Shown piece after piece: positions 1-64,000 of a stretch of 64,000 nucleotides of DNA (positions within the stretch are counted from its first letter, which is position 1; every line of letters starts with the position of its first letter). Origin of the DNA: Pirellulales bacterium (GTDB taxonomy: Bacteria; Planctomycetota; Planctomycetia; Pirellulales; Thermoguttaceae); assembly GCA_016931995.1 (NCBI GenBank), contig JAFGDS010000102.1, positions 1 through 64,000 of the forward strand, given 5' to 3'. The translations under genes were made by a program, and so were the position numbers. The notes beneath the pieces were generated by a model. The model had not been told where the DNA came from. It did not search any database and was given only the letters and a program-made list of their open reading frames with translations.

Positions 1-34
1 AGCAGCCCGTTGAAAAAGTGCTTCCTTCGGCTTT

Positions 35-119
35 GGGCGCCATGCCCACGCTTGCCGTGGGCATGTTTTCGCGCACTTTCGAGGTTTCACATGCCCACGC
101 AAGCGTGGGCATGGCGCCC
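35..119. repeat. Two tandem perfect hairpins (CATGCCCACG..CGTGGGCATG) nested inside outer GGGCGCC/GGCGCCC arms; REP/BIME-like element at the 3' side of the enolase-family gene
   Basis: Seen directly: CATGCCCACGcttgcCGTGGGCATG (about 41-65) and CATGCCCACGCaaGCGTGGGCATG (about 90-113), flanked by inverted GGGCGCC arms. Confidence 0.5.
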
Positions 120-237
120 TGCGACTTTTTCAACAGGCTGCCAGACGCCGCGGAGCGCGGCGACGGGGCCTTTCGGAAGGGAAACGGGGCGCGCGTCCGC
201 GCAAGCGCGGACGGGACACCCGACTCGGCGGAGCAAT

Positions 238-1590
238 TCAGAATCCCAGCCCCGGCCCGTCCAGCGCGCCGGTGCCCAGCGTGCCGTCGGTGACGCGGAA
301 CATCGTGGGGAAGCGGTCCAGCCAGGGGCGGTTGGCCTCGGGCACGTACTGCCGGGCGTTGCCTTCGACGGCCGCGACGGTCGGAATCCGCGCCGCCAGC
401 GACGCGCTGTGGAGGAACGAATAACCGGGACACGTCAGATCCTGAACGCACAGAAACATGCCGTACTTTTGCGCCGCCGCGCCCATCAGCAAAGCCTCGC
501 CGTGCCCCTTGCACGCCTTCAGGGCCACGCCCGAGTAGCCTTGCCGCCGGCTCAACTCGAGGCTCTCGAAATCCACCAGCGCCTCGTCGATCACCACCGG
601 TTTGATCCGCGCGGCCTCGTGCATCCGATTCTCCGGATGGGCGCGAAGGTCGCGGCTGGTCGGCTGCTCGATGTATTGCAGCCGCGCTAGCGCCTCGGGC
701 GATAGCTCGCCCAGTCGTGCGAGGAAGGCGAGCACGTACTCCACGTTCTCGCACTTCTCGTTGAAGTCGGCCGAGTAGAACCACGCCGCGCACCCGCGCT
801 GGGCCTGGACGGGCGCGGCCACTCGATCGACCGCCACGACGCGCTGGACGTCCCAATCCAGATCGTCCCCGGCGAGCTTGATCTTCAGATGGGTAAGGCC
901 GTCGGCGCGGATCCACTCGCCGAGCGTCTCCGGCAGCCCGTCGCCGATACGCTGGGCAACGTCGGCGCCGGTCAATGGGTCTAGCGCCCCGACGAGATGA
1001 TACAGGGGCATCGTCGCCTTGGGCCGCCGCAGCGTGTAGCGGTCGAGATACTCGCCGGCGAACTCGTCGGTCAAATACGCCGCCAGGTCGCGGTTGACGA
1101 ACTCGCCGCCCAGCACGTCGTAGGAGTTGCGCCCCAGCGCGCGGCCGTAGGCGTCGTGGATCGCGGCCTCAAGCGGGCTGGTGGCGACCAACTGGGCGAG
1201 CCTGGGCATGGGCTCGGCAAGTCCCGCGGCCGTCGCGATTGTCTCGGCCACGCCCGCGCAGTGCTGTCCCAGCTCGTGCGCGATCTCCAGCGGATGGCCC
1301 GACGCGCCGCCGTCGACGGCCGCTTGCGCCATTTGCCGGCCCAACCCGATCATGGCGGCCAGGGCGTCGGCGGACGCGACCGTCTTGGACGGCCACGCCC
1401 AGCCGTCGCTCATCGGCATGGAGCCGAACCCACAGGCACGGCGGCCGGAGCGGGTTTCGACCTCGACGGCGACGTCAAGAAGCGTCGCCTCGACGAGCGT
1501 GCGACCGCCGAACCGGATGGGCGTGCGGTAGCGGAAGTGCTCGGTGCGGCTCTCGGCCGACACGACGCGGACGTCGGTGCTCTTCGACAC
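238..1590 (-). CDS. Enolase-superfamily enzyme (mandelate racemase / muconate lactonizing enzyme-like)
   Basis: 450-aa ORF. The translation has the MR/MLE-like layout with a KIKLAGDDLDWD metal-ligand region and later IEQP and CVQD acidic ligand positions. Family assignment is from the overall motif pattern, not a database search. Confidence 0.65.
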   Translation of the reverse strand: MSKSTDVRVVSAESRTEHFRYRTPIRFGGRTLVEATLLDVAVEVETRSGRRACGFGSMPMSDGWAWPSKTVASADALAAMIGLGRQMAQAAVDGGASGHPLEIAHELGQHCAGVAETIATAAGLAEPMPRLAQLVATSPLEAAIHDAYGRALGRNSYDVLGGEFVNRDLAAYLTDEFAGEYLDRYTLRRPKATMPLYHLVGALDPLTGADVAQRIGDGLPETLGEWIRADGLTHLKIKLAGDDLDWDVQRVVAVDRVAAPVQAQRGCAAWFYSADFNEKCENVEYVLAFLARLGELSPEALARLQYIEQPTSRDLRAHPENRMHEAARIKPVVIDEALVDFESLELSRRQGYSGVALKACKGHGEALLMGAAAQKYGMFLCVQDLTCPGYSFLHSASLAARIPTVAAVEGNARQYVPEANRPWLDRFPTMFRVTDGTLGTGALDGPGLGF

Positions 1591-1599
1591 GTCAGGCGC

Positions 1600-2235
1600 T
1601 CAGACCAGTTCCTTGCGGACGGCCCAGACGGCGGCCTGGGTGCGATCGGATACGCCGATCTTCCGCAGGATGTGCTGGACGTGCTCCTTGACCGTTTCGT
1701 AGCTGATGTGCAGCGCCTGGGCGATCTCCTTGTTGGTCAGCCCATAGGCCAACTGGCGCAGCACCTCGCTCTCGCGCTGGGTGAGCGGCACCTCAACGTC
1801 GGCCGTGAGCCGCGGCGTGGCCAGCGCGCCGGTCACGCGGCGCAGCTCGTCGCGGGTCCAGGCGCTCTCGCCGGCGGCCGCCATACGGATCGCCTTGAGC
1901 AGGTCTTCGCGAGAGCATCCTTTGAGCAAGTAGCCGCTGGCGCCCAGGGCCACGGCCCGCGCGATGTACGTGGGGTTGTCGAAGGTGGACAGCATCAGGA
2001 TGGGAAGCTCCGGCTTGTCGAGTTTGATGCGCCCCAGCGCGGTCAGCCCGTCGCCGCCGGGCATCCGGATGTCCATCAGGACGACGTCCGGATTATGATC
2101 GAGGGCGTACTTGACGGCCGCTTCTCCGGTCGAGACCTCGGCGATTATCTCGACGTCGGTGTTGGCCAAGAGCGTCTTGAGGCCACAACGTACCACTTCG
2201 TGGTCATCCGCGATCAACACCTTGATGTTACTCAT
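1600..2235 (-). CDS. NarL/FixJ-family response regulator (receiver + LuxR-type HTH)
   Basis: N-terminal receiver (KVLIADDHEVVR..DVVLMDIRMPGGDG), C-terminal LuxR HTH (LTQRESEVLRQLAYGLTNKEIAQALHISYETVKEHV). GGGAG RBS upstream of the ATG. Confidence 0.9.
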   Translation of the reverse strand: MSNIKVLIADDHEVVRCGLKTLLANTDVEIIAEVSTGEAAVKYALDHNPDVVLMDIRMPGGDGLTALGRIKLDKPELPILMLSTFDNPTYIARAVALGASGYLLKGCSREDLLKAIRMAAAGESAWTRDELRRVTGALATPRLTADVEVPLTQRESEVLRQLAYGLTNKEIAQALHISYETVKEHVQHILRKIGVSDRTQAAVWAVRKELV

Positions 2236-2439
2236 GCGTCACTCCCATTTGTTAACGTGTGTCCCCCCGTCCTGTTGCCGGGGGTGGCAGGTGGTCCAAC
2301 GGGCCTCGGCTGCCTGTCTTGCCGCGACCCACCCATGTGACTTGGTGCTCCTCCCGGTCAATCGGACCCCTCCGGGGCCATCCGCAAGGTCTTCCCCCGC
2401 ACAACCGCGCCTGGGCATGAATGTCCCACAACCGCGCCG

Positions 2440-2700
2440 AGCCGTCCACTGGGGGTAAAGACGATTCCCTTCCGTGTATCCCTCTTTGTTACGATTTGGT
2501 CAACCCACCAAAAATCATATCAGAATTCGTTTCGAGAGGGAGCCCTCCCGGGGAATTCCGGACACGAGTGCCGGATGGGATCCGGCGCGGCGGCAGGTGG
2601 AAATCGGGGGAGTCGTGTGGGTGACCAGATTAAGTATAACCGATTTCGGTTATGGCTGAAACCCCCTTACTTCGGAAGAGTGGTTTTTTTCCGCCATTCC
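2440..2700 (+). ncRNA. Candidate small structured RNA or leader. AT-richer segment with several hairpins, ending in a stem plus T7 run (about 2668-2697)
   Basis: Hairpins GGGAGCCCTCCC, CCGGACACGAGTGCCGG and AACCGATTTCGGTT; CTTCGGAAG stem followed by TGGTTTTTTT. The overlapping small ORF 2474-2659 has low GC3, atypical for this genome. Confidence 0.3.
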
Positions 2701-2941
2701 CTACCTCTCCCCCATTGGGGTTGTGCGGATTGATCCTGCTCGGTTCGAATAGGTCGTGTGAGCGCGCCTTGGGGCAGGCAATGCGGCACCGGTGACAACG
2801 CCAACGGACTGCTTCGGTAGTCCTTTCCGAAGGGAACCCAGTTTGCTCGGATCGGTCGTCACGCGGCGGCCCGCGCGGAGCCGCCGCTCAACGAGCGGTC
2901 CCCGCGCCAGGCGCGGGCGGAGCGCGCGTTGCGGGGGCGCG

Positions 2942-3904
2942 TCAGACGGGCGATTCCACGTCGGGGGCGCCGCGGTCGCGAAGGGCCTGACCGATGCGGG
3001 CGCGTTGCGATTCGGTCAGCGCCCAGCCGGCCGCGCCGGCCGTGTCGCGGATCTGGTCCGGCCGCTTCGCCCCGCACAGGGCCGAGGTCACGCCGGGCTG
3101 GTGGATCGTCCAGTTGATCACCAATTGCGCCACGGTGTGGCCCGTCTCGGCCGCAATCCCGCGGAGCTTGTCCAAGAGATCGTGATTCCGCTGCCACTCC
3201 TGCCCGTGGAACATGCTGTACTTGAGGCGGCTGTCGCCCTCGGGCAGAACCGTGTCGCGGCGGAGCCCTCCGGCCAACAGACCCTTCAGTAGCGGCCAGT
3301 AGACCAGCACGGCCACGCCGTGCGCGGCGCACCAGGGCAGCGCGTCGGCCTCGATGCCGCGCTGGAGCATGTTGTAGACCGGCTGGTACGCGGCCAGCGG
3401 GCATTGGGCCGCAAAGGCTTCAAGCTGCGGGACGTCCACATTCGACGCCCCGACCGCGCGGGTCTTGCCCTCGGCCATCAGCCGGGCCAGCTCGCCGGCC
3501 GATTCGGCCACGGGGACGTTGGGGTCCGGCGCGTGCAGGTAATACAGCTCCACGTGGTCCGTGCCCAAGCGGCGCAGGCTCTCCTCGCACTGGCGTCGGA
3601 GCGTCTCGGGCCGAGCGTCGAAGACGCGGTTGTTGCCCTCCCAGTGCAGCCCGCCCTTGGTGGCAATCACCACGTCGTCGCGCCGCCCCTGGATCGCCCG
3701 GGCGATGAGCCGTTCGCTTTCGCCGGTTGCGCCGTACATATAGGCCGTGTCGAGGTGGTTGACGCCCAACTCGAAACACGCCTGGATCGTGGCGATGCTG
3801 TTCTCGTCGATAACGCCCCGGCTGGTCATGCCGGCAATCGGCCAGCAACCCAGCGCTATGGTGGAGACCTGCATGCCCGAGTTGCCCAGCGGTCGGTATT
3901 CCAT
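2942..3904 (-). CDS. Aldo/keto reductase family oxidoreductase
   Basis: MEYRPLGNSGMQVSTIALGCW..GVNHLDTAYMYG..DHVELYYLHAPD; canonical AKR N-terminus and length (320 aa). Confidence 0.9.
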   Translation of the reverse strand: MEYRPLGNSGMQVSTIALGCWPIAGMTSRGVIDENSIATIQACFELGVNHLDTAYMYGATGESERLIARAIQGRRDDVVIATKGGLHWEGNNRVFDARPETLRRQCEESLRRLGTDHVELYYLHAPDPNVPVAESAGELARLMAEGKTRAVGASNVDVPQLEAFAAQCPLAAYQPVYNMLQRGIEADALPWCAAHGVAVLVYWPLLKGLLAGGLRRDTVLPEGDSRLKYSMFHGQEWQRNHDLLDKLRGIAAETGHTVAQLVINWTIHQPGVTSALCGAKRPDQIRDTAGAAGWALTESQRARIGQALRDRGAPDVESPV

Positions 3905-4097
3905 GGCGGTTGTTTCGTGGCCGGAACGCGTACGGCATCGTCTCCCCTCGCCGGCCGCGCGGGAGAGGGGCTGGGAGTAAAGGGACGCCGCCCATGATTA
4001 GACGACGGGAGTCCATCCCGCCGACATTATAGTTACCCCGGCAACCGCGGCCAAGTCGCCGCACACTGGCGGAGCCAGTGGCACACGCTGGATGACC

Positions 4098-4301
4098 TCA
4101 CTCACCCACGTCGGCATTTGGGCTATCGGCGGCTTCCTCCCGCTTGTCCGCGTCCCGCAGCCGCCCGCGACGGCGAACGGCCTCGGCCAGCAGATACTCG
4201 ATCTGGCCGTTCACGCTGCGCAGCTCCGCCGCGGCCCACCGTTCGAGGGCGTCGTACAGTGCGGGGTCAATCCGCAACGGGAATGCCTTGCGAGGCTTCA
4301 T
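4098..4301 (-). CDS. Arc/CopG-type ribbon-helix-helix DNA-binding protein
   Basis: 67 aa. [32 protein letters not shown] matches the Arc-family RHH pattern (fnlRlp..l...l...A...grSmNaeIv.rL). Confidence 0.6.
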
Positions 4302-4320
4302 GCTACTGCGTGCGTGAGCG

Positions 4321-5223
4321 TCAATTGTGAAGCGTGCCCGCGTTGATCACCGGCTGGACTTCGGTTTCGGCGCAGAGGACGACCAGCAGGTTGCTGACCA
4401 TCGCGGCCTTGCGTTCCTCGTCCAGCTCGACGACCTGTTTCTCGGCCAGACCTTCCAAAGCCATTTGGACCATGCTGACGGCGCCGTGGACGATCCGCTG
4501 CCGGGCGTCGATGATTGCCTCGGCCTGTTGGCGGCGTAGCATCGCGCCGGCGATTTCCGGGGCGTAGGCCAGATGGGTCAGCCGAGCCTCCTCGACCGTC
4601 ACGCCCGCCTTGCCGACGCGGTCCTGCAACTCTCTCTGCAGGGCCGACGACACCTCATCCACGCCGCTTCGTAGGGTGATCTCGTTTTCCTCGCCGTGGT
4701 CGTAGGCGTACTGGTTGGCCAGATGGCGGATGGCCGACTCGCTTTGCACCTCGACGTAGTTCTCGTAGTTGTCCACGTCAAAACACGCCTGGGCCGTGTC
4801 TTCCACGCGCCAGACAATGACGGCGGCGATCTCGATGGGGTTACCCCGCTTGTCGTTCACCTTGAGCTTCTCGCTGTTGAAGTTCCGCACGCGGAGCGAG
4901 ATCCGCTGCTTGGTGTTGAACGGATTGGTCCAGTGCCAGCCCGGCTTGCGGACCGTCCCGCGGTAGGCGCCGAAGAGGATCAGCACGCGGCCCTCGTTCG
5001 GCTGTAGCGTGAAGTAGCCCGGCAGGGTGAACGCGAATCCCAAGATCACCAACACGGCGGCGCCCAGCAGGTAGAAGTTGGGCAACGCCCCACGATGATT
5101 GTCCGCTTCGATGGCCGACATGATGAAGAACACCACCAGTGCGACGGCGGCCGCCAGAAGCCCGACCGTCACCGGCAGAATCGCCCAACCGCTGGCCACA
5201 TGAATCCCACGTTCTTGATTCAT
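4321..5223 (-). CDS. SPFH/band-7 (stomatin/prohibitin-like) membrane protein
   Basis: Internal Met (MNQERG..) preceded by an AGGAGG-like RBS. One N-terminal TM helix, then an SPFH-like core ([52 protein letters not shown]). The upstream part of the ORF-track 422-aa reading runs through repeat elements and is rejected. Confidence 0.75.
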
Positions 5224-5359
5224 CGCGAAGACCTCCAACTGGGTAAAGCGGGGACTTGTGTATATCGAAATGATATCATATTGATACTTCCGTGGCAAGG
5301 GGTGGGACGGAGTTTTCTTGGAATCCCCCTCGGGAACCAGACCCCGAAATGGCGGATGC

Positions 5360-5524
5360 TCGTCCTGCTGAGCGGAGTGAATCACCCCAAGTGCTTGCGG
5401 GATAAGGAGATCCTTCGCTTCGCTCAGGATGACGGGAGGCTTGCGGACGAACGGGATGGCCGTCATGCAGTCGGCTTTGCGGACGATTCTCAGGATGACG
5501 GGAGGCTTGCGGACGAACGGGATG
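5360..5524. repeat. Repeat family A copy (degenerate left arm + right arm GAGATCCTTCGCTTCGCTCAGGATGAC), followed by a 35-bp unit TCAGGATGACGGGAGGCTTGCGGACGAACGGGATG repeated twice with a 69-bp period
   Basis: Direct sequence comparison. The same arm sequence recurs at about 22551, 29275, 49446 and 52654. Confidence 0.7.
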
Positions 5525-5627
5525 TCGGGAGGCCCGGGGGGTGAATTGACCTTGCGTTGGCCCGGCGTTCTTCCTAGCATCCCGCCCACCTTTCCCTACT
5601 CCCGATGGTCTTGCCCCGGCAGCCTCC

Positions 5628-8600
5628 GTGAAACGACTGCTGCAAGTGGTGTGTCGCGCCCAACCCTCGCCGTTGCGCGGGGTCGTCCTGGGCGTCGTGG
5701 CCGTCGTGTTGGCCGCGGTTGCGTCGCGTGCGCAAGAGCCCCAAAGCGCGCAGTACCGGGTCTATCCGCTTCGCTACCAGACGGCCGCCGACGTGGAAAA
5801 GGCGCTCGGTCCGATGTTGGCCCAGCTTGCCCCGGGCACGAACACGCACCTCGTGGCCGACGTGCAAAACAACCAATTGCTTTTGCGCGGCCCGCGGGCG
5901 GCGCAGGAGGTTGCCCGGCAATTGATCGACTCGATCGACCGTCCCGCGCCGGTTCAACCGATCCCCCCGCCCCCGCAACCGCTCGGTCAGCCGGTCGTTC
6001 GCGCCTACGGATGTCCGCCGGAGCGATTGGCCGAGGCGGCCCAGAGGCTCGAGACGACATACGGCGCCGCGGCGGGCGTCCGCGTGGCGGCCAACCAGCA
6101 AACCGCACAACTATTCGTCCTGGCTCCGCCGGAGGTACACGAGGCGATCTCGCGCCAGTTGGCCGCCCTGGGTTTGCACGGCGCGGCCGCGGCGACTGGC
6201 GGCGAGCCGGCCGTGCGGGAGGAGTTCGTGGGCATGGCGCACGGCCGGGTCGAGCAGGTCGAGACGGCCCTGCGAGAACTGTTGGGCGCGCGGCTCAAGC
6301 CCATCCAGCCCCGCCCCGCGGATGGTCCGGATTATCGCTTCGAGAATACCGCCGGGACCCACGCCGACCTGACCGTGGACCGGCGGCGCAACGGCGTCAT
6401 GCTGTTGGGCTCGGGCAAGCTCGTGGGGCAGCTGGCGCACCTGATCCGGTATCTCGATCGCCCCCGCGACGCGGCGGACCGGGCCGTTCGCGTTCTCCCC
6501 ATCCGTCATGCCGATCCGGCGAAGGTCCGCGAGGCAGTCGAGAAATACCGCAGCCAACGGCCCGGCGAATTGCCGCCGAACGAAAGCCAGTCGCTTTACC
6601 GCCTGCCGCGGCGGCCGGGCTCGCGCTATTCGCCCGAGGGTATCGACCTGGTCAACTACGAGATGGTCACGGCCATGCTCCAGCCGGCGCCCCAGCCGGG
6701 CCGCGAGGGCGCCGAGCCGCCGGGCCAGACGCCGCCGGACCAACGGGAGCAGCCGCCGGAGACGCTGCGCGAGCTGGCGCCGGACGTGGACGTGCAGATC
6801 CTGCCCGACCTGGACGTGATTATTCTGCAAGGCCGCCGGCGCGACGTCCAGGAGATGGCTCGGATCATCGCCGAGATCGAGCGGCTCAGCGTGGAGACGC
6901 AGCCGGCGATCGAAATCGTTGGGCTGGCGCACGTGGCCAGCGACTCGATGGCCACGGTGATCGCGCAGGTGCGCGACGACCTGATCGGCGGGCGGCAAGG
7001 CCGGGTGAGCGTCACGTCGCTAATCAAGCCCAACGCTTTGTTGCTCATCGGTTGGGGCGAATCGGTCGGGGCCATCCGGGAGTTGATCCAATCGCTCGAT
7101 CAGCCGGTCGCGCCCGACACGCAGCTTCGCGTCTTCCGGCTCACCAACGCGCCGGCGGGCCAGGCCGTGGCCACGGTGCAGCAGTTCTTCGCCGACCGCG
7201 GCGGACTGGGCCCCAAAGTGCTCGCGGTGGCCGACGTCCGCACCAATTCGCTCGTGGTCCAGGCGTCGCCCCGCGACATGGCCGAGGTGGCCACGCTGGT
7301 GGAGAGTCTCGACGCCGGCAGCAGCGGCGCGGTTTCGCGGGCGCGGATCTTCAAGCTGAACAACTCGCTGGCGGCCGATCTGGGCGGCACGCTCCAGGCG
7401 GCCATCGCCGCGGCCCGGGGCGGCCCTGGCGCGGCGGGACGCTCGGCCGTGCTCGAGCTTCTGGCCGTCGAACCCAACGGCCAACGGGTGCTGCGCTCCG
7501 GCATTCTGGCCGACGTGCAGGTGGTGCCGGACGTGCGGACCAACAGCTTGATCGTCACGGCCCCGGCCGAGAGCATGGAGTTGATCGCCGCCCTGATCGA
7601 CCGGCTCGATGCGCCGGCGTCGGTCGCGCAGATCAAGGTCTTCCAGGTGGTCAACGCCGACGCCAACGCGATGATCCGGATGCTGCAATCGCTGCTGCCG
7701 GCGCAGTCGGTCGGCGCCGCGGCCCGCCCGCAACTGCCCACCGCCGAGGGTGAGACGTCGCTCGTGCCGGTGCGATTCTCCGTGGACGTCCGCACGAACA
7801 GCATCATTGCGACCGGCTCGAAGGGCGACCTGGCGATCATCGAGGCCTTGCTGTTGCGTCTGGACGGGAAGGACGTGGATCAGCGGGTGAACACGGTCTA
7901 CCGGCTCAAGAACGCGCCCGCGACGGACGTGGCCCGCGCCGTGAACGAGTTTTTGCGGAGCGAGCGCCAGGTGCAGCTTGCCGCGCCGGGCAGCGAGAGC
8001 CCCTTCCAGCAGATCGAGCGGGAAGTGGTCGTCGTGCCCGAGCCGGTCAGCAACGCCCTGATCCTCAGCGCGACGCCGCGATTCTTCAAGGACATCGAGG
8101 AGCTGGTCCAGAAGCTCGACGCGCAGCCGCCGCAGGTGATGATCCAGGTGCTCATCGCCGAGGTCGCGCTGGACAACACGGACGAATTTGGCGTCGAGCT
8201 CGGCCTGCAAGATTCGCTTCTGTTCGACCGCAGCCTGCTGTCGGCCATCGAGAAGGTGGTCAAAACGACCACGGAGAGCAGCGCCACCGGCATCGTGACC
8301 ACCACCGAGGAGACCATCGTCTCGGCCGAGCAGAACCCCGGATTCAACTTCCGCACCCAAGCGCTGGGCAACAGCGGCGCGGACAAGGCCATTGCGCAGG
8401 CGAACCTCGTCGGCGGGCAGGGCGTCACCACGTTCGGCGTGGGGCGGACGAACAGCGAGCTGGGCTTCGGCGGCATGGTCCTCTCGGCCGGCAGCGAAAG
8501 CGTCAGCGTGCTCATCCGCGCGCTGCAGGAATGCCGTCGGCTGGAGGTCTTGAGCCGGCCGCAGATCATGACGCTCGACAACCAGTCGGCTTTCATCCAG

Positions 8601-9653
8601 GTCGGCCAGCGCGTCCCGCGGATCGTCGGCACCACGATCAACGCCACGGGGCAAGTGAACAACATCCAGCTCGAGGACGTTGGGCTCATCCTGGGCGTCA
8701 CGCCGCGGATCAGCCCGGAGGGCATGGTCGTCATGGAGCTGGACGCGGAGAAATCGGAGCTCGGCTCCCAACTGGAAGGCGTGCCCGTGGCCATCTCCGA
8801 AGGCGCCGTCATCACTTCGCCCATCGTCAACGTGACCACGGCCCAAACCACCGTGAGCGCGTCCAGCGGCGAGACGATCGTGCTGGGTGGCCTGATCGTC
8901 AAAAGCAAGCGGACGATCAACCGCCGCGTGCCCTGGCTCGCCGACATCCCGCTGGTGGGAATGCTCTTCAAATACGACGCCCAGCAGAACCGCCGCGCCG
9001 AGTTGCTGATTATCTTGACGCCCTGGGTGATCCGCGGGCCGGAAGACGCCGAGCGGATCAAGCAGCGCGAGGCCGCGCGGATGAACTGGTGCCTGGCCGA
9101 CGTGAACTGCCTGCACGGCGACACGGGCCTGTACCAGATCGGCAACGACGCCTCATACGTCGGCGCGGGGCCCATGGTGATTTATCCCGACGCGCGGCAC
9201 GGCGGTCCGCGGACCGCGCCCCCGCCGGCCAGCCTGGAACCGTGGCCGGAGCCGATCCCGCCGGGTCCACGACTGGAGAACGTGCCGACCCCGGCGCCGT
9301 TGCCGGGGGATCTTCCGCCGATGCAGCAAGGGCCGACAACACAGACTCTTCCCCTGACGACGCCGCCTCCCGAGCGGCTCGTGCCGGCGGGCCGGCCGGT
9401 CCAGACCGTGCAGTCGTCCCCCGCGGGTCCGGCGCCGTATGCGCCCTGGCCTGGACAAGGCGTCGCCGCGGGGTCAACCGGTTACGGCGCCGCGGCGGGC
9501 GTGCAGTTCGCCGGGGGCGAGGCCGCGCCGACATACGACCCGCGCCGCGGCGAGCCCATCAATCCGGCCGTCTACGCGCAGCCGCAATACCCCGGCGCGC
9601 AACCGCCGCCACCGCAGCTATCGCCGTTGTACCCGTACGGACAACCGCAATGA
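5628..9653 (+). CDS. Giant secretin (type II/type IV-pilus PilQ/GspD-like outer-membrane channel), 1341 aa, with a Pro-rich C-terminal extension
   Basis: GTG start. Signal peptide (VVLGVVAVVLAAVASRAQEP). About eight secretin-N-type repeats carrying the DVRTNSL(V/I) motif. C-terminal secretin domain (VLSRPQIMTLDNQSAFIQVGQRVP .. VPWLADIPLVGMLFKYDAQQNRRAELLIILTPWVI). 180-aa P/Q/A-rich tail. Confidence 0.9.
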   Translation: MKRLLQVVCRAQPSPLRGVVLGVVAVVLAAVASRAQEPQSAQYRVYPLRYQTAADVEKALGPMLAQLAPGTNTHLVADVQNNQLLLRGPRAAQEVARQLIDSIDRPAPVQPIPPPPQPLGQPVVRAYGCPPERLAEAAQRLETTYGAAAGVRVAANQQTAQLFVLAPPEVHEAISRQLAALGLHGAAAATGGEPAVREEFVGMAHGRVEQVETALRELLGARLKPIQPRPADGPDYRFENTAGTHADLTVDRRRNGVMLLGSGKLVGQLAHLIRYLDRPRDAADRAVRVLPIRHADPAKVREAVEKYRSQRPGELPPNESQSLYRLPRRPGSRYSPEGIDLVNYEMVTAMLQPAPQPGREGAEPPGQTPPDQREQPPETLRELAPDVDVQILPDLDVIILQGRRRDVQEMARIIAEIERLSVETQPAIEIVGLAHVASDSMATVIAQVRDDLIGGRQGRVSVTSLIKPNALLLIGWGESVGAIRELIQSLDQPVAPDTQLRVFRLTNAPAGQAVATVQQFFADRGGLGPKVLAVADVRTNSLVVQASPRDMAEVATLVESLDAGSSGAVSRARIFKLNNSLAADLGGTLQAAIAAARGGPGAAGRSAVLELLAVEPNGQRVLRSGILADVQVVPDVRTNSLIVTAPAESMELIAALIDRLDAPASVAQIKVFQVVNADANAMIRMLQSLLPAQSVGAAARPQLPTAEGETSLVPVRFSVDVRTNSIIATGSKGDLAIIEALLLRLDGKDVDQRVNTVYRLKNAPATDVARAVNEFLRSERQVQLAAPGSESPFQQIEREVVVVPEPVSNALILSATPRFFKDIEELVQKLDAQPPQVMIQVLIAEVALDNTDEFGVELGLQDSLLFDRSLLSAIEKVVKTTTESSATGIVTTTEETIVSAEQNPGFNFRTQALGNSGADKAIAQANLVGGQGVTTFGVGRTNSELGFGGMVLSAGSESVSVLIRALQECRRLEVLSRPQIMTLDNQSAFIQVGQRVPRIVGTTINATGQVNNIQLEDVGLILGVTPRISPEGMVVMELDAEKSELGSQLEGVPVAISEGAVITSPIVNVTTAQTTVSASSGETIVLGGLIVKSKRTINRRVPWLADIPLVGMLFKYDAQQNRRAELLIILTPWVIRGPEDAERIKQREAARMNWCLADVNCLHGDTGLYQIGNDASYVGAGPMVIYPDARHGGPRTAPPPASLEPWPEPIPPGPRLENVPTPAPLPGDLPPMQQGPTTQTLPLTTPPPERLVPAGRPVQTVQSSPAGPAPYAPWPGQGVAAGSTGYGAAAGVQFAGGEAAPTYDPRRGEPINPAVYAQPQYPGAQPPPPQLSPLYPYGQPQ

Positions 9654-10702
9654 CATTGTCCACGAAACACGGGGGCATGGCTTCCGCGCGGGCAACGCTG
9701 CTCGCCCTCGTCGCGATGGCGCCTCTAGCCGGGTGCTCCGAGTTGGACCTCCGGCCGGACTTCACCCTGCCGGGCTTCGAGGAAAAGCCCGCCGTGCCCA
9801 ACCGGATGGTGGCCATGTGGACTGACGCGATCCGCCACAAGTCGGGCGAGGCGACGATGCGCGGCTTCGGCGGCCGGATCATGTTCTACGCCAAAGACAA
9901 GAAGAAGCCCGTCAAGGTGGAAGGCACGCTGAGCGTCTACGTCTTCGACGACCGCGGCGCCGACCCGAAACACGCCGTGCCCGAAAAGAAATACGTCTTT
10001 CTGCCCGAACAGCTTCCGCTGCACTACAGCGAGTCGGACCTGGGCCACTCGTACAGCTTCTTCCTGCCCTGGGACGAGGTGGGCGGACCCCAGCGGCAGT
10101 TGACGCTCATCGTGCGTTTCGAGGCGGCCACGGGGCAGGTCGTGATGTCGGACGCCTCGCGCCGGACGTTGCCGGGCCGGACGGACGTCGTCGCGCCGCC
10201 GAGCGGACCGCTGGCGCCGACCGCGGCGGCCGTCGACGGGGTGCGGCCGGTCGGGCACGTGGCGCTGGCCCCGCCCGCGGCCCATGCCGTCAGCGGTGTG
10301 ATGCTCACCGACACGATCGACGTGCCGCCGAGCTTCGTCCAGGGCGGAATTGTCGCGCCCCAGCCGGTCCCAAACTGGTCGGTTCAGAACGCCACCGAGA
10401 CCTGGGTGCCCGCGGGCGCTGCCGCGCCGGCTAGCGCCGTTCCAGCCGGAGCGGCCGCGGCATGGGTTGGCGGGAATCCGGCGGCGCCACCGACAAGTTA
10501 TTCCGCACCGTCGCGACTCCGGGCTCCAAGAGTAACACGAGGGCGGCCAACTCCCGGTCGCGCGACGATGCTACCTGCCCCGACAGCGTGGCCGTCTGCC
10601 CCTGGAACGTCACCCGGACCGGCTCCCGCAGCGTCAGACCCGGCGTGGCCGCAAGACGCTTCGCAAGCCTCGCCGCCGTGGCCGAGTCCGATGGCCGGGT
10701 GA
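9650..10702 (+). CDS. Lipoprotein of unknown function, translationally coupled to the secretin (candidate pilotin or accessory protein)
   Basis: ATG overlaps the secretin TGA (ATGA). Lipobox LAGC in MTLSTKHGGMASARATLLALVAMAPLAGCSE. Well-composed N-terminal about 200 aa; the C-terminal third is P/A-rich and overlaps the convergent BON gene. Confidence 0.55.
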   Translation: MTLSTKHGGMASARATLLALVAMAPLAGCSELDLRPDFTLPGFEEKPAVPNRMVAMWTDAIRHKSGEATMRGFGGRIMFYAKDKKKPVKVEGTLSVYVFDDRGADPKHAVPEKKYVFLPEQLPLHYSESDLGHSYSFFLPWDEVGGPQRQLTLIVRFEAATGQVVMSDASRRTLPGRTDVVAPPSGPLAPTAAAVDGVRPVGHVALAPPAAHAVSGVMLTDTIDVPPSFVQGGIVAPQPVPNWSVQNATETWVPAGAAAPASAVPAGAAAAWVGGNPAAPPTSYSAPSRLRAPRVTRGRPTPGRATMLPAPTAWPSAPGTSPGPAPAASDPAWPQDASQASPPWPSPMAG

Positions 10703-11072
10703 CATCGAAACCGACCACCAGCCGCGGGTCGTAGATCGTGTCCGGCCGGCGCGTCGTGTTTGCTTCCTGCTCGCGTTCGATGTCGAGCCCCGCCGTGGCC
10801 GAACGGACCTGACCCGTCGAGCTGCCCTGCTGCAAGCCCACGAAGCCGGCGGTGTCGCGGGTGTCCGTGCCGATGAAGTCGTTGCGGCGTCGGTTGCCGC
10901 GGATGAATCGTTCGTTGCCGCGGACGGCGCCGACCTCGGCGTTGTCGCCCGCCCCGGCGCGCCGATTCATCGGCGAGCCTTGACGTCGCGTGCCGCCGAA
11001 CAATTGCCCGCGAGCGTCATCAACGAGCGCCCAAAACAACAGGATCATCAAACACGCGGCAGACGCTTTCAT
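10431..11072 (-). CDS. Secreted protein with C-terminal BON domain
   Basis: Internal Met MKASAACLMILLFWALV (signal peptide) with AGGAG RBS. C-terminus VRVTFQGQTATLSGQVASSRDRELAALVLLLEPGVATVRNNLSV fits the BON pattern. Confidence 0.6.
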   Translation of the reverse strand: MKASAACLMILLFWALVDDARGQLFGGTRRQGSPMNRRAGAGDNAEVGAVRGNERFIRGNRRRNDFIGTDTRDTAGFVGLQQGSSTGQVRSATAGLDIEREQEANTTRRPDTIYDPRLVVGFDVTRPSDSATAARLAKRLAATPGLTLREPVRVTFQGQTATLSGQVASSRDRELAALVLLLEPGVATVRNNLSVAPPDSRQPMPRPLRLERR

Positions 11073-11320
11073 GTTCGCGACTCCTGGCGGGCGGGAGGTG
11101 GGCGGGCGGGCTCTCGGTGAATTGTAGCACGTTCCGCCGATCACGCCAAACCGAGCGTCGGGCGGGCCTCGGCCGGCCCTTCAGAGCGATTCCACCGCGG
11201 CCCCAACCCCCGCGCGTGCCACCCACGGCCACTCAAAGACTCCCGACCGTTTCTGCCCACCGTTTCTGCCCCCTAAACACTACACGCGCAATCAGGCAGA
11301 CGCTCAATTTGGGCATCGCA

Positions 11321-12040
11321 TCATCTATGCAGCAGGTCGCGCCGCCAGAAAAGCAGAGCGCCTGTGGCCGTGACCAAGAGGATCCAGGCCGCCGGTTCCG
11401 GCACCGGGGTCACCGTGATAACGCCGCCGTACTGTGCATCGCTGAAGCAAACGATGGTGCCGGTTTGTCCATAGGGTATTCCGCACGGATCGCTCGTATG
11501 GCTGCCGTATATACCGATGAATGTTTCGACGTAGCCGTCAAAACCGCCAATTGCCTGATCGAATTTCCAAATGACTTCGGACTCGGATGTATCCCACGCA
11601 GGAAAGCCCGTAGTCTCGAAGTAACTGGCCCAGGTTCTATGATCCCGTATGGGGACATCGTTCGGGAAGGAGATGGCAATGCCTGGATCATTCACATCGC
11701 CATAGAGGCCGATCAATGCGTAGGCGGGATCAGCATGTCCTTCGGGGCTCTTGAAATCCTCGGGATCGGCCCAATGGGTTTGCAGGAAAATCGTGGTCTC
11801 GTTGGCCAGCAACGTTCCGAGCGAAGTCATCAAACGGCCCGACGTATTGCTACCGTAATAGACATATGCGTTTCTGATGTCGGTGCTGGGAGTGACCGCA
11901 ATCTGGAAAAGCGTGTCGCCATGGGCTTCACCGCCCCAAGCCGTCGCCATTCCCAATGCCAGGCACCCGGCTTGAAGTCCCGATTTCCAGTTTTTCTTCC
12001 TCTGTTTCCTTGCTTTCTGAACGGTCATCTTCTTGCGCAT
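11321..12040 (-). CDS. PEP-CTERM sorting-domain protein (putative exosortase substrate), low-GC gene
   Basis: C-terminus VTPVPEPAAWILLVTATGALLFWRRDL (PEP motif + TM + Arg cluster). Strong AAGGAGG RBS before MRKK. N-terminal signal-like segment. About 50% GC versus about 67% in flanking genes. Confidence 0.75.
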   Translation of the reverse strand: MRKKMTVQKARKQRKKNWKSGLQAGCLALGMATAWGGEAHGDTLFQIAVTPSTDIRNAYVYYGSNTSGRLMTSLGTLLANETTIFLQTHWADPEDFKSPEGHADPAYALIGLYGDVNDPGIAISFPNDVPIRDHRTWASYFETTGFPAWDTSESEVIWKFDQAIGGFDGYVETFIGIYGSHTSDPCGIPYGQTGTIVCFSDAQYGGVITVTPVPEPAAWILLVTATGALLFWRRDLLHR

Positions 12041-12570
12041 GACGGCCTCCTTCACTTGGAGCGGCATTGTTATGGCGGGAAGACAAAGGGTTCGAGATCA
12101 AGCCCGGTGGCATACGCTGGAGTCTTGACAAACAGCCACTCCAACGCATCATCGAATATCGCGCACTACGGCGGGGCGGTCAATCCCCGCCCGAGATAAC
12201 GGTCAACACCGATGCAGGGCGGCAAGGTGTTTCGGGAACCGTTTCCCTGTTTGAACTTTCTCTTGAAGACGTAAGTCTTTGCCCGATATGGAGAAGGCCC
12301 TACGACGTTCTCGCGGGTGACCCGGTTCTTGAACCGGTGTGGCAAAGCCACGGGAGGTTCCGGACCTCTTGCCACCGCGCGGCCCAGGTTCAAGGACCTG
12401 GGTTACGTGGACCTAGACTGCGACGAGGTGGCGGGGCAGCTCTGGAAAACCCGCACCGAGGCGGCGCGCCCACACATCTGCCCACACCCACCCGAAGAAG
12501 GCCAAGAAACGGCAAGGGGCTGCGGAACCGAGGATTCCGCAACCCCTTGTAAAGACTCGACTTGTGAGAG

Positions 12571-12652
12571 CGGAGGGCATGGGAGTCGAACCCACAACCG
12601 GTTACCCGGCACCTGATTTCGAGTCAGGCCGCTAGCCATTCGCTTACCCTCC
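12571..12652 (-). tRNA. tRNA-Ser (anticodon CGA), class II long variable arm, CCA not encoded
   Basis: Hand fold: acceptor GGAGGGU/GCCCUCC; anticodon stem CCUGA/UCAGG with loop CUCGAAA; variable-arm hairpin CCGG-GUAA-CCGG; T-arm GUGGG-UUCGACU-CCCAU. D-arm pairing is imperfect, so the isotype call is moderate. tRNA-Sec rejected (anticodon is not UCA). Confidence 0.65.
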
Positions 12653-12737
12653 GGGGCGAAGGACCCTTGATTTTACCATGGATCTTGCCGCCGCGAAGCC
12701 CTGGAGGGGTCGGGTTTTTCTTTCCCCATGGGGTGAG

Positions 12738-15683
12738 TCAGACGGCGGCGGGATTGTCGTCGGCATCCTCTGGCGGCGTCGGGATTTGGCCGGCTTGGGC
12801 CAGCACATCGCGGAGGTAGCGGCCGGTGTGGCTGGCCGCCGCGGCGGCGAGCTGCTCGGGCGTGCCGACGGCGACGACCTCTCCGCCGGCTTGGCCCCCT
12901 TCGGGGCCCAGGTCGATGATCCAGTCGGCCGTCTTGATGACGTCCAGGTTGTGTTCGATCACGATCACCGTGTTGCCCAGATCGACCAGTCGGGAAAGGA
13001 CGTCCAGGAGCATCCGGGTGTCGTCGAAGTGAAGGCCGGTGGTCGGCTCGTCGAGGATGTAGAGCGTCTTGCCCGAGTCGGGGCGGCCCAACTCCGTGGC
13101 CAGCTTAATCCGCTGGGCTTCGCCGCCGGAGAGCGTGGTCGAGGACTGCCCCAGCGTAAGATAGCCCAGCCCCACTTCGTGAAGGTTCTGAAGAATCCTG
13201 GCGATGGCGGGGAAGTTCTCGAAGAAGCCGGCCGCGTCGTCCACCCGCATGTCGAGCACGTCGGCGATCGAGCGGTCGCGGTAGTGAACCTGGAGCGTCT
13301 GATGGTTGAACCGCCGGCCGTTGCACTCGGGGCAGGTGACGTACAGGTCGGGCAGGAAGTTCATTTCGATCTTGATTTGCCCTTGGCCCTGGCACTCGGG
13401 GCACCGGCCGCCCTTGACGTTGAAGCTGAACCGGCCGACCTTGTAGCCGCGTTGGCGTGCGGCGCGGGTGTTGGCGAACACGCGGCGGATCTCGTCGAAC
13501 GCGCCGGTGTACGTCGCCGGGTTGCTCCGCGGCGTGCGTCCGATGGGCGATTGGTCGATCTGCACGACCTTGTCAATTTGGCTCGCGCCGCGGAGGCCCT
13601 CGTGGGGGCCGGGCTTCGGGGCGACGCCGCCGAGCCGGCGGACCAGCGCCCGGGCGAGCGTTTCGTTCAGGAGCGAACTCTTGCCCGACCCGCTCACCCC
13701 GGTGACGCACACGAGCGCGCCCAGCGGGAATTGGACGGTGACGCCCTTGAGGTTGTTCGTGGAAACGCCCTGCAGCGTAACAACGCGGGTTTTTGCCACG
13801 CGGCGGCGTTTTTGGGGGACGGCGATGCGATCGCGCCCGGCGAGATACCGGCCGGTGGGCGAGTCGGGGTTCGCGGCCACGTCGTCCGGCGTGCCCTGGG
13901 CGACGATCTGGCCGCCGTGGCGGCCCGCGCCGGGGCCCAGATCCACGAGCCAATCGGCCTGGCGGATCACCGCCTCGTCGTGCTCGACGACGAGGACGGT
14001 GTTGCCGCGCTCGTGCAGATCGCGCAGGGCGCCGAGCAAGCGTTGGTTGTCGCGGGGATGCAGCCCGATGGTCGGCTCGTCGAGCACGTAGCACACGCCG
14101 ACCAGTCCCGAGCCCAGCCCCGTGGCCAGCCGCACCCGCTGAAGCTCGCCGCCGCTAAGGGTGTCGGCGGGCCGGTCGAGCGTGAGGTATTCGAGGCCGA
14201 CCTTGTCGAGAAACGCCAGCCGCGCGACCAGCTCGCTCACGATGGGCTCGGCCAGGGGCATGTCCTCCTCGTGGAACGCGAGCGATTCGACGAACGTCCG
14301 GGCTTCCGTGACGGTCATGGCCGTGAGTTCGTGGATGGCCTTGTCGCCGACGCGGACGCCGCGGGCCTCCGCGCGCAGACGCGACCCGCCGCACTCGGGG
14401 CAGGGCATGCCGCCGCGCAGGGCCGAAAGGCGCTTCAGATGGGTTTCGCTCGTGGTCGTGGCCAGCTCCTTTTCGAGCATCACCAACACGCCGGGGAACT
14501 TCCGCCCGTCGCCGCGCAACAGCGCCCGAAGCGTTTCCGGCGCGAGGCGCTCCAGCGGCGTGTTCCAACGGAATCCGGCCGAGGACATGAACTCGCGCAG
14601 GGCCGCTTTGCGCTTGCGCTCGGCCGCGGCCGCCGCGCCACGCCACGGGGCGATAGCTCCGCCGGCCAGCGACAGCTTCGGATTGGGCAGGACTAGCTCC
14701 GGGTCGAACTCGACGCGGACGCCCAGACCCTCGCACGTCGGGCAGACGCCGTAGGGGCTGTTGAAGCTGAACGTCCGCGGCTCCAGCTCCTCGTAGCTGA
14801 TCTTGCAGAAGGGGCAGGCATAGAGCGTGCTATAGAGCACGTCGCGCCACACGCCGGGGGCCGCCGCGCCGGGCGATTCGGACGCCGTTCCCTCATCCGG
14901 CCTGGGTGGCTTCTCCTCGTACGCGGCGAGCACCAATCCCTCGCTCTGGCGGATGGCCAGCTTGATCGACTCGGTCAGGCGGGTGCGGATGCCCTCGCGG
15001 ATGACGATGCGGTCGATCACGGCCTCGATGTCGTGGGCGCGGCGCGGGGCCAGCTCGGGCGGGGCGTGAACGTCCACGACCTCGCCGTCCACGCGGGCGC
15101 GCAACAGGCCCGCCTTGCCGATCGCCTCGAACACCTCGGCGTGCCGGCCCTTCCGCCCGCGGATCATCGGCGCGAGGATCATCGTCCGCGTGCCCTCGGG
15201 CAGGGCCATGAGGTCTTCGAGTATCTGGTCCGGCGTCTGCTGCCGGATCGCCGCGCCGCATTGGTAACAAAACGGTTCGCCCAGCCGCGCGTAAAGAAGC
15301 CGCAGATAGTCGTAGATCTCCGTGACCGTGGCCACCGTGCTCCGTGGATTCTGGCTGCCGGAACGCTGGTCGATCGAGATGGTCGGCTGCAAGCCGTCGA
15401 TCAGATCGACGTCGGGCCGCTCCAACTGATGGAGAAACTGCCGGGCGTAGACCGAGAGGCTTTCGATGTATTGCCTTTGGCCCTCGGCGTAGAGCGTGTC
15501 GTAGGCCAGCGAACTCTTGCCCGACCCGCTGGGCCCGGTCACCACGACGAACCGGTTGCGCGGCAGGTCCAGGTCCACGTTGCGGAGGTTGTGCGTCCTG
15601 GCCCCGCGGATCCGGATGTGCTCGTCCCGGTCTGCCGCAAGCGGTGGACCGTCATCAGGCGCAGTCGGGCACGGGCGGGACAT
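12738..15683 (-). CDS. uvrA: Excinuclease ABC subunit A
   Basis: 981 aa. [17 protein letters not shown].., [34 protein letters not shown], two ABC ATPase modules (second Walker [11 protein letters not shown]) and zinc-finger Cys pairs. Confidence 0.95.
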
Positions 15684-15743
15684 GGAAGGTAATCCTCAGA
15701 GATGTCTGACTCTGGAGCGTACGTGCCCCACACTATTACCTGC

Positions 15744-16439
15744 TTACTCCTCTGTTCGCGTCTTTGTAAGCGCCGAGGCGAACAGTCCAGCCGGAACCGC
15801 AATAACGCCAATACCCACCAACAATACGACGGCTGTGAACACTCGCCCTCCAACCGTCACCGGGTAAACGTCGCCGTAGCCCACGGTCGTCAACGTTACG
15901 ATCGCCCACCAGAAGCAATGGAACACCGAGCCGAACGCCTCGGGTTGCGCTTCGCCCTCAAAATAGTAGATGCCGACCGAGGAAAGAAACACCAAGACGG
16001 CGGTGGCAATGACGTATAAGACCAGTTCCTCGCGGATCTCGACCCAGGCCAATCGAAACCGCCGGATGGCCGCGCTGTAGCGGCCGAACTTCAACACGCG
16101 GATGACTCGAAACACTCGCACGGCGCGGACGCCGCGAAGGTCCACTCCCGTCGAAATGTAAAAAGGAGCGATAGCCAGAAGATCCACAAGACCGTAGAAA
16201 CTGAAGATGAATCGCAGGCGGTTGTCCGCCACTAGAATCCGCAGGCCGTACTCGATTGTGAACAGGGCGACTGTTACGACTTCGGCCACGTAGAGCCAGA
16301 ATTGCGATTCCCTACTCAAACCCGGCAAGGTCTCGATGGAGAAGGTCACCAGTGAGAAGAGTATCAACCCCTCGATGGCCAGGTCAAAGATCCGCCCGGG
16401 CCACGTGTCCGTGTCCTCAACCAGTTGTTTGAGCGTCAT
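15744..16439 (-). CDS. Voltage-gated potassium channel (Kv-like, 6TM with TVGYGD filter)
   Basis: S4-like RAVRVFRVIRVLKFGR Arg-repeat segment. Pore helix plus selectivity filter TVGYGD. Lies in a lower-GC patch (about 55%). Confidence 0.9.
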   Translation of the reverse strand: MTLKQLVEDTDTWPGRIFDLAIEGLILFSLVTFSIETLPGLSRESQFWLYVAEVVTVALFTIEYGLRILVADNRLRFIFSFYGLVDLLAIAPFYISTGVDLRGVRAVRVFRVIRVLKFGRYSAAIRRFRLAWVEIREELVLYVIATAVLVFLSSVGIYYFEGEAQPEAFGSVFHCFWWAIVTLTTVGYGDVYPVTVGGRVFTAVVLLVGIGVIAVPAGLFASALTKTRTEE

Positions 16440-16442
16440 GTC

Positions 16443-16511
16443 TCACACCAACACGAAGTACGCGATGAGTGCGCCACCAACGAACAGTGCGACGGGAATG
16501 CAACAACCCAT
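16443..16511 (-). CDS. Possible 22-aa hydrophobic micro-protein (MGCCIPVALFVGGALIAYFVLV) ending 3 nt before the K+ channel start
   Basis: Only the tail of ORF 16443-17042 looks protein-like. Stop-3nt-ATG spacing to the channel gene. Weak GGGG RBS. Speculative. Confidence 0.25.
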   Translation of the reverse strand: MGCCIPVALFVGGALIAYFVLV

Positions 16512-16740
16512 TTGCCGCCCCAGCTTCCGCTGCCTGCCGGACCTCGATAGGGGCACTCCTAACTTTCTCGATATCTTTCCCTTCACCGCCGACAAGCCGC
16601 TTGCCCGTTTCCAGGAGAACGAAAATCCAAAGTTCCTGCGTTTTCCCACGGGTCTTACTCCTTTTTTGGTTCCATCCGACACAAGAATGCGCGGGGGCTC
16701 TGCCCCCGGACCCCCGGGATTTTCGCAGGCATGACTCCGG

Positions 16741-16818
16741 TGTCCAATGGTGCTTGCATCCAAGGGGACAGTCCCATTTTCACTGAACAAAATTTGGGAC
16801 AGTCTCCATTGGACACCG
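16741..16818. promoter_or_regulatory. Symmetric motif block: TGTCCAATGG - GGGGACAGTCCC ATTTTCACTGAACAAAAT GGGACAGTCTCC - CCATTGGACA (two GGGAC-N-GTCCC palindromic cores plus an outer inverted repeat)
   Basis: Seen directly, about 330 bp upstream of the K+ channel start on the minus strand. A related pair sits at 28333-28384. Confidence 0.45.
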
Positions 16819-17038
16819 GAGCCATGCCTCAAAAAATCTTGCGGCGAAGCCGCACCGACATAGCGACCTGTGACGGCGCACCCTTCCGCCGGATGAACCG
16901 CTCTTTTTTGCCTTGGCAACGCGATCTGCCGTGCGAGCTCCGGCGTCGCGTTGTCCCGTGTCGCGACCCTGGCTTGCCGCTTGGCGTTTCCGCGTCTGCC
17001 AAAAATGTTGGATGGCCCCGCCCACCCTGCGGTTGAGG

Positions 17039-18118
17039 TCAATCATGGTAGGAAACCGTGGTTCTCCCGAAGAGGTCGGCGTTGGCGTTCTCCAGTGCTT
17101 GACGCGCGATCGCGATATACTCGGGGTCGATCTCGCAGCCCACGCTGTTGCGTCCGTGGCGCATCGCGGCGAGCGTCGTGGTGCCGGTGCCCACGAAGGG
17201 ATCGAGCACCGTGTCGCCGACGAAGCTGAACATCTGGACGAGGCGGCTGGCCAGTTCCAGCGGGAAAGGGGCGGGATGGCGCCGCGTTGAGGCGCCCGTC
17301 AACCCGGTCCAAATCTGCTGAAACCACTTCTGGTGGTTCTCGGCGGAGATGACGCTTAGGATGCGAGCCGCGGCGCTCGGCTTGCGATAGCCGCCTGGCT
17401 TGCGTTCCATGAGAATGAACTCGACGTCGTTTTTGACCACCGCGTTGGGCTCGTAGGGCTTTCCCAGAAACGACGAGCCGTTCTCGACCTCGTACGCCGC
17501 GTTGGCGATCTTGTGCCAGATAATCGGAGCGAGATTGTCGTAGCCAATGGTTTGACAGCGCTCCTGGATGGAAGCATGGAGCGGAACGACCGTGTGCCTG
17601 CCTTTGTTCTTGCGGCGCGACAGGCAGACGTCGCCCACCACGCAGATCAGCCTTCCGCCCGGCACGAGCGCGTCGAAACACCGCTGCCAGACCTTGTCGA
17701 GCTCATCGAGGAACACCTTATAGTCCTCGACGTGGCCGAGTTGCCCTTGTGTGTCACGATACTCCTTGAGCGTCCAATAAGGCGGGGAGGTCACCACCAG
17801 GTGGATCGATTCGGGCGCAAGCGCCAGGGCGCGAGCATCCATCAGACGCAGCTCGTGCGACGTGGGTATCTCTTGAATCGCCGCCTGAATGAGACCAAGC
17901 CGCCGCGGATCCTTCGCGAGGGAAGGAATCGCCGTCCGCGGGTCCGTCACCGCCCGAAGGGACGGTGGCACGAACTCGTCCAACCCAAGACGCGGGTTCC
18001 GTACAGCGGAGGTCGTCACGACATTCCCGACCGTGAGGGCGCCAACAGGAAACCCGCATTGTACAGGTGAACACACGGAGAATCGAGCGGACGGGGAATT
18101 GGGTGATAAGATGCGCAA
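17039..18118 (-). CDS. Beta-class N6-adenine/N4-cytosine DNA methyltransferase, apparently orphan
   Basis: Motif IV TSPPYW precedes motif I LDPFVGTGTT (beta permutation). No restriction endonuclease candidate adjacent. The true start may be downstream of the first ATG. Confidence 0.85.
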   Translation of the reverse strand: MRILSPNSPSARFSVCSPVQCGFPVGALTVGNVVTTSAVRNPRLGLDEFVPPSLRAVTDPRTAIPSLAKDPRRLGLIQAAIQEIPTSHELRLMDARALALAPESIHLVVTSPPYWTLKEYRDTQGQLGHVEDYKVFLDELDKVWQRCFDALVPGGRLICVVGDVCLSRRKNKGRHTVVPLHASIQERCQTIGYDNLAPIIWHKIANAAYEVENGSSFLGKPYEPNAVVKNDVEFILMERKPGGYRKPSAAARILSVISAENHQKWFQQIWTGLTGASTRRHPAPFPLELASRLVQMFSFVGDTVLDPFVGTGTTTLAAMRHGRNSVGCEIDPEYIAIARQALENANADLFGRTTVSYHD

Positions 18119-18237
18119 TCTACAAAAGATCGATCGGCTTTGCTCGTTGTGCTGGATGATCGCGACGATGGGGGCCGATCCTGGGGGTGGGAGCCGCCGA
18201 AGGGCGGCCAGTGCGCCTCACCCTGGAGGGTCGTTCC

Positions 18238-18681
18238 ATGCACGGCGTCCTTTTTCTCTTTCTGGCGGTCGTGGGTACGGGCGACGTGGGCGAGACGGTC
18301 GTCGTCGACGAACCGTCGGCGGCCGAAAGCGGCCAGATGGACGCGGCGCTGCGGCGGGGCTTGGCGGGGGCCCGCGGGCTGGTGTTCGAGGCGACCGACG
18401 CCGAGTCGCTCGATGCGACGCGTGGCTGGATGGGCGAGACGCTCGCGCGGCCCAGACCCGCGCCGCGATGGACGCCATGCCGCGGCCGTTGGTATCGTTA
18501 TCCCGTGTTTCCCGCGGAATACTATTACCAATCGTACGACTACCAGACGGATTTCGACTATCCTTGGCACAAGAGCCCAGCGAGGCCGCGAGGCATTCCC
18601 TTTCACGGCGCGCCGGCCTTGACCGCGTCGCCGACCTCGCCTCGGCCCACGCGGATCGAGCCCATCCCGATGGCGCCATGA
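18238..18681 (+). CDS. Hypothetical small secreted protein
   Basis: Signal-like MHGVLFLFLAVVGTG. High GC3 consistent with coding. Tyr-rich segment YRYPVFPAEYYYQSYDYQTDFDYPWH. No recognisable domain. Confidence 0.3.
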   Translation: MHGVLFLFLAVVGTGDVGETVVVDEPSAAESGQMDAALRRGLAGARGLVFEATDAESLDATRGWMGETLARPRPAPRWTPCRGRWYRYPVFPAEYYYQSYDYQTDFDYPWHKSPARPRGIPFHGAPALTASPTSPRPTRIEPIPMAP

Positions 18682-19209
18682 GGACCTGCTTTGATTAGGG
18701 GTGCTGCCGCGAGGCACGCCAGCCGTGGCACGCGTGTTGCATGGGGTCGTCTGGTGCTAGCATAGCGCGGCTTTGCGCGGAATTCTCCGCAATTCGCCGT
18801 CATTTTTCCCGCAAGCGCGCGCCGCTACTTGACAAAGGGCCGCGAAGTCGGACAATGAGGCCCATGCCGAGCGAATCGAGGCGCGTCGAGAGCGCTGGGC
18901 AAGGGCATTGCCGTTCGGGCAATGCTCAAGTCGCGTCGCGGCGAGTTGTCCGACCTCGTGGAGATGCTGCCCGTCGCCGCGGGCGCGATGCTTGACACGG
19001 TTGTTGGGCGCGAGTGGTCTGGCTGCGGTCAGGCTGGAGTGGACCCACGGAAATGGAATGAATCCGGGGGGGCGGCGACCGTAGGATCGATAGTCGGCGG
19101 CGGAGGTCGCGGCCGGGAAGGCCCCCCCCCTCGGTATTTTGGTGGTCCTGATGCGCCGGCAACGGCGCGGTGCTTCCTCGTTCTCGCCGGTCAGGCTTCC
19201 TCTTCGACG

Positions 19210-20265
19210 ATGTCCATCTGCCTGATTGGTCTGGGCGCGAATCTGGGCGATCGTGTCCGAACGCTTCAGGCGGCCGTCGACTTGCTTGCGCATGAAGGGA
19301 GCGTGCGTCTTTTGGCCAAGAGTCGGTGGCACGAGACGCTGCCCGTCGGCGGCCCGCCCGGTCAGCCGCCCTATCTCAACGGCGCGGCGACCCTCGAGAC
19401 GACGTTGACGCCCGAGACGCTTCTGGAACGCCTTCAGACAATCGAGCGGGCGTTGGGCCGCGCGCGGGGGCGGCGATGGGGCCCCCGAACCATCGACCTC
19501 GACTTGTTGCTCCACGGCGAAGAGGTCCTCGACTCGCCGCGTTTGACGGTGCCGCACCCACGGATGGCGTGGCGGCGATTCGTGCTCGCGCCGGCGGCGG
19601 AGGTGGCCGCGTCGATGGTCCACCCGACGACCAGTTGGACCATCGGCCGGTTGCTTGCGCATTTGGACGCGGGGCCAGACTACGTCGCGATTGCCGGCGG
19701 GATCGGGGCGGGCAAGACCTCGCTGGCCCGGCGGCTCGCGCGGGCGTGCCGGGCGCGACTCGTCGCCGAGCGGCTCGACCTGCGCGGCCTGGGCGCCTTC
19801 TACGCCGATCCGTCTAGCCACGCTTGGGCGACGGAGTTACAATTCCTGAGCCAGCGTGCCGGGTGGCTGGCGGGCGACGATGCGGCCTGGTCGGACGGGG
19901 CGTTGGCCGTGAGCGATTTTTGGCTGGATCAGTCGCGCGCGTTTGCGCGGGTGTGGCTGCGGCCGGAGCAGTTCGAGGCGTTCGAGGCCCGTTTCGAGCA
20001 GGTCCGAGGCGGTTCGGTCCGGCCGAAGCTCACGATCCTGTTGGACGTGTCGGCGGAGCGTCTTTTGGCGCGGATCCGCCGTCGCGGCCGGCCGCAAGAA
20101 CGCCCGTTGGACGAAGCCCGCGTGGGCCAGATTGCCCAGGGTATTGCCGAGGCGACCCGCGGGCCCGACGTGGGCCCCGTTCTTCGTCTGACCGACCCAA
20201 CGCCCCGCGAGGCGCTCCGCGAAGCCACGGCCGCCGTCGCGGCGATGACCGCGCGGTCGCGTTGA
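19210..20265 (+). CDS. folK: HPPK (FolK) fused to a C-terminal deoxynucleoside-kinase-like P-loop domain
   Basis: FolK part: ICLIGLGANLGDR .. ETLPVGG..QPPYLN .. RWGPRTIDLDLLLHG .. PHPRM. C-terminal part: AIAGGIGAGKTS (P-loop), AFYADPSSHAWATELQFLSQR, ERLLARIRRRGRPQE (dNK-family signatures). Start taken at MSICLIG; the upstream part of the ORF is rejected. Confidence 0.8.
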   Translation: MSICLIGLGANLGDRVRTLQAAVDLLAHEGSVRLLAKSRWHETLPVGGPPGQPPYLNGAATLETTLTPETLLERLQTIERALGRARGRRWGPRTIDLDLLLHGEEVLDSPRLTVPHPRMAWRRFVLAPAAEVAASMVHPTTSWTIGRLLAHLDAGPDYVAIAGGIGAGKTSLARRLARACRARLVAERLDLRGLGAFYADPSSHAWATELQFLSQRAGWLAGDDAAWSDGALAVSDFWLDQSRAFARVWLRPEQFEAFEARFEQVRGGSVRPKLTILLDVSAERLLARIRRRGRPQERPLDEARVGQIAQGIAEATRGPDVGPVLRLTDPTPREALREATAAVAAMTARSR

Positions 20266-20432
20266 GCCAGTGAGTCAGGCCGTGCCCGACGGACGTTGGC
20301 GACGACGATGGTTTTGGAGTGCGGCGACTGAGTGCCCCTGGCTTTGCCAGTGCGAAAATCGCGGCATCGCGCGGCACTGGCAAAGCCAGTGGCGCACGTT
20401 GCGACACCCGCAAAGCCACAAGCGGCAAGTTT

Positions 20433-21293
20433 ATGATGGATCCCCCACGAGTCATCACGACGCTTGACGACCTCCGCGCGGCGGTGGGACCGCTGCGGCG
20501 CGCGGGTTGGCGGGTGGGCGTCGTGCCGACGATGGGGGCGCTGCACGAGGGCCACTTGAGCCTGGTCCACGCGTCGCGGGCCGAGTGCGATTTCACCGTC
20601 GCGTGGATCTTCGTCAATCCAAGTCAGTTTGGTCCCGGCGAGGATTATGCCCGGTATCCCCGCGACCTCCAAGCGGATCTCGACAAGCTGGCCGCCTGCG
20701 GCGTGGAGCTGGTCTTCGCGCCGGCGGAGGGCGAGGTGTACGGGCCGGAACATGACACCTGGGTTGAACCGGGCGCGGTCGCCGGGCCGCTGGAGGGCGA
20801 GCACCGGCCGGGGCATTTCCGCGGCGTGGCGACGATCGTGCTCAAGCTGTTCAACATGATCGCGCCGGACGCGGCGTATTTCGGGCAAAAGGACTACCAG
20901 CAGGCCCTGGTGATCCGGCGGATGACCGCCGATCTCGACCTGCCCATCGAAATCCGTGTCTGCCCGATCGTCCGCGAGTCCGACGGCCTGGCCATGAGCT
21001 CGCGCAACGCCTACCTGAGCCCCGCGGCGCGACGACGGGCGACCGTGCTGTGGAAGAGCTTGTGCCTGGCGAAGGAGCTTGTGGCCGGCGGCGAGCGCGG
21101 GGCCGAGACCATCGCCCGGCGGATGCGCGAGGTGATCCTGTCGGCCGAGGACGCGCGGATCGACTACGTCGCCCTGGTCGATCCGGAAACGCTTCAGCAG
21201 GTCGAGCGGGTGGACCGCCCGACGCTGGCGGCCCTGGCCGTGCGGATCGAGAACACGCGGTTGATCGACAACTGCATATTGACGGTGGAATGA
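20433..21293 (+). CDS. panC: Pantoate--beta-alanine ligase
   Basis: PTMGALHEGHLSL, FGQKDYQQ, MSSRN motifs. Start at MMDPPR; the upstream part of the ORF is rejected. Confidence 0.9.
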   Translation: MMDPPRVITTLDDLRAAVGPLRRAGWRVGVVPTMGALHEGHLSLVHASRAECDFTVAWIFVNPSQFGPGEDYARYPRDLQADLDKLAACGVELVFAPAEGEVYGPEHDTWVEPGAVAGPLEGEHRPGHFRGVATIVLKLFNMIAPDAAYFGQKDYQQALVIRRMTADLDLPIEIRVCPIVRESDGLAMSSRNAYLSPAARRRATVLWKSLCLAKELVAGGERGAETIARRMREVILSAEDARIDYVALVDPETLQQVERVDRPTLAALAVRIENTRLIDNCILTVE

Positions 21294-22576
21294 CTTGGAG
21301 CCGCGCCGTGTGTCGAACGCTTTTTCACATCCCCAACGAGATCGCCGGCGTCGGCGTGTTCGGCGTCGGGTGGTTGTTGGGGCTTTGGGTGATTGTGGGC
21401 ATCGTCATACTCGCGTGGGTGGGACGAAAGGAAGGCTTGGGGCGGGAGTGGTTCGGCTACCTCCCACTGCTGGCGATCGTTGCCGCGGCCATCGTCTGGG
21501 TGCTGCCCGCCGTCTGCGATAAGGAGGGGCTCCCCATCCGCGGCTACGGCACGATGATGCTCGTGGCCGTGGCGTCGGGCACGGGCTTGTTCGTCTGGCG
21601 GATGGCGCGCGTCGGCGTGGAACCCGATCTGACGCTCTCGATGGTCTTTTGGATGTTCCTGGGGGGCATCCTCGGCGCCCGGGCGTTCTACGTGATCGAA
21701 TACTGGTCCGATTTCCACAAGCCCACGCTGGGGGCGACGCTGGCCGCCGTGGCCAACATCACGCTGGGCGGGTTGGTCGTCTACGGGTCGCTCCTCGGCG
21801 GGCTGGCGGCCATGTTCATTTTCCTCCGCGCGCGCCGGCTGCCGGCTCTGGTCGTCTGCGATCGGCTCGCGCCGTGCCTGGTGTTGGGGCTGGCCATCGG
21901 CCGGGTCGGATGCCTGATGAACGGGTGCTGCTTCGGCGGACCGTGCGACCACGCCTGGGCTCTGCGCTTTCCGCCCGACAGCCAGGTGTACGAGAGCCAG
22001 GCAAGCGGCGGCCTCTTCCACGGCATGAAGCTGGGCGAAGACGCCGGCGAGCCGACCACCGTCATCGAGATCGAGCCCGACGGACCGGCCGCCCGCGCCG
22101 GCTTGCGTCCGGGCGACCGGATCGTCGGCGTCGAGGGACGCCCGGTGGAATCGGCGCGGGATCTCCGTTCGGCTCTGCTTTTGGCGTATTTTGAGGAACG
22201 GCCGTTGGCCCTGCGCACCGCCGGCGGCCGGGACGCGCAAATGGCGGCCGTGCCGATCGCGCCGCGGAGCCTCCCCGTGACGCCGACGCAGCCGCTGGCG
22301 ACGATCAACGCCCTGGCGATCATGCTGTTTCTGCTGGCGTGCGAGCCCTTTTGCCGCCGCGACGGCCAACTGTTCGCCATCTTGCTGACGCTTTACCCCA
22401 TCACGCGGTTCATCCTCGAGATCATCCGCACGGACGAGCACGCGGTGTTCGACACGAGCCTGAGCATCTCGCAGAACGTAAGCATCTTGGTGCTCGTGGG
22501 CATCGTCGTCTTCTGGATCTTCGTCTTTCGCCAGCCGGCGCGACCGTTTCGAGATCCTTCGCTGCGCTCAGGATGA
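21290..22576 (+). CDS. lgt: Prolipoprotein diacylglyceryl transferase with an inserted PDZ-like domain
   Basis: ATGA overlap with the panC stop. GRVGCLMNGCC and YPITRFILEIIRTDE Lgt-type motifs, multiple TM helices. Insert GLRPGDRIVGVEGRPVESARDL resembles a PDZ core. 3' end runs into a family A repeat. Confidence 0.8.
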   Translation: MTWSRAVCRTLFHIPNEIAGVGVFGVGWLLGLWVIVGIVILAWVGRKEGLGREWFGYLPLLAIVAAAIVWVLPAVCDKEGLPIRGYGTMMLVAVASGTGLFVWRMARVGVEPDLTLSMVFWMFLGGILGARAFYVIEYWSDFHKPTLGATLAAVANITLGGLVVYGSLLGGLAAMFIFLRARRLPALVVCDRLAPCLVLGLAIGRVGCLMNGCCFGGPCDHAWALRFPPDSQVYESQASGGLFHGMKLGEDAGEPTTVIEIEPDGPAARAGLRPGDRIVGVEGRPVESARDLRSALLLAYFEERPLALRTAGGRDAQMAAVPIAPRSLPVTPTQPLATINALAIMLFLLACEPFCRRDGQLFAILLTLYPITRFILEIIRTDEHAVFDTSLSISQNVSILVLVGIVVFWIFVFRQPARPFRDPSLRSG

Positions 22577-22577
22577 C
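22551..22577. repeat. Repeat family A half-copy (GAGATCCTTCGCTGCGCTCAGGATGAC)
   Basis: Identical arm to the 5407, 29275, 49446 and 52654 copies. Confidence 0.6.
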
Positions 22578-22617
22578 GTGCGGGGTTGATCGCTCAGATG
22601 TTCCACGGACGGACGAG

Positions 22618-22977
22618 ATGACCCACTACGCGGCCGCGTTGATTCTGTTGACGATCTCGAACGTCTTCATGACGTTCGCGTGGTACGGCCACTTGAAGTA
22701 CAAGAGCGCGGCCTTGTGGACGGCGGTCCTGGCCAGTTGGATGATCGCCTTCGTGGAGTATTGTTTCCAGGTGCCGGCCAACCGGATCGGCCACAACGCC
22801 GGCGTCACCGCGGCGCAGCTCAAGACGGCGCAAGAGGTCATCACGCTGGGCGTGTTTTGCGTGTTCTCCGTGCTGTACCTGAGGGAGCCGCTGCGGTGGA
22901 ACTACCTGGTGGGTTTTGCCCTGGTGGCTCTGGGCGCCTTGTTCGTCTTTGCCCCCTGGCACCGCGTCGGCGCGTGA
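22618..22977 (+). CDS. Small DMT-superfamily/DUF486-like 4-TM protein
   Basis: 119 aa. MTHYAAALILLTISNVFMTFAWYGHLKYK is the characteristic DUF486 N-terminus. Four hydrophobic helices. Confidence 0.65.
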   Translation: MTHYAAALILLTISNVFMTFAWYGHLKYKSAALWTAVLASWMIAFVEYCFQVPANRIGHNAGVTAAQLKTAQEVITLGVFCVFSVLYLREPLRWNYLVGFALVALGALFVFAPWHRVGA

Positions 22978-23117
22978 GCGAGCGGACCCTCGAGTGGGTC
23001 GGTTCCAGCGAGTCCTTGGGCCGGAGGCGTCGCGTAGCCTCGGTCAGACGCTCTCCGCCGCCGCGTTGTCCATTGCCTCGAACGCGTCCGCCCAACCCGG
23101 CCTTGACGCGCCGGCGG

Positions 23118-24011
23118 TTAGGGGCGTCCGCTTTCCGCCTCGGCGTAGCCGGCGGGCAGGGCGGCGATGATGCGGATTTGGCTGGGCTTGGCGGGTGGAG
23201 GAAGGACGGTCACGCGCGAGCGACCGTCGACCAGCGCGAGGCTCGATGGAAGCCGGCTCGCGCCGGGCCGCTGCTCGTCGCGGGTGACGGGATCGGTTTC
23301 GGGCATGGGGGCCAGCGGCGCGGGAGTCGGGGCGGGCGTCGGCCCGCCTTCGGGGATGGTCTCGCCCTCGTCCGGCTCGCCCTGCCGCGGCGCCTCTCCA
23401 GCAGGCGGAAGCACGCGCCGGCACGCTGCCAGCGCGTTGGCGGCCGCCTGGCGCACCCGCGCCGATCGCTCCGTGTAGCACCCATTTTCGTCCTGCTCGT
23501 AGGCCACGGCGTGAAGCTTGGTCATTACCTTTGCGCTGCAGCAGCCCTTGCCGCCACAGTACTCGCAGGGATTGCCGGCGGCCTCGCAGAAGGCAATCGC
23601 GGCCTCGAAGCGGACCTCTTCGGAACAGTCGTCCAACTTGGCCAGCAGAGCCTCCGCGACGCCTTCGTAGCAGCCGCATCCAACCGTGGCCAAATACTTG
23701 ATCGCCTTGATTTTCTGGGGCGCCAGGTCTTCTTCGGTCTTGATCTTGGCGGCCAGCTTGACGGCGGCGCTGTCCGACTGGAGATTCTCCGGGTCGGCGA
23801 TTCGCCGGATGGGCGTCTCGCGTTCCAACCCCGGCCGGTTTCCGCGCCGATTCGTCGTGACGTCGCGGATCTTCTGGATCCCCCGCGGAATGCCGAGGAA
23901 GTGCCAGATCGTCTGCGACGCGGCGGCTTCCTCGACCGCGCGGCCCGTCGAGGCCGCGCCCAGAAGGCACGCCAACGCAAGACACGATCCCATGCAATGA
24001 CAACGACTCAT
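23118..24011 (-). CDS. Secreted Cys-rich HEAT-like repeat protein, stand-alone paralog of the N-terminal domain of the downstream TonB-dependent receptor
   Basis: Signal peptide MSRCHCMGSCLALACLLGAASTGRA. About 190 aa align at about 60% identity with residues 30-220 of ORF 25174-28251 (WxxLGIPxGIQKxRDVTTNRRGN .. QKIKAIKYL .. CYEGV .. CGGxGCC .. SARVR..A.NAL.AC). HEAT-like xEVRxEAAI repeats. Confidence 0.6.
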   Translation of the reverse strand: MSRCHCMGSCLALACLLGAASTGRAVEEAAASQTIWHFLGIPRGIQKIRDVTTNRRGNRPGLERETPIRRIADPENLQSDSAAVKLAAKIKTEEDLAPQKIKAIKYLATVGCGCYEGVAEALLAKLDDCSEEVRFEAAIAFCEAAGNPCEYCGGKGCCSAKVMTKLHAVAYEQDENGCYTERSARVRQAAANALAACRRVLPPAGEAPRQGEPDEGETIPEGGPTPAPTPAPLAPMPETDPVTRDEQRPGASRLPSSLALVDGRSRVTVLPPPAKPSQIRIIAALPAGYAEAESGRP

Positions 24012-24093
24012 GACGCTTCTCCCTTGGATGGACGCGCCGCGTCAACGCTTGGCCCCGCGGGCGGCCGCGAGACCTTTCGTTCCGAGGCGACGA

Positions 24094-24734
24094 TTACTGG
24101 CCACACGCTTCCTGTCGGCGGTTCTCGTTCCCGCCCACCCGCTTGCCGCGGCGGCAGTCGGGACAGCAGATGGTCGTCGGAACCTCGCGATAGACGACCC
24201 GCGGGACGCACACGGTCACCGTGTACGGTTCCTGCGTGACGACGCGCCGCGGGACCTCGACGACTTTTTGATAGGGCTCGGGCCGCAACACGGTGTAGGG
24301 CACCTTCTTGATGATGCAGGTCGGCGCCATCTTGACGCAGCTTCCAGACGTCCCACGGCCGCCGCGGTCGTTGCCCGACGCGCGACCTTCGCACGCCTCG
24401 GGCTGCCAGACCGTGCACGGACAACACCGATACCGCGTTTCCTCGACGTAGCGAACCGCGTCCACGGTTTTTTGTCGATCACGTCCTTGAACACGGACCG
24501 GTAGAAAGTCCGCTGCTCCTCGTCGTAAACGATCTCCTTGCACGTCTTCATGACCGTGCAAACCTGGCCGCAACGGCAGGTCTTCCCGCAACACGGTTGC
24601 ACGGCGACCGAATCCGACGCCGCCTGGACGCCGGAGCCGCCCATCGTTTCGTCCTGAGCTCTGGCTGCCGGCGCGGGCGCGCCAGCCAGACAAGCCACTA
24701 GTGCTCCCAGCGCGAGTTTTGTTGTGAGGTCCAT
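24094..24734 (-). pseudogene. Cys-rich secreted small protein split across two frames at an A_AAA_AAC heptamer (frameshifted gene, sequencing indel, or programmed -1 frameshift)
   Basis: Frame A (GAGGAG RBS; MDLTTKLALGALVACLAGAPAPAARA signal; ..QPCCGKTCRCGQVCTVMKTCKEIVYDEEQRTFYRSVFKDVIDKK) reads into R/S-rich junk after the A6 run. The -1 frame continues as TVDAVRYVEETRYRCCPCTVWQPEACEG..KKVPYTVLRPEPYQKVVEVPRRVVTQEPYTVTVCVPRVVYREVPTTICCPDC, a coherent Cys-rich sequence. Confidence 0.45.
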
Positions 24735-25173
24735 GCAGCAAGTCTCCTCTTCGGGGGGTCTTGCGCTCAAGCCGCCCGCGGATGCCGCGACCGGGTGGAC
24801 GTTGCGGGGCGCGTGTGTCCCATTGGCTGGTGTCCGCCGCTAACGGGTGTTTGCATTAGCCCGAGCTTTCGGATTGTATCAGTCTACCTGATCGTCACTG
24901 TTTGACAACTTGACGCGGTTGGGTAACCGCGGCCGGGCGGATGGTAGGTGTTGCTCGCCGACAGACCTTGTCGAGATGCCGCATTTTGCGCGCCCCGCCC
25001 ATCCGGAGGCGACGGTGTCGCTCTGACGGTGGCGAAATTCGCATCGGGTCGCGGACGCCCGTTCCAATGGTCAACTCCCGCTCAAGGCGGAGCCTTTCCC
25101 GTCGAACACATGATAAGGTGCCGGTTTTTCGGGCTGGGGCGGTTGTCATTGATTTCCGGACGGGGGGGATAAC

Positions 25174-28100
25174 ATGAGGTTTGCCCTTTGCTCCTGCCGA
25201 ATCGCTCTTGCGGTCTGCGTTCTGGTTGCGGGGATGCCGCTCGGGGCGGCGGAGACGCCGTCGGCGCCGACTCTTTGGAACTATCTTGGCATCCCCCAGG
25301 GCATCCAAAAGGTCCGCGACGTGACGACGAACCGTCGCGGCAATCATCCGAATATCGAACGGCCGGATGCCCTGCGGAGGATCTCCGATCCGGCCAACCT
25401 GGCAATGGACCCGGACAAATACCCCGAGATCGTGACTGCCGCGAAGATCAAGAAGCAGGAGGACGAGGCGGAGCAGAAGATCAAGGCGATCAAGTACCTG
25501 GGCACGATCGGCTGCGCGGGCTGCTACGAGGGAGTCGACCAAGCGCTGCTGGAAGCGCTGGGCGATTGCACGGAGGCGGTCCGCCACGAAGCGGCGATTG
25601 TGTTGTGCCAGTCGGCCGGTTGCGTGTGTGATCGTTGCGGCGGGCGCGGATGCTGCACCGCGGCGGTGATGAAGAAGCTGCACGAACTCGCTTACGAGAC
25701 GGACGAAAGCTGCTGCCATAAGGAGCCGTCGGCCCGAGTGCGGGCGGCCGCCCGAAACGCCTTGCAGGCGTGCATGAGGGTCACGCCCGCGTCGGGGCCT
25801 CCGGGGATGACGCCGATCGAGGAAGGCGGGGAGCGGATCCCCAGCGCCGCGCCGACCGTGGCGCCAGGGCAAGGGCAATCGACGTCGTGGTCGCCATACG
25901 AGCCTCTTTCGGACAGCGACGAGAGACCCGGCTTCATGTTGGCCTCGGCCTCCGTTCCCGCTGATGACGACGCGGCGGCGCAGTCGCTGTCGGAGGTTTC
26001 CCACGGGTCGGACGACGCTCCGTTCGCGCCGTCCGCGATGAATCCGCGCGCCGGCGGGAGTCTCTTTCAGACGACGGCGTATCAACAGGGGCTCGGCGCG
26101 CAGCCGATCCTGCCGGGCGAGTTCGGGACCGGTCCGATGGACAACCCGCTTGTGACTTCCTGGGGAACCGCGGGCACGCCGACGTCTGGCGCCGACGACC
26201 TGTTTCGCAGCGGCCAACTCGTGTCTCTTCCCGGCGCCGGCAGGGTGGCGGCGCCCGAGGCAACGGGCCTAGGCTCCCCCGACCTGGCGGACGTGCTCCG
26301 ATCCGCGTCCAACGTGCAGAGCGTCGAGGTGCAGCGACGTTCGCCAGTCTCCCTGGACCCGAACCTGCGCGGCTTCAAGGCCGGGCAGGTTTACACGGTG
26401 GCGGACGGCGCCTACTGGACGCCCGCCCGACGCGACTTGGACACCATGCTCAGCAAAATTGACCCAGGCATGATCCAGGACGTCATGGTTATTTCCGGGC
26501 CCTACGGGTTGCGATACGGGCCGGGATTCGGCTTCATCGACGTCGTGCGCGCTCCGACGCCGCGTTACAAGCACGGGCACGAATCCCACCTCTTGAGCAC
26601 CGGCTCCGTCCGGACCAACGGCGGCCAGCTCTATGGACGTGAAACGCTCTTCGGCGGCAGCCAGAACTGGGGATACCGGATCAGTTACGGCCACCGCCGC
26701 GGCAACGACTACGAGGCGGGCAGCGGCTTGCGGATCCCCAGTAGCTACGAAAACCGCGACGTCTGGGGAGAGCTGAGCTACGATCTGAACCCCTATCAGC
26801 GGCTCGATTTCGCCTACCAGCGGCTCGACCAGACCGACGCCGAGTACGCGTGCCAAATGTTCGACATCCGCAGTTTGGTGACCAACGGGTTCCAGTTGCG
26901 GCTGGTCGACGAGGATCCCGCGGCCCCCTGGACCCGCTGGGCGACCGAGGCCTGGTACAACCGCACGCGATTCGGGGGCGACACGTCGCACAAACACAAC
27001 GCCAGCTTTCCGACTATCGAGCGGATCGAGTACGCCCTGGACGCCGAGGTTCCCGGCCCGCCGCACACGCTCAGCGGCGTGACGGACGGGTCGGTGGGCT
27101 CCAGCGGATTGCGCACGGCGATGACCTTTGGCGACGTCGAGGACCGGCACGCGACCTTGGGGACGGACTACCGCTACCTGTCGCAACACATATCGGAAGT
27201 CCTCAAGGTGGAGCCGGCCATTGGCGGCCAGACCTACATCCCCACGAGCCAGCCGCACTCCTGGCTCAGCGACGCGGGCATGTTTGCCGAGTATTTCGTG
27301 CCCGCCACGCCCGACGGGGACGTTTCGCTCGGCGCACGCGTCGATTTCATCGGCTCGACGGCCAGGGCGAGCGACCTGCGACCCAATACACAGGTGACGG
27401 GAGGTCTCGATCAGAACGAGATCCTTCCGGCCTTCTACTGGATGAACCGTTTGGCCCTTGATTCTTGCTGGACGTTCAAGGCGGGATTTGGCCACGCCCA
27501 ACGCCCGCCCACGTTGACCGAGCGCTACGCCGACGGCGTCTTCCTCGGCATCGCGCAGACCGGCTACACCCGCGTCATCGGCGATCCCGACCTCCGCGAC
27601 GAGCGGGATTGGCAGATCGACCTCGGCCTGGAAGCCAAGCACGACCGCTGGCGAGGCAGGGCCGACGTCTTCCATTCCTGGGTCGACCAATACATCACCT
27701 GGCAGGACGACACCGTCGTCAGCTTCGCCGACGCGAGGCTGCTGAGATTCGTTAACACCGATCTGGCCACGCTGGCGGGTTTCGAGCTGTCGGGCGAGTA
27801 CGATTGGTCGGACTACACCACGCTGTTCGGAACGATGCGGTACGTCGAAGGACGCGACCAGACGATCGACGCCCCGCTGCCGGCCATCCCGCCGCTCGAT
27901 TCGCGCGTGGGCGTGCGCCTGCACGATCCGGAAGGCGGCCGGCGCTGGGGCCTGGAACTCGGTACCCGGATCGTCAACACCCAGAACCGGCTGGGCACCG
28001 TCCTCTTGCTCGGCTCACAGAAGACCACCATCGAAGAGCGGACCGGCGGCTTCGCCGTCTGGCACCTCCGCGGCTACTACAACCACACGAAGAACCTGAG

Positions 28101-28251
28101 GTTCGTGGCCGGCATCGACAACCTCTTCGACCGCGCGTACCAGGAGCACCTGGACCTGCGGCTCTTGGGACCAACGGGCTATCCTCACGACCCGACCCGC
28201 GTCCTCTCGCCCGGCTTCGCCCCGTACTTTGCCACCGAGTGGACGTTCTAG
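25174..28251 (+). CDS. TonB-dependent-receptor-like outer-membrane beta-barrel with a novel N-terminal Cys-rich HEAT-like extension
   Basis: Signal peptide MRFALCSCRIALAVCVLVAGMPLGAAE. N-terminal about 200-aa Cys-rich domain, then a low-complexity linker. Plug-like segment LRGFKAGQVYTVADGAYW..IQDVMVISGPYGLRYGPGFGFIDVV. C-terminal barrel ending GIDNLFDRAYQEH...YFATEWTF (terminal aromatic residue). Confidence 0.8.
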   Translation: MRFALCSCRIALAVCVLVAGMPLGAAETPSAPTLWNYLGIPQGIQKVRDVTTNRRGNHPNIERPDALRRISDPANLAMDPDKYPEIVTAAKIKKQEDEAEQKIKAIKYLGTIGCAGCYEGVDQALLEALGDCTEAVRHEAAIVLCQSAGCVCDRCGGRGCCTAAVMKKLHELAYETDESCCHKEPSARVRAAARNALQACMRVTPASGPPGMTPIEEGGERIPSAAPTVAPGQGQSTSWSPYEPLSDSDERPGFMLASASVPADDDAAAQSLSEVSHGSDDAPFAPSAMNPRAGGSLFQTTAYQQGLGAQPILPGEFGTGPMDNPLVTSWGTAGTPTSGADDLFRSGQLVSLPGAGRVAAPEATGLGSPDLADVLRSASNVQSVEVQRRSPVSLDPNLRGFKAGQVYTVADGAYWTPARRDLDTMLSKIDPGMIQDVMVISGPYGLRYGPGFGFIDVVRAPTPRYKHGHESHLLSTGSVRTNGGQLYGRETLFGGSQNWGYRISYGHRRGNDYEAGSGLRIPSSYENRDVWGELSYDLNPYQRLDFAYQRLDQTDAEYACQMFDIRSLVTNGFQLRLVDEDPAAPWTRWATEAWYNRTRFGGDTSHKHNASFPTIERIEYALDAEVPGPPHTLSGVTDGSVGSSGLRTAMTFGDVEDRHATLGTDYRYLSQHISEVLKVEPAIGGQTYIPTSQPHSWLSDAGMFAEYFVPATPDGDVSLGARVDFIGSTARASDLRPNTQVTGGLDQNEILPAFYWMNRLALDSCWTFKAGFGHAQRPPTLTERYADGVFLGIAQTGYTRVIGDPDLRDERDWQIDLGLEAKHDRWRGRADVFHSWVDQYITWQDDTVVSFADARLLRFVNTDLATLAGFELSGEYDWSDYTTLFGTMRYVEGRDQTIDAPLPAIPPLDSRVGVRLHDPEGGRRWGLELGTRIVNTQNRLGTVLLLGSQKTTIEERTGGFAVWHLRGYYNHTKNLRFVAGIDNLFDRAYQEHLDLRLLGPTGYPHDPTRVLSPGFAPYFATEWTF

Positions 28252-28332
28252 CGGAGCGTTTCCTCGTTGACGGACCGCGCGGGGGGGCCGGTTGCGATCG
28301 CGGCGCCCCCCCAGTGTCACAAGACGCTGCTT

Positions 28333-28384
28333 CGGGGACTGTCCCGATTTTTGTGGCAGGAGGCCACGATAATGGGACTGTCCC
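28333..28384. promoter_or_regulatory. Second pair of GGGAC-T-GTCCC palindromic cores (GGGGACTGTCCCGATTTTTGTGG .. GGGACTGTCCCC), about 100 bp upstream of trmB
   Basis: Seen directly. First core plus following ATTTT shares about 20 of 23 positions with the 16764 site. Spacer contains the small inverted repeat TGTGGC..GCCACG. Confidence 0.45.
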
Positions 28385-28434
28385 CTTCTGGGTGACCTGT
28401 TTTCCGGGTTCCGCGCCTGGTAGGCTGGAAGGGA

Positions 28435-29133
28435 TTGGCGAGGCGACCTTGCCCCGCCTTCCTTGGTCATCGGCCGACGCCATTTCGCATGGGACGACGC
28501 GCGCTACGAAAACCGAACCCGGCGCTGGACCTGTCGCGTCATCTCGCGACGCTCGATATCCTGCCCCGCCCGTGGAAGCCCGCGGCCATCTTCGGACGCC
28601 GGGCGCCGCTGGAGATCGAGGTCGGCTCGGGCAAGGGGCTCTTCCTCCGATCGGCCGCCGCGGCTCAGCCCGAAGTCGACTTCCTCGGCATCGAGATCGG
28701 GGCCAAGTACGCCCAGTTCGCCGCCGCCGCCCTGGCCAAGCGAAACCTGCCGAACGCGCGGGTGATCCACGGCGACGCGATTCGCCTGTTCGCCGAGCTT
28801 CTGCCCGACGCCAGCCTGGCCGCCGTGCACGTGTACTTTCCCGATCCGTGGTGGAAGCGCCGGCATAAGAAGCGTCGCGTCCTGCGCGACGCGTTCCTCC
28901 GCCACGTCGAGCGGACCCTCGCCCCCGGCGGCCTATTGCACGTGTGGACGGACGTTCTCGAATACTTCGAGACGACCGTCGCCCTGATCGCCGCGACGAC
29001 GGGCCTCGTTGGCCCGATCGACGTCCCCGAAAAGCCCGCCGAACACGACCTCGATTACCGCACCCACTTCGAGCGTCGCACGCGGCATCACGAACAGCCG
29101 GTGTATCGCGGGCAGTGGGAGAAGGGGGCATAG
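28435..29133 (+). CDS. trmB: tRNA (guanine46-N7)-methyltransferase
   Basis: EIEVGSGKGLFL..FLGIEI.., VYFPDPWWKRRHKKRRV. Alternative start at MGRRAL (28489). Confidence 0.9.
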   Translation: MARRPCPAFLGHRPTPFRMGRRALRKPNPALDLSRHLATLDILPRPWKPAAIFGRRAPLEIEVGSGKGLFLRSAAAAQPEVDFLGIEIGAKYAQFAAAALAKRNLPNARVIHGDAIRLFAELLPDASLAAVHVYFPDPWWKRRHKKRRVLRDAFLRHVERTLAPGGLLHVWTDVLEYFETTVALIAATTGLVGPIDVPEKPAEHDLDYRTHFERRTRHHEQPVYRGQWEKGA

Positions 29134-29235
29134 AACTTGCGGCGGGTCAGGTTGACCTTCGGTCGCTTTGAAGTTCGAGGAAGGCACGAGTACCGGGAAT
29201 CTCAGTAGCTCCAAATATCGGAAGCAATCGATGCC

Positions 29236-29299
29236 GTCAGTCCGAGCGAAGCGAAGAACCTCCCTCGCCACGTAGATCCTTCGCTGCGCTCAGGATGAC
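29236..29299. repeat. Repeat family A copy (degenerate left arm GTCAGTCCGAGCGAAGCGAAGAACCTC + right arm GATCCTTCGCTGCGCTCAGGATGAC)
   Basis: Direct comparison with the other copies. Confidence 0.6.
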
Positions 29300-29346
29300 T
29301 TGGGCGGGAAAATGATGCGCTACTGAATCTCGTTTCTCTCGTCCTT

Positions 29347-29925
29347 TTGTTGACAAGGACATCGCCAGCCATGACTACCCCGCGGCGGCCGAGCAATCTA
29401 GGATTCCTTTTGATGTCGTTGGCGTTCCGGGTGCGCGACTGGTTGCACCCGCCGGTCAAGATACTTCATGAGGCGGGCGTGCGCGCCGGGATGACGGTTC
29501 TGGACTTCGGTTGCGGGCCCGGCAGCTTCTCGCTGGCGGCCGCGGCTCTGGTTGGCGCCGAGGGACGCGTGTATGCCCTGGATGTTTCTCCGCTGGCGAT
29601 CCGGTCCGTCCGGCGATCCGCGGCCCGACGGGGGCTCAACAACATTCGGGCGATTTCGGGCGGCGAGCTGGCCGGGATTGCCGCGGGGAGCGTCGACGTG
29701 GTCTTGCTGTACGACGTGTTGCACCTTCTTCCCGAGCCGGCGTCGACGTTGGCCGACGTCCACCGCGTTCTTAAGCCGGAGGGCGCGCTTTCCGTGAGCG
29801 ATCACCATTGGCCGGACAAAAGGCTCGTCGCGGCAATCACCGCCGCGGGGGGATTCCAACTTGCCGGCCGCGGCGCCCACGCGCACCAATTTCGTACTAT
29901 AATGACGGGCAATGCGGTTCCCTAG
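29347..29925 (+). CDS. Class I SAM-dependent methyltransferase
   Basis: Motif I VLDFGCGPGSFS, acidic motif II ALDVS, motif post-II VVLLYDVLHLL. Confidence 0.75.
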   Translation: MLTRTSPAMTTPRRPSNLGFLLMSLAFRVRDWLHPPVKILHEAGVRAGMTVLDFGCGPGSFSLAAAALVGAEGRVYALDVSPLAIRSVRRSAARRGLNNIRAISGGELAGIAAGSVDVVLLYDVLHLLPEPASTLADVHRVLKPEGALSVSDHHWPDKRLVAAITAAGGFQLAGRGAHAHQFRTIMTGNAVP

Positions 29926-30008
29926 CGTTCGGCCCGTTGCCGCGCGGGATGGCGCCGTTTCCTTTGACCATTTTTTGAAAGGGACTGAACGATGAAAGGT
30001 CGAGACCC

Positions 30009-31139
30009 ATGGCTCGTCATGATCTTGTGACCGCGCCGCCGAAGCGGACCTGGTCCGCGGTCCGGAGTGGCTCCGGGCTCCGTCAAGAGAAGAGGCTCCG
30101 TCGCGCGGCGTTTCGGACGCGTTGCTCCGGGGGCTTCACCCTGGTCGAGCTTCTCGTGGTTATCGCGATCATCGGCGTGTTGATCGCCCTGTTGATGCCG
30201 GCCGTGCAGGCCAGCCGGGAGGCGGCCCGGCGCATGGCATGCGCCAACACCGTGAGACAACTCTCGCTGGCCGCCCACCAATACCACGACGCCGTGGGCT
30301 GTTTTCCGCCCTCCTATCTTTCCGGGTGGAACTTCACGACGCCCACGGCGAGGAAGCGCGGCATCAGTCTCTTCGTCCACTTGCTGCCCTATATCGAGAA
30401 CGTCGCGCTTTTCGATATATGGGACTTCAGCGACCCGGATCTCGCCTTTGTCGGCGACACGGCGTCGGTCGCCGCGAAGGGGCCGAATCTGCTTTGTCCT
30501 TCGGAAGCGGAAAGCGACAACCCGTTGGACTATGGATCGAAACACATCCAGGGCGTTCCCATGCCCCCGCGCCACATCAGCGTGACCAATTACTGCGGAA
30601 ACGCGGGAACGCGGTCGTATCATCCCGATTCGGGCTTCCTCATGGCGGACGGCGTTTTCGTCACGGCCGGACCGAATTCCGAGCCCGAGCGCAACCAGAA
30701 GCCGGTGCGCATTGCCGAAATCGCGGACGGCGCCAGCCACACGCTCTTTTTCGGCGAGCGCTGCCGGTGGGACCCGAACTACGACACGTTTGCCGCGGCG
30801 GGCTACGACTGGGAGTTTCGCTATTACGGAAACTGGTGCGGCGCGAGCCGCCTCGTGCTGGCCCACGTGACGCTCAGCAGCCACGCGCCCATCAATTATC
30901 GCCTGCCTTTCAGCTATGAAGAGCGCGGCGCCGCCAGCCCGCCGGCCGGCAGCGCCGAGGACTTCAAGTATTACATCGACCTTCGGGTCTGCGCGTTCGG
31001 AAGCTGCCATCCCAGCGGGGCCAACATCTCGACGGCCGACGGCGCGGTGCGGTTCTTCTCGGAGGACATTTCGCTGATCACTTTGCGGGCCCTGAGCACG
31101 CGGGACGGCGGCGAAATGACCGAGGAGGCCAAGCGATGA
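30009..31139 (+). CDS. DUF1559 protein (prepilin-type N-terminal cleavage/methylation domain + H-X9-DG-like C-terminus), Planctomycetota-typical
   Basis: GFTLVELLVVIAIIGVLIALLMPAVQASREAARRMACANTVRQLSLAAHQYHD. C-terminal GSCHPSGANISTADGAVRFFSEDIS. Confidence 0.9.
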   Translation: MARHDLVTAPPKRTWSAVRSGSGLRQEKRLRRAAFRTRCSGGFTLVELLVVIAIIGVLIALLMPAVQASREAARRMACANTVRQLSLAAHQYHDAVGCFPPSYLSGWNFTTPTARKRGISLFVHLLPYIENVALFDIWDFSDPDLAFVGDTASVAAKGPNLLCPSEAESDNPLDYGSKHIQGVPMPPRHISVTNYCGNAGTRSYHPDSGFLMADGVFVTAGPNSEPERNQKPVRIAEIADGASHTLFFGERCRWDPNYDTFAAAGYDWEFRYYGNWCGASRLVLAHVTLSSHAPINYRLPFSYEERGAASPPAGSAEDFKYYIDLRVCAFGSCHPSGANISTADGAVRFFSEDISLITLRALSTRDGGEMTEEAKR

Positions 31140-31654
31140 GCGCGCAACGTCGATTCACGTTTGTGGTTCCGCGCGCGCACGACCAGGCTTGGGCCGGTTG
31201 GATTCCAACGATGGTTTGCATCGCGATCGTCCTGGTCGCGATTTCGGGCTGCGGGCGGCGCGCGCCCCGGGCCACCGTGGAAGGAACCCTCCGATTTCGC
31301 GGGAAACCGCTGGACAACTGCCTGGTCACCTTCCTGCCCGCGTCGGCATCGGAGACGAAAGCGCCCCATTCCCGCGGGCTTACCGATCGCGAGGGGAAGT
31401 TCCGGCTGTGTTGCGATAACCAGGAGGACGGGGCCGCCGTGGGCAGCCACCGCGTGACCATTCAGGACCTGTCCGTTTCCACGGGCGTTCGCCGCCGCGA
31501 CCACGGCGCCGCGGACGCGGACGTGGATGAAAACGCCCCGGCCCTGCCCGTCCACCGCTCGCGCGTGCCCGGGAAGTACACTTCCCCCGCCACCACGCCG
31601 GTGTCCAAGGAGGTCAAGCCGGGGCATCAGGTCATCGACCTGGATATCGAATAG
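31136..31654 (+). CDS. Lipoprotein partner of the DUF1559 gene (carboxypeptidase-regulatory-like beta-sandwich candidate)
   Basis: ATGA overlap with the upstream stop. Lipobox VLVAISGCG. GTLRFRGKPLDNCLVTF..TDREGKFRL pattern. Confidence 0.6.
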   Translation: MSAQRRFTFVVPRAHDQAWAGWIPTMVCIAIVLVAISGCGRRAPRATVEGTLRFRGKPLDNCLVTFLPASASETKAPHSRGLTDREGKFRLCCDNQEDGAAVGSHRVTIQDLSVSTGVRRRDHGAADADVDENAPALPVHRSRVPGKYTSPATTPVSKEVKPGHQVIDLDIE

Positions 31655-31744
31655 GAGGGTGCGATTGCGCGCGGCGACGCGCAGGCGGGCGAGGGGAGAA
31701 GGGGATTCCCCGAATTTGAGATCTCAAATCCGAGATTGCAGATC

Positions 31745-31800
31745 CCGAATCCCGAACCCCCAGCCCCCAATCCCCAGTCCCCAGCCCCTAGCCCCCAGCG
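31745..31800. repeat. Imperfect tandem CCCCAG-type repeat (G-tracts on the minus strand, G-quadruplex-capable) in the convergent gap between the lipoprotein gene and the hybrid kinase
   Basis: Plus strand CCCCCAGCCCCCAATCCCCAGTCCCCAGCCCCTAGCCCCCAGC. The minus strand gives at least six G4-5 tracts spanning the kinase stop codon and 3' UTR. Confidence 0.5.
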
Positions 31801-33356
31801 GATGCGGCGGCGTACAGGCTGCCGGCGGATTCCAGGTGCTGCTGGAAAGCAGCGATCAGCTCGTCGCGTTGGGTTTCGGGCTGCCAAGTGCCTTCGAGAG
31901 AAAGGGCCAGCTCGGGTAGCGGGGTGCGGGGACGGTTGCGGTTGATCTCCGCGCGGCCTTGCTGGATCCGCTCGAGAACGGACTCGCTTTGCGGCGCGTC
32001 CTCGTCGAGCACGAGCAACCACTGCCGCGGGCCCGTCCACAGGGCCAGGTCCGAACTCCGCAATACGTCGTGCAGAAGCTCGTCCACTTCGGCCATCATG
32101 CCGTTGACGCATTGCTCCGCCGACACGGCGACCAGCAGCGACACGTGCCGCAGCCGGTTTCGCGCCAGCTCCGGGTGAGCGAGGTACCGCTCGATGAGCC
32201 GCTCGGGATCGGCCGTGGGCAGCGTGAACGCGAACGTGGCCCCGTGGCCAAGCTGGCTCTCGACGGTCATCTGGCCCATGCCCAGCGCGACGAGTTCCTT
32301 GGCGATATTGAGCCCCAGGCCCACGCCCTTGGCGCTGGCCCGCGCGTCGCGGCCCACTTGCTTGAACCGCTCGAAGACGACGTCGAGCTTGTCGGGGTCG
32401 ATGCCCGGGCCGTCGTCGGTCACGCCGACGACCACCTCCGCGTTGGCGGGATCGGAGTGCGCCCAGACCTCGACGTGGCCGTTCTCGCCGGCGAACTTGA
32501 TCGCGTTGACGACGAGGTTCGTCAGCACGCGGACCGTTTTCGCTTTGTCGGCCCAAACCGTGGGCAGATCGGGATCCGGGTTGAAAGACAGGGCAATGCG
32601 GCGGGACTGGGCCTTGCGCTCCATCATCGGGCGGACGTGCTCGACGATCTCCTGGACCGTGCAGGCCGTCCGCCGGACCGTGAGAAGGCCCGCCTCGAGC
32701 TTGCTCGTGTCGAGCATGTCGGAGACCATCACCGCCAGGTCGTCCACGCAGTTGCCGATGATGCCGAGGTATTCCCGCTGATCGTCGCTCACCGGCCCGG
32801 CCAGGCCGTCGTCGATGATGGACGTGAACTCCTTGATCACGCTCAAGGGCGTGCGGAATTCGTGCGACACGTCGTCGACGAACTCGAACGCGTTCCGATT
32901 CAACTCGGCCAACCGCTGGCTCTTCTCATCCAGCTTCCGATTGGCCTCGCGCAGCTCGTCGTTCGCCCGGCGGATGGCCTCTTGCGCCCGCGCGCCGCGC
33001 AGGGCGGTCTCCAGCCGCGCCAGGAGCACGCGGATGTTGAACGGTTTGGACACGTAGTCGTCGGCGCCGGCGTCCAGGCCGGCGACGACGTCCTCGTCGC
33101 GGTTCTTGGCGGTGACGAGGATCACCGGCACGCGGGCCAGGGTCGGATCGGCCTTGAGCCGCCGGCAGACTTCGATGCCGTCGATCTCGGGCATCATGAT
33201 GTCCAGCAAGACGGCGTCCGGCGCGTCGCTCGCGGCCAAGGCCAGCGCCTCGGCGCCGCTCGCGGCGCTGGCCACCTCGTAACCACGATCCTCCAACTCG
33301 AAAGTCAGGAGCGTGACGTTATCTTGAACGTCGTCAACGACAAGGATCTTGGGCAT
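31788..33356 (-). CDS. Hybrid response-regulator/histidine-kinase (REC-HisKA-HATPase_c) with an uncharacterised about 150-aa C-terminal extension
   Basis: Start MPKILVVDD with GGGAG RBS. Receiver motifs (DAVLLDIMMPEIDG). HisKA SHEFRTPLSVI. HATPase_c GLGLNIAKELV. Tail after the ATPase is unassigned. Confidence 0.9.
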   Translation of the reverse strand: MPKILVVDDVQDNVTLLTFELEDRGYEVASAASGAEALALAASDAPDAVLLDIMMPEIDGIEVCRRLKADPTLARVPVILVTAKNRDEDVVAGLDAGADDYVSKPFNIRVLLARLETALRGARAQEAIRRANDELREANRKLDEKSQRLAELNRNAFEFVDDVSHEFRTPLSVIKEFTSIIDDGLAGPVSDDQREYLGIIGNCVDDLAVMVSDMLDTSKLEAGLLTVRRTACTVQEIVEHVRPMMERKAQSRRIALSFNPDPDLPTVWADKAKTVRVLTNLVVNAIKFAGENGHVEVWAHSDPANAEVVVGVTDDGPGIDPDKLDVVFERFKQVGRDARASAKGVGLGLNIAKELVALGMGQMTVESQLGHGATFAFTLPTADPERLIERYLAHPELARNRLRHVSLLVAVSAEQCVNGMMAEVDELLHDVLRSSDLALWTGPRQWLLVLDEDAPQSESVLERIQQGRAEINRNRPRTPLPELALSLEGTWQPETQRDELIAAFQQHLESAGSLYAAASAGG

Positions 33357-35391
33357 GACAAACTCCCACGTTGGGTTGCGCGAAAAGGGCGCCCTCCCTG
33401 GGCGGACTCTCCGATCCATCGGGTAAGATCGCGGCCGCGCGAGGCAAGACCAGCGTGAAGCGGCTTCCCTTGCCCGGCTCGCTTTCGACTTCGATCCAGC
33501 CGCCGTGCAGTTGGGCATATTCCTGGGCGATGCACAGCCCCAAGCCCGACCCGCCGGCCGGATTCGGCGTGAGTTGCGTGAATTTGGTGAACAGCCGCCG
33601 CTGGTCCTCCGGCGGGATCCCGATGCCGGGGTCGCGGACCGCGGCGCGGGCGACGGGTCGGCCCGCCGCGTCCTCGGCCGCGTCCACGGAGAGGGTGATC
33701 TCCCCTTCCTCGGTGAACTTGACGGCGTTCGCGACGAGATTCATCAGGATCTGGACGATCTTGGTTCGGTCGGCTTCCAACGGGACGGGCTCGTCGGGCA
33801 GCATCGTCCGCAAACGGACCGGCTTCGTTTGCACAAGCGAGGCCGTCCGGTCGGCCACGTCGCGGGCCGCCTCGCGCAGGTCAAACGGCGTCCGGTTCAG
33901 CTCCATGCGGCCGGCCTCGATCTTCGACAGATCCAGGACGTCGTTGATCAGCTCCAGAAGCTGCTTGGCGTTGCGGTCGACAATCTCGATGGCCGTTGCG
34001 TCGCGGGCGTCCATCGGATCGCCCGCCCGCTTGGCGCGAAGCCGATTTGTGAACCCGAGGATCGAGTTCATCGGCGTGCGCAGCTCGTGGGACATGCTGG
34101 CCAGGAAATCGCTCTTGGCGGCGTTGGCCTGCTCGGCCGCGTTCTTGGCCAGCTCCAAAGCCAGCGATTTGGTCTGCAAATCCACCGTCAGGCGGGATCG
34201 CTCCTCTTCGATGCCGAACGCCTTCATGCGGATCGCCAATTGCTCCAGGCTGAATTTCAAAAAATACTGCTGCTGCTCGGACAGCGACTTGACGTGGGCC
34301 GTCAGCAGAACGCCGACGCACCGGTCCTGGAACAGCAGGGGCCAGCCGATGATGCTGTGCAGCGGAACGTCGCCCAGCCCGACGCGCATCCGCAGCGCGT
34401 CGTCGTCGAACGGCCCGGCAAGAACGATGGTTTTGCCGGAGCGGGCCACCTGGGCCGGCAGTCCGGCGGGCGAGAAGCGATCCGCCTGGAGGATCTGGCC
34501 GTCCAGAGCGGCCGCGTGACGGCATTCGAGCTCGTCGCGCCCCACCGCCGCATAGAGCACGGCCGCGGGGGCCTCGATCGCGGCCGTTAACACGCGCAGG
34601 GCGGATTCGTACACGTTCTGGGCCAACGGCTGGTTGAGCGCGGTGGAGAACTCGGCCACCGCCGCCAGGCGGCGTTGGCTGTTCTCCAGTTCGAGGTTTT
34701 TCGCCCCCAGGCTCGCGACGAGGACCTCGCGCTCCGAATACGCCTGCTCCAGGGCGAGGTTGTTCGCCTCGACGGCCGAGGCGTATTGCGTCAACTGCCG
34801 TTCGGACTTCTTCCGGTCGGTGATGTCGATCAATCCCTCGACCACGCCGATGACTCGGCCCTCGGGGTCGAAGAACGGCCTGGACTTGATCAACAGCGAG
34901 ATCGTCTGGCCGTCGCCCATGTCGCGAACGATCTCGCCCTCCGCCGGGACGCCCGTTATCGCGCTTTGCACCGAGCACTTCGAGGTTCCACGCAGGCCGC
35001 AATGGGTCGTGGCGTGGCACTTCTTTCCGAGGACCTCTTCCCGGGAAACGCCGAAGAGCTCGCAAAACGCCTGGTTCACCTGCAGGACGTTATGGTTCGT
35101 GTCGATCACCCGCATCGGAAACGACGCGTCGAAGACCTGCTCGAATTCGATCCGCGCCCGGCGCAGGGCCTCGTCGTGGCTTCCCAGGCGCCGACATTCG
35201 CGCGCGAACCGGACCGCGGCGCACAGGAAACCCAATTCGTAGACGGCCAGAAGCGCCAGATGCCAGGGCGTCGCCGCGGCCCAAGGGCCGCCGCGCGCGA
35301 ACGCGACGGCCGGCAAGAGCATGCCCGCGGCCAATAGCGTGCCCAGCAGCCACGGTGTCCGACGGCGTTCTGCGCCGGAAGGCGGCTTCAT
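33334..35391 (-). CDS. Membrane-anchored PAS/GAF sensor histidine kinase
   Basis: Two N-terminal TM segments. PAS-like (VIDTNHNVLQVNQAFCELFGVSREEV). GAF-like region. HisKA SHELRTPMNSILGF. HATPase_c GSGLGLCIAQEY. Start taken at MKPPSG; the C-terminus overlaps the next gene by about 23 nt. Confidence 0.85.
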   Translation of the reverse strand: MKPPSGAERRRTPWLLGTLLAAGMLLPAVAFARGGPWAAATPWHLALLAVYELGFLCAAVRFARECRRLGSHDEALRRARIEFEQVFDASFPMRVIDTNHNVLQVNQAFCELFGVSREEVLGKKCHATTHCGLRGTSKCSVQSAITGVPAEGEIVRDMGDGQTISLLIKSRPFFDPEGRVIGVVEGLIDITDRKKSERQLTQYASAVEANNLALEQAYSEREVLVASLGAKNLELENSQRRLAAVAEFSTALNQPLAQNVYESALRVLTAAIEAPAAVLYAAVGRDELECRHAAALDGQILQADRFSPAGLPAQVARSGKTIVLAGPFDDDALRMRVGLGDVPLHSIIGWPLLFQDRCVGVLLTAHVKSLSEQQQYFLKFSLEQLAIRMKAFGIEEERSRLTVDLQTKSLALELAKNAAEQANAAKSDFLASMSHELRTPMNSILGFTNRLRAKRAGDPMDARDATAIEIVDRNAKQLLELINDVLDLSKIEAGRMELNRTPFDLREAARDVADRTASLVQTKPVRLRTMLPDEPVPLEADRTKIVQILMNLVANAVKFTEEGEITLSVDAAEDAAGRPVARAAVRDPGIGIPPEDQRRLFTKFTQLTPNPAGGSGLGLCIAQEYAQLHGGWIEVESEPGKGSRFTLVLPRAAAILPDGSESPPREGALFAQPNVGVCHAQDPCR

Positions 35392-35778
35392 TACGCGCGT
35401 CTCCGAACTGGGAGCGTCTGGAACCGGCCCGTCGCACGGCGGGACAGGCAATCAGGACAAAGAAGTCCTGGGAAAGCGTACCTTATGGCGCTGGCAAATG
35501 GCCCGACCCGACAAGGCGCGATCCCCTCTGGAGAGATCAAAACCCGACAATCTCTCCCCCTCTGGAAGAGGGTCATGGCAAGGACGATCCGGCACGCACA
35601 CGCACCACTGGCTTCGCCGCGTGTGCCACTGGCTTCGCCAGTGCGGCGTGTGCCCGTGGTTTCGCCAGTGCGCCGGTGCGCGAATCGGGGCGTCTGGCGG
35701 CACGCGCAAAGCCCGCGGCACTCGACGGCCGCCGCCCCAGGGTAGCCTCTTTTGCCGGATCCAGCCGGGGACGGGGGG

Positions 35779-36231
35779 CTACGGACGGACAGGCGATTCC
35801 GCGGGCAGGTCGATGTATTGAGCCACGACCTCGCGGAGTCTCTCGAACGCGACCGGCTTGGTCAGGTAGGCTTCGACGCCGTACTCCTCCATCATCCGAC
35901 GTTGATACCCGTCCAGCCGGCCCGTGAGCACAATGATCGGGATGTGTCGCGTATTGAGATTGTTGCGCAGACAGGCGACCACGTCGACGCCCTGGCCCTG
36001 GGGCATGATCAGGTCCGTAATAATCACCTTCGGCTTGTGCAACAGGGCCTCGGAAATGCCCTGCATCCCGTGAACCGCCTCGATCACCTCGACTCCCAAG
36101 GGTCGAAACCGGCGGCGAATCGCCCGCGTCACGTCCGGATCGTCGTCGATGGCCAGGATCGTGCCAGGCGCGGTTTGACCGGCCGTGTCGACGTGTTGGG
36201 TTTGGGCGTCGAGATCCGATGAAGCATTCAT
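35779..36231 (-). CDS. Single-domain CheY-like response regulator (receiver only)
   Basis: ILAIDDDPDVTRAIRRRFRPLGVEVIEAVHGMQG..VIITDLIMPQGQG..IPIIVLTG..TKP. Start at MNASSD. Confidence 0.8.
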   Translation of the reverse strand: MNASSDLDAQTQHVDTAGQTAPGTILAIDDDPDVTRAIRRRFRPLGVEVIEAVHGMQGISEALLHKPKVIITDLIMPQGQGVDVVACLRNNLNTRHIPIIVLTGRLDGYQRRMMEEYGVEAYLTKPVAFERLREVVAQYIDLPAESPVRP

Positions 36232-36631
36232 GTTACCCCTCCGCGGCTGCTTGCCACAAGCGCGCAACGACGAGTGAGCCGATCGCCGCGGAGGGGATGC
36301 GCGGGCGCTTCAACTCGCCGGACCCTGGCGCTGGTCGGCATGGCCGCCGCCTATTGATTTCTTGCGCGATCCGGGATTGAAAAGCCACTTGGAGCGAGCC
36401 GGCCGTCGCAATGGCGAAGGGAGAGCAGGCTCGCCTAACAAATATACGTCACTCCCACGCGCGCGGGCCCTTGCCGGTCGCCCCATCCAGACCTTCCGCG
36501 CATCCGTTACCATCCGTCCAGCAGCTCCAACCCGACGCGGAAACGGAAGCTACGTTTTCTTGGTGAATGCCTTGAATACTCATGTCTCCGCGCGCGACCC
36601 TCGGCGCCATCGGGATTCCCCAGGGGTTCTT

Positions 36632-37645
36632 ATGACAACGCATTTTTCAGCCTGCCGGAAACGATCCCGCGCGGCGTTCGCGCCGGCGCGGGTCGTTTCG
36701 ACGATTGGAATCGTTGTCGGCCTTTTGCTCCTTGCCCCAACGAACGCGGCCGCCGCCGGACCGGTCGACGACGCGCCGGGCGCGCCGGTTTCCAGCGCGG
36801 CGTCAAGCGAGGCGGGTTCATTCCCGCGGACGGGAGAGTCGGGACAATCCGCGCGGGACGAGCTGCCCGGCGGCTGGTCGGCGTGGGTGGACCAGATCGC
36901 GCCTTATCGAACCAAGATCAGAGCCGCCATCGCCGTCGGCGTGGCTGCCGTGTTGGCGCTGCTGGCGCGGGGACAAAGCAAGAAAGCCCGCTGGCGGGCG
37001 GCAGTCAAGAAAGGGCGTCTGACGGCTCGTCAGGAACGCTTTCTCGACGCCCCGGCGATCCCGCCGGTCGTCCATCACACCGCCGCCGAGGTGGAAGCCG
37101 CGGTCCAGGCCGCCGTGGAACCTGGCAAGCCAGAGCCCGTCCCGGTTGGCCAGCGACCGGCCGACGCGCCGTCGCCGGACGAAACCGGCGACGTTCGAGC
37201 GGCGGGCGACGTGGCGGGCGACGCGGCGCCGGGCCAACGGCCGACGATCCTTTGCATCGACGACGATCCGGAGGTCTCCCGCTCGCTGGCCGTCCGCCTA
37301 CGTCCCTACGGCGTCGACGTCCTCCGCGCGTTCAGCGGCATGCAGGGCTTCTGGATGGCCCTGAACTCCCGACCCGACGTCATCATCACCGACCTGAAAA
37401 TGCCCGACGGCCAAGGCGACTACGTCTTCTCCCGCCTGAAGAACCATTCCCTGACCAAGGACACGCCGATCATCGTTTTGACCGGCTACGCCAATCCAGG
37501 GCACAAGCGCGAGATGCTCAGCGCGGGCGTGACCAACTATTTCACGAAACCTTGGGACTTCGACGAGTTGCTCCGGGAGCTTCGAAGCCACATCGACCTG
37601 CCCTCCTCGCCGTTGGACCTCGACGCCGCCGTCCATTCCGCCTGA
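36632..37645 (+). CDS. Membrane/periplasm-anchored receiver-domain protein, paralog of 35779-36231
   Basis: N-terminal signal/TM (VVSTIGIVVGLLLLAPTNAAAAG), second TM, acidic/Pro-rich linker, C-terminal receiver ILCIDDDPEVSRSLAVRLRPYGVDVLRAFSGMQG..VIITDLKMPDGQG..IIVLTG..TKP. Confidence 0.75.
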   Translation: MTTHFSACRKRSRAAFAPARVVSTIGIVVGLLLLAPTNAAAAGPVDDAPGAPVSSAASSEAGSFPRTGESGQSARDELPGGWSAWVDQIAPYRTKIRAAIAVGVAAVLALLARGQSKKARWRAAVKKGRLTARQERFLDAPAIPPVVHHTAAEVEAAVQAAVEPGKPEPVPVGQRPADAPSPDETGDVRAAGDVAGDAAPGQRPTILCIDDDPEVSRSLAVRLRPYGVDVLRAFSGMQGFWMALNSRPDVIITDLKMPDGQGDYVFSRLKNHSLTKDTPIIVLTGYANPGHKREMLSAGVTNYFTKPWDFDELLRELRSHIDLPSSPLDLDAAVHSA

Positions 37646-37739
37646 TCGCGGCGCTTCGCCCGTCGCGTCGGGTCCGCACGGGGTGCCCGACGCCTCGTCG
37701 GCGGATTCTCCGCTCGGCGCAACGCGCGTGGACGAATCG

Positions 37740-38768
37740 CTACAGCCCCCGCGCGGCGCGGATGTCGGCGAAGTCGCGGAGGTGGTAGTCGATCCGGACG
37801 TAGTCCAGCACGCGGCACAATGCCCGCAGGGCGACGCCCATGCCGTCCGGGCCGCTGAAGCCGCCGAACTGGCCGCCGCCCTTGACGTGCGGCTCCAGAT
37901 CGACAAACACGCCGGGCACGCCGCGGCGGCGGAGCTTGCGCTCGAGCTTGGGCAGGTGCTCGCGGAACTCGAGGAAAAGACGCTCGTGGGAGCTGTCGCC
38001 CCGGTCGGCCGGCACGAAGTTGGCCAGCGTGTCCTCGTTCACCGGCTCGCCGCGGCGGACGGGTTGCGGGTGGTGGTAGTCCTTGACGTGCATCCAGCCC
38101 AGCCCCGGCAGCATCGCGCGGAACTGCTCCAGAAGCTCGTCCGCCGTGTAGCCCTGCACGACGAGATTCGCCGCGTCGAACACGAGCACCATGGCCGGGT
38201 GGTTCACCTTGCGGTGGATCTCGGCCAAGAGATGCCCGGTCTCGCCAACCAGGTTCGGCTCCACCTCGAGCCCGAACGTGAGATCGGAGCGATGGCACGT
38301 CTCGGCCACTTGGCCCAACTGGTCCACGGCCTGGGCCACGTGCTCGCGGGGGTCGGTCCCGCGGGGATGGTAGAACGAAAACCCGCGGATCAGCTTGCAC
38401 TCCAGGGCGTGGGCCAACTCGCAGGCTTTCTGCACGTCTTGGGCGAGATACTTCTCGAACGGGACAAAGGCGTTTCGGGTGCCGTCCGCCACGTCGCGGA
38501 GCTTCACCTTGCCCAGCGGCGAGCCGATCGACGAGACGTTCAGCCCGTAGTCGTTTTGGAGCGAGCGGACCTTTTGGATCTCGGACTTGGTGAGCTTCAT
38601 GACGTTTTTGGGTCCCCCGCCGACGTCGATGAAGCGAACGCTGTAGTATTGGAGCCCCAGCGCGGCGAAGGCGGCAAACTGCTCTTCGGCCGCCTTGCGG
38701 CTCTGGTCGGTGGGGTGGGCGGCCTCGTCGGCAAAGCCCGAGAGAATGACGCGCGGCGTGTCAGACAT
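37740..38768 (-). CDS. Sugar phosphate isomerase/epimerase (xylose-isomerase-like TIM barrel)
   Basis: Start MSDTPRVILSGFADE. Overall TIM-barrel sugar isomerase-like composition (EVEPNLVGETGHLLAEIHRKVNHPAMVLVFDAANL). Family call moderate. Confidence 0.7.
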   Translation of the reverse strand: MSDTPRVILSGFADEAAHPTDQSRKAAEEQFAAFAALGLQYYSVRFIDVGGGPKNVMKLTKSEIQKVRSLQNDYGLNVSSIGSPLGKVKLRDVADGTRNAFVPFEKYLAQDVQKACELAHALECKLIRGFSFYHPRGTDPREHVAQAVDQLGQVAETCHRSDLTFGLEVEPNLVGETGHLLAEIHRKVNHPAMVLVFDAANLVVQGYTADELLEQFRAMLPGLGWMHVKDYHHPQPVRRGEPVNEDTLANFVPADRGDSSHERLFLEFREHLPKLERKLRRRGVPGVFVDLEPHVKGGGQFGGFSGPDGMGVALRALCRVLDYVRIDYHLRDFADIRAARGL

Positions 38769-39099
38769 GATCGTTTCCCATAGCAGTGGGGTGGTCGTCG
38801 TGACGGAGAGAGACCCTGCCGATGCCCCGGAGTCTCGCCTGGGCGAGCTGGCACGCGGCGCCGGCCTGTATTGTGGGCCACCCGGGCGAAGTGGACAAGG
38901 GGACGCCCCCGGAGCCCCCCGCTGGCAAACGCCGGGGGGCTGTACGGAATTGCGTGACAAGCAATGTGGCACGGCCATCCTGGCCGTGTTTCACATAAAC
39001 TCACACTGGCCCACTGCCGGGATCATCGGTGCGGAAGGGGATCGGGACGGTCCCCCGGCGCGGAAATTGATCCCGTCCCCCCGTTTGCCAGGCCGCTGT

Positions 39100-39293
39100 G
39101 GGTCAGTATAATCCATTTTGCTACACCGAACGCTCGCTGGCATCCGTAGCGGCACTGTCAGCACGGACTGAGCACTCCAACCTGGGTAGACCCCCGAAAT
39201 ACCGGGCTGCCCCGGGGTGGGGTGTTTTTTGTTGGACGGGGGGCGAACGTCGACGGTACGTAACGCCCGCTTCACCCGAGGAGGGCTTCCCTG
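39100..39293 (+). promoter_or_regulatory. Putative promoter (TATAAT at about 39107) plus about 180-nt structured leader with a GC-rich stem and T6 run (candidate attenuator/riboswitch-like element) upstream of the aminotransferase gene
   Basis: GGTCAGTATAATCC; CCCCGAAATACCGGGCTGCCCCGGGGTGGGGTGTTTTTTG about 60 nt before the GAGGAGGG RBS and ATG at 39294. Confidence 0.35.
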
Positions 39294-40670
39294 ATGGCGG
39301 AAACCAAGAGCCAAGAGTTGATCCCCCGCGACGTGCCCGCGGTGCGCACGAAGTACCGCCGGATCCAGACGCCCATCCCCGTGCCGGAGTCGATACCGAT
39401 CCTCCAACAGCTTCGCGCCCACGAGCCCCGGTCGATGAGCGGCCAGCCGCTGGTGGTCTGGGATCGGGCCGAGGGCTACCAGGTGTTCGACCGCTGGGGA
39501 AACTGCTGGATCGACTGGTCCAGCGGGGTATTGGTGACCAACGTCGGTCACAACCATCCGGCGGTCGCCCAGGCCATCACCGACCAGGTGAACCACGGGC
39601 TGGTGCACAACTACTGCTTCCCGTCGGAGATCCGCGCGAAGCTGGTCAAGCGGCTCGCCCGTGCGGCGCCGGAGGGCCTGGGCAAGGTGTTTTTGCTGAC
39701 CACGGGCTCCGAGGCGGTCGAGTGCGCGATCAAGCTCGCCCGGACCTGGGGTCCCACGGTCGGCCCGCCCGAGAAGATCGCCGTCGTGACGTTCGACAAC
39801 GCCTTCCACGGCCGGACGCTGGGCTCGCAGATGGCCGGCGGGATCCCCGCGCTGAAGAACTGGATCGTCCATCTGGACCCCGACCTCGTTCAGGCGCCCT
39901 TCCCCGACGGCTTTCGCGGCGGGCCGGACACGAGCTTCGACGTGTTTCTCAACACACTGGTGGCCAAGGGCGTTCGGCCCGAGCGCGTGGCCGGCGTGAT
40001 GACCGAGACCTACCAGGGCGGCAACGCCAGCTTTGCCCCGCCGGAGTACATCCAAAAGCTCCGGGCGTGGTGCGACGAGCACAAGGCCCTGCTCATTTTC
40101 GACGAGGTGCAGGCCGGATTCGGCCGGACGGGCCGGTATTGGGGATTCGAGCACTACGGCGTCGTGCCAGACTTGATCTGCTGCGGCAAGGGCATCACCA
40201 GCGGAATGCCGCTTTCGGCGGTGATCGGGCGGGATGACGTGATGGATCTCTATCCGCCAGGGTCGATGACCTCGACCCATACGGGCAATCCCGTCTGCGC
40301 GGCCGCCGCGCTGGCCAGCCTCGACGTGATCGACGCGGAGAACCTGGTCGAAGCCGCGCAGCGCAAGGGCGAGATCCTGCAAGCGGAGCTGCGGCGGATC
40401 GGCGGGCGGTTTCCCGAGCGGGTCGGCGCGGTGCACGGCCGAGGGCTCGTGGCCGCGCTGCACGTGGTCCAGCCCGGCGGCATTGAGCCCGATCCGGACA
40501 CGGCCAGCCGGATCGTCCTGCGATGCGTGGAGAAGGGCCTGTTGATGTTCGCCCCGGTGGGCTACGCGGGGGCGTCGGTCAAAGTGGCCCCGCCCCTGGT
40601 CATTCCCGAGGAACCGCTGCGCGAAAGCCTCGCCGTGCTGGAAGAAGCCTGCCAGGAGGTAATGGGATGA
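39294..40670 (+). CDS. Class III (PLP-dependent) aminotransferase
   Basis: 458 aa. GxGSEAVE.AIKLAR, DEVQAGFGRTG, PLP-lysine region ICCGKGITSG. Confidence 0.9.
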   Translation: MAETKSQELIPRDVPAVRTKYRRIQTPIPVPESIPILQQLRAHEPRSMSGQPLVVWDRAEGYQVFDRWGNCWIDWSSGVLVTNVGHNHPAVAQAITDQVNHGLVHNYCFPSEIRAKLVKRLARAAPEGLGKVFLLTTGSEAVECAIKLARTWGPTVGPPEKIAVVTFDNAFHGRTLGSQMAGGIPALKNWIVHLDPDLVQAPFPDGFRGGPDTSFDVFLNTLVAKGVRPERVAGVMTETYQGGNASFAPPEYIQKLRAWCDEHKALLIFDEVQAGFGRTGRYWGFEHYGVVPDLICCGKGITSGMPLSAVIGRDDVMDLYPPGSMTSTHTGNPVCAAAALASLDVIDAENLVEAAQRKGEILQAELRRIGGRFPERVGAVHGRGLVAALHVVQPGGIEPDPDTASRIVLRCVEKGLLMFAPVGYAGASVKVAPPLVIPEEPLRESLAVLEEACQEVMG

Positions 40671-41905
40671 GCGCGATGGACGTCACGATCGTCGGCGGCG
40701 GGATGATCACCCACGATCAGCTCTTGCCGTCGATCTACCACATGCAACGCCGCGGCGAGGTGGACGCGATCCGCGTCTGCGCGCTCAATTCCGCGCCGTT
40801 GAAATCGCTGGCCGCCGCGCCGGATCTGGTCGAGGCGTTTCCGGGCCAATCGTTCGAGGCCCATCCCGGGCTCGACTCGCCGGAGGACCGCGCCGAATCC
40901 GACGCGTACCGCGAGGTGATCGCCACCATGCGACCACGCAACCTCGTGGTCGTGGCCGTGCCGGACCATTTTCACGATCCGGTGATCCGCTTCGCCCTGG
41001 AAAACGACCAGCACGTCCTGACCGTCAAACCGCTGGTGCTCTACCACGAGCAGGCGGTGGCGATCGAGGAGCTTGCCCGGGAGCGGGGCCTCTTCGTGGG
41101 CGTGGAATACCACAAGCGGTTCGACCGCCGTTCGCTCGAAGCGCGGCGGCAATACCGCGCGGGCCGGCTGGGCGAGTTCCGCTGCGGCGAGTGCAAGCTC
41201 GTCGAGCCGTACTACTATCGCCACTCGAACTTCCAGAACTGGTTCACCAAGGAGAACACCGACCCCTTCACGTACGTCGGCTGCCATTACGTCGATCTGG
41301 TGTACTTCATCACCGGCCTCAGGCCGGTCGAGGTGGCCGTCCGCGGCGTCGAAGGAACGTTTCCCAACGGCATGCGGGGCTACCTGTGGTCGGTGGGCCA
41401 GGTCGTTTGGGAGAACGGGGCGGTGCTCGGCGTGCTCAACGGGCTGGGCTATCCCGATCAGGGACCCGGCACGAACGACCAGGGCTTGTGCCTGTACGGC
41501 GAAGGGCCCGACCGTGGAACGATCCTCAAACACGACGACCAGTTCCGCGGATGCAGCTACGGCTACGCGGACCAGGCGGCCGGCGCGGCCTTCCGGTTCA
41601 TCAATCCCGACTATTTCCGCCTGGTGCCCTGGGCCGGCGAGGGGTTGCGGCCGATCGGCTACGGGTTCGACTCGGTCGAGGCCAACGTCCACGCGGCCGT
41701 CCAGGTCAACGCGGCGGGCGACGACCTGGCCGCGCGGCGGCGCGTGCTGGCCGAGATCGACCGCCGCGGGCTCGTGGCCACGCCGGCCAACAGCGCGATC
41801 AACGAGCTGGTCATCGAGGCCGTCCGCCTCTCCATCACCTCCGACGGCGCCCCGGCCGCGATCCGCCACGAGAACCCCCGACAGGGGGTGCTTCCTCGGC
41901 AATAA
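40667..41905 (+). CDS. Gfo/Idh/MocA-family NAD(P)-dependent oxidoreductase
   Basis: ATGA overlap with the aminotransferase stop. N-terminal Rossmann VTIVGGGMI. Family-typical EYHKRF. Start at MSAMDV. Confidence 0.85.
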   Translation: MSAMDVTIVGGGMITHDQLLPSIYHMQRRGEVDAIRVCALNSAPLKSLAAAPDLVEAFPGQSFEAHPGLDSPEDRAESDAYREVIATMRPRNLVVVAVPDHFHDPVIRFALENDQHVLTVKPLVLYHEQAVAIEELARERGLFVGVEYHKRFDRRSLEARRQYRAGRLGEFRCGECKLVEPYYYRHSNFQNWFTKENTDPFTYVGCHYVDLVYFITGLRPVEVAVRGVEGTFPNGMRGYLWSVGQVVWENGAVLGVLNGLGYPDQGPGTNDQGLCLYGEGPDRGTILKHDDQFRGCSYGYADQAAGAAFRFINPDYFRLVPWAGEGLRPIGYGFDSVEANVHAAVQVNAAGDDLAARRRVLAEIDRRGLVATPANSAINELVIEAVRLSITSDGAPAAIRHENPRQGVLPRQ

Positions 41906-42041
41906 CGCTGCCAACGACTCCCCCCTTCTTCGACCTATAGTTAAGAAGAGACAACGCCGAAGGTGGTCCCGTTCTCATTGAAACGAGAACCCGGGGTGGT
42001 CTCATCGCCCGCGCAAACGGGGGGAACGGAAAGGGGCGGCC

Positions 42042-43403
42042 TTGTTGACCTTCTTGTTGTTGATGATCGTCCTGCTGAACGTGTGCCTTGGCGTCGTGCT
42101 GGCGGTAAGGCTCGGCGTGGGGCCACCAACGGTCCGCGACGCCTGGGACATGTTTCTGGAGGGCGGTCCGCCGATCTGGCAACGAGCCGAGCGCGAGCTT
42201 CCCGCCGAGTTGGCGACGATGCTCCAGGAGACCGGCTCCTCCGATCTGGCGATGCTCGAGGAATCCTCCCTGGAAGACCTCTTCGAGGAGGTGTTCGAGG
42301 AGGCCCAGGAGCAGCCTCAGGACGTGCGGCCGGTGGAGGAAACGGCCCAGAGCGAGACGGAAGGGCCGGAGATCTGGGACCTCAACGAGAAGTACGTCGA
42401 GACGTCGATCCTGCGGCTGAACGTTGCCATGATAAAAAGCGGCGCCCGGGCGACCGAGATCGACACGACCCTGCGCTCCGTTCGCGGAAAGAGCGACGCC
42501 GAGACCATCCAAACGTGCCTTCGCAAGCTCAAGGAGGACTGCGAAACCTACCTTAAGGAACAAAGCGAGGCGGCGGAGAAACTACACAACCGGCTGGGCG
42601 AGTTCGGCGAGCTGGCCGCGTTGGCCGAGGAGATCGAGTTCGCGAATATGGAGCAGGCGGCCCAGATCGAGACGACCGTCAACAACCTGACGCACATGGA
42701 CTTCGAATCGGACCTCGAGGAAGCCAACGTCCGGCTGCTCGGCGAGTTGAGCCACCTGCGTCTGGCGCGCCATCGGCTGCGCGAGGGCCAGGACGAGGCG
42801 TTTCTGGCCGTGGCCCGCTACCAGGACCGCCTGGACAAGATCGAACCCAAGCTGTTTAACGACTCGCTCACCAAACTCTACGGCCGCATCGGCCTCGAGG
42901 TGACGCTCGATCATTGGTGGAAGGCGGGTCAATTGCGCAGCCGACAGATGAATGCCGCCATGGTGGATCTCGACGGCTTCACGGCCATCAACGACCACTA
43001 CGGCCTTCTGGCCAGCGACAAAATCCTCCACCAGTTCGCCCGGATCCTCGAACAGCAAAAGGGAACGGGCGATCTGGTGGGACGGTTCGCGGGGCAGCGG
43101 TTTCTGCTCGTGGCCGTGGACGTCGGTCCGCGGGCGATGATCAAGAAGGTGGAACAGTTGCGGCAGCAGTTCGAGAAGACCACCTTTCTGTACGCCGGCC
43201 AGGAGATACGCCTTTCGCTGCGAGCGGCCGTGACCGAGGTGAAGCCCGACGACGCGCCGGCGGGGCTCTTCAAGCGGCTAAACGACACTCTGGCGGCCGC
43301 GAGGAAAGCCGGCCCGAATCAGGCCTTCGAGCACGACGGACGCGCCGTCAAACCCATCGAGGCGCCAAGCCTGAAAACCGATCCCGTGGAGATCTGTCTG
43401 TAG
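42042..43403 (+). CDS. Membrane-anchored coiled-coil GGDEF-domain protein with a degenerate active-site motif (AGQRF in place of GG[DE]EF)
   Basis: TTG start in the ORF track (alternative ATG at 42060). N-terminal TM. Acidic/coiled-coil middle. GGDEF fold VDLDGFTAINDHYGLLASDKILHQFARIL..GDLVGRFAGQRFLLV. Confidence 0.8.
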   Translation: MLTFLLLMIVLLNVCLGVVLAVRLGVGPPTVRDAWDMFLEGGPPIWQRAERELPAELATMLQETGSSDLAMLEESSLEDLFEEVFEEAQEQPQDVRPVEETAQSETEGPEIWDLNEKYVETSILRLNVAMIKSGARATEIDTTLRSVRGKSDAETIQTCLRKLKEDCETYLKEQSEAAEKLHNRLGEFGELAALAEEIEFANMEQAAQIETTVNNLTHMDFESDLEEANVRLLGELSHLRLARHRLREGQDEAFLAVARYQDRLDKIEPKLFNDSLTKLYGRIGLEVTLDHWWKAGQLRSRQMNAAMVDLDGFTAINDHYGLLASDKILHQFARILEQQKGTGDLVGRFAGQRFLLVAVDVGPRAMIKKVEQLRQQFEKTTFLYAGQEIRLSLRAAVTEVKPDDAPAGLFKRLNDTLAAARKAGPNQAFEHDGRAVKPIEAPSLKTDPVEICL

Positions 43404-43465
43404 CCGGTCTCTCGAGACCCCGCGCGCCGCGCGAACCGAGCCCACGACGTTGTCAGGAGTCCGCG

Positions 43466-44806
43466 ATGTTTGACGAAATCGATCTCTTCCACCGCGGCGT
43501 GGCGCTGCAAGAGAAGAACGAGCACGAACGCGCCGTCGAGATGTTCACGAGGGTGCTCGACATCAACTCGAGGTACACCGAGGCCTACTACAGCCGCGGC
43601 AACGTCTTCGAGGCGTTGGGCCACCACGACAAAGCCATCGCGGACTACAACGCCGTCCTGCGCTATAGCCCCAACGAAGCGGTCGCCTACTACAACCGCG
43701 CCGTGGCCTACGGAAAAAAGGGCGATCGCAAACAGGCCATGGCCGACTACGCCGAAGCCCTTCGCCTCGAACCGAAGTACGCCTTGGCTCTCTTCAACCG
43801 GGCGCAACTCCACCTCAAGATGGGCAACACCGACGCCGCGCTGGACGACCTGAACGCCGCCGTCGCCGCCAACCCAAAGGAAGCCGACGCCTACGTCTTG
43901 CGCGGGCTTATCCGCGCCGGGCAGGGTCGCCTCAAGGACGCCATCGCCGATTACGACGCGGCGCTGCGCGTCGACCCAAAACACTGCGAGGCGCACGGCA
44001 ACCGCGGCAACGCCTTCGAGAGTCTCGGCGACAAGGCGAAGGCCGTGGCGTGTTACGGCGAGGTGATACGACTGGCGCCGAAGGACGCGAAGGCCTACAC
44101 AAACCGGGCGCGGGTGCATCTGGACGCCGGCCGCTTCGACCAGGCCATCGCCGACTACACCGAAGCCATCCGCCTCCATCCCAAGGAGGCCCGACCCTAC
44201 GTGAACCGGAGCCTGGCCTACTCGAGACAACGCCACTTCGACAAGGCCATCGCGGACTGCCAGGAAGCCGTGCGCCTGGAGCCCCGCAATCTCGACGCCT
44301 ACTTGTGTCTTGGCGCCGCGTTGGCCGGCAAGGGCCTCCGCGAGGAAGCCATCGCAACCTACGACAAGGCGATCGGCCTCGATCCGGCCTGCAAACGCGC
44401 GTATTACAATCGCGGCGTCGCCAATGGCCTCCTGGGACGCGTCGAGGCCGCCGTCGCCGATTACACCAAAGTCCTGGAAATCGACCCCAACGACGGCAAG
44501 GTCCTCTGCCACCGCGGCGTCGCCGCGACCAAGGCCGGACGGCTCGACGACGCCATCGCCGATTACGCCAAGGCCATCCAGATCGACCCCAAAAACGCCA
44601 AAGCCTACTACAACCGCGGGTTGGTCTACCGCATCCAAAACGACAACGTGCGGGCCGTGGCCGACCTGACCGAGGCCATCCGCCTCGAACCCGACCACCA
44701 CCTCGCCTACCAAAACCGCGCCATGGCCTACGACAAGCTGGGCGACCGGTCGGCGGCCAAAAAAGACCTGCTCAAGGTGAAGGAACTCCGCGCCGCCCGG
44801 GCGTGA
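43466..44806 (+). CDS. TPR-repeat protein (about 13 tandem TPRs)
   Basis: AGGAG RBS. Recurrent 34-residue units (AIADYxxAIRLxPKxAxAYxNRGxAY). Start at MFDEIDLF; the upstream part of the long ORF is rejected. Confidence 0.9.
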   Translation: MFDEIDLFHRGVALQEKNEHERAVEMFTRVLDINSRYTEAYYSRGNVFEALGHHDKAIADYNAVLRYSPNEAVAYYNRAVAYGKKGDRKQAMADYAEALRLEPKYALALFNRAQLHLKMGNTDAALDDLNAAVAANPKEADAYVLRGLIRAGQGRLKDAIADYDAALRVDPKHCEAHGNRGNAFESLGDKAKAVACYGEVIRLAPKDAKAYTNRARVHLDAGRFDQAIADYTEAIRLHPKEARPYVNRSLAYSRQRHFDKAIADCQEAVRLEPRNLDAYLCLGAALAGKGLREEAIATYDKAIGLDPACKRAYYNRGVANGLLGRVEAAVADYTKVLEIDPNDGKVLCHRGVAATKAGRLDDAIADYAKAIQIDPKNAKAYYNRGLVYRIQNDNVRAVADLTEAIRLEPDHHLAYQNRAMAYDKLGDRSAAKKDLLKVKELRAARA

Positions 44807-44963
44807 GAGCGTGTTGGGAAACGCGTTTCGGCTGCCGCAGGCGTGCCTCTGCTGGCTTGTCCAGCAGTGTTTCTCCCGCGGAATCGATCCTTTTCTCCCG
44901 CGGGATTCGCCGGGCACTGCTGGACAAGCCAGCAGTGGCGCCCAATTTCAAAACGCGTTCTCA
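44806..44963. repeat. Repeat family B copy 1: about 158-bp MITE-like element with terminal inverted repeats (GAGCGTGTT..AACGCGTTCTC) and internal inverted repeat CTGCTGGCTTGTCCAGCAG / CACTGCTGGACAAGCCAGCAGTG
   Basis: About 90% identical to 52312-52468 in opposite orientation. Confidence 0.65.
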
Positions 44964-45099
44964 AACAACGCCGCCCGCCGCCCCACCCCCTCGGGCCTCT
45001 TTACTTTTCCGGTCGCGCGGGAAACAATGAAGCCCACGAGCCGCCGCGGACGGGCGCGCGGTCGCGATCCAACAACAGCCCTCGTGGGAGGTCCCAGCC

Positions 45100-46095
45100 A
45101 TGCAACAACGCGCTTTGGGCGGCTCGGGCATCGAGGCGTCGGTCATTGGGTTGGGTACCTGGGCGACCGGCGGATGGATGTGGGGCGGCACGGATGAAGC
45201 CGACGCCGTCCGCGCCATTCACGCCAGCCTGGACCACGGCGTCAACCTCATCGACACCGCGCCCATGTACGGCTTCGGGCGGTCCGAGGAGTTGGTTGGC
45301 CGCGCGATCGCCGGGCGGCGCGACGAGGTCGTGCTGGCCACCAAATGCGGCCTGGTTTGGGGTGGTCCCGACCGCGGCGAGTTCTTCTTCCATTCCAGCC
45401 AGAGCAGCCTCACCGCCGAGCCGTCCCGGTGGAAGGTCTACCGCTACCTGCATCCCGACTCCATCCGCGAGGAGCTCGAAGCAAGTCTCCGGCGGCTGGG
45501 GACCGACCACGTCGACCTCTACCAGACGCACTGGCAGGACTCCACCACGCCCATCGACGACACGATGGCCGCGCTGGTGAAGCTCCGCGAGGTGGGCAAG
45601 ATCCGCGCGATTGGCGTCTCCAACGTCTCGCTCGCGCAGTTGCGCGAGTACGGCCAGGTCGATGCGGCGCAGGAAAAATACAGCATGTTGGACCGGCAGC
45701 TCGAGGAAAACGGCATTCTCGAACACTGCCGCGCCGAGGGCATCGCCGTGTTGGCCTATTCGCCCCTGGCCGGCGGACTGCTGACCGGCGCGATCGGGCC
45801 GGACCGCACGTTCCCCGAGGGCGACCTGCGGCGCGGCCAGGAACGCTACTCGGTCGAAAACCGCCGGCGGATCAAGGCCATGCTCGACGAGTTCGAGCCG
45901 ATCGCCCGGGCGCGCGGCCTGAGCCTCGGCCAGTTGGTCGTCGCCTGGACGTTCTCCCAGCCGGGGGTAACCCACGTGCTCTGCGGTGCCCGGCGCGAGC
46001 GCCACGCCTTGGAAAACGCCGCCGCCGGCGCCGCCCAACTCTCCGCCGACGAACTGACCCAGATGGGCCAAATCCTCCAGCGCGCCGACGTGTAG
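45100..46095 (+). CDS. Aldo/keto reductase family oxidoreductase
   Basis: MQQRALGGSGIEASVIGLGTW..GVNLIDTAPMYG..DHVDLYQTHW. Confidence 0.9.
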   Translation: MQQRALGGSGIEASVIGLGTWATGGWMWGGTDEADAVRAIHASLDHGVNLIDTAPMYGFGRSEELVGRAIAGRRDEVVLATKCGLVWGGPDRGEFFFHSSQSSLTAEPSRWKVYRYLHPDSIREELEASLRRLGTDHVDLYQTHWQDSTTPIDDTMAALVKLREVGKIRAIGVSNVSLAQLREYGQVDAAQEKYSMLDRQLEENGILEHCRAEGIAVLAYSPLAGGLLTGAIGPDRTFPEGDLRRGQERYSVENRRRIKAMLDEFEPIARARGLSLGQLVVAWTFSQPGVTHVLCGARRERHALENAAAGAAQLSADELTQMGQILQRADV

Positions 46096-46102
46096 CCCGC
46101 GG

Positions 46103-47869
46103 CTACCGTCGTTGCCAATCGATCAGATGAAGCTCGACGTTGTTGCGGCCGCGGAAGTCGTTCAGCACGGGGCGGAAGGCGACGTCCAACGGGCCGTCGT
46201 CGTTGGCCAGATCCTCTGCCCATTCGGCGCCGCCGAAGGCCACCGCCCGAAGGGAGACGCCGTGCTGCGCGAGCCGCAGCGCCAAGTGGCGGCCGCTCGC
46301 GCCGAGCGGCCGGGGCGGTTCGGCCAGCCGCACGCCGGAGGCGCAGAAGAGCGGCCGGGCGTTGCCCTGGCCAAAGGGCGCCAGCCGCTCGATTTGCCGC
46401 ACCGCCTGCGGGGTGAGTTCGCTCAGGCCGGCCTCCGCGTCGATCACCAGCTCGGCGGCTCGCGAATCGCGGTCGATGTGTGCGGCCGCGTGTTCGCGGA
46501 GTTCGGCGCGAAACACGTCGAGCCGGTCCTCTTCGATCGTCAAGCCCGCGGCCGCCTCGTGTCCGCCAAAAGCGACCAGGTGGTCGCGGCAGGCCGCAAG
46601 CGCGGCGAACAGATCGTAGCCCGGCACGCTCCGCGCCGAGCCGACCCCCGGCTTGGTCCCCAGCCGATCAAGCGCCACCAAAACGACCGGCCGATGGTGT
46701 TTTTCGGCCAGCCGGCCCGCCACGATTCCGATCACGCCGGGATTCCAGCCGTGTTCGGCCAGCACGAGAGCGGGCTCGTGCGCCGGGTCGAACCGCTCCT
46801 TGATCTGCCGGTTGGCGGCCAGCAGGATGCGCCGCTCGAGCGACTGGCGATCGGTGTTGAGCCGGTCGACGTATTGGGCCAACTCCTCCGCGCGTTCTTC
46901 GGATTCGGTTATCAACAACTCCACGGCCAGTTGGGCCTGGCCGAGCCGCCCGGCCGCGTTGAGCCGCGGCGCCAGGGCAAAGCCGACGTCTTCGCTGGTG
47001 AGCCGCTCCTTGCCGTCGAGCTTGGTCATTCGCAAGAGCGTCGCCAGCCCAAGCGTCGGACGCTGCGCGAGACTGGTGAGCCCGAAGGACACGAGGGCCC
47101 GATTCTCGTCCACCAAGGGCACCACGTCCGCCACCGTGCCCATGGCGGCCAGACCGGTGGCTTGCAAGAGAAACTCCCGCATGGGCGGACTCGCCCGCCG
47201 GCCCTCGCCCGCCTGCTGACAAACGGCCCAGGCCAGCTTGAAGGCCACGCCCGACCCGCTCAACCCGCCGAACGGGTACGCGGAGCCGGGCAGCCGCGGA
47301 TGGACGACGGCCGCCGCGCGGGGTAACTCGCCTTCCGGCTCGTGATGATCCGTGACAATGAGCGTCAAACCGCATTGGGCCGCCGCGTCGGCCGCCTGGT
47401 GGCTGGCGATGCCGCAATCCACGGTTATCAAGAGCCGCGTTCCCTGCGTGGCCAGCGCGCGGACGGCGTCCTCGTGCAGACCGTAGCCTTCATCGACGCG
47501 ATGAGGAATGTAGTAGCCCACGTCGGCGCCGAGCAGTTTCAGGCACCGCCAGAGAATGGCCGTGCCGGTGATGCCGTCGACGTCATAGTCGCCGTAGACG
47601 ACGATCCGCTCGCCCGCGGCCACCGCGGCGCCGATCCGCTCGGTTGCCGCGGCGCAGCCCGGCATGTCAGCCGGATCGTGAAGGTGGGTCAGCTTCGGTT
47701 CGAGAAACCGGCTGGCTCCGGACGCGTCGACGATGCCCCGGCCAATCAAAAGCCGCGCGACCACGGGCGATACGCCCGCCGCGCGAGATAGCGCGGCGAT
47801 TTGGTCGGGATCGTGCGGGCGAATCCGCCAACATCGGGCCATCGTGTCCCAACTGCCCGGCGGGCGCAA
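46103..47869 (-). CDS. recJ: Single-stranded-DNA-specific exonuclease RecJ
   Basis: DHH family motifs VYGDYDVDGITGTAIL, ITVDCG, DHH; DHHA1 region. Alternative start MARCWR at 47842. Confidence 0.9.
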   Translation of the reverse strand: MRPPGSWDTMARCWRIRPHDPDQIAALSRAAGVSPVVARLLIGRGIVDASGASRFLEPKLTHLHDPADMPGCAAATERIGAAVAAGERIVVYGDYDVDGITGTAILWRCLKLLGADVGYYIPHRVDEGYGLHEDAVRALATQGTRLLITVDCGIASHQAADAAAQCGLTLIVTDHHEPEGELPRAAAVVHPRLPGSAYPFGGLSGSGVAFKLAWAVCQQAGEGRRASPPMREFLLQATGLAAMGTVADVVPLVDENRALVSFGLTSLAQRPTLGLATLLRMTKLDGKERLTSEDVGFALAPRLNAAGRLGQAQLAVELLITESEERAEELAQYVDRLNTDRQSLERRILLAANRQIKERFDPAHEPALVLAEHGWNPGVIGIVAGRLAEKHHRPVVLVALDRLGTKPGVGSARSVPGYDLFAALAACRDHLVAFGGHEAAAGLTIEEDRLDVFRAELREHAAAHIDRDSRAAELVIDAEAGLSELTPQAVRQIERLAPFGQGNARPLFCASGVRLAEPPRPLGASGRHLALRLAQHGVSLRAVAFGGAEWAEDLANDDGPLDVAFRPVLNDFRGRNNVELHLIDWQRR

Positions 47870-47878
47870 GACAGACTA

Positions 47879-48043
47879 CTACTTCTTCTTCTCGACGTGC
47901 ACCGTGTGCTTGCGCAGGCGAGGGCAATACTTCTTCAGCCGAAGCTTCTCACCGCCCGGCTTGCGCTTCAACGTATAGTTGTAGTCGCCCGTCTCTTCGC
48001 AGACCAGAAAGACCGTTTCCGATTTCTTCTTGCTTTTGCCCAT
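47879..48043 (-). CDS. rpmG: 50S ribosomal protein L33
   Basis: [54 protein letters not shown] (54 aa, L33 pattern with conserved NY..K.K....KL.L.KYCP...KHT.H.E.K). Confidence 0.9.
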
Positions 48044-48361
48044 CGCCGGACACTCCAGGACGCCATTGCCGACCGCCCCAACGGGGCGCAGACCACTTAT
48101 TATAATGACAGCCGCCCGCATGGGAACCACATGCCCACGCGGTACCCGCTCCCGATGCGTTTCCCCTGGAAACGTTATCCTGGGCGACGTGAAGGATCTC
48201 TTTTCCACCAAAGAGCTTACGCCGCGTCGTCGCGTTTGCGGAGGCGGCCGTCCACCGGGCGCTGGATCGCCTTTTCCACGAGCCACCCCGGGCCCACATT
48301 GACGCCAATACCCCCAACCGTCTACAATCACGTTTCTGTCCGCTGCCCATTCCCACCCAAC

Positions 48362-48436
48362 CGGGGCGTAGCTCAGCCTGGCTAGAGCGCTGCGTTCGGG
48401 ACGCAGAGGTCGCTGGTTCAAATCCAGTCGCCCCGA
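48362..48436 (+). tRNA. tRNA-Pro (anticodon CGG)
   Basis: Hand fold: acceptor CGGGGCG/CGCCCCG; D-arm GCUC-AGCCUGGCUA-GAGC; anticodon stem CUGCG/CGCAG with loop UUCGGGA; T-arm GCUGG-UUCAAAU-CCAGU. 75 nt, CCA not encoded. Confidence 0.85.
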
Positions 48437-48490
48437 CTCAATTGGACAGAAAGCCCTTTGGCGGGAGAGGGGAGGATCCGAGACCCTCCT

Positions 48491-49399
48491 TTACCCCGCC
48501 GCCAGCGTGCGGACGGCCAGGGCGCGGCGGGTGCGGGCCAGGGCGTCGTTCATCTCCCAGGTCTGCTCGAAACCGATGATGATCGCGTCCACGGCGTGCG
48601 AGTTCAGGGCGTATTGGAACGACTGCTCGCGGCGCCGGTCGTCGTCGCGCAGGTTGCCCTCGCCGATGATCTTCATCCCGATCACGCCCTTGCCGGCCGC
48701 GTGGATGTTTTTCACCGCGGGCAGCACCCGCTCGGGCTTGTCGTCCATCAGCAGGCCAAAGGGGTTGATCCGCGTGTGGACCACGTCCACCCAGGGCTCC
48801 GCGGCCGCCGCCTCGAGCGCCCCCAGCGCGTGACACGAGCACCCATGTGCCCGGATGAGCCCCTTTTGCTTGAGATCCTCCAACAGGTCCATCTGCTTGC
48901 GGTGTTCCTTGGGCCACTTGGGGCTCGTCATGCAATGGAGCTGCACCAGATCGATATAGTCGGTCTTGAGCTCGCGTAGGAATCGTTTGACCAGCACGTC
49001 GGCGTCGCCTTTGTCCTCGTCGGGCACGCCGCCGTCGCGCCACCAGATCTTGCTCACCAGCGTGTAGCTGTCGCGCGGCTTGCCGGCCAGGTTCCGCGCG
49101 GCGTACTCGTGCGAGCCGTACAGGTCGGCCATGTCGAACAGCCGGATGCCCAAATCGTAGGCGTAGTGGAAGAGCCGGTCGAAGTGCTTCCGGCCGAGCT
49201 TGATGTGGTTGCTCGTGCGGTTGAACGCTTTCATGCCGGTGCCGAAGCCGACGCGGGAGACCGTGAGCTCTTTGCCCAACGGCACCAGCGCGATTGGGTT
49301 GTTGTCCGCGTCGGCCGCGTGGACGGGCCGCGGCGCGAGCAGCCCTCCGGCCGCGCCGGCCACGGCGCCCCGCAGAAACGTGCGACGTTGGATTTTCAT
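48491..49399 (-). CDS. Tat-exported aldo/keto reductase
   Basis: Twin-arginine signal MKIQRRTFLRGAVAGAAGGLLAPRPVHA. AKR-like core (GIRLFDMADLYG, YIDLVQLHCM). Confidence 0.8.
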   Translation of the reverse strand: MKIQRRTFLRGAVAGAAGGLLAPRPVHAADADNNPIALVPLGKELTVSRVGFGTGMKAFNRTSNHIKLGRKHFDRLFHYAYDLGIRLFDMADLYGSHEYAARNLAGKPRDSYTLVSKIWWRDGGVPDEDKGDADVLVKRFLRELKTDYIDLVQLHCMTSPKWPKEHRKQMDLLEDLKQKGLIRAHGCSCHALGALEAAAAEPWVDVVHTRINPFGLLMDDKPERVLPAVKNIHAAGKGVIGMKIIGEGNLRDDDRRREQSFQYALNSHAVDAIIIGFEQTWEMNDALARTRRALAVRTLAAG

Positions 49400-49445
49400 T
49401 ATAAGGTCCTCCGGTGAAAATGCCCCGGCAGGTTGTGCGTACGTT

Positions 49446-49519
49446 CGTCATCCTGAGCGAAGCGAAGGAGCTCCGTCGCGTTGAAGGAACGGAGATGCTT
49501 CGCTTCGCTCAGCATGACG
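49446..49519. repeat. Repeat family A full palindromic copy (GTCATCCTGAGCGAAGCGAAGGAGCTC .. GATGCTTCGCTTCGCTCAGCATGAC with inner hairpin CTCCGT..ACGGAG)
   Basis: Seen directly; perfect 20+ bp inverted arms. Confidence 0.75.
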
Positions 49520-49548
49520 ATAGCATCCGCGATCCGGGATAACGGGCT

Positions 49549-50631
49549 TTACGTCGATTGCCGCACGATGAGGCGCGGCTTGATGGTAATGGAGGGTTCG
49601 GGGGGAGGCTCGTCGTGGTCGATCATGTGGATCAGCAGGTGGATGGCCGCGTCGGCGAAGGCGTCGTTACGCGGGTCGAGCGTCGTGATCTCGGGATCGA
49701 AGAAGCTGGCGATCTTGAAGTTGCCCTGTCCGACGACCGCGACGTCCTCCGGCACGCGCAGGCCGCGGCGTTTCACGGCCTTAATGAGCTGGGCGGCCCA
49801 ATCGTCGTTGATGGCGATGATCGCGTCGGCGGCGCTGCGGCCGACCAGCTCCTCGACCACTTCATCGGCCTTGGCGTTGGAGACCTCGTGGGGCCGGGGC
49901 TGCAGGCTCTCGTCGCCCACCCAGATCAGGCCCTTGTCCACGTCCCAGCCGTGACGCTTCATCGACTCGACGTAGCCCCAGCGCCGGTGCGTGTTGGCCT
50001 GGTCGTATTCATTGAGGAGGATCATGCCGATCCGGCGCCGCCCTCGGGTTTCGAGGTGGTCCACGGCTTGGTGAATGCAGTCGGCCGCGTCGATGTGGAC
50101 GTAGCAGCCGTGCTCGACGGCCGGACGACGCAGGTAGACGACGTTGGGGATCCGCGCCAAGAGTTCGGGCACGGTGGCCGGGTGCTTGGGGTCCTCGTGC
50201 GTCATGCACACCACTCCGTCGAGCCCTCGACCGACGAAATCGTTCACGTATTGCTCGATCAGGCTTGGGTCGTGCCCGATCTGGCCCACCAGGACGCGGT
50301 ATCCGCGGGCGAGGGCCGCGCTTTCCAGCGCGCTGACGCGGTCGAAGAGCACCGGCGGGGCGTCGATGCCGATCAACACGCCCAGCAGGCCGCTGCGCAC
50401 GCCCTTGAGCTGCCTGGCCGCGAGGTTGGGTTGATAGCCCATCTCCTTGGCCGCCTGCTCGATCCGTTCGCGCATCTCGCGGCCGATCCGCTCCGACGGT
50501 TTGCCGCCGAGCACCAGCGACACGGCCGCCTGCGACACGCCCAATCGCCGCGCAATGTCGATTTGCCGCACCGCTCGCCGCGTCATGTCGGCCACCAGGT
50601 TTGAGACGCGCACGCCTCTTTTCATCTTCAA
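49549..50631 (-). CDS. LacI-family transcriptional regulator
   Basis: N-terminal HTH (ADMTRRAVRQIDIARRLGVSQAAVSLVL) followed by a periplasmic-binding-protein-like sugar-binding fold. Confidence 0.85.
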   Translation of the reverse strand: MKMKRGVRVSNLVADMTRRAVRQIDIARRLGVSQAAVSLVLGGKPSERIGREMRERIEQAAKEMGYQPNLAARQLKGVRSGLLGVLIGIDAPPVLFDRVSALESAALARGYRVLVGQIGHDPSLIEQYVNDFVGRGLDGVVCMTHEDPKHPATVPELLARIPNVVYLRRPAVEHGCYVHIDAADCIHQAVDHLETRGRRRIGMILLNEYDQANTHRRWGYVESMKRHGWDVDKGLIWVGDESLQPRPHEVSNAKADEVVEELVGRSAADAIIAINDDWAAQLIKAVKRRGLRVPEDVAVVGQGNFKIASFFDPEITTLDPRNDAFADAAIHLLIHMIDHDEPPPEPSITIKPRLIVRQST

Positions 50632-50662
50632 AGGGGCGTGGAATTGCGAAGCCGCAAGCGGC

Positions 50663-52117
50663 CTATTGGGGCGCCGGCTTCTTCCACGGCTTCCCGGTCA
50701 CCGAGTCGTCGTCGCCGTATTGCTCGCGAAGCCGCGCGAGCTCCGCCTTCAACTCCTTCACCACGTCCGCGTATTCGGGATCGTCGTGGACGCTCGCCAG
50801 TTCATTCGGGTCGTTCCGAAGATCGAAAAGCTCCCACTCGTCCAATTCGTTGAAGTAGATGAGCTTGTACCGATCGGTCCGCACGCCGTATTGCTTGTGG
50901 ACGGCGTGGACCGCCGGGTATTCGTAGTAGCGGTAATAGACGGCCTTCCGCCAGTCGTCCGGCCGCTCGCCCTCCAGAATCGGCAGCAGGCTACGGCCCT
51001 GCATGTCGCTCGGGATGGGCTCCCCCGCCGCGGCCAGAAACGTCTCGGCGAAGTCGAGGTTGAGTGCCAGGTGGTCGTCCACGGAGCCCGGCTTGACGTG
51101 GCCGGGCCAGCGGACCAGAAGCGGCATCCGCAAACAATCCTCGTACATGCACCGTTTGTCGAACCAGCCGTGATCGCCCAGGAAGAAGCCCTGATCGGAC
51201 GTGTAGACCACGAGCGTATTGTCGGCCAATCCGGCCTCGTCCAGATAGTCCAACAGCCGGCCAACGTTGTCGTCCACGGAAGCAACGCAGCGGAGGTAGT
51301 CCTTGATGTAGCGCTGATACTTCCACTTCTTGAGTTCCTGGCCCTCCAAACCCGCGGGCGGTGGGACCTTCAGGTCGGTGGGCGTCAGGTGCCGCTCGAT
51401 CGTCATTTCCGTGGATCGGGCGGCCGTCCCGCGGCCGGAGTAGTCGTCGTTGAACGTGGCTGGCTCGGGAATCTCCTCGTCGTCGTAGAGCGTCTTGTGT
51501 TTGGGGCCGGGCTCCCAATTGCGGTGCGGGGCCTTGTGATGACACATCAGGAAGAACGGTTTCGTCTTGTCGCGCTTTTTCAGGTGGTCGATCGCCAGGT
51601 CCGTGATGATGTCGGTCGTGTAGCCCTGCCGCCGCTGCTTCCGGCCCATCTCGATCATCATGGGATTGTAGTACGCGCCCTGGCCGGGCAGGATGTTCCA
51701 GTAGTCGAATCCGGTGGGATCGGTGACCAGGTGCCACTTGCCGATGATCGCCGTCTGGTAGCCGGCCTTCTTGAGGAGCTTGGCCACGGTCTGTTGCGAG
51801 CCGTCGAACTGGCTGCGGTTGTCGATGAAGCCGTTCACGTGACTGTATTTGCCCGTCAGAATGACCGCGCGGCTGGGCCCGCAGAGGGAATTCGTGCAGA
51901 AGCAATTGGCGAACCGCATTCCGCCCTGGGCGAGCCGGTCGAGGTTTGGCGTCTGGTTGATCTGGCTGCCGTAGCAGCTCATGGCGTGGGCGGCGTGATC
52001 GTCCGACATGATGAAGAGGATGTTCGGCCTGGCCGGCGCGTCTTCCGCCCGGCTGATGCCCGGAATCGAGGCCCACCCGATGAGTCCCATCACGATCCAC
52101 GCCGTTTTCCGCGCCAT
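50663..52117 (-). CDS. Arylsulfatase (Cys-type, formylglycine-dependent sulfatase family)
   Basis: Signal peptide. [10 protein letters not shown]. Sulfatase signature [20 protein letters not shown]. Start at MARKTAW; the ORF track's extra upstream codons are not excluded. Confidence 0.9.
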
Positions 52118-52311
52118 CGGCCTTGCGTACAACATGGCTTCCCCCTTTTTGGGCTATCTAGTCCCGGCGAGTACAAACCCCGTCCGCATGATAGCGGGCC
52201 GACCCGGGAGGGTCAATGAAGTCATGTCATCACGGCGGTATGGAGTTCCCCTCGAAATAGGGCTATTCCGTCAAGGTCTGCCGGCGACGTGGAAGGAGAC
52301 CTTTACTCTAA

Positions 52312-52468
52312 GAGCGTGTTTTGAAATCGGGCGCCACTGCTGGCTTGTCCAGCAGTGCCCGGCGAATCGTGTGGGAGAAAAGGGCGGATTCCGGGGGAGA
52401 AACACTGCTGGACAAGCCGGCCGTGGCGCCCTCATGGCGGCCGTGACGCATTTCCAAACGCGTTCTAA
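52312..52468. repeat. Repeat family B copy 2 (MITE-like, reverse orientation relative to 44806-44963)
   Basis: GAGCGTGTTTTGAAATCGGGCGCCACTGCTGGCTTGTCCAGCAGTG...CACTGCTGGACAAGCCGGCCGTGGCGCC...AAACGCGTTCT. Confidence 0.65.
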
Positions 52469-52533
52469 GCTGGCCCGCCCAGACCGGTACTACCGGCCCG
52501 GGCGGGCCAATGGTACGATGAGAGGCCATCCGT

Positions 52534-52616
52534 GCCGGAGTGGCGGAATGGCAGACGCGCTGGACTCAAAATCCAGTGATCGCAAGATCGTGTGGGTTCA
52601 AGTCCCACCTCCGGTA
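52534..52616 (+). tRNA. tRNA-Leu (anticodon CAA), class II
   Basis: Acceptor GCCGGAG/CUCCGGU; anticodon stem CUGGA/UCCAG with loop CUCAAAA; long variable arm UGAUCGCAAGAUCGU; T-arm GUGGG-UUCAAGU-CCCAC; discriminator A followed by CC. Confidence 0.85.
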
Positions 52617-52653
52617 CCTTGGAGCCTGTCCCCGAAGCACCGTCGAAGCGACG

Positions 52654-52749
52654 TGTCATCCCGTCCTGAGCGCACGTCATCCTGAGCGCAGCGAAGGATC
52701 TCCGTGGCGAATCATCGCGAGGCCAGATGCTTCGCTTCGCTCGGCATGA
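52654..52749. repeat. Repeat family A full copy with partial arm duplication (GTCATCCCGTCCTGAGCGCAC GTCATCCTGAGCGCAGCGAAGGATCTC .. GATGCTTCGCTTCGCTCGGCATGAC)
   Basis: Seen directly, immediately 3' of tRNA-Leu. Confidence 0.7.
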
Positions 52750-52835
52750 CGCGTTGCGACGACGACGGTTCGGGATAGGCTCCTTGTTTCATTTCTCCAC
52801 GCCTCGTTTCTTCAAGCAAACGCAAAGGGCCCGAC

Positions 52836-54962
52836 ATGGCCATCGATCCGTATTCCCTTTGTCCGGGCGGGACGGGCAAGAAGATCAAATTTTGCTGTTC
52901 CGACCTGATGGGCGAGTTGGGTGAACTGATCGACATGCTCGATGGCGATCAGCACGTCTCCGCGCTGCGATTTATCGAGAGTCTGGAGGCGAAGGGTCCG
53001 CCCAGGGCGTGCCTCTTGGCGCTGAAGATCCAGACGCATCGTCTGCTCAATCATACGGAAGAAACCGGTCCCGTCGTGGCGGCATTCCTCGCGCACTTCC
53101 CCGACAACCCCATCGCTCTGGCCGAATCGGCCATCGAGGAGGCGCTAGCCGGCAACACGCGCAAGGCGGTCGAGCAGCTCCAACGGGCCCTGGCGGCTCG
53201 CGATCAGATCGAGATACAGGTCTACAACGCGATGGGCATCGTGGCCCAGGCGCTTTTGGCCGGCGGGTTCCTCAGTGCGCCGCGAGCGTTGTGGCAATTG
53301 CAGGCCATGGCGCAGGCCGGCGACGATCCCGCGCCCGCCCGGGCATTGACCGAGCTCGGGCGGTCGCGCCACGTTCCGATTCTCCTCAAGGAGGATCCGC
53401 GGCCGGTCGAGTGTCCGGAGCGCGCCGCGTGGCGAGTGCGGTTCGAGGAGGCGATGCAGCCCATCCGCCGCGCTCAGTGGCTCGAAGGGGCCCGGCGGTT
53501 GGAGGCGCTCGCCGGCGACGTGCCCGACGCCCCGGCCATCTGGTGCAATCTTGCCCTGGTCCGCGGCTGGCTGGCCGACGCGGCCGGCCAGATCGAAGCG
53601 CTGCGACGGTTTGCCGCGCTGGACGTGCCGCTGGAGGACGCCGTCGAGGCCGAAGCCACGGCCATCCTGCTCGACGAAGAGGGCCTCGGCGACCTCGTCG
53701 AGGCGATCCGCGAAACCGTCGCGATCAACGACGCCGACCACCTCGTGGCCGTGCTCTCCACCTGCAAACAAGCCGTGCGGATCTCCGTCGATCCGGAGCA
53801 GATGCGAGACGACGACGTCCCGCCCAAGGCCGTCTTCCAGATCACCGACCGCGCCATGCCCGAATCGGCCGAGGGATTGGGCATGGACGACGTTCCCACG
53901 GGCGTTGGCCAGTTTATCATCTACGGTCGGCAGACGGACCGGCCGGCGCGGCTGGTCGCGATTTCCATCGATCCGGACGGCCGCGCGGTCCTGGGCGCAC
54001 TGCAAAGGCAGTTGGCCGGCGACCAGATCGCCGGCGAGCCCGAAGTCGAGGTTCTGGACCGCGCGTCGGGCAGCCGGATGATGCTCCGCCGCGTCTGGCG
54101 GCTCCCGCCCGACGTCACCCGCGCGCAAATCGACGCCTGGGCAAAGGAACACCTCGAACGGGTTCTGCTCGAGCGATGGCCGACGCGGCCGCTGGGCCTT
54201 CTGGGCGGCCGCACGCCCGCCGACGCCGCCGGCGACCCCAGCTTGCGGGTCAAGCTGCTGGCGGCGATCCTCGTGTTGGAATCGTGGACGCTGCAAACGG
54301 ACGAGCGATTCGACTTCAATCGTCTCCGCGCGAGGCTTGGGTTGCCCGTGCTCGCCCCGATCGATCCGGAAGTGGAAGCCGTCGACGCGCTGCCGCTGGC
54401 GCGGCTTGGCCGCGTGATGGCCGATAAGCTGCCGGACGACGCGTTGGTGGGCGCGTTTCATCGGGCGATGGCGCTCGGCGCGTTCGACGCCGCCGGCAAA
54501 CTCGCGCAGGTGCTCGTGGATCGACCCGGCATCGGCGCGCTGGACAAAGCCGACGGATACCAGGCCCTCGCGCAGCTCGAGCGGGACCTCGACCGCGTAT
54601 TGCCACACATCGAGCGCGGCCGCGAGGCGACCGAATCGGCCGGCGAGTCGTCGGCCCCGTGGGACCTGATGGAGTTGACGTTGCGGACCAATCTTGGCCA
54701 GATAGACCACGTCCGCCGATTGGTCGATCATCTTCAGCGCGAGCACGGCAACGAGCCGGGCGTAGCCCCCGCTCTCATGCAGTTTTTACTTTCCATCGGC
54801 GCGATCCGCCCCGACGGCACGCCCGCCGCGGCGCCCCCTTCCGCCGAGGCGGCGGTCCCGCCCGACGCGCCGGCCTCCCCCGGCCTTTGGACGCCCGACG
54901 GCCCTGCCCCCAAGGCCCCCTCCAGCAGCCATTCGAAGATCTGGACGCCGGGCATGGAGTAG
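52836..54962 (+). CDS. Large protein with an N-terminal SEC-C zinc-binding motif and an uncharacterised about 650-aa body
   Basis: CPGGTGKKIKFCC matches the SecA C-terminal-type SEC-C motif (CPCGSGKKYKxCC). The rest has no recognisable motif; Ala/Leu/Arg-rich, probably helical. Confidence 0.65.
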   Translation: MAIDPYSLCPGGTGKKIKFCCSDLMGELGELIDMLDGDQHVSALRFIESLEAKGPPRACLLALKIQTHRLLNHTEETGPVVAAFLAHFPDNPIALAESAIEEALAGNTRKAVEQLQRALAARDQIEIQVYNAMGIVAQALLAGGFLSAPRALWQLQAMAQAGDDPAPARALTELGRSRHVPILLKEDPRPVECPERAAWRVRFEEAMQPIRRAQWLEGARRLEALAGDVPDAPAIWCNLALVRGWLADAAGQIEALRRFAALDVPLEDAVEAEATAILLDEEGLGDLVEAIRETVAINDADHLVAVLSTCKQAVRISVDPEQMRDDDVPPKAVFQITDRAMPESAEGLGMDDVPTGVGQFIIYGRQTDRPARLVAISIDPDGRAVLGALQRQLAGDQIAGEPEVEVLDRASGSRMMLRRVWRLPPDVTRAQIDAWAKEHLERVLLERWPTRPLGLLGGRTPADAAGDPSLRVKLLAAILVLESWTLQTDERFDFNRLRARLGLPVLAPIDPEVEAVDALPLARLGRVMADKLPDDALVGAFHRAMALGAFDAAGKLAQVLVDRPGIGALDKADGYQALAQLERDLDRVLPHIERGREATESAGESSAPWDLMELTLRTNLGQIDHVRRLVDHLQREHGNEPGVAPALMQFLLSIGAIRPDGTPAAAPPSAEAAVPPDAPASPGLWTPDGPAPKAPSSSHSKIWTPGME

Positions 54963-55262
54963 GACGATGCGTCCGCGCCGACGTCGGGTGCGACCTGGTG
55001 AATCGTCTGTCGCGCGATAGGCCTTGGCGACGACCGGAGACCGACAGCGCACCCTGGGACCAGCCTCCGTGGCGGGTCTACCGGAGGTTGGGGACGGCCG
55101 ATATAATAAGTGCTGCTCGGTTGGCCAAGACGGACGCGGCCCAGGTCGAGGCACCCAAACCGGTGGTTGTCCTGGTTAGTCCGTCCCCGGCCGTGATTTT
55201 CTGATGTAAGTTGTTGTAAAGAAGCGACTTGTGTCGATTGTTCTACCGTAAGATGATCGTCT

Positions 55263-55336
55263 GTCCCCGTGGCTCAATCGGATAGAGCGTCGGCCTCCGG
55301 AGCCGAAGGTTAGTGGTTCGAATCCACTCGGGGATA
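55263..55336 (+). tRNA. tRNA-Arg (anticodon CCG)
   Basis: Acceptor GUCCCCG/CGGGGAU; D-arm GCUC-AAUCGGAUA-GAGC; anticodon stem UCGGC/GCCGA with loop CUCCGGA; T-arm AGUGG-UUCGAAU-CCACU. 74 nt. Confidence 0.85.
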
Positions 55337-55870
55337 CTCGAAGTTCTTTCCTTGCAACAACTTGCGATCATCGCCACTTCTTTTGTAGAGCTTCGGCCCA
55401 AGGGGCCGAAGGTCTAGGTTTCTGTACCCATCGCAAGTCGCTGACGGAACTTAAGTTCTGTTGATCAGCGGGCTCTCGGCGCCGACGGCTAGCACAGTAT
55501 GGTGGTTTCGAAGGGCGGCGATTCGGCACGGAGTTGTGCGGCGCGACTGCATGCTGACGCATGGGGCCGGGGGCTCACTATGCCCTTTGGATAGCCGTGT
55601 CTCCTTGTGCCAGAACCTACGACATACGTCCAAATACCGCTACACCGATGCCAACGGCCAGGGGCAGTCGACACACGTCACGGTCTATTGTTTCGCCGGG
55701 CTTTCGGCAGACGACGCGTTCTACTTGTGGGGCCCCTTAGCCTCAAAGGGCCCGGCGACGATGAGGGGAGTGAGTGGATTCGGCCGGACGATGGTTCTCA
55801 TGGTGTCCGCCAAGATGCGTTTTGGACTTTCGGGTTGTTCTTGGAACCAGCGGTTCATTGTCGTCCGGGT

Positions 55871-57373
55871 TTATGGTTGCGGTGTCCAAAGCAGTCCACC
55901 GGACCGTCGGGAAGCCTGTCCAGAAGGCTGCAATCGGCTTACAGGCACGTAACGATTTCCGGGTCCGTTGCATTGCATACGGCGTGTTACCCGGGGCAGC
56001 GCGACGACCAGCCCGCACATGAGCCAAAGGGGACGTTGGCGCAGACCGAACATGGCCACTCCATAGAGAAGCAAGGACGCGAAGCCGATCAGCACGGCGG
56101 TGATGATAAGTCGCCGTCTTGTGTTCCGGCAAAGGTGCAGACCCAAGCGCCCGTTGTAGGCCGTGCCGGCCAGCCACCAGATTAGGGCGAGCAGGCCGAA
56201 AATGCCCTCTTCACCCAACACGGCGGCATACGTGTTGTGGATTTCGTGGACGTGGAACTTCGCGGTGAAATTCGCCGGTCCAACGCCGAACAGGGGCCGC
56301 TGGACCGTTTTGGCCAAAACCAGGTGGAGTTGGTCCGTCCGCGTGTCGTCTAAGGACCGCTCCCCGCGCAACGATTCGACGAGCAGCCGGGTGGACCGCT
56401 CGTAGGGGCTGGTCGTGCCGGCCGCGTACGACTGTTCGGAATTGAGCCACACAGAGGCGACCACATACAAAATGCCCGCGGCGGCGATCGCTCCCATGCC
56501 AAGAAATATCTTGCGGCTAAACACGCTCGTGTCGGCGGTGCGCAGTCCGATCCAGAGGATCATGGCGGCGGAGAAGCAGAGCATGAGGAATCCCATCCGG
56601 CTTCCGCAGCCAGCCACCGCTATGGCGATGCCGACGGCCAGCATCGTGCAGGCGAGGCGAGTCGCTCGGCGTGAGTCTTTCATGGCGGCGGTCATGACGA
56701 CCAGCGTGAGAACGGGGATGCAATAGCCGGGCAACTGATTCGACATCCTCAGCGTCGAGGAGATCCGGCCGGTGAACTCGTCGCGTGCCCAGACGGGGGC
56801 GGACACCGCAAGGCTCCACACGGCCACGGCGCACACGATGACGGTCCCGCCACACCAGGCCCAAAGGCATCGCTTCCATTTGTCCCACGAATCAACGAGT
56901 AGCACAACAGTCAGGAAGAGGCCGAAGCCGTACAGGTAGTTAACGGTTTCCACCAGACTGCGAACCAGCTCCAGGTCGCCGTCACACGTGTTCAGGAGGA
57001 GGGATACACCGATAACCGCCATGAACGCGACTCCGCGTCTGACGGCGACGCGTTGCGACGGTAGCAAAGCAGGGAGCCGCTGCGGCCGGAGCAACATGGC
57101 CAGCCAGGTCAGGCACATGACTCCTTCACAGAGCGTCAGCTTTTCACGGACGACGGGCAGTTCGGGCGTCAGTAGGATGGCCGAGGCGAAGATGGCCCCG
57201 CATAGTCCCAAAACGTGATCGCGCGAAATGACCGCCAGCGCAATGCACGCGACGACCGCTGTGACGGCGATGACGATCAGGCCGATCCACACGGCGTTTG
57301 CTCCCGGCGATAGTCGGTTTCGGCCAGCCCATTGCGAGCGCGGAGTTGGCGTTTCAGCGTATTGGGAATCCAA
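55871..57373 (-). CDS. O-antigen ligase/polymerase-family (Wzy_C-like) polytopic membrane protein
   Basis: 10+ TM helices. Periplasmic loop FHVHEIHNTYAAVLGEEGIFGLLALIWWL typical of O-antigen ligase family. The first ATG overlaps the upstream GT2 gene by about 97 nt; the true start may be a later GTG/TTG. Confidence 0.75.
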   Translation of the reverse strand: MDSQYAETPTPRSQWAGRNRLSPGANAVWIGLIVIAVTAVVACIALAVISRDHVLGLCGAIFASAILLTPELPVVREKLTLCEGVMCLTWLAMLLRPQRLPALLPSQRVAVRRGVAFMAVIGVSLLLNTCDGDLELVRSLVETVNYLYGFGLFLTVVLLVDSWDKWKRCLWAWCGGTVIVCAVAVWSLAVSAPVWARDEFTGRISSTLRMSNQLPGYCIPVLTLVVMTAAMKDSRRATRLACTMLAVGIAIAVAGCGSRMGFLMLCFSAAMILWIGLRTADTSVFSRKIFLGMGAIAAAGILYVVASVWLNSEQSYAAGTTSPYERSTRLLVESLRGERSLDDTRTDQLHLVLAKTVQRPLFGVGPANFTAKFHVHEIHNTYAAVLGEEGIFGLLALIWWLAGTAYNGRLGLHLCRNTRRRLIITAVLIGFASLLLYGVAMFGLRQRPLWLMCGLVVALPRVTRRMQCNGPGNRYVPVSRLQPSGQASRRSGGLLWTPQP

Positions 57374-58119
57374 GGATAGGCCAGGCGAGAGGCCGGAAAC
57401 ACGTAGTGCAGCGGCGACAGCCCGAACTCGCGAATTGCACAGCTGCTGAGATAGGCCAATCGGCGATTTTGCGATTGCGTCGAGAAGCTACGTTGGAAGT
57501 AACTTTCGTTGCGCACGCGCCGTTTTACCAGCGCCTCGGGCAGGTTGGCCACCTTGCAGTGCTTTGCCACTCGGATGAAGAATTCGAAGTCAATCAGAAA
57601 CGGCTGGCTGGGGTCGTAGTTGATTCCTTGCTCGACGAGGTTTCGCCGGAACATGACGGCGCTGTGGCAATAGGGGATGCACTTGGCCGCCTGGCGCCGG
57701 ATGGCCTTATCGGTTTCCGGATAGACGCGGACCACATTGTCGCCTCGCTGTGTGTCTTCTCGCTGTTCGGCGGACCCAATCCACCCGTACTCGGGCATAT
57801 TTTCCAGGAAACGCGCCTGCATTTCCAGGCGGGCGGGAAACGCCTCGTCGTCGGCATCCAGATTGGCCAGGTATTTCCCTCGCGCTATGGTGGTTGCCCG
57901 CGCCAACGAGGCGGCTCGACCTTGTCTTGGCGCATGGATCACGCGAAGCCGCGGGTCCGCGATCGCGTCGAGGATTTGCCGCGTGAGATCCGTTGATCCG
58001 TCGTCCAGGACAAGTACTTCGATGTCACGGAGCGATTGGTCCAACAGGCTCCGCACGGCGGGTTCGATCCAGGTTTCTTCGTTGTACACGGTAATGAAAG
58101 CTGTCACTAAGGGTTTCAT
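57277..58119 (-). CDS. Family 2 glycosyltransferase
   Basis: AFITVYNEETWI..LDDGSTD..NLDADD (GT2 DXD). Confidence 0.85.
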   Translation of the reverse strand: MKPLVTAFITVYNEETWIEPAVRSLLDQSLRDIEVLVLDDGSTDLTRQILDAIADPRLRVIHAPRQGRAASLARATTIARGKYLANLDADDEAFPARLEMQARFLENMPEYGWIGSAEQREDTQRGDNVVRVYPETDKAIRRQAAKCIPYCHSAVMFRRNLVEQGINYDPSQPFLIDFEFFIRVAKHCKVANLPEALVKRRVRNESYFQRSFSTQSQNRRLAYLSSCAIREFGLSPLHYVFPASRLAYPWIPNTLKRQLRARNGLAETDYRREQTPCGSA

Positions 58120-58200
58120 GGCAACACCTTATGTCTTTTGACCGTTCCGGTTGAGAAATGTTATTGATCAGGTCTTTTGCGGCTGTCGCGTCGGACGGGC

Positions 58201-58962
58201 CTATCGTGGTTCGCAAGTTACAATCAATGACGAAGCCAATCCTGGACACACCTGCGGGAGCAGGCGAACTTCGAGTGATTCCAACGCGCGGCCAGCCCAG
58301 AGTCCCAACGTGCCGCCGAGCGGATTGATCGTGACGCGGTCGCCGCGCCAACGAAACTGGTCGAAGCCGGCCTTTCGGAGCAACGCAGTGAATTCCGGCC
58401 GGCCCCAGGAGAACAGGTGCAAAGAATGGTCCGGCCTTTCGGATCCAGTCAGGGCGCGGACCAGCCGCGCAGTACGATGCACGTTGGGCACGGCAAACAC
58501 GTAGGCCGCGGCTTGCATGTTGCGCAACGCTTGCAGGATTTTCAAAGGATTTGAAAGATGCTCCAGGACGTGCGACAGGACGATGACGTCGAACTGGCCC
58601 GGCCGGAAATGGTCGGCCAGATCTTCGACCGAGCCGGCCACGCACGTCGCGTATTGGGAGGCCAAGGCCACGCAGTTCGGCTCGGGCTCCAAGCCGGTCA
58701 CTTGGTGGCCGAGTCGAGTCAATTGCTCCAGCAGTTCCCCGCGGCCGCAGCCCACGTCGAGAACGCGCATGGGCGCCGGTGCGTTGACGCATGCCGCGGC
58801 GTCCCGCACAACGGCCTGGCACAATGCCTGATAAAGGCTCTTGCGCAAAAAGCGTGCCCGGCTCGTGGGTGACGTGTCGATGTGGCCGGATGCCGGCGCA
58901 TGGCCGATCCGTTTGCCGAATACGCCGATAGCCGGTTCAGCGTGAGGTGTGGCAGCCTGCAC
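58201..58962 (-). CDS. Class I SAM-dependent methyltransferase (type 11/12-like)
   Basis: GTG start 7 nt after an AAGGAG RBS, overlapping the upstream GT4 stop. Motif I VLDVGCGRGELL, FDVIVLSHVLEHL. The upstream part of the ORF-track reading is rejected (P/R-rich). Confidence 0.7.
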   Translation of the reverse strand: MQAATPHAEPAIGVFGKRIGHAPASGHIDTSPTSRARFLRKSLYQALCQAVVRDAAACVNAPAPMRVLDVGCGRGELLEQLTRLGHQVTGLEPEPNCVALASQYATCVAGSVEDLADHFRPGQFDVIVLSHVLEHLSNPLKILQALRNMQAAAYVFAVPNVHRTARLVRALTGSERPDHSLHLFSWGRPEFTALLRKAGFDQFRWRGDRVTINPLGGTLGLWAGRALESLEVRLLPQVCPGLASSLIVTCEPR

Positions 58963-60115
58963 TGAAGCGCTCCTTTTTTGTACCGACGAGGAAATCGTAG
59001 AGCCGGAGGTAGTTGGCCACCATGTGGTCGACGGTGAACCGTCTTTCGACACGCCGCCGGGCGTTGGCCGCGCGGCGGGCGGCCTCGGCGGGTGAGCGGA
59101 GCGTCTCGATGAGCGTTTCCGCAAGGCTCCCCGGGTCGCCTTCCTCGAAGAACCAACCGGCGTCCGTCGTGCATCCCAACAGCTCCTCGAACACGTCGAT
59201 TCGGCTGGCGACGACGGGAGTTTGACAAGCCATGGCTTCGGCCACGACCAGCCCGAAGCCTTCTTGCCCGCGCCGGCTGGGAACCACCACCGCGGCGGCA
59301 GTGGCCAGTTCGTGGATCGACTCCTCGCGGGAGAGCCAGCCCTTAAAGTCGACACGTTCAGCAATGTGCAGTTGTGACGCCCGCGAGCGCAACGCAACTT
59401 CGTCGGGCCCGGAGCCGATCAGCACGAGCCGCGTGTCCGGACAAGCTTTCAGAACACGGGGCATGGCCTGGAGAAGAAGCCGCTGCCCTTTGACCGGAAC
59501 CAATCGGCCAATGCACACGACCTTGTTAGGACTGCTCAAAGCGGCATTGTTTCGGATCTGGTCGATTTCGGCCAAATCGACGCCGTTGTGGACCACGAGA
59601 TGGCGGGGCGCGACGTTGCCTTCGGCGATGGACCAGGTGTGGGCCGCTCGGCCGAAGGAATTGGCCACCGTCCATGAGACGTACACGACGGAAGACACGA
59701 AGCGCTCCGTGTGGCGGACGGCCCAGCGATAGTGGGGCCGCATGGATCCGTAGGTTTCGTGTTGGGTCGAGAGGATCACGGGCGTGCGACGTCGGTGCGC
59801 GATGAGCCTCGCGATAATGCCAGGCACGCAGAAATGCGTATGTACCACATCGGGAGTCCACTCGCGTAGGAGGTCGCCGAACTTCGCGGAGAAGACCTTG
59901 TGCTGCCAGAAGAGATCCCACATGCCTCTTTTGCGGCGAACGGGCACGTCGACCACGTCGACGCCCTCCGGTGCGGGCGGCGGGGCTACGGGCCGCTGAT
60001 CGTCCAGCCGGCAGAAGATCACTTCGTCACCCCGCGCAATCAGCCCACGGGCCACCTGATTCATCAGGCTCCATATCGACACGGCCGCGCGGCGATCGAC
60101 GAAGACGATTTTCAT
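58937..60115 (-). CDS. Family 4 glycosyltransferase (GT-B, retaining)
   Basis: Start MKIVFVDRR with GGAG RBS and ATGA coupling to the upstream GT4. EX7E region EGFGLVVAEAMACQTPVV. Confidence 0.9.
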   Translation of the reverse strand: MKIVFVDRRAAVSIWSLMNQVARGLIARGDEVIFCRLDDQRPVAPPPAPEGVDVVDVPVRRKRGMWDLFWQHKVFSAKFGDLLREWTPDVVHTHFCVPGIIARLIAHRRRTPVILSTQHETYGSMRPHYRWAVRHTERFVSSVVYVSWTVANSFGRAAHTWSIAEGNVAPRHLVVHNGVDLAEIDQIRNNAALSSPNKVVCIGRLVPVKGQRLLLQAMPRVLKACPDTRLVLIGSGPDEVALRSRASQLHIAERVDFKGWLSREESIHELATAAAVVVPSRRGQEGFGLVVAEAMACQTPVVASRIDVFEELLGCTTDAGWFFEEGDPGSLAETLIETLRSPAEAARRAANARRRVERRFTVDHMVANYLRLYDFLVGTKKERFSAGCHTSR

Positions 60116-61218
60116 GCCTTCTCCAGATAGACCGAGGGGTATTGGGCAAACGTGCCGTCTTCGGAATACTGCCTTATCACAGCTTCCTGGCCGCGCCGGC
60201 CCATCGCGCGCGAGTCTTCGGGGTTGCGGTAGTGCCACAGGAGCAAGTCGGCCAACGATTTGGAATCGCCGCGGGGAAAGCGGTGGCCGGTCACGTCGTG
60301 CTCGATGAAATCGGCCGACGCTGGGAAGTCGGCCGTGATCGTCGGGACGCCGCATTGCATTGCCTCGAGGGCGGCCATCCCCAGTCCTTCGAAACGGGAC
60401 GGAAGCACGGAGACGTCGGACTTGCGAAGCGCGGCCAGCGCCTCGTTGTGCGCAACGGCTCCCATGAAGGCGACAAACTGGCCGATCCCCAGCTCGACGG
60501 CCAGCCGGCGAAGGGATTTCTCAAGCGGGCCACCGCCCACGAGCGCCAATTGGACCGGGCCCGCGACGCACGATCGCAATATCGAAAATGCGCGCAGCAG
60601 CGTCGGCCAGTCCTTTTCTGGCGCCAACCGGCCGCACCCGCACACAATGAACGCCGACGCTGTCTCGCGAGCTTCCGGCAATGGCGCTGTTTGAAACGGC
60701 AAGAAGGGCGGGGGGACAATAGTGGTTTTCTTCCCTTGCCCGAAGCACTTAACGTCCAGGGACCGAGCCACCACCGGCGAATTGCAGACCACCTGGTCCG
60801 CCAGCGACGCGGCAAGTCGCGTCGTCATTCTTCGGCGCCAATTCCAGGCCGTCACCGGCATGTGCAGCGTTGTAATGATCCGTGGCACGCGCAACCACCG
60901 TAAAAGAAGCGTCACGGGCAGAAGACTCGAGTAAAGATGGCAATGGCACACGTCCGGGACAAGCCGGCCAATGAGGCGGTGGAGCTTATTCAAACGCTCG
61001 GGCAATGATCCCCCGAGACAGAACACCGCATCGGCGGCTTCCGCCGCTTCAGGAAGCAAGTCTGATTCCCAACGACGCAAGACGACGAGGAACACCTCGA
61101 ATGACTCTCGCCGCCGCAGATACCGGGCCAATTGCGACACGTATTCCTCCGTGCCGCCGGCACGCCAGTCTTCCAGCAGCATCAACACGCGATGGGGAGT
61201 CTTGGTTTGCATCGTCAA
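60112..61218 (-). CDS. Family 4 glycosyltransferase
   Basis: C-terminal FEGLGMAALEAMQCGVPTI (EX7E). N-terminal GT-B half. Confidence 0.9.
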   Translation of the reverse strand: MTMQTKTPHRVLMLLEDWRAGGTEEYVSQLARYLRRRESFEVFLVVLRRWESDLLPEAAEAADAVFCLGGSLPERLNKLHRLIGRLVPDVCHCHLYSSLLPVTLLLRWLRVPRIITTLHMPVTAWNWRRRMTTRLAASLADQVVCNSPVVARSLDVKCFGQGKKTTIVPPPFLPFQTAPLPEARETASAFIVCGCGRLAPEKDWPTLLRAFSILRSCVAGPVQLALVGGGPLEKSLRRLAVELGIGQFVAFMGAVAHNEALAALRKSDVSVLPSRFEGLGMAALEAMQCGVPTITADFPASADFIEHDVTGHRFPRGDSKSLADLLLWHYRNPEDSRAMGRRGQEAVIRQYSEDGTFAQYPSVYLEKA

Positions 61219-61237
61219 GGACCGTGGGGTGCGTAAA

Positions 61238-62380
61238 TTATGCAGTTATATTCTGTTTGACCTTGCCGCACGTCCGCAACAGGAGGTCACAACCGCGGCT
61301 TGCCCACGCCGGGGGCAGGATCGCCAGCCCGCGGAGCAGTTCGAGCCGGAGCCGGTGGCCCCGATTTGGCCGGTGTTGCAGTCCGCGGTACGTGGCGTCT
61401 CTCGCCACGCGAGGAAAACCGTTTCGGATGGCTTCCATCGCGACGAGGAAATATCGGGCAGCCAGCGCTGGCGACAGGTCGGCGTGTTCGGAAGGCGATT
61501 CCACAAGGTGTCCCGATGGTTTATGCTCCTGGCAGTTAGGGCCGTGCTCGGCGGTTTCTGGGATTTGCGTAGGCGTCTCGACCAGCAGACCGGCGTTCCG
61601 CAGAGTACGTTCGGCCGAAGCCACCGCAAGAGCCATCGCCTCGATGCCTTCTCGCTGGCTGGCCAGATCGGCGATTTGCCCAAGGCTATGCACACGGGCC
61701 AGACAATAGACGCCCGGAAGATGGACGCACCGAGGCCGTAGAGCTAACATGCGGAGGTTGTATTCCCAGTCCTGCCATTTCAACAGGTTCACGTTCCATG
61801 GACCGATGCGCCGGCACAGGCGCCGTCGATAGAGGCCGCAGATCGAGTTGAGCGTTGACTTGCTGAGGTGGTCGGACAGAAGCGCCGTCGTCGCCCGGCC
61901 AAAACAGGGCGGCACGTTCCAGTCGGGCGCGACCTCGAACCGGCCGGCTTCCGAATAGACGTAGTCCACGTCCGGGGCAAACGCCAGCAACTCGATCTGC
62001 CGCTGGAGCTTCTCGGGATGAAGCACGTCGTCCGAGTCCAGGAACTGAATGAACTCGCTTTTTGATTCGGCAAGCCCTCGGTTTCGGGCGGATGGCGCTC
62101 CACTTTTTGCTTGGTAAATGTATTTCACGGTGAATTGGCCGGCGGCGGCATGCGTTTGCGACCACGCTTTGACGACCATTTCCGTGTCGTCGGTTGACCC
62201 GTCGTCAACGATCACCAGTTCGATCGGCCGGTAGGTCTGCCCGAAGACGGAATCGATCGACTCGACCAGCAACCCGGCGCGATTGTGCGTCGGCACGATC
62301 ACCGACGCCAGGGACGGCTGGAAGGCGGCGTTCATCCGGGCAACCTCAGTCTCAGTTGTGGAGTGCTCCGGCTGATTCAT
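61238..62380 (-). CDS. Family 2 glycosyltransferase
   Basis: Start MNQPEH with GAGGG RBS. VIVPTHNR .. VDDGSTDDT .. LDSDD. Confidence 0.85.
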   Translation of the reverse strand: MNQPEHSTTETEVARMNAAFQPSLASVIVPTHNRAGLLVESIDSVFGQTYRPIELVIVDDGSTDDTEMVVKAWSQTHAAAGQFTVKYIYQAKSGAPSARNRGLAESKSEFIQFLDSDDVLHPEKLQRQIELLAFAPDVDYVYSEAGRFEVAPDWNVPPCFGRATTALLSDHLSKSTLNSICGLYRRRLCRRIGPWNVNLLKWQDWEYNLRMLALRPRCVHLPGVYCLARVHSLGQIADLASQREGIEAMALAVASAERTLRNAGLLVETPTQIPETAEHGPNCQEHKPSGHLVESPSEHADLSPALAARYFLVAMEAIRNGFPRVARDATYRGLQHRPNRGHRLRLELLRGLAILPPAWASRGCDLLLRTCGKVKQNITA

Positions 62381-63378
62381 GTATCCCTCTCTGCGAGCCG
62401 GCGCCCGGGCGATGGCGGATCGAAATGCAATAGCCGACGTCGCAGCCGCTGGGCAAACCATCGAATGCGCCGGCGGATCACGTGCGGGAGCCGGCTCATG
62501 GCCGTCGGCAGGCACGACAAAGCGGACGGATAGACCATTTCGTGTCGTTCCACGCTCAGGACGGGACGCCGCGCCAATCGCGCGATTTCCATGGCCTGGC
62601 GGTGGCTGCTTTCGATGAAGAGCTTCGCGTTTGCCGAGATGTAGGCCCGTGCCTTCATCGCGGCATGGGCTCCGGCCGCCTGACGGGACTCTTGGTCCGG
62701 GAAGTCCATCATGACCAGGCGCCGATACTGCACGCCGTGGCGTTGCAGCCACTGCTCGGTCAGAAAGCGGTATTTTTCGAGGCGGCAGGTCACCAAAGCC
62801 CCCACCGGAGCGGACGGCAGCCAGAGCGGCGAGGCCTCTTTGAGAAAACGTTCGTAGCAGGGCCCATCGTCGTTTTGCCCGTCGGTGGGATCGACGCAGA
62901 GCACGCCGTCGATATCGACGCAACTGTCGGCCAGAACGCTGTGATGCATGAAGTTCCATTCGAAAACGCGAGGCCCGACGATTTCCTCGAAGTAAAGATC
63001 GACCTTCCGCCGGCCGGGCAACGAGACGTAAACGGTGGCAAAGATCGCTTGGCGGTCCGCGCCGGCTTGGGCGAGGCGCTGCCGTGCGCGGCTCATCGCT
63101 TCGCCCGATTCCAGCGAATCATCGAGCACAAGAACCCGTCCATAATGCTCCAGCGGCGCCTTGTTGGATCGCGAGGGCAGCCGTGAGCCAGATCGCAGAA
63201 GACGTCCCTCGATGAAACCGTCCAGATCGGCCAGGGGGAGATTCAGATGCAGCGCCAGGAGATTCGCGGCGAGTAGCCCGCTGCGAGGGATGCCGACGAT
63301 AAGAGCCACGTCACGCGGAACCTTGTGCAGATTCCGAACGATGGTCTCGTTCAAGTTCGCCACACTTCGGAAGTTCAT
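62377..63378 (-). CDS. Phosphoribosyltransferase-like domain fused to a HAD-like phosphatase domain
   Basis: Start MNFRSV; ATGA overlap with the downstream GT2. PRTase-type VLVLDDSLESGEAM and IVGIPRSGLL. HAD motif I DIDGVLCVDPT. Confidence 0.6.
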   Translation of the reverse strand: MNFRSVANLNETIVRNLHKVPRDVALIVGIPRSGLLAANLLALHLNLPLADLDGFIEGRLLRSGSRLPSRSNKAPLEHYGRVLVLDDSLESGEAMSRARQRLAQAGADRQAIFATVYVSLPGRRKVDLYFEEIVGPRVFEWNFMHHSVLADSCVDIDGVLCVDPTDGQNDDGPCYERFLKEASPLWLPSAPVGALVTCRLEKYRFLTEQWLQRHGVQYRRLVMMDFPDQESRQAAGAHAAMKARAYISANAKLFIESSHRQAMEIARLARRPVLSVERHEMVYPSALSCLPTAMSRLPHVIRRRIRWFAQRLRRRLLHFDPPSPGRRLAERDT

Positions 63379-64000
63379 GGCTTGCGGCCTCGCATGCCTA
63401 GATTGATCCAGCCGTGGTCGTCCCCTCTCACCTCCGACCGGTCGAGAAGCGTGACGTCCAGGAGCCACACGCGTTCCATCAGGGCTTTCAGGTAACGCCG
63501 GGAAAAGAGCGCCCGGTGCCAATTAGGGTCAGCCGAGTCACCCGTCCCATCGCCATAGGTTAACAGCCGTCCGGCGGCCCATTTGCAGACGTCTTTTTCT
63601 TCGTTGAACCGATACCATCCGTCCTTCTGGAAGTCGTGGTTCGCGTCGCACTCGCCATCGATAAACGCTTTGCAGATTTTTTCGCCATCGGGTACCCAGA
63701 TTTCCAGAACCCCGCCGGGCTTTAGAATCCGTGTCCATTCTCGCAGCACGTGTTCGGTCTGATACCAGGGAATGTGTTCCAGGACGTGGCTGGCGTAGAC
63801 CACCTCGAAGCACTCGTCGGGCAGGGGCAGCCGTTTCGCCGCATCGCAGATGTAATCGACGTGCCGACCGGCTCGAATGTTCAACGTCTCGAATCCCTCG
63901 AGTCGCGCCGGTCCAGGGCCAATCTCGAGCTTTCGGTGGGTTTTGTGTTGGTTGCGAGCCAGGTTGATGCCGGTGATAATCTGTCGACCGGGGGATCGGT
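63375..64000 (-). CDS. Class I SAM-dependent methyltransferase, 5' end beyond the window edge (partial)
   Basis: ORF-track start (TTG) is internal. In-frame upstream translation gives RKLEIGPGPARLEGFETL (motif I E/DxGxGxG) and stays open to position 64000. Downstream FEVVYASHVLEHIPW. Confidence 0.7.
   Translation of the reverse strand, partial: RSPGRQIITGINLARNQHKTHRKLEIGPGPARLEGFETLNIRAGRHVDYICDAAKRLPLPDECFEVVYASHVLEHIPWYQTEHVLREWTRILKPGGVLEIWVPDGEKICKAFIDGECDANHDFQKDGWYRFNEEKDVCKWAAGRLLTYGDGTGDSADPNWHRALFSRRYLKALMERVWLLDVTLLDRSEVRGDDHGWINLGMRGRKP

Follow-up and report, generated by a model that had tools for sequence, protein, structure and literature searches.

RPEs, MITEs, REPs and the subterminal hairpins of IS200/IS605 elements are the described systems with which the repeat reported here is compared. 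RPEs are presented, in the passages of PMC10969869 that cite Ogata 2000 and 2002, as palindromic elements that lie between genes and also in frame within unrelated metabolic genes, where they are translated. MITEs are dispersed, carry target duplications, and occasionally insert in frame within genes (PMC10969869; PMC5896051). REPs are reported in Planctomycetes and other deep-branching phyla (PMC3733652).

The window analyzed here is a stretch of 64,000 nt (64 kb) from the metagenome-assembled genome of a Pirellulales bacterium, and it contains two copies of one hairpin module, site 1 and site 2. Site 1 is probably one copy of a non-autonomous, non-coding, hairpin-forming insertion element of a MITE/RPE-like kind. 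Both copies are assigned to the strand on which the centers of both cores read T, termed the T strand, and their features are as follows.

16718 to 16838, minus strand: site 1, the whole nested hairpin of 121 nt, from an inverted-repeat search, folds, and a covariance-model match.
16718 to 16750, no strand assigned: outer left arm of site 1, 33 nt, 88% complementary to 16806 to 16838.
16751 to 16763, no strand assigned: one-sided unpaired 13-nt stretch TGCTTGCATCCAA, from the outer arm to the first core, by sequence and fold.
16764 to 16775, no strand assigned: core copy 1 of site 1, GGGGACAGTCCC, an exact match.
16776 to 16795, no strand assigned: inner stem-loop of site 1, ATTTT-CACTGAACA-AAAAT-TT, from alignment A2.
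16796 to 16807, no strand assigned: core copy 2 of site 1, GGGACAGTCTCC, with one mismatch to the first core and the consensus.
16806 to 16838, no strand assigned: outer right arm of site 1, 33 nt, from the repeat search.
28334 to 28385, plus strand: site 2, the module without outer arms, GGGGACTGTCCC / GATTTTTGTGGCAGGAGGCCACGATAAT / GGGACTGTCCCC, 52 nt, a covariance-model match.
28334 to 28345, plus strand: first core of site 2, GGGGACTGTCCC.
Between the two cores of site 2, plus strand: stem-loop GATTTTTGTGGCAGGAGGCCACGATAAT, 28 nt.
28374 to 28385, plus strand: second core of site 2, GGGACTGTCCCC.

The initial annotation had described two palindromic cores around an ATTTT...AAAAT center, and all of these are present at 16764 to 16807, the second core with its single mismatch; TGTCCAATGG / CCATTGGACA are read outside the two cores. 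The outer inverted repeat that it gave as 10 bp also exists, but its length was underestimated, since the arms extend over 33 nt. The related site that it had placed at 28333, upstream of trmB, is real and fuller than described, with a second core of its own. On the T strand, the 13-nt stretch of site 1 reads CTTGGATGCAAGCA and starts with the CTTgg tail that is found after the second core in other members. The inner stem-loop has a conserved A/T stem base and a variable apex (alignment A2), and the two cores of the window copies pair over 11 of 12 positions.

Against shuffled sequence, the site 1 block folds with a z-score of -6.4 on the plus strand and -7.9 on the minus strand, and none of 200 shuffles is as good. 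The module covariance model finds only site 1 (16759 to 16812, minus strand, 58.9 bits) and site 2 (28329 to 28390, plus strand, 62.3 bits) in the 64 kb. The core exceeds the composition-expected frequency that the initial annotation had weighed as a contrary outcome: exact GGGACWGTCCC occurs three times in the window, compared with 0.02 expected. The 17-mer AATGGGACTGTCCCCTT is exactly common to site 1 on the minus strand and site 2 on the plus strand; 0.15 matches to it with up to three mismatches are expected. The site 1 element has a GC content of 0.50, against 0.66 in the window.

The outer-arm sequence of site 1 has no further occurrence in 2.3 Mb of related fetched loci, and a separate repeat family made of these arms was rejected on that ground. 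Each arm contains an outward-facing promoter-like match, TGGACA-16-(G/A)AAAAT, which is a consensus match only; that of the left arm (16718 to 16750) is TGGACA-16-GAAAAT. The minus-strand match, likewise by consensus only, is directed at the K+ channel gene. Two canonical terminator-like hairpins precede site 1 (17027 to 17010 and 16854 to 16840), and each core with its following ATTTT is itself scored as terminator-like.

In the Pfam-checked gene setting, site 1 lies within a 600-nt non-coding gap: a DNA methyltransferase gene (17039 to 18118, minus strand) has its stop about 200 nt upstream of the site, and the K+ channel gene, whose protein takes its name from its source record, has its start (16439) about 280 to 325 nt downstream. 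The placement in non-coding DNA upstream of this minus-strand gene, proposed from the outset, is borne out by flat codon-position GC and by a distance of about 325 nt from the inner module to the start. A 199-aa ORF spans site 1 with GC1/2/3 of 0.57/0.57/0.62, and the ORFs overlapping the site are considered non-coding because their codon-position GC is flat. At site 2, a TonB-dependent receptor gene stops 82 nt before the module, and trmB begins 49 nt after it. At each site, the two flanking genes both have the T strand as their sense strand.

The gene content of the window is that of ordinary chromosomal genes; a DUF1559 protein (Pfam) is also encoded, consistent with descent from a planctomycete. 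The 64 kb encode no transposase, HUH/Y1 enzyme, RAYT, or phage gene. Neither site 1 nor site 2 has a detectable flanking duplication, and no empty-site counterpart was found for either copy, since the best relative available in the protein database reaches only 75% identity. At this locus, the element is an ordinary member of its family without demonstrated effect on its neighbors.

The family extends well beyond the window. A genome scan with one genome per species and two cores 12-42 nt apart gave at least 119 loci, many of them in Planctomycetota, and a scan of metagenomes in which only the 5' core plus RATTTTSS was specified, with the partner core left unconstrained, gave at least 120 loci. 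The window-type design consists of a core, (A/G)ATTTT, a variable self-complementary apex, AAAAT, a second core, and C-TT, and among the matches listed it is found mostly in Planctomycetaceae, Pirellulales, Thermoguttaceae, and Planctomycetia genomes. Alignment A2, in which 20 window-type copies align cleanly, describes the module together with model R1; standard pairs fill 97.6% of its cells, and three upper-stem pairs covary, with compensatory changes on both sides. The module is about 45-80 nt in size. Among the listed metagenome copies, the inter-core spacer is 13-59 nt, with modes at 20, 27, and 56-57 nt; across the family, the core-to-core distance is about 30-70 nt.

The conserved unit is a stem of two direct GGGACTGTCCC copies that leave a central T·T mismatch when paired, topped by a 1-nt bulge, the ATTTT/AAAAT stem base, and the variable apex. 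If a palindrome lies in one arm of a hairpin, pairing alone makes it recur in the other arm, with a complementary center base; this is not what is observed. Among the listed metagenome copies, the unconstrained 3' core is exactly GGGACTGTCCC in 107 of 123, and its center is T in 118 of 123 and A, the pair-closing base, in only 2. The pair of cores is a direct repeat and not simply an inverted one. On the opposite strand, the T·T mismatch of the stem would be A·A. Substitutions in the 3' core are A-to-G in four sequences and C-to-T in two, compared with one T-to-C; because most of them leave the T strand able to pair through G·T, they provide weak evidence that this is the strand that folds.

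Extra complementary arms of at least 7 nt surround the module in 24 of 120 planctomycete-type copies (7.3 expected), and extra enclosing arms of at least 10 nt occur in 9 of the 120 (0.5 expected). The 33-nt arms of site 1 are of this kind. Mosaic, BIME-like composite arrangements also occur, as in L086, one 4.5-kb contig with up to seven model matches at E ≤ 1e-4, degenerate and composite copies included.

At its gathering score, Rfam detects only tRNAs in the window and nothing in 16 planctomycete loci, and a permissive scan of site 1 returns only sub-threshold generic miRNA-hairpin matches. In the searchable literature, the literal core appears only in eukaryotic primers and similar sequences, with no bacterial context. 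The accessible part of the literature on Planctomycetes REPs and MITEs, phage MITEs, and coding palindromes yielded no description of the family, and an earlier description is possible. The family is apparently a large, undescribed set of DNA insertions in planctomycetes, other bacteria, and Mu-like phages.

In viral contigs, the two-core pattern occurs in 71 stretches, and five control palindromes of the same composition occur in 1, 21, 15, 8, and 4 stretches. Perfect terminator-like hairpins, tandem repeats, and repeats in coding sequence account for the control matches, none of which shows the family design. Same-letter centers number 72 versus 18 in the viral copies. Recognizable Mu-like genes are present in 17 of the 71 viral loci compared with 0 of 22 control loci. 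The viral copies comprise the following subfamilies.

Inner arms AGAATTACGG...CCGTAGATTC, with compensatory variants.
Inner arms AGGAATTTTCG...CGAAAACCC.
The planctomycete ATTTT type.
CTGTGAG...GGATTACAG, common to a Prevotella genome.

The TACGG type is also present in Nitrospirae and Thermodesulfovibrionales genomes (L012, L031). Cultured-phage records contain no match to either subfamily consensus. Mimicry of Mu ends is unsupported, as inside phage loci the cores are always paired and the termini inferred for the elements differ from TG...CA. Many further cross-phylum matches (Bacillus, Lachnospiraceae, Coriobacteriia, Sphingomonadales, and others) were not counted as members. The excluded non-planctomycete matches are perfect terminator-like hairpins with A-tracts and T-tracts or tandem arrays, and these generic matches were left out because the control palindromes give the same kinds of match.

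Genes themselves also harbor copies. Of 43 copies in phage contigs whose GC is below 0.57, 29 lie within a long ORF, defined as one that remains open for 50 codons or more in both directions from the copy; the figure for random positions is 61%. The host genes identified with Pfam are listed below.

Phage: MuA-like transposases.
Phage: GemA, with the copy within the domain.
Phage: GpA terminase ATPase, with 38 extra residues.
Phage: T4-type terminase, with the copy in the linker between Terminase_6N and Terminase_6C.
Phage: Mu portal protein.
Planctomycete: UbiE/MenG, with the domain match split at the insert.
Planctomycete: MiaB-like radical-SAM enzyme.
Planctomycete: ThiE, in which 15 extra residues are the element.
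Planctomycete: UbiD.

The reading frame is continuous through the elements for any core-to-core period modulo 3. This uninterrupted frame indicates that the elements are translated and not bypassed, and both translational bypass and excision of the in-gene copies were rejected for this reason. Depending on frame and orientation, the core translates as GTVP, GDSP, GQSP, GLSP, or DCP, and in-gene copies occur in both orientations relative to the mRNA. The MuA genes of different phages contain at least four insertion points in the N-terminal linker and one C-terminal point; at the latter, the element is found in opposite orientations in two related phages.

Two filled/empty pairs show that members of the family enter DNA as discrete blocks bounded by short duplications. 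In the Mu-like transposase (MuA) gene, L134 carries an exact 60-nt insert relative to L129; the flanks are about 90% identical, and the insert is bounded by TTGATA...TTGATG, a 5-6 nt duplication. In the UbiE/MenG methyltransferase gene, L018 carries an exact 99-nt insert relative to its orthologue L364, bounded on both sides by CCGCGCCGG(GG), a 9-11 nt duplication, and this pair belongs to the window's own subfamily. The corresponding 33-aa insert is present in four near-identical UbiE/MenG proteins and absent from five orthologues, whose identity to the query in alignment A3 is 74-85%. A BLAST comparison of the junctions of 220 elements gave one clean pair and several that are too diverged to use. 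A single transposase would not usually leave duplications of such unequal length.

Among 36 phage-type copies, 13 are flanked by direct repeats of 5 nt or longer (4.4 expected) and 5 by repeats of 6 nt or longer (1.1 expected). In the planctomycete subfamily, direct repeats in the immediate flanks are not significantly more frequent than expected (22 of 123 copies, against 15.9), perhaps in part because of the extra enclosing arm layers. The initial annotation had offered a small mobile palindromic element as one reading, and this is supported for the family, through the filled/empty pairs, the phage flank repeats, and the recurrent, independent in-frame insertions, and is probable for the window copies themselves. 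A search for an autonomous copy among fetched loci of about 8 kb, based on unpaired cores and on long-range pairs enclosing a gene, gave only degenerate partners. No parent insertion sequence with matching ends was found in the window or in the fetched loci of about 8 kb each, and no transposase or other mobilizing enzyme was identified in the window or among recurrent neighbors.

The position of 66 ATTTT-type copies was classified with a crude GC3-based gene caller: 20 lie between tandem genes, 18 in genes, 8 between convergent genes, and 6 between divergent genes, while 14 are unclear. In tandem contexts, the copy usually follows the stop of the preceding gene by 12-100 nt, and 15 of the 20 have the T strand in sense; the two window copies conform in their after-stop position and sense T strand. 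The after-stop bias could come from target preference, from counter-selection elsewhere, or from secondary use as an RNA hairpin. An all-against-all comparison of ORFs within 2 kb of the motif in the 119 listed loci revealed no recurrent neighboring protein. K+ channel homologues of at most 75% identity on four other contigs show no synteny and no model match.

As an insertion element, the module would enter new sites as a discrete block with a short direct duplication and persist where it is tolerated, mostly just after planctomycete genes and also in frame in protein loops and linkers. Site 1 and site 2 probably arrived by the same insertion process. The form that moves or is recognized may be a single strand, the T strand, whose hairpin would be read by an enzyme acting in trans on what is presumably a non-autonomous element. 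In the transcripts of their flanking genes, the window copies are likely to be at most incidental hairpins. The flanking duplications point to staggered cuts such as those made by DDE-type enzymes; however, unequal duplications combined with a strand-specific mismatch do not fit one simple enzyme model. A HUH-type route would account for the mismatch but not for the duplications. The near-invariant cores, the T·T mismatch, the after-stop position, and the sense bias suggest selection in addition to purely selfish spread, and a secondary RNA-hairpin role after genes is possible.

A broader reading is put forward tentatively, with its parts taken jointly and the whole rated at slightly less than an even chance. 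It proposes that these elements form an unrecorded cross-phylum superfamily of hairpin transposable elements of about 45-100 nt, which would share two direct GGGACTGTCCC copies leaving a conserved T·T mismatch. Their inner arms would be ATTTT in Planctomycetota and TACGG/CCGTAG and AATTTTC in Mu-like phages and their probable hosts, with a further type in Prevotella. The superfamily would have invaded essential phage and housekeeping genes repeatedly and in frame, would be moved by an enzyme that reads the single-stranded T-strand hairpin, and would count the window copies among its ordinary members.

The rival that survives best, though it is unlikely, is that the module is an RNA hairpin in the 3' UTR of the upstream gene, where it would act as a stabilizer, processing site, or weak terminator and would have spread because it is useful. 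A role for REPs in termination and mRNA stabilization has been proposed (PMC3733652). Copies that lie 12-100 nt past a stop with the T strand in sense, as in 15 of 20 tandem contexts and in the window, fit such a role, as do the 3'-core changes, most of which retain G·T pairs in the T-strand hairpin, and the terminator-like score of the core plus ATTTT. However, the full hairpin has no following U run, and the short hairpin formed by the core is weak; two terminator-like hairpins already stand ahead of site 1, and the element does not resemble a canonical terminator. Copies in essential genes occur in both orientations, where termination or cleavage would be harmful, and no Rfam match was obtained. 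Since the insertion polymorphisms are also left unexplained, RNA function would be a secondary use at most.

Marginally less probable is a REP/REPIN-type element moved as single-stranded DNA by a RAYT-like or IS200/IS605-like HUH (Y1) transposase that reads the T-strand hairpin with its mismatch. HUH enzymes read imperfect hairpins on one strand, which suits the conserved, strand-specific T·T mismatch; the hairpin design and the BIME-like composites (L086) resemble this class, and the TACGG...CCGTAG subfamily contains GTAG. Yet both validated insertions have flanking duplications, and IS200/IS605-type insertion makes none. The window copies have no unpaired GTAG or CGTC tag at their ends, the copies are not confined to extragenic DNA, and there is no Y1 transposase gene in the window and none was noticed among the recurrent neighbors of the listed loci.

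It is very improbable that the motif is an operator or enhancer in which each GGGAC-N-GTCCC binds a dimer, the pair binds a tetramer or two dimers, and the K+ channel gene and trmB are controlled. In favor of this reading, the palindromes are paired, perfect or near-perfect, and located in non-coding DNA ahead of genes; the window also encodes a LuxR/GerE-type response regulator (1600-2235), and NarL-family proteins such as DosR bind GGGAC-containing palindromes. The DosR box, however, has 4 nt between its GGGAC and GTCCC halves, compared with 1 nt here. The spacer of 13-59 nt shows no helical phasing, and the sequence between the cores is always self-complementary and covarying, which an operator does not need. 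Both centers read T on the same strand (118 of 123), an asymmetry that a symmetric dimer cannot read on duplex DNA. The module is absent around K+ channel homologues at four related loci, and other copies lie between convergent genes or in frame in housekeeping and phage structural genes. The operator for a dimeric or tetrameric regulator that the initial annotation had offered is not supported, given the variable spacer, the absence of a recurrent neighbor, the presence of copies in all gene configurations, and the same-letter centers.

A chance palindrome or generic GC-rich hairpin without family relationship can be dismissed. In its favor, control palindromes of the same composition are also found paired, as terminator-like hairpins and tandem repeats, and part of the cross-phylum match list is generic (A-tract/T-tract hairpins and tandem arrays), but this reading is refuted by the excess of exact cores, the 17-mer and whole module common to site 1 and site 2, the covariance-model matches, and the hundreds of copies elsewhere with the same design and a conserved, non-complementary T center.

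Once site 1 and site 2 are read as insertion-element copies, annotation of the motif as a site regulating the K+ channel gene or trmB should be avoided, which removes a false lead. The interest lies in the family itself and not in this locus. Several of its features are unusual among bacterial small repeats: the 11-nt core is near-invariant across distant lineages and phages, one stem position is held non-complementary, and the same genes, such as that for Mu transposase, are struck repeatedly. It is also unusual in being small and stop-poor enough to persist in essential genes as linker peptides. The mobilizing enzyme, if found, would be one with a very compact and well-defined DNA substrate, and the in-gene copies are natural experiments on the tolerance of proteins to insertions. 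For annotation, gene callers can extend ORFs through the element, and it could seed metagenome mis-assemblies.

Among known systems, IS200/IS605 elements have subterminal hairpins that are imperfect and mismatched and are recognized on one strand, and the T·T mismatch of this family is likewise strand-specific. The hairpins of that class are located at the termini of TnpA/TnpB-encoding elements, and the elements insert beside a fixed tetra- or pentanucleotide without duplicating it. REPs, BIMEs, and REPINs resemble the family as short imperfect palindromes that often lie just after genes and sometimes form mosaic hairpins. They are strictly extragenic, whereas 18 of 66 planctomycete-type copies here lie inside genes called by a crude GC3-based caller; the family also shows insertions with flanking duplications and has no linked RAYT gene. 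The GTAG/CGTC tag by the stem that defines the REP/REPIN-RAYT system (PMC3733652) is absent at the window copies, whose T-strand flanks are ...CCAATG / CTTGGA... and ...GCTTCG / CTTCTG...; among the other copies, only some, L020 and L025 for example, have CGTC beside the stem.

Bacterial MITEs, including Correia, RUP, and the Coxiella QMITEs, are likewise small, non-coding, and dispersed, with terminal inverted repeats and duplications. The family shares their size class, inverted repeats, and dispersal, and in part their duplications, but derivation from an insertion sequence was not seen: no parent was found in the window or the fetched loci, and the element is far below the typical MITE size. 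Its duplication length is inconstant (5-6 versus 9-11 nt), and its "inverted repeats" hold one fixed non-complementary position.

RPEs are similar in being palindromic and non-autonomous, with no known transposase and with both intergenic and in-frame genic copies. In-frame insertion in unrelated genes, a feature of RPEs, is found in the family, and the window copies are intergenic. Compared by description, RPEs are about 150 bp long, are reported from Rickettsia, and encode a conserved peptide, whereas the present elements measure about 45-80 nt and are read in several frames and both orientations. The family differs further in its invariant 11-nt core, which is repeated in direct and not inverted register, and in its span of several phyla and Mu-like phages.

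The element, two direct GGGACWGTCCC-type cores around a variable self-complementary stem-loop, recurs in the MuA-like transposase genes of different Mu-like phages (contigs L129, L132, L149, L171, L134, and L172), where it occupies several distinct N-terminal linker points as well as a C-terminal linker. At the C-terminal linker site, the element in L172 lies in the opposite orientation to that in L129 and differs in its inner sequence. L172 also carries a degenerate copy near position 5095. The UbiE/MenG gene of L018 carries a 99-nt insertion that is composite at 1659-1693: the full module is followed there by CTTTGGTTCACACAGAAATC and by GGGACGGTC, a third palindrome resembling the core. The duplicated target completes this palindrome with its first bases.

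The same palindrome also occurs in what may be other repeats. Genome contigs from other phyla (L118, L036, L033, L066, and L002/L023) contain tandem arrays with units of 25-30 nt and one GGGACWGTCCC core per unit; these look like iterons and possibly have no connection with the hairpin family. In Bacillus-type genomes (L069, L094, and L119), long perfect hairpins, AAAGCACTAAGA-GGGACTGTCCC-TCTTAGTGCTTT, carry the core at their tip and adjoin the motif TTAACGCGTTAA; they look like a separate repeat family with the same palindrome. Within the window, a solitary palindrome reaches only 8.9 bits with the covariance model of the module and may be a chance occurrence or a decayed half-element. It is listed here with two other features of the window:

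39044-39054, solitary palindrome GGGACGGTCCC, centre G
21050-22576, + strand, prolipoprotein diacylglyceryl transferase (Lgt) ORF
12571-12652, - strand, weak tRNA match adjoining uvrA, 33.9 bits against a gathering score of 29 and thus barely above it

The window's remaining three tRNAs reach 60-68 bits. The LGT domain match of the Lgt ORF (residues 160-490) encloses a PDZ domain (residues about 325-379), and a single ORF at 18922-20265 (+ strand) joins an HPPK (folate synthesis) domain to a deoxynucleoside-kinase-like domain.

The following features lie in or near site 1, the 121-nt nested hairpin element upstream of the K+ channel gene:

17039-18118, - strand, N6/N4 DNA methyltransferase gene, directly upstream of site 1
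17010-17027, - strand, first canonical terminator-like hairpin with T run, after the methyltransferase gene
16840-16857, - strand, second canonical terminator-like hairpin with T run, after the methyltransferase gene and beside site 1
16810-16837, + strand, predicted sigma-70-like match TGGACA-16-(G/A)AAAAT in one outer arm, facing outward
16719-16746, - strand, predicted sigma-70-like match TGGACA-16-(G/A)AAAAT in the other outer arm, facing outward

No restriction-enzyme domain was found in the neighbouring ORFs scanned around the methyltransferase gene. Because the T run of the second terminator-like hairpin forms the start of an outer arm, the element at site 1 abuts a pre-existing terminator. 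Two outward sigma-70-like matches were observed in the arms against 0.2 expected, and the predicted minus-strand match faces the K+ channel gene. Some known MITEs provide promoters through outward-facing matches of this kind.

Follow-up and report, generated by a model that had tools for sequence, protein, structure and literature searches.

Close to one another in the genome of a Pirellulales bacterium are a TonB-dependent receptor, in which a cysteine-rich module similar to HEAT repeats precedes the plug, and a free copy of the same module encoded on the opposite strand. The question that this locus raises is what such a module does, both fused to a transporter and on its own. A preliminary description had taken the arrangement as a possible system for extracellular capture, with the free protein as a secreted, hemophore-like partner of the receptor. 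We have analysed a stretch of 64 000 nt containing the locus (contig JAFGDS010000102.1, positions 1–64 000; hereafter the window), and the results make the docking of envelope proteins inside the cell a more likely role for the module than the capture of a ligand outside it.

Results

The product of 25174–28251(+) is a genuine TonB-dependent receptor (Table 1). It is identical to our entry P0201 (locus L001), carries the NCBI product name 'TonB-dependent receptor' in the Pirellulales metagenome-assembled genome and belongs to a planctomycete-specific clade. Residues 367–451 match the Pfam Plug domain PF07715 (36.9 bits, cut-off 23.9) and residues 493–984 match the Pfam TonB_dep_Rec_b-barrel domain PF00593 (111.7 bits, cut-off 27, E 1.1e-31). 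In the AlphaFold model the barrel has 22 long strands across residues 470–1024 (pLDDT ~90), and strands and helices make up the plug at residues 355–459 (pLDDT ~80–90); the C-terminal residue is aromatic, as in the signal for outer-membrane protein (OMP) assembly. These domains, the 22-strand fold predicted for the barrel and the structural match to OprC described below bear out the receptor assignment of the preliminary description, and all peptide strings quoted there are present in the translation. Between the module and the plug, 143 residues (209–351) have a pLDDT below 35 and form a disordered linker. Upstream of the plug a canonical TonB box is not evident; a motif of the clade, 'G.IRLV.G.F....YQP..P', lies ~100 residues before the plug and is represented in this receptor by a degenerate copy in the linker (~26053–26115, from the clade alignment). 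No match to the STN domain (PF07660) was obtained in Pfam at E<=1, as expected from the earlier statement that the extension is not of this type, and genes for the energizing TonB–ExbB–ExbD proteins were not found among the scanned genes of the window. The fusion is not an assembly artefact, since the independent Logan assembly of the same sequencing run is identical in sequence and the same fusion of module and receptor was found in other genomes.

Table 1. Positions of the features of the locus within the window
Feature	Position	Strand	Basis
Stand-alone module protein, 297 aa: signal peptide, module at residues 28–203 (nt 23403–23930), Pro/Ala-rich tail	23118..24011	-	Sequence identity, module HMM
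Small exported Cys-rich YTV-type gene, reconstructed ~213 aa, 1-nt frameshift	24094..24734	-	Two overlapping frames; intact ORF in relatives; profile
A6 homopolymer, frame-shift point of the YTV-type gene	24468..24473	-	A7 would restore ...DKKTVDAVRY...
Divergent intergenic region, YTV-type gene to receptor	24735..25173	.	Rfam search
TonB-dependent receptor gene, 1025 aa, with N-terminal extension	25174..28251	+	ORF; Pfam Plug and barrel; AlphaFold model mc579d3ba0637; Foldseek
Receptor signal peptide (MRFALCSCRIALAVCVLVAGMPLGAA)	25174..25251	+	Read from sequence
Fused Cys-rich ARM/HEAT-like module, residues 27–205	25252..25788	+	
Low-complexity linker, predicted disordered, residues 206–366	25789..26271	+	pLDDT
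Plug domain, residues 367–469	26272..26580	+	Pfam PF07715 and model
22-strand beta-barrel, residues 470–1025, C-terminal end ...ATEWTF	26581..28248	+	Pfam PF00593, model, Foldseek

OprC was the top structural match of the receptor in Foldseek (target-normalised TM-score 0.85, 21% identity), with PhuR, ChuA and ZnuD among the other matches of the barrel, and was the top sequence match of plug and barrel too (profile E 1e-43). The copper site of OprC, CxxxM-HxM, is made up of C143, M147, H323 and M325 (PMC8610252). These four residues align with A418, L422, F600 and G602 of the receptor, and the copper-binding residues are missing throughout its clade. The top NCBIfam models, all below threshold, were those of copper and heme/hemoglobin receptors; on TIGR01778 (OprC/NosA copper receptors) the receptor scored 131 bits, compared with a curated equivalog cut-off of 472 (472.45). 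With the OprC copper site replaced and its TIGR01778 score below the cut-off, the receptor was rejected as an OprC/NosA copper receptor.

The module itself defines an unannotated family restricted to Planctomycetota. Profile searches matched no family in Pfam or NCBIfam, which agrees with its earlier placement outside described families, and the Pfam HEAT matches all fell below threshold. A PDB search with the module profile gave matches only to designed armadillo and alphaRep proteins (6e-11), and AlphaFold predicts an entirely helical structure (pLDDT 84), with the tandem helix-turn-helix repeats that make an ARM/HEAT solenoid, so that the earlier label of a cysteine-rich, HEAT-like extension holds. 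With a threshold of E<=1e-3 the family numbers 1833 cluster representatives, and with one of E<=1e-30 it still numbers 603; its contigs are labelled Planctomycetota, mostly Pirellulales, and the single one with another label is probably mis-binned. Eight cysteines are invariant and one is nearly so (CxC, DDC, CxxC, CC, GC, AC), and the fused module carries these conserved cysteines. Across 1800 clusters these nine cysteines, together with a stretch of ~55 residues that precedes the repeats, show strong conservation, which argues for a specific constraint on the module.

In nearly all of 150 listed representatives the module spans residues ~30–200. A hydrophobic, signal-type N-terminus is present in 174 of 200 members, with clear lipoboxes in ~6–8, and in nearly all family members the hydrophobic segment stands just before the module, a position that is constant whatever follows. 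The C-terminal partner may be a short tail, a small beta domain preceded by a Pro-rich linker, an OMP-like domain of ~330 aa or, rarely, a receptor of the present clade; these architectures were represented by 52, 71, 23 and 1 of 147 representatives, respectively, and by 30, 38, 17 and 4 of 89 genes from genome loci. The ~330-aa domain is Gly/Thr/Phe-rich and Cys-poor, ends in ...FNRRF and has a period-2 hydrophobicity like that of receptor barrels. It has no match in Pfam or the PDB, and its sequence features make it a putative outer-membrane barrel. The module is seen on receptors, on lipobox members, free and next to this putative barrel.

The free copy encoded in the window (P0003, 'hypothetical protein JW809_13680') matches the module HMM at E 8e-84 and shares 54% identity with the receptor module over 227 residues (E 3e-66). 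Over gap-free module columns the identity of the fused and stand-alone modules is 62%, so that the earlier figure of about 60% for a stand-alone paralogue with a signal peptide was a fair one. As read from the sequence, both proteins start with a Sec-type signal peptide, in which a basic residue is followed by a hydrophobic stretch and by small residues. The whole module is present in 13 of the 120 nearest homologues of the receptor, and fusion loci are L011, L033, L063, L082 and L084; a stand-alone copy adjoins the fused one in four of the six fusion loci. Fused and free copies of one genome are often mutual closest relatives (91% in L063, 72% in L082), which points to easy duplication or gene conversion combined with domain shuffling. 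Some members of the receptor clade retain just a Cys-less last repeat of the module. No module gene was found within 10 kb of four non-fused receptors of the clade, and a receptor lies within 10 kb in only 7 of 78 module loci.

Between the two module genes is a small gene that is divergent from the receptor gene and lies on the same strand as the stand-alone module gene, 82 nt upstream of it. A further secreted Cys-rich gene had been described at this place; an exported Cys-rich neighbour does exist, but the copy in the window is split by a 1-nt frameshift in an A6 run (24468–24473) into overlapping minus-strand frames (24216–24770 and 24094–24741), and the gene is therefore either dispensable or inactive here. 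The Logan assembly, made from the same reads, has this A6 run too, and intact copies, which form a single ORF of ~170–215 aa and have no A-run at this point, occur in other loci (e.g. L004, L005, L006, L007, L012, L064 and L073). The product is Cys-rich, with a signal peptide and two PYTV motifs. Searching with the profile of its family retrieved Pfam YTV proteins (E ~1e-27 to 1e-29) with PF07639 scores of 41–52 bits (cut-off 21); neither the gene itself nor its close homologues match PF07639 directly, even at E<=10. By these features the gene appears to encode a divergent YTV-type Cys-rich envelope protein. YTV Cys-rich proteins have been reported in planctomycete cell-wall preparations (PMC8567305; PMC12673574). 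An Rfam search of the intergenic region separating the YTV-type gene from the receptor gene gave no match at E<=1. A YTV-like gene and a module gene form a divergent pair in most of ~10 related genome loci, and a YTV-type gene adjoins the module gene, mostly divergently, in ~11 of ~78 module loci.

The other neighbours of the receptor gene are panC, an lgt-like gene, a gene of the DMT_6 family, a trmB-like gene, a methyltransferase gene and a DUF1559-like gene, of which only DMT_6 was named by a profile test, the other names being read from translations. No ECF sigma/anti-sigma pair was present among the flanking genes scanned, and no metal-homeostasis or ABC-import genes were found in the window. 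The only secretin gene of the window, at 5550–9653, is not adjacent to the receptor locus. In other genomes Ser/Thr kinase genes frequently neighbour module genes. A commoner neighbour of the family, in 34 of 77 loci, encodes a membrane protein of ~1700 aa with a weak VWA match; this gene is absent from the window.

Discussion

Periplasmic N-terminal extensions are established for FecA-type STN receptors and SusC-type receptors, and in every solved TonB-dependent receptor known to us the segment N-terminal to the plug, whether TonB box, STN or another extension, is periplasmic. By analogy, the module of the present receptor should sit in the periplasm, which is the wrong side of the membrane for external capture, and the free copy, with a Sec signal peptide alone, would be expected in the periplasm and not in the medium. 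That the same domain is encoded side by side in fused and free form had suggested an extracellular module that captures a ligand delivered by a secreted, hemophore-like paralogue. The hemophore analogy fails because the region before the plug is periplasmic; moreover, most of the family has no link to receptors, the OprC copper site is replaced, and nothing links the non-adjacent secretin gene to the locus, all of which make this proposal highly improbable.

Our working hypothesis, to which we assign a probability of about 40%, is that the module serves in the periplasm to dock or anchor envelope proteins. The locus would then encode three such proteins: a transporter with a solenoid, a free copy of the solenoid and a YTV-type Cys-rich protein. 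At the periplasmic N-terminus of the transporter a disordered tether of ~160 residues would carry the short solenoid, which is Cys-rich and ARM/HEAT-like, and the 297-aa protein would be a soluble periplasmic copy. The module may dock proteins, as other ARM/HEAT solenoids do, and so tie the parts fused to it (receptor, OMP-like domain, lipid anchor, or Pro-rich spacer and beta domain) to a common partner in the periplasm or cell wall, with the conserved cysteines either stabilizing the module or cross-linking it to that partner. The free paralogue may occupy or bridge the same partner; as a guess from gene neighbourhood, the first candidate for this partner in the sub-clade of the receptor is the adjacent YTV-type protein. 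We know of no established tethering system that has been detected in Planctomycetota, and it is a possibility that the module acts as a planctomycete outer-membrane tether. Counting against docking are the small share of module loci with a YTV-type neighbour and its frameshift here, the lack in the window of the commoner ~1700-aa neighbour, and the four non-fused clade receptors with no module gene nearby.

The module might instead bind a substrate as it leaves the barrel, namely a thiophilic metal (Cu/Zn) or a metal chelate, which the paralogue would then shuttle through the periplasm. Such a hand-off would suit cysteines arranged as CxC, CxxC and CC and the frequent presence of a soluble copy beside the fused one, and both the nearest characterized receptors (OprC, PhuR, ChuA and ZnuD), which import metal or heme, and the sub-threshold copper and heme/hemoglobin models point in the same direction. 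We nevertheless consider it doubtful, because an attached receptor is missing from more than 95% of the family and few module loci have one within 10 kb, because the OprC copper-binding residues are missing clade-wide and some clade members hold only the Cys-less last repeat, and because metal-homeostasis and ABC-import genes are absent from the window; in addition, Sec-exported cysteines in the oxidizing periplasm more often end as disulfides.

A signalling role, in which the module would signal to a partner in the periplasm or inner membrane that the receptor is occupied and the free copy would be a competitor or modulator, is suggested by the order signal peptide, module, plug, which places the module where an STN domain would be, by the nature of ARM/HEAT folds as protein-binding scaffolds and by the Ser/Thr kinase genes near module genes elsewhere. 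With no ECF sigma/anti-sigma pair beside the receptor, no STN similarity within it and the module mostly joined to other partners, such a role seems improbable. We likewise give little weight to a passive structural or biogenesis element, i.e. a disulfide-stabilized aid to folding or assembly, or a spacer, with no specific partner: this would account for a module that always directly follows the signal peptide and for the close relationship that a fused copy often has to the free copy of the same genome (L063, L082), but not for the ~55 pre-repeat residues and nine cysteines kept over 1800 clusters, nor for the many members that have little beyond the module, in which it must act on its own.

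Comparison with known systems

In plug and barrel the receptor is nearest to OprC, the copper importer of Pseudomonas aeruginosa (PDB 6FOK/6Z8Q), which lacks the HEAT-like extension. The order signal peptide, extra periplasmic domain, linker, plug and 22-strand barrel is shared with STN transducers of the FecA/FpvA type and with SusC-type receptors, although the extra domain is here a Cys-rich ARM/HEAT solenoid and not an STN or carboxypeptidase-regulatory-like fold. A further difference from these receptors is that the module also occurs free and on other C-terminal partners; an identity as an STN transducer was rejected, there being no PF07660 match and no ECF sigma/anti-sigma genes among the flanking genes scanned. 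HasA is an extracellular T1SS substrate that docks on the external face of its receptor. The likeness to HasA–HasR goes no further than the notion that a free protein cooperates with a TonB-dependent receptor, as the fold differs and the shared domain is predicted, from topology and signal peptide, to be Sec-exported and on the periplasmic side; the Sec-type signal peptide and ARM/HEAT fold of the paralogue, with the fused copy preceding the plug, led us to reject this identity.

The small middle gene shares a Cys-rich composition, PYTV motifs and a signal peptide with the YTV cell-wall proteins of Planctomycetia (PF07639), from which it differs in having no direct PF07639 match and in the frameshift of the window copy. 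The Cys-rich periplasmic and outer-membrane proteins of chlamydiae (OmcA, OmcB and MOMP) are believed to be joined by disulfides into a network in the envelope. Chlamydiae belong to the same bacterial superphylum, and the present proteins may resemble that system; cross-linking is speculative here. OmpM-type tethers (SLH and porin barrel) and intimin/invasin (periplasmic LysM and barrel) differ from the present receptor in that the fold of the module is unrelated, its binding to the wall is putative and the barrel is an active transporter; the logic is shared, with an N-terminal periplasmic domain, a linker and a barrel, and with an anchoring domain that is re-used in other envelope proteins, as is the module described here.

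The receptor and its locus

The receptor is a genuine TonB-dependent receptor. A Pfam search placed Plug at residues 367-451 (36.9 bits) and TonB_dep_Rec_b-barrel at residues 493-984 (E 1.1e-31), and in an AlphaFold model (mean pLDDT 77.8) residues 355-1025 form a plug and 22 long strands with a pLDDT of about 90. The top Foldseek match was OprC (E 5e-42, target-normalised TM-score 0.85, 21 % identity), followed by PhuR, ChuA and ZnuD. The barrel proposed in the preliminary description is thus borne out, as is its view that the N-terminal extension is not an STN domain, for which the Pfam search of the receptor gave no match. All NCBIfam matches were sub-threshold, including models of the hemoglobin/transferrin/lactoferrin type (150.6 bits versus a cut-off of 323.75), the copper type (131 versus 472.45) and the hemin type (124.6 versus 316.85). 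The copper ligands of OprC are C143, M147, H323 and M325 (PMC8610252). They align with A418, L422, F600 and G602 of the receptor, and across the receptor clade G602 is invariant and F600 nearly invariant in a 53-sequence alignment (A3); these substitutions in the binding site rule out an OprC-type copper importer. By itself the receptor is ordinary, and what is new is its N-terminal extension, which comes from a large, unannotated family.

The identity of the paralog with P0003 (Table) and an independent Logan assembly of run SRR13394437, which reproduces the whole locus, receptor included, base for base, place the window in a Pirellulales (Planctomycetota) MAG, and the architecture cannot be ascribed to a single assembler; the identity of the two assemblies, together with the same fusion in other genomes, rules out an assembly chimera or a spurious long ORF. 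The flanking genes (Table) are housekeeping or unrelated: panC, lgt-like, trmB-like, methyltransferase and DUF1559-like genes, named from their translations alone, and a Pfam-confirmed DMT_6 family gene, with secretin, UvrA, kinase and aldo-keto reductase genes (Pfam) further out. Among the window genes scanned there is no TonB, ExbB, ExbD or ECF sigma gene, and Rfam found neither a riboswitch nor any other known RNA element in the region upstream of the receptor.

Table. Features of the window and of homologous loci (L, genome loci; P, homologous proteins)
Feature	Position	Strand	Remarks
Very long secretin	5550-9653	+	Stop-to-stop frame of 1367 codons; five Secretin_N repeats
BON-domain protein	10431-11180	-	
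HPPK (folK) fused to deoxynucleoside-kinase-like domain	18922-20265	+	Looks so by eye
lgt-like ORF	about 21290-22576	+	Apparent inserted PDZ-like segment (by eye)
Stand-alone module protein (paralog)	23118-24011	-	297 aa; identical to P0003, NCBI 'hypothetical protein JW809_13680 [Pirellulales bacterium]'
YTV-type middle gene	24094-24734	-	ATG at 24734, stop codon at 24094
A6 run in middle gene	24468-24473	-	Site of frame change
TonB-dependent receptor	25174-28251	+	1025-aa ORF
Pre-plug motif of receptor	26053-26115		Degenerate
Free module copy, L063	L063:417-965		
Receptor-fused module copy, L063	L063:1193-1741		
Module, linker and small beta-rich domain	L035:9905-11476; L019:9875-11335; L059:9872-11224		P0023, P0026, P0035
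Module and ~330-aa domain	L006:9821-11974; L007:1325-3418; L022:9920-12271; L013; L026		P0054, P0057, P0071, P0112, P0158
Giant VWA neighbour	L022:14821-20292	-	
Giant VWA neighbour	L029:4645-9525; L081:10991-16186		And 31 further loci
Receptors keeping a single Cys-free last HEAT repeat			LRDVAYGK..G.FKEPSARVREAA..AL; P0279, P0289, P0306, P0240, P0229, P0278

The module and its family

Receptor residues 27-205 share 54 % identity with paralog residues 28-203 (E 3e-66), in agreement with the stand-alone paralog claimed at the outset. In the module-family alignments (A1, A2) a conserved leader of about 55 residues (TLW.FLGIPQG...NR.GN.P.LE...ADPANL) is followed by HEAT-type repeats (QKIKAIKYL; ALLAALDDCTE.VRYEAA; EPSARVR.AA..AL), and the module carries eight invariant cysteines and one nearly invariant, laid out as CxC, DDC, a CxxC...CC loop, GC and a terminal AC. 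The only PDB matches of the module profile were designed armadillo and alphaRep proteins (6e-11), and the module is modelled as all-helical (pLDDT 84), which upholds its description as HEAT-like. No Pfam or NCBIfam family scored above threshold for the module, and the claim that it was undescribed also stands. Within the receptor model, residues 65-205 are helical (pLDDT 77-92) and residues 209-351 form a disordered linker (pLDDT <35).

An exhaustive HMMER search of 1.84 billion representatives returned 1833 clusters at E<=1e-3 and 603 at E<=1e-30, and a scan of species-representative genomes gave 192 relatives. In nearly all of 150 listed proteins, which are 221-1061 aa long, the module lies at about residues 30-200; a hydrophobic signal-type N-terminus was found in 174 of 200 members and a clear lipobox (LSGC, LVGC, LALGC) in about 6-8 of the 200. 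The family has so far been annotated solely as 'hypothetical protein'. The 78 retrieved loci lie on contigs labelled Planctomycetota, mostly Pirellulales, with one exception; cultured carriers among them are Stieleria tagensis, Novipirellula herctigrandis (two copies) and Anatilimnocola sp. NA78, and a Bythopirellula MAG is also represented. The exception, a 47.8-kb contig labelled 'Candidatus Nealsonbacteria' (L012, JABMRB010000793.1), bears four genes typical of Pirellulales (for the module, a YTV-type protein, the giant VWA protein and a WD40 kinase) and has probably been mis-binned.

The C-terminal partners of the module were classed with HMMs built for this analysis, in 147 representatives and 89 genome-locus genes. 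A short tail only was found in 52 and 30 of these, respectively. The commonest architecture (71 and 38; about 45 % of the family) joins the module through a long, low-complexity Pro/Ala/Glu-rich linker to an unannotated beta-rich domain of about 65 aa (G.V..VD...V.F...G....VYH.Y...G......GD.V), a layout that resembles a periplasm-spanning protein. A third class (23 and 17) has a Cys patch, an 'APNMIGDFFG' motif and a domain of about 330 aa ending in ...FNRRF; a TonB receptor is the partner in 1 and 4. For the ~330-aa domain, searches of Pfam, NCBIfam and the PDB gave no match, and its profile showed no similarity to that of the receptor barrel; its assignment to a known family was rejected on these grounds. 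Its composition is Gly/Thr/Phe/Asn-rich and Cys-poor, and its period-2 hydrophobicity and helical signal (0.80 and 0.59) are like those of the receptor barrel (0.83 and 0.63) and unlike those of the helical module (0.71 and 0.89). From this periodicity and composition we infer that it is an outer-membrane barrel, possibly of an undescribed planctomycete outer-membrane protein family.

At 34 of 77 module loci the module gene directly adjoins a gene for a protein of about 1600-1800 aa, absent from the window; this protein matches VWA weakly, has a single transmembrane helix near its N-terminus and contains an H...C pair that by eye resembles that of a caspase. Genes for Ser/Thr kinases that carry WD40 or TPR repeats often lie nearby as well, again not in the window.

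Fusions of the module to receptors

A first homologue search gave proteins of 200-380 aa only, missing even the receptor. The exhaustive HMMER search and a receptor-seeded search both found further fusions, and the fusion is therefore not unique. Scoring of 8000 candidates placed the receptor in a large planctomycete clade, with 563 proteins at E<=1e-20. Among its 120 closest homologues, 13 (994-1095 aa long) carry a complete module, six a Cys-less copy of the last repeat only, LRDVAYGK..G.FKEPSARVREAA, and the remainder other extensions of 100-250 residues; the sequences of the single-repeat receptors suggest a decayed remnant of a once complete module. Most clade receptors, with or without the module, have the motif 'G.IRLV.G.F....YQP..P' (more fully, 'G.IRLV.G.F....YQP..P.QP') about 100 residues before the plug (A3). 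A vaguely similar tail motif is seen in short stand-alone module proteins (VTLRIV; IRII in the window paralog), and both could be putative TonB-box-like strands.

Six fusion loci were found (the window, L011, L033, L063, which is the same as L083, L082 and L084), and in four of them a stand-alone module gene directly adjoins the fusion, divergently or in tandem. Fused and free copies in the same genome are 91 % (L063), 72 % (L082) and 62 % (window) identical, and are frequently each other's nearest relatives; fused copies from different genomes are about 50-60 % identical. The L063 pair indicates that one of two adjacent genes was recently duplicated or converted by the other. The fused copies do not form one group in a rough neighbour-joining tree, which, with the pairing of fused and free copies, suggests that duplication or gene conversion has occurred locally more than once and that the domain is easily shuffled. 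The gene contexts of the fusion receptors are variable, so that conserved transport or TonB genes around them can be rejected. Four non-fused clade receptors whose contigs are long lack any module gene within 10 kb, which rules out a general linkage of the clade with module genes; nor do they have a YTV-like, small-beta-domain or ~330-aa-domain gene within that distance. There may be a weak enrichment of clade receptors near non-fused module genes: one lies within 10 kb at L050, L055, L060 and L037, the first three having the order module gene, giant VWA gene and convergent TonB receptor; two of the four loci are from one MAG.

The YTV-type gene

The middle gene, between the paralog gene and the receptor, begins with a signal peptide (MDLTTKLALGALVACLAGAPAPAARAQ) and a CCGKTCRCGQVC region and changes frame after GACAAAAAACCG at the A6 run; its conserved part resumes in the other frame with VDAVRYVEETRYRCCPC, two PYTV motifs and CCPDC. 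Intact copies (e.g. L004, L005, L006, L007, L012, L064 and L073) form a single ORF of about 170-215 aa and lack an A-run where the two halves meet, and a programmed frameshift is accordingly not supported. Because the homologues are in frame, the window copy has lost one nucleotide of an A7 run that would restore the reading DKKTVDAV (compare EKKTVPTT in L064). The A6 run recurs unchanged in the other assembly made from these reads; its cause may be phase variation, an inactivating mutation that makes the gene a pseudogene, or a homopolymer error common to both assemblies.

A YTV-type gene adjoins a module gene in about 11 loci, mostly divergently, as toward the receptor in the window, and the partner may be the short form, the ~330-aa-domain form or a receptor fusion. 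The middle gene and its close homologues gave no match to Pfam YTV; the profile of their family retrieves, at E of about 1e-27 to 1e-29, proteins scoring 41-52 bits on PF07639 (cut-off 21). Cysteine-rich YTV proteins are a hallmark of planctomycete cell-wall preparations (PMC8567305; PMC12673574), which they dominate (PMC8567305).

Possible role of the module

In all characterized TonB-dependent receptors known to us, the segment preceding the plug is periplasmic, STN and SusC-type extensions included. The receptor module, which a disordered linker connects to the plug, is therefore expected on the periplasmic side, and so is the paralog, with a Sec signal peptide and nothing else. This removes the basis for the hemophore-like extracellular capture, on the model of HasA-HasR, that had been envisaged for the pair. 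The data show many exported proteins with a protein-binding fold directly behind the signal peptide; this fold is combined with a receptor barrel, a second outer-membrane protein-like domain, a lipid anchor or a Pro-rich spacer and small domain, or stands alone.

Our preferred reading is that the module may serve in periplasmic docking or anchoring; the YTV-type protein encoded next to it would be a candidate partner, and the cysteines would stabilize the module or cross-link it. We give this a probability of about 0.4, as the interaction is a prediction and the YTV neighbour is confined to a single sub-clade, with its gene broken in the window. The main rival, which we consider unlikely, is that the module accepts a metal or other ligand in the periplasm as cargo of the receptor; such an acceptor is favoured by the motifs CxC, CxxC and CC and by the kinship of the barrel with metal- or heme-type receptors, but linkage to a receptor is rare in the family. 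An STN-like signalling role and a passive role in folding are minor alternatives. If the module did handle metal, it would represent a new kind of receptor-attached periplasmic acceptor.

Periplasmic docking could be taken a step further, although we regard this extension as rather improbable: the module would be the docking unit of a planctomycete-specific envelope-tethering system, through which outer-membrane barrels (the TonB receptor and the second outer-membrane protein-like domain), lipoproteins and Pro-rich periplasm-spanning proteins would be linked, perhaps by disulfides, to the wall or to the layer of cysteine-rich YTV proteins. A phylum-wide survey that looked for known outer-membrane tethers detected none in Planctomycetes and suggested a novel system (bioRxiv 10.1101/2021.05.31.446380). 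The tether, if true, would fill this gap, and the module family is a concrete, if long-odds, candidate for the missing system. TonB-dependent receptors are well known, yet the class of periplasmic extension described here is absent from Pfam and NCBIfam, and the planctomycete envelope is still poorly understood; a domain borne by outer-membrane proteins, lipoproteins and free periplasmic proteins, and encoded beside a YTV-type gene, is a candidate connector of envelope layers. The distribution of the module resembles that of known envelope-anchoring domains, namely OmpA-like, SLH and LysM, and it is for this likeness that we prefer periplasmic docking or anchoring.

What the first reader, a model, noticed from the sequence alone, without database searches (positions are those of the whole stretch)
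24467..24473. Textbook -1 slippery heptamer A_AAA_AAC joins two reading frames of a Cys-rich secreted protein
On the minus strand, frame A (good GAGGAG RBS, signal peptide, CCGKTCRCGQVC...) runs into the heptamer A AAA AAC (plus-strand GTTTTTT at 24467-24473) and then decays into R/S-rich junk. Slipping back one base continues as TVDAVRYVEETRYRCCPCTVWQPEACEG...KKVPYTVLRPEPYQKVVEVPRRVVTQEPYTVTVCVPRVVYREVPTTICCPDC, a coherent Cys-rich sequence with repeated VPYTV/PYxxV motifs. X_XXY_YYZ = A_AAA_AAC is the same class of site as dnaX's A_AAA_AAG. Three explanations are possible: a programmed -1 frameshift producing two isoforms; a genuine inactivating 1-nt deletion (pseudogene); or a homopolymer sequencing error.
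Basis: seen in the sequence. Interest (0 to 1): 0.55.

Follow-up and report, generated by a model that had tools for sequence, protein, structure and literature searches.

The report
One-base frameshift in planctomycete envelope gene
A secreted cysteine-rich protein gene of an uncultured Pirellulales bacterium is broken by one missing A in a run of A's; relatives carry the gene as one unbroken frame with no slippery site, so this is most likely an ordinary mutation (or a sequence error), not programmed frameshifting.

Summary
The frame break is real. On the minus strand, frame A (ATG 24734) and frame B (stop 24094-24096) are the two halves of one conserved ~213-aa protein. They meet at the A6 run 24473-24468.

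The "textbook heptamer" is out of register. Frame A reads GAC|AAA|AAA|CCG, so the in-register motif is C_AAA_AAA. That amounts to an A_AA.A tetramer, which is barely slippery on its own in E. coli.

Evidence against a programmed shift:
- All homologues found (43-56% identity, syntenic) are single continuous ORFs.
- They align without gaps across the junction and have no A-run there.
- The downstream RNA folds no better than shuffled sequence, and there is no Rfam match.
- The zero frame runs on for 83 codons of Arg-rich sequence with no homologues.

A separate Logan assembly of run SRR13394437 also shows A6, and no other frame break appears in the 64 kb.

Best reading: a recent one-base deletion from an ancestral A7 (GAC AAA AAA ACC), giving a young pseudogene or variant allele. 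An assembly error is the main rival. Programmed recoding or phase variation cannot be excluded without reads or closer relatives, but nothing supports them. Low interest.

The parts
24881..24908 (-). Promoter-like site TTGTCA-16 nt-TAGACT upstream of the gene
   Evidence: Consensus scan: 1 found against 0.1 expected in shuffles. Function is inferred only.
24744..24749 (-). Shine-Dalgarno-like GAGGAG, 9 nt before the ATG
   Evidence: Read directly from the sequence.
24468..24734 (-). Frame A: codons 1-89 (MDLTTK...FKDVIDKK). Signal-peptide-like N-terminus plus the first conserved Cys-rich part.
   Evidence: Homologous to the N-terminal half of continuous homologues.
24468..24473 (-). A6 run (T6 on the plus strand) where the frames meet. 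Zero-frame codons are AAA AAA, preceded by GAC and followed by CCG.
   Evidence: The junction is bracketed by homology between 24474 and 24465.
24094..24468 (-). Frame B: ACC GTG GAC... encoding TVDAVRYVEETRYRC...EACGQ plus the stop. This is the conserved C-terminal 124 residues.
   Evidence: GenBank calls it from GTG 24465 as MBN2023832.1.
24216..24467 (-). Frame-A read-on: 83 codons of Arg/Ser-rich sequence with no homologues and poor coding potential.
23118..24011 (-). Downstream neighbour: 297-aa protein with a HEAT-like Cys-containing domain. The gene pair is conserved in syntenic orthologous loci.
25174..28251 (+). Divergent upstream neighbour: the same HEAT-like domain fused to a TonB-dependent-receptor plug and barrel (1025 aa).

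Best explanation
The locus is one gene for a ~213-aa secreted, cysteine-rich protein. It belongs to a small family seen almost only in Planctomycetota records here, with PYTV-type motifs that recall the YTV cell-wall proteins.

In this metagenome-assembled Pirellulales genome the gene carries a one-base deletion in what was most likely an A7 run (GAC AAA AAA ACC, D-K-K-T), leaving A6. Ribosomes in the incoming frame run into 83 codons of meaningless Arg-rich sequence. The conserved C-terminal 124 residues are then reached only by rare spontaneous slippage.

Mononucleotide runs are where replication slippage makes such deletions, which explains why the break sits on the run. The lesion is young: frame B is still open, still codon-biased, and keeps every invariant family residue. 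It is therefore a recent pseudogene or a variant allele in the sampled population, not a programmed recoding site.

Shown: one gene in two frames; junction at the A run; relatives continuous with no slippery site; no stimulatory elements detected. Inferred: that the lesion is in the DNA rather than in the assembly, and that the ancestor was A7.
For: 1. Ten database homologues (168-214 aa, 43-56% identity) are single ORFs. They align without gaps across DKK|TVDAV, with invariant residues on both sides: Y78 and V81 before the junction, and Y96 V97 E98 E99 after it.
2. A profile search of 1.84 billion representatives found 143 relatives at E<=0.001. The full-length ones (190-225 aa) match in one stretch over profile positions 1-194. 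The junction is at about position 75/76, and no match ends there.
3. Nine loci hold close relatives that are read in a single frame across the junction (L001, L002, L010, L057-L062); seven of these (all but L061 and L062) also carry the same neighbouring HEAT-like gene. Their codons at the site include GAC GAG CGG ATC, GAC AAG GTG CCG and GAA GAA AAG ACC. None has an A-run longer than 4.
4. One added A restores a gapless alignment. AlphaFold2 on the joined sequence gives pLDDT around 97 straight through residues 60-110, which include the junction.
5. The Logan assembly of SRR13394437 is 100% identical over 5247 nt, including A6.
6. A codon-bias scan finds no other same-strand frame switch far from a stop in the 64 kb, so the assembly is not indel-prone.
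7. AAA is the minor Lys codon (77 against 282 AAG). None of 13 KK pairs in 25 confident genes is AAA-AAA, so such a run is a rare mutational hotspot here.
Against: - No reads were available, so DNA lesion and consensus error cannot be separated directly.
- The Logan contig probably comes from the same reads as the MAG, so it is only partly independent.
- No relative closer than 56% identity exists in any collection searched. The ancestral A7 state is therefore inferred, and a lineage-specific use of the shift cannot be excluded.
- Frame B shows no second disabling lesion. This fits a very young pseudogene, but it also fits a gene that is still expressed.
Confidence: 0.6

Rival explanations
1. 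Sequencing or assembly error. The organism really has A7 and an intact gene, and the consensus dropped one A in the homopolymer.
For: - The break lies exactly in a homopolymer, and adding one base restores a perfect, gapless, fully conserved protein.
- Frame B has no other defect.
- The source is a MAG known from a single run.
- Another MAG orthologue (L010, whose MFD isolate name suggests a long-read assembly; platform not verified) has a frame break in a stretch with short C-runs that looks like such an error.
Against: - A k-mer-based Logan assembly of SRR13394437 gives the same A6 and is 100% identical over 5.2 kb. That argues for accurate reads, in which 6-7-nt runs are rarely miscalled.
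- No other frame break was detected in about 50 genes of the window.
Confidence: 0.22
2. Utilised recoding specific to this lineage. A fraction of ribosomes slip -1 on AAA AAA (or RNA polymerase adds an A on the run), so both a truncated product and the full-length protein are made, or expression is kept deliberately low.
For: - The A run lets the A-site or P-site tRNA-Lys re-pair perfectly in the -1 frame (A_AA.A tetramer in register).
- AAGGA lies 10 nt upstream, which is a dnaX-like spacing.
- Frame B is intact and strongly codon-biased.
- AAA-AAA is otherwise avoided in this genome.
- Compensatory low-level frameshifting at indels is documented elsewhere (PMC5009743).
Against: - There is no X_XXY_YYZ heptamer in register: the motif is C_AAA_AAA.
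- In E. coli, tetramers without a stimulator are at background (about 0.15% against 0.11%). A_AA.A is the weakest of the six tetramers that respond to a pseudoknot (PMC4066793).
- The downstream 48 nt and 88 nt fold no better than shuffles (z = +0.7 and +1.8). There is no Rfam match.
- The AAGGA is simply the conserved K-[DE] codons, and it is present in orthologues that have no shift site.
- No orthologue has the site or the split.
- The zero frame does not stop for 83 codons.
- Six A's is short for transcriptional slippage; the bacterial example cited in the review is a run of 9 (PMC5009743).
Confidence: 0.08
3. Phase variation. The A6/A7 tract is a reversible on/off switch for a surface protein through slipped-strand mispairing, and the sampled population is mostly in the OFF state.
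For: - The product is a secreted, probably envelope-associated protein, which is the usual kind of target.
- The tract is unusual for a 66% G+C genome that prefers AAG.
- Frame B is undamaged.
Against: - The tract is short; by general knowledge, contingency loci usually have runs of 8 or more.
- No tract at this position in any orthologue.
- Phase variation is not described for Planctomycetota, to my knowledge.
- The exact full-length product is absent from a 15-billion-protein collection.
Confidence: 0.08

Closest known systems
Frameshifted (pseudo)genes with an indel in a mononucleotide run
   Same: Two halves of one conserved protein lie in adjacent frames. The break is exactly at a homopolymer. 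One base restores a gapless match to intact orthologues. There are no recoding signals.
   Different: There is no second lesion and no close relative to date the event, and it is not confirmed at read level.
dnaX-type and IS-type programmed -1 frameshift sites (A_AAA_AAG in dnaX; A_AAA_AAC in IS1)
   Same: A run of A's decoded by tRNA-Lys, a shift to the -1 frame, and an SD-like AAGGA 10 nt upstream.
   Different: - The heptamer is out of register (C_AAA_AAA).
- There is no downstream stem-loop beyond chance.
- The site is not conserved in orthologues.
- The zero frame continues for 83 codons instead of ending in a defined shorter product.
- The gene is not a mobile element or a replication gene.
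YTV-domain cysteine-rich cell-wall proteins of Planctomycetes (Pfam PF07639; PMC8567305)
   Same: Secreted and Cys-rich, with repeated (V)PYTV / EPYTVT motifs. Nearly all relatives found are in Planctomycetota records. More distant tblastn hits fall in multi-repeat Cys-rich proteins of Roseimaritima, Mariniblastus and others.
   Different: None of the 11 aligned family members matches any Pfam model (YTV included) beyond one chance-level hit at E=1.2, even at E<=10. The proteins are short (~200 aa), and two long beta segments are predicted.

Membership tests
Programmed -1 ribosomal frameshift site | Slippery heptamer X_XXY_YYZ in register with the incoming frame | tested here: not met
Frame A codons are GAC|AAA|AAA|CCG, giving C_AAA_AAA. 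Only the tetramer A_AA.A is in register.
Programmed -1 ribosomal frameshift site | Downstream stimulatory stem-loop or pseudoknot a few nt after the site | tested here: not met
   The 48-nt and 88-nt downstream segments fold no better than dinucleotide shuffles (z = +0.69 and +1.81). No Rfam family matches. Pseudoknots were not modelled explicitly.
Programmed -1 ribosomal frameshift site | Upstream SD-like stimulator at about 10 nt (dnaX type) | tested here: inconclusive
   AAGGA (24488-24484) lies 10 nt before the run. It is the conserved K-[DE] codon pair and also occurs in orthologues without any shift site.
Programmed -1 ribosomal frameshift site | Shift site and two-frame layout conserved among orthologues | tested here: not met
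   All 10 homologues and the 9 closest related loci (7 with the conserved neighbour gene) are read in a single frame across this site with no A-run there. Full-length profile hits span the junction in one stretch.
Programmed -1 ribosomal frameshift site | Trans-frame protein product demonstrated | not testable with these tools
   Needs proteomics or reporter assays.
Transcriptional slippage site | Long A/T run (the bacterial example cited in the review is 9; PMC5009743) | tested here: not met
   The run is 6 nt.
Frameshifted gene (indel at a homopolymer) | Both frames homologous to consecutive parts of one continuous protein, restored without gaps by 1 nt | tested here: met
   The AF2 model is confident across the junction.
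Frameshifted gene (indel at a homopolymer) | Lesion present in the DNA (reads), not only in the consensus | tested here: inconclusive
   A second assembly (Logan, SRR13394437) also has A6, but it is probably built from the same reads. No pile-up is available.
YTV-domain proteins (Pfam PF07639) | Match to the Pfam YTV model | tested here: not met
   No hit to the YTV model (or any meaningful Pfam hit) for the joined protein or any of its 10 homologues, even at E<=10.
YTV-domain proteins (Pfam PF07639) | Cys-rich, YTV motifs, restricted to Planctomycetes | tested here: met
   The sequence has 18 Cys, plus VPYTV and EPYTVTV. 55 of the 56 genome loci are titled Planctomycetota lineages. The exception, L002, is titled Nealsonbacteria and is likely mis-binned.
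Phase-variable contingency locus | Tract-length polymorphism between cells or strains | not testable with these tools
   Only one sample carries this genome. The intact product is absent from the protein collection.

The most novel reading that the evidence does not exclude
In this Pirellulales lineage the envelope-protein gene is kept in two frames, and the full-length protein is made only by low-level -1 slippage on AAA AAA (ribosomal or transcriptional). This would be a chromosomal, non-mobile 'pseudo-pseudogene' whose output is throttled or diversified by recoding, without the canonical heptamer or a downstream structure.
Probability: 0.07. Interest if true: 0.5.

Novelty: already known. 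Interest (0 to 1): 0.12.

Why it matters
For recoding it matters little. It is a worked example of why a slippery-looking run next to a frame break is not evidence of programmed frameshifting. Register, stimulators and conservation all have to hold, and here none does.

There are two practical consequences:
- The GenBank MAG annotation (MBN2023832.1, 123 aa from an internal GTG) describes a fragment. The gene should be annotated as one frameshifted 213-aa gene.
- The protein family itself is unannotated and may deserve study in its own right. It has about 143 cluster representatives, a conserved pairing with a HEAT-like domain that here is also fused to a TonB-dependent receptor, and confidently predicted 54-residue beta segments.

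Tried and rejected
- Closer relatives. I scanned genome contigs and metagenome contigs with the family alignment. The best match was 55-56% identity, so site conservation within the genus cannot be tested.
- An intact allele. I looked up the joined product exactly, with two possible starts, in the 15-billion-protein collection. It is absent.
- Other samples. The neighbouring proteins occur in only one sample, SRR13394437.
- A paper naming that run. None was found.
- Family models. Pfam, NCBIfam and Rfam gave nothing for the Cys-rich protein or the site.
- Fold comparison. Foldseek against the PDB found only long-hairpin pore or ring proteins at TM<0.2, so there is no usable fold assignment. 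The afdb50 library was unavailable.
- A plus-strand terminator-like hairpin plus T6 at 24445-24473. It is at chance level (4 found against 2.6 expected) and no plus-strand gene ends there.
- Two independent functional genes. Rejected because frame B lacks a signal peptide and the predicted beta segment 59-112 spans the break.
- Restoration by deleting 2 nt (A4). This is less parsimonious than A7 and would shorten an otherwise gapless alignment by one residue.

Full report
**1. What is in the sequence**

The window is 65.7% G+C. The plus strand reads GTTTTTT at 24467-24473.

On the minus strand, GAGGAG (24749-24744) lies 9 nt before an ATG at 24734. A promoter-like TTGTCA-16-TAGACT sits at 24908-24881.

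From that ATG, frame A encodes 89 residues. It has a signal-peptide-like start (MDLTTKLALGALVACLAGAPAPAARA) followed by CCGKTCRCGQVCTVMKTCKEIVYDEEQRTFYRSVFKDVIDKK. The last codons are GAC AAA AAA (24476-24468), followed by CCG.

Staying in frame A gives 83 more codons that are 25% Arg and 70% R/S/A/G/P, ending at the stop at 24216-24218.

Frame B from ACC (24468-24466) gives TVDAVRYVEETRYRCCPCTVWQPE...EPYTVTVCVPRVVYREVPTTICCPDC..., ending at the stop at 24094-24096. GC3 and codon-bias scans switch frame at the same place.

**2. The register is wrong**

X_XXY_YYZ is defined relative to the incoming frame. Frame A is GAC|AAA|AAA|CCG, so the in-register heptamer is C_AAA_AAA (24474-24468).

Those belong to the third frame, which carries a TGA at 24481-24479.

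What is in register is only the tetramer A_AA.A. After a -1 slip, the tRNA-Lys on the second AAA can re-pair perfectly. The tRNA on the first AAA would face CAA.

[quoted passage not shown] A_AA.A was the weakest of the six that responded to a strong pseudoknot (PMC4066793).

The string AAAAAAC occurs 3 times in the window against 3.35 expected, so the motif alone means nothing.

**3. It is one gene**

The joined 213-aa sequence found ten homologues of 168-214 aa at 43-56% identity (E from 1e-37 to 3e-26).

- All are single ORFs, and the alignment crosses DKK|TVDAV without a gap.
- Invariant residues lie on both sides: C49, K63, C65, Y78 and V81 before the junction; Y96, V97, E98, E99, Y102, R103 and C104 after it.
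- P0005, for example, reads DVVDKVPVDAVRYVEE against DVIDKKTVDAVRYVEE here.
- That confines the shift to the bases between GAC (24474) and GTG (24465), which means the A run.

A profile search of 1.84 billion representatives found 143 relatives at E<=0.001. The full-length ones (190-225 aa) match in one stretch over profile positions 1-194. No match ends at the junction, which is at about position 75/76.

AlphaFold2 on the joined sequence with these 11 sequences gave pLDDT 91-97 for residues 60-110 and 140-185. DSSP reported uninterrupted beta segments at 59-112 and 136-189, so the junction at 89/90 lies inside a confidently predicted element. A frame-A-only product would lack part of that element.

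**4. Orthologues at DNA level**

Scans of one genome per species and of JGI metagenomes returned 82 loci. Nine hold close relatives (L001, L002, L010, L057-L062), and seven of these (all but L061 and L062) also have the same neighbouring gene. That neighbour is a ~230-aa HEAT-like, Cys-containing domain. In the window it occurs alone (23118-24011, minus strand) and fused to a TonB-dependent-receptor plug and barrel (25174-28251, plus strand).

At the position of GAC AAA AAA (A)CC these loci read:

| Locus | Codons at the site |
|---|---|
| L059, L060 | GAC GAG CGG ATC |
| L061 | GAA GAA AAG ACC |
| L058 | GAC GAG AAA ATC |
| L057 | GAC AAG GTG CCG |
| L001 | GAC AAG CAC GTG |
| L002 | GTC GAG AAG GTC |
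| L010 | GAA AAG GTG CAG |
| L062 | GAG AAC AAG ACG |

All are in one frame, and none has more than four A's in a row.

**5. Stimulatory signals**

- The 48 nt and 88 nt after the run fold no better than dinucleotide shuffles (z = +0.69 and +1.81).
- No Rfam family matches 23800-25200.
- AAGGA lies 10 nt upstream, which is dnaX-like spacing. However, it is simply the codons of the conserved K-[DE], and it is present in orthologues that have no shift site.
- The zero frame does not terminate for 83 codons, so there is no defined short isoform.

**6. Real lesion or error?**

The source is a GenBank MAG titled Pirellulales bacterium, contig length 120,260 bp. Its annotation calls only frame B from GTG 24465 (MBN2023832.1, JW809_13685, 123 aa).

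A Logan assembly of run SRR13394437 contains a 5.6-kb contig that is 100% identical to the window over 5247 nt, including A6. No other sample carries these proteins, and the intact 213- or 225-aa product is absent from the 15-billion-protein collection.

A codon-bias scan of the whole window found no other same-strand frame switch lying far from a stop. The remaining flags are ordinary gene boundaries or antisense shadows. The assembly is therefore not indel-prone.

AAA is the minor Lys codon (77 against 282 AAG), and none of 13 KK pairs in 25 confident genes is AAA-AAA. An ancestral AAA AAA A run would have been a rare local hotspot for replication slippage. That is enough to explain why the break is on the run.

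I rate the four readings as follows:

| Reading | Probability |
|---|---|
| Real one-base deletion (young pseudogene or variant allele) | about 0.6 |
| Consensus error | about 0.2 |
| Utilised recoding | below 0.1 |
| Phase variation | below 0.1 |

Only read pile-ups or close relatives can separate them.

**7. Comparison with known systems**

The locus behaves like an ordinary frameshifted gene. It fails three defining features of programmed -1 sites: register, downstream structure and conservation. At 6 nt, the run is well short of the 9-nt run cited as the bacterial example of transcriptional slippage (PMC5009743). The same review notes that low-level "compensatory" frameshifting at indels exists. 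That is the only novel reading left open.

The protein resembles the Cys-rich YTV cell-wall proteins of Planctomycetes (PMC8567305) in composition, motifs and taxonomic range. It does not match the Pfam YTV model or any NCBIfam model, and the PDB fold search gave no meaningful match (TM<0.2).

**8. Verdict**

This is an ordinary frameshifted gene (or a consensus error) in a poorly sampled lineage, and it is of low interest as a recoding candidate. The unannotated protein family and its conserved neighbourhood are the more interesting by-products.

Noticed in passing
window 23118-24011 (-) and 25174-28251 (+); L001, L002, L010, L057-L060: A ~230-aa Cys-containing HEAT-like domain (LGIPxGIQKxRDVTTNRRGN...KIKAIKYLxTxGCGCYEGV) is always encoded next to the Cys-rich gene. 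In the window it occurs twice: alone (297 aa), and fused to the N-terminus of a TonB-dependent-receptor plug and barrel (1025 aa). That is an unusual N-terminal extension for such a receptor.
   Followed up: partly
window 24094-24734 (-), joined protein: AlphaFold2 with only 11 sequences predicts two uninterrupted 54-residue beta segments (59-112 and 136-189) at pLDDT 91-97. The PDB fold search returns only long-hairpin pore or ring proteins (phi29 tail, lysenin, anthrax PA, aerolysin) at TM<0.2. The family has about 143 cluster representatives and no Pfam or NCBIfam model.
   Followed up: partly
L010 5196-5261 (CAVWXT010000002.1): The orthologue in this MAG (MFD isolate name suggests a long-read assembly; platform not verified) is also split into two frames. 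The break is in a stretch with short C-runs (C5, C3, C4) after ...VTVMQPP, not at the window's site, so it looks like a homopolymer assembly error.
   Followed up: partly
window 24094-24465 (-): The GenBank record of the source MAG annotates only a 123-aa 'hypothetical protein' from an internal GTG (MBN2023832.1, JW809_13685). Logan calls a 78-aa ORF from ATG 24330. Neither recognises the frameshifted 213-aa gene.
   Followed up: yes
L002 (JABMRB010000793.1): This contig is titled 'Candidatus Nealsonbacteria bacterium' but carries the planctomycete Cys-rich gene together with its HEAT-like neighbour. It is probably mis-binned.
   Followed up: no
window 24445-24473 (+): On the antisense strand a weak 5-bp hairpin followed by the T6 run scores as terminator-like. 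This is at chance level (4 found against 2.6 expected) and no plus-strand gene ends there.
   Followed up: yes
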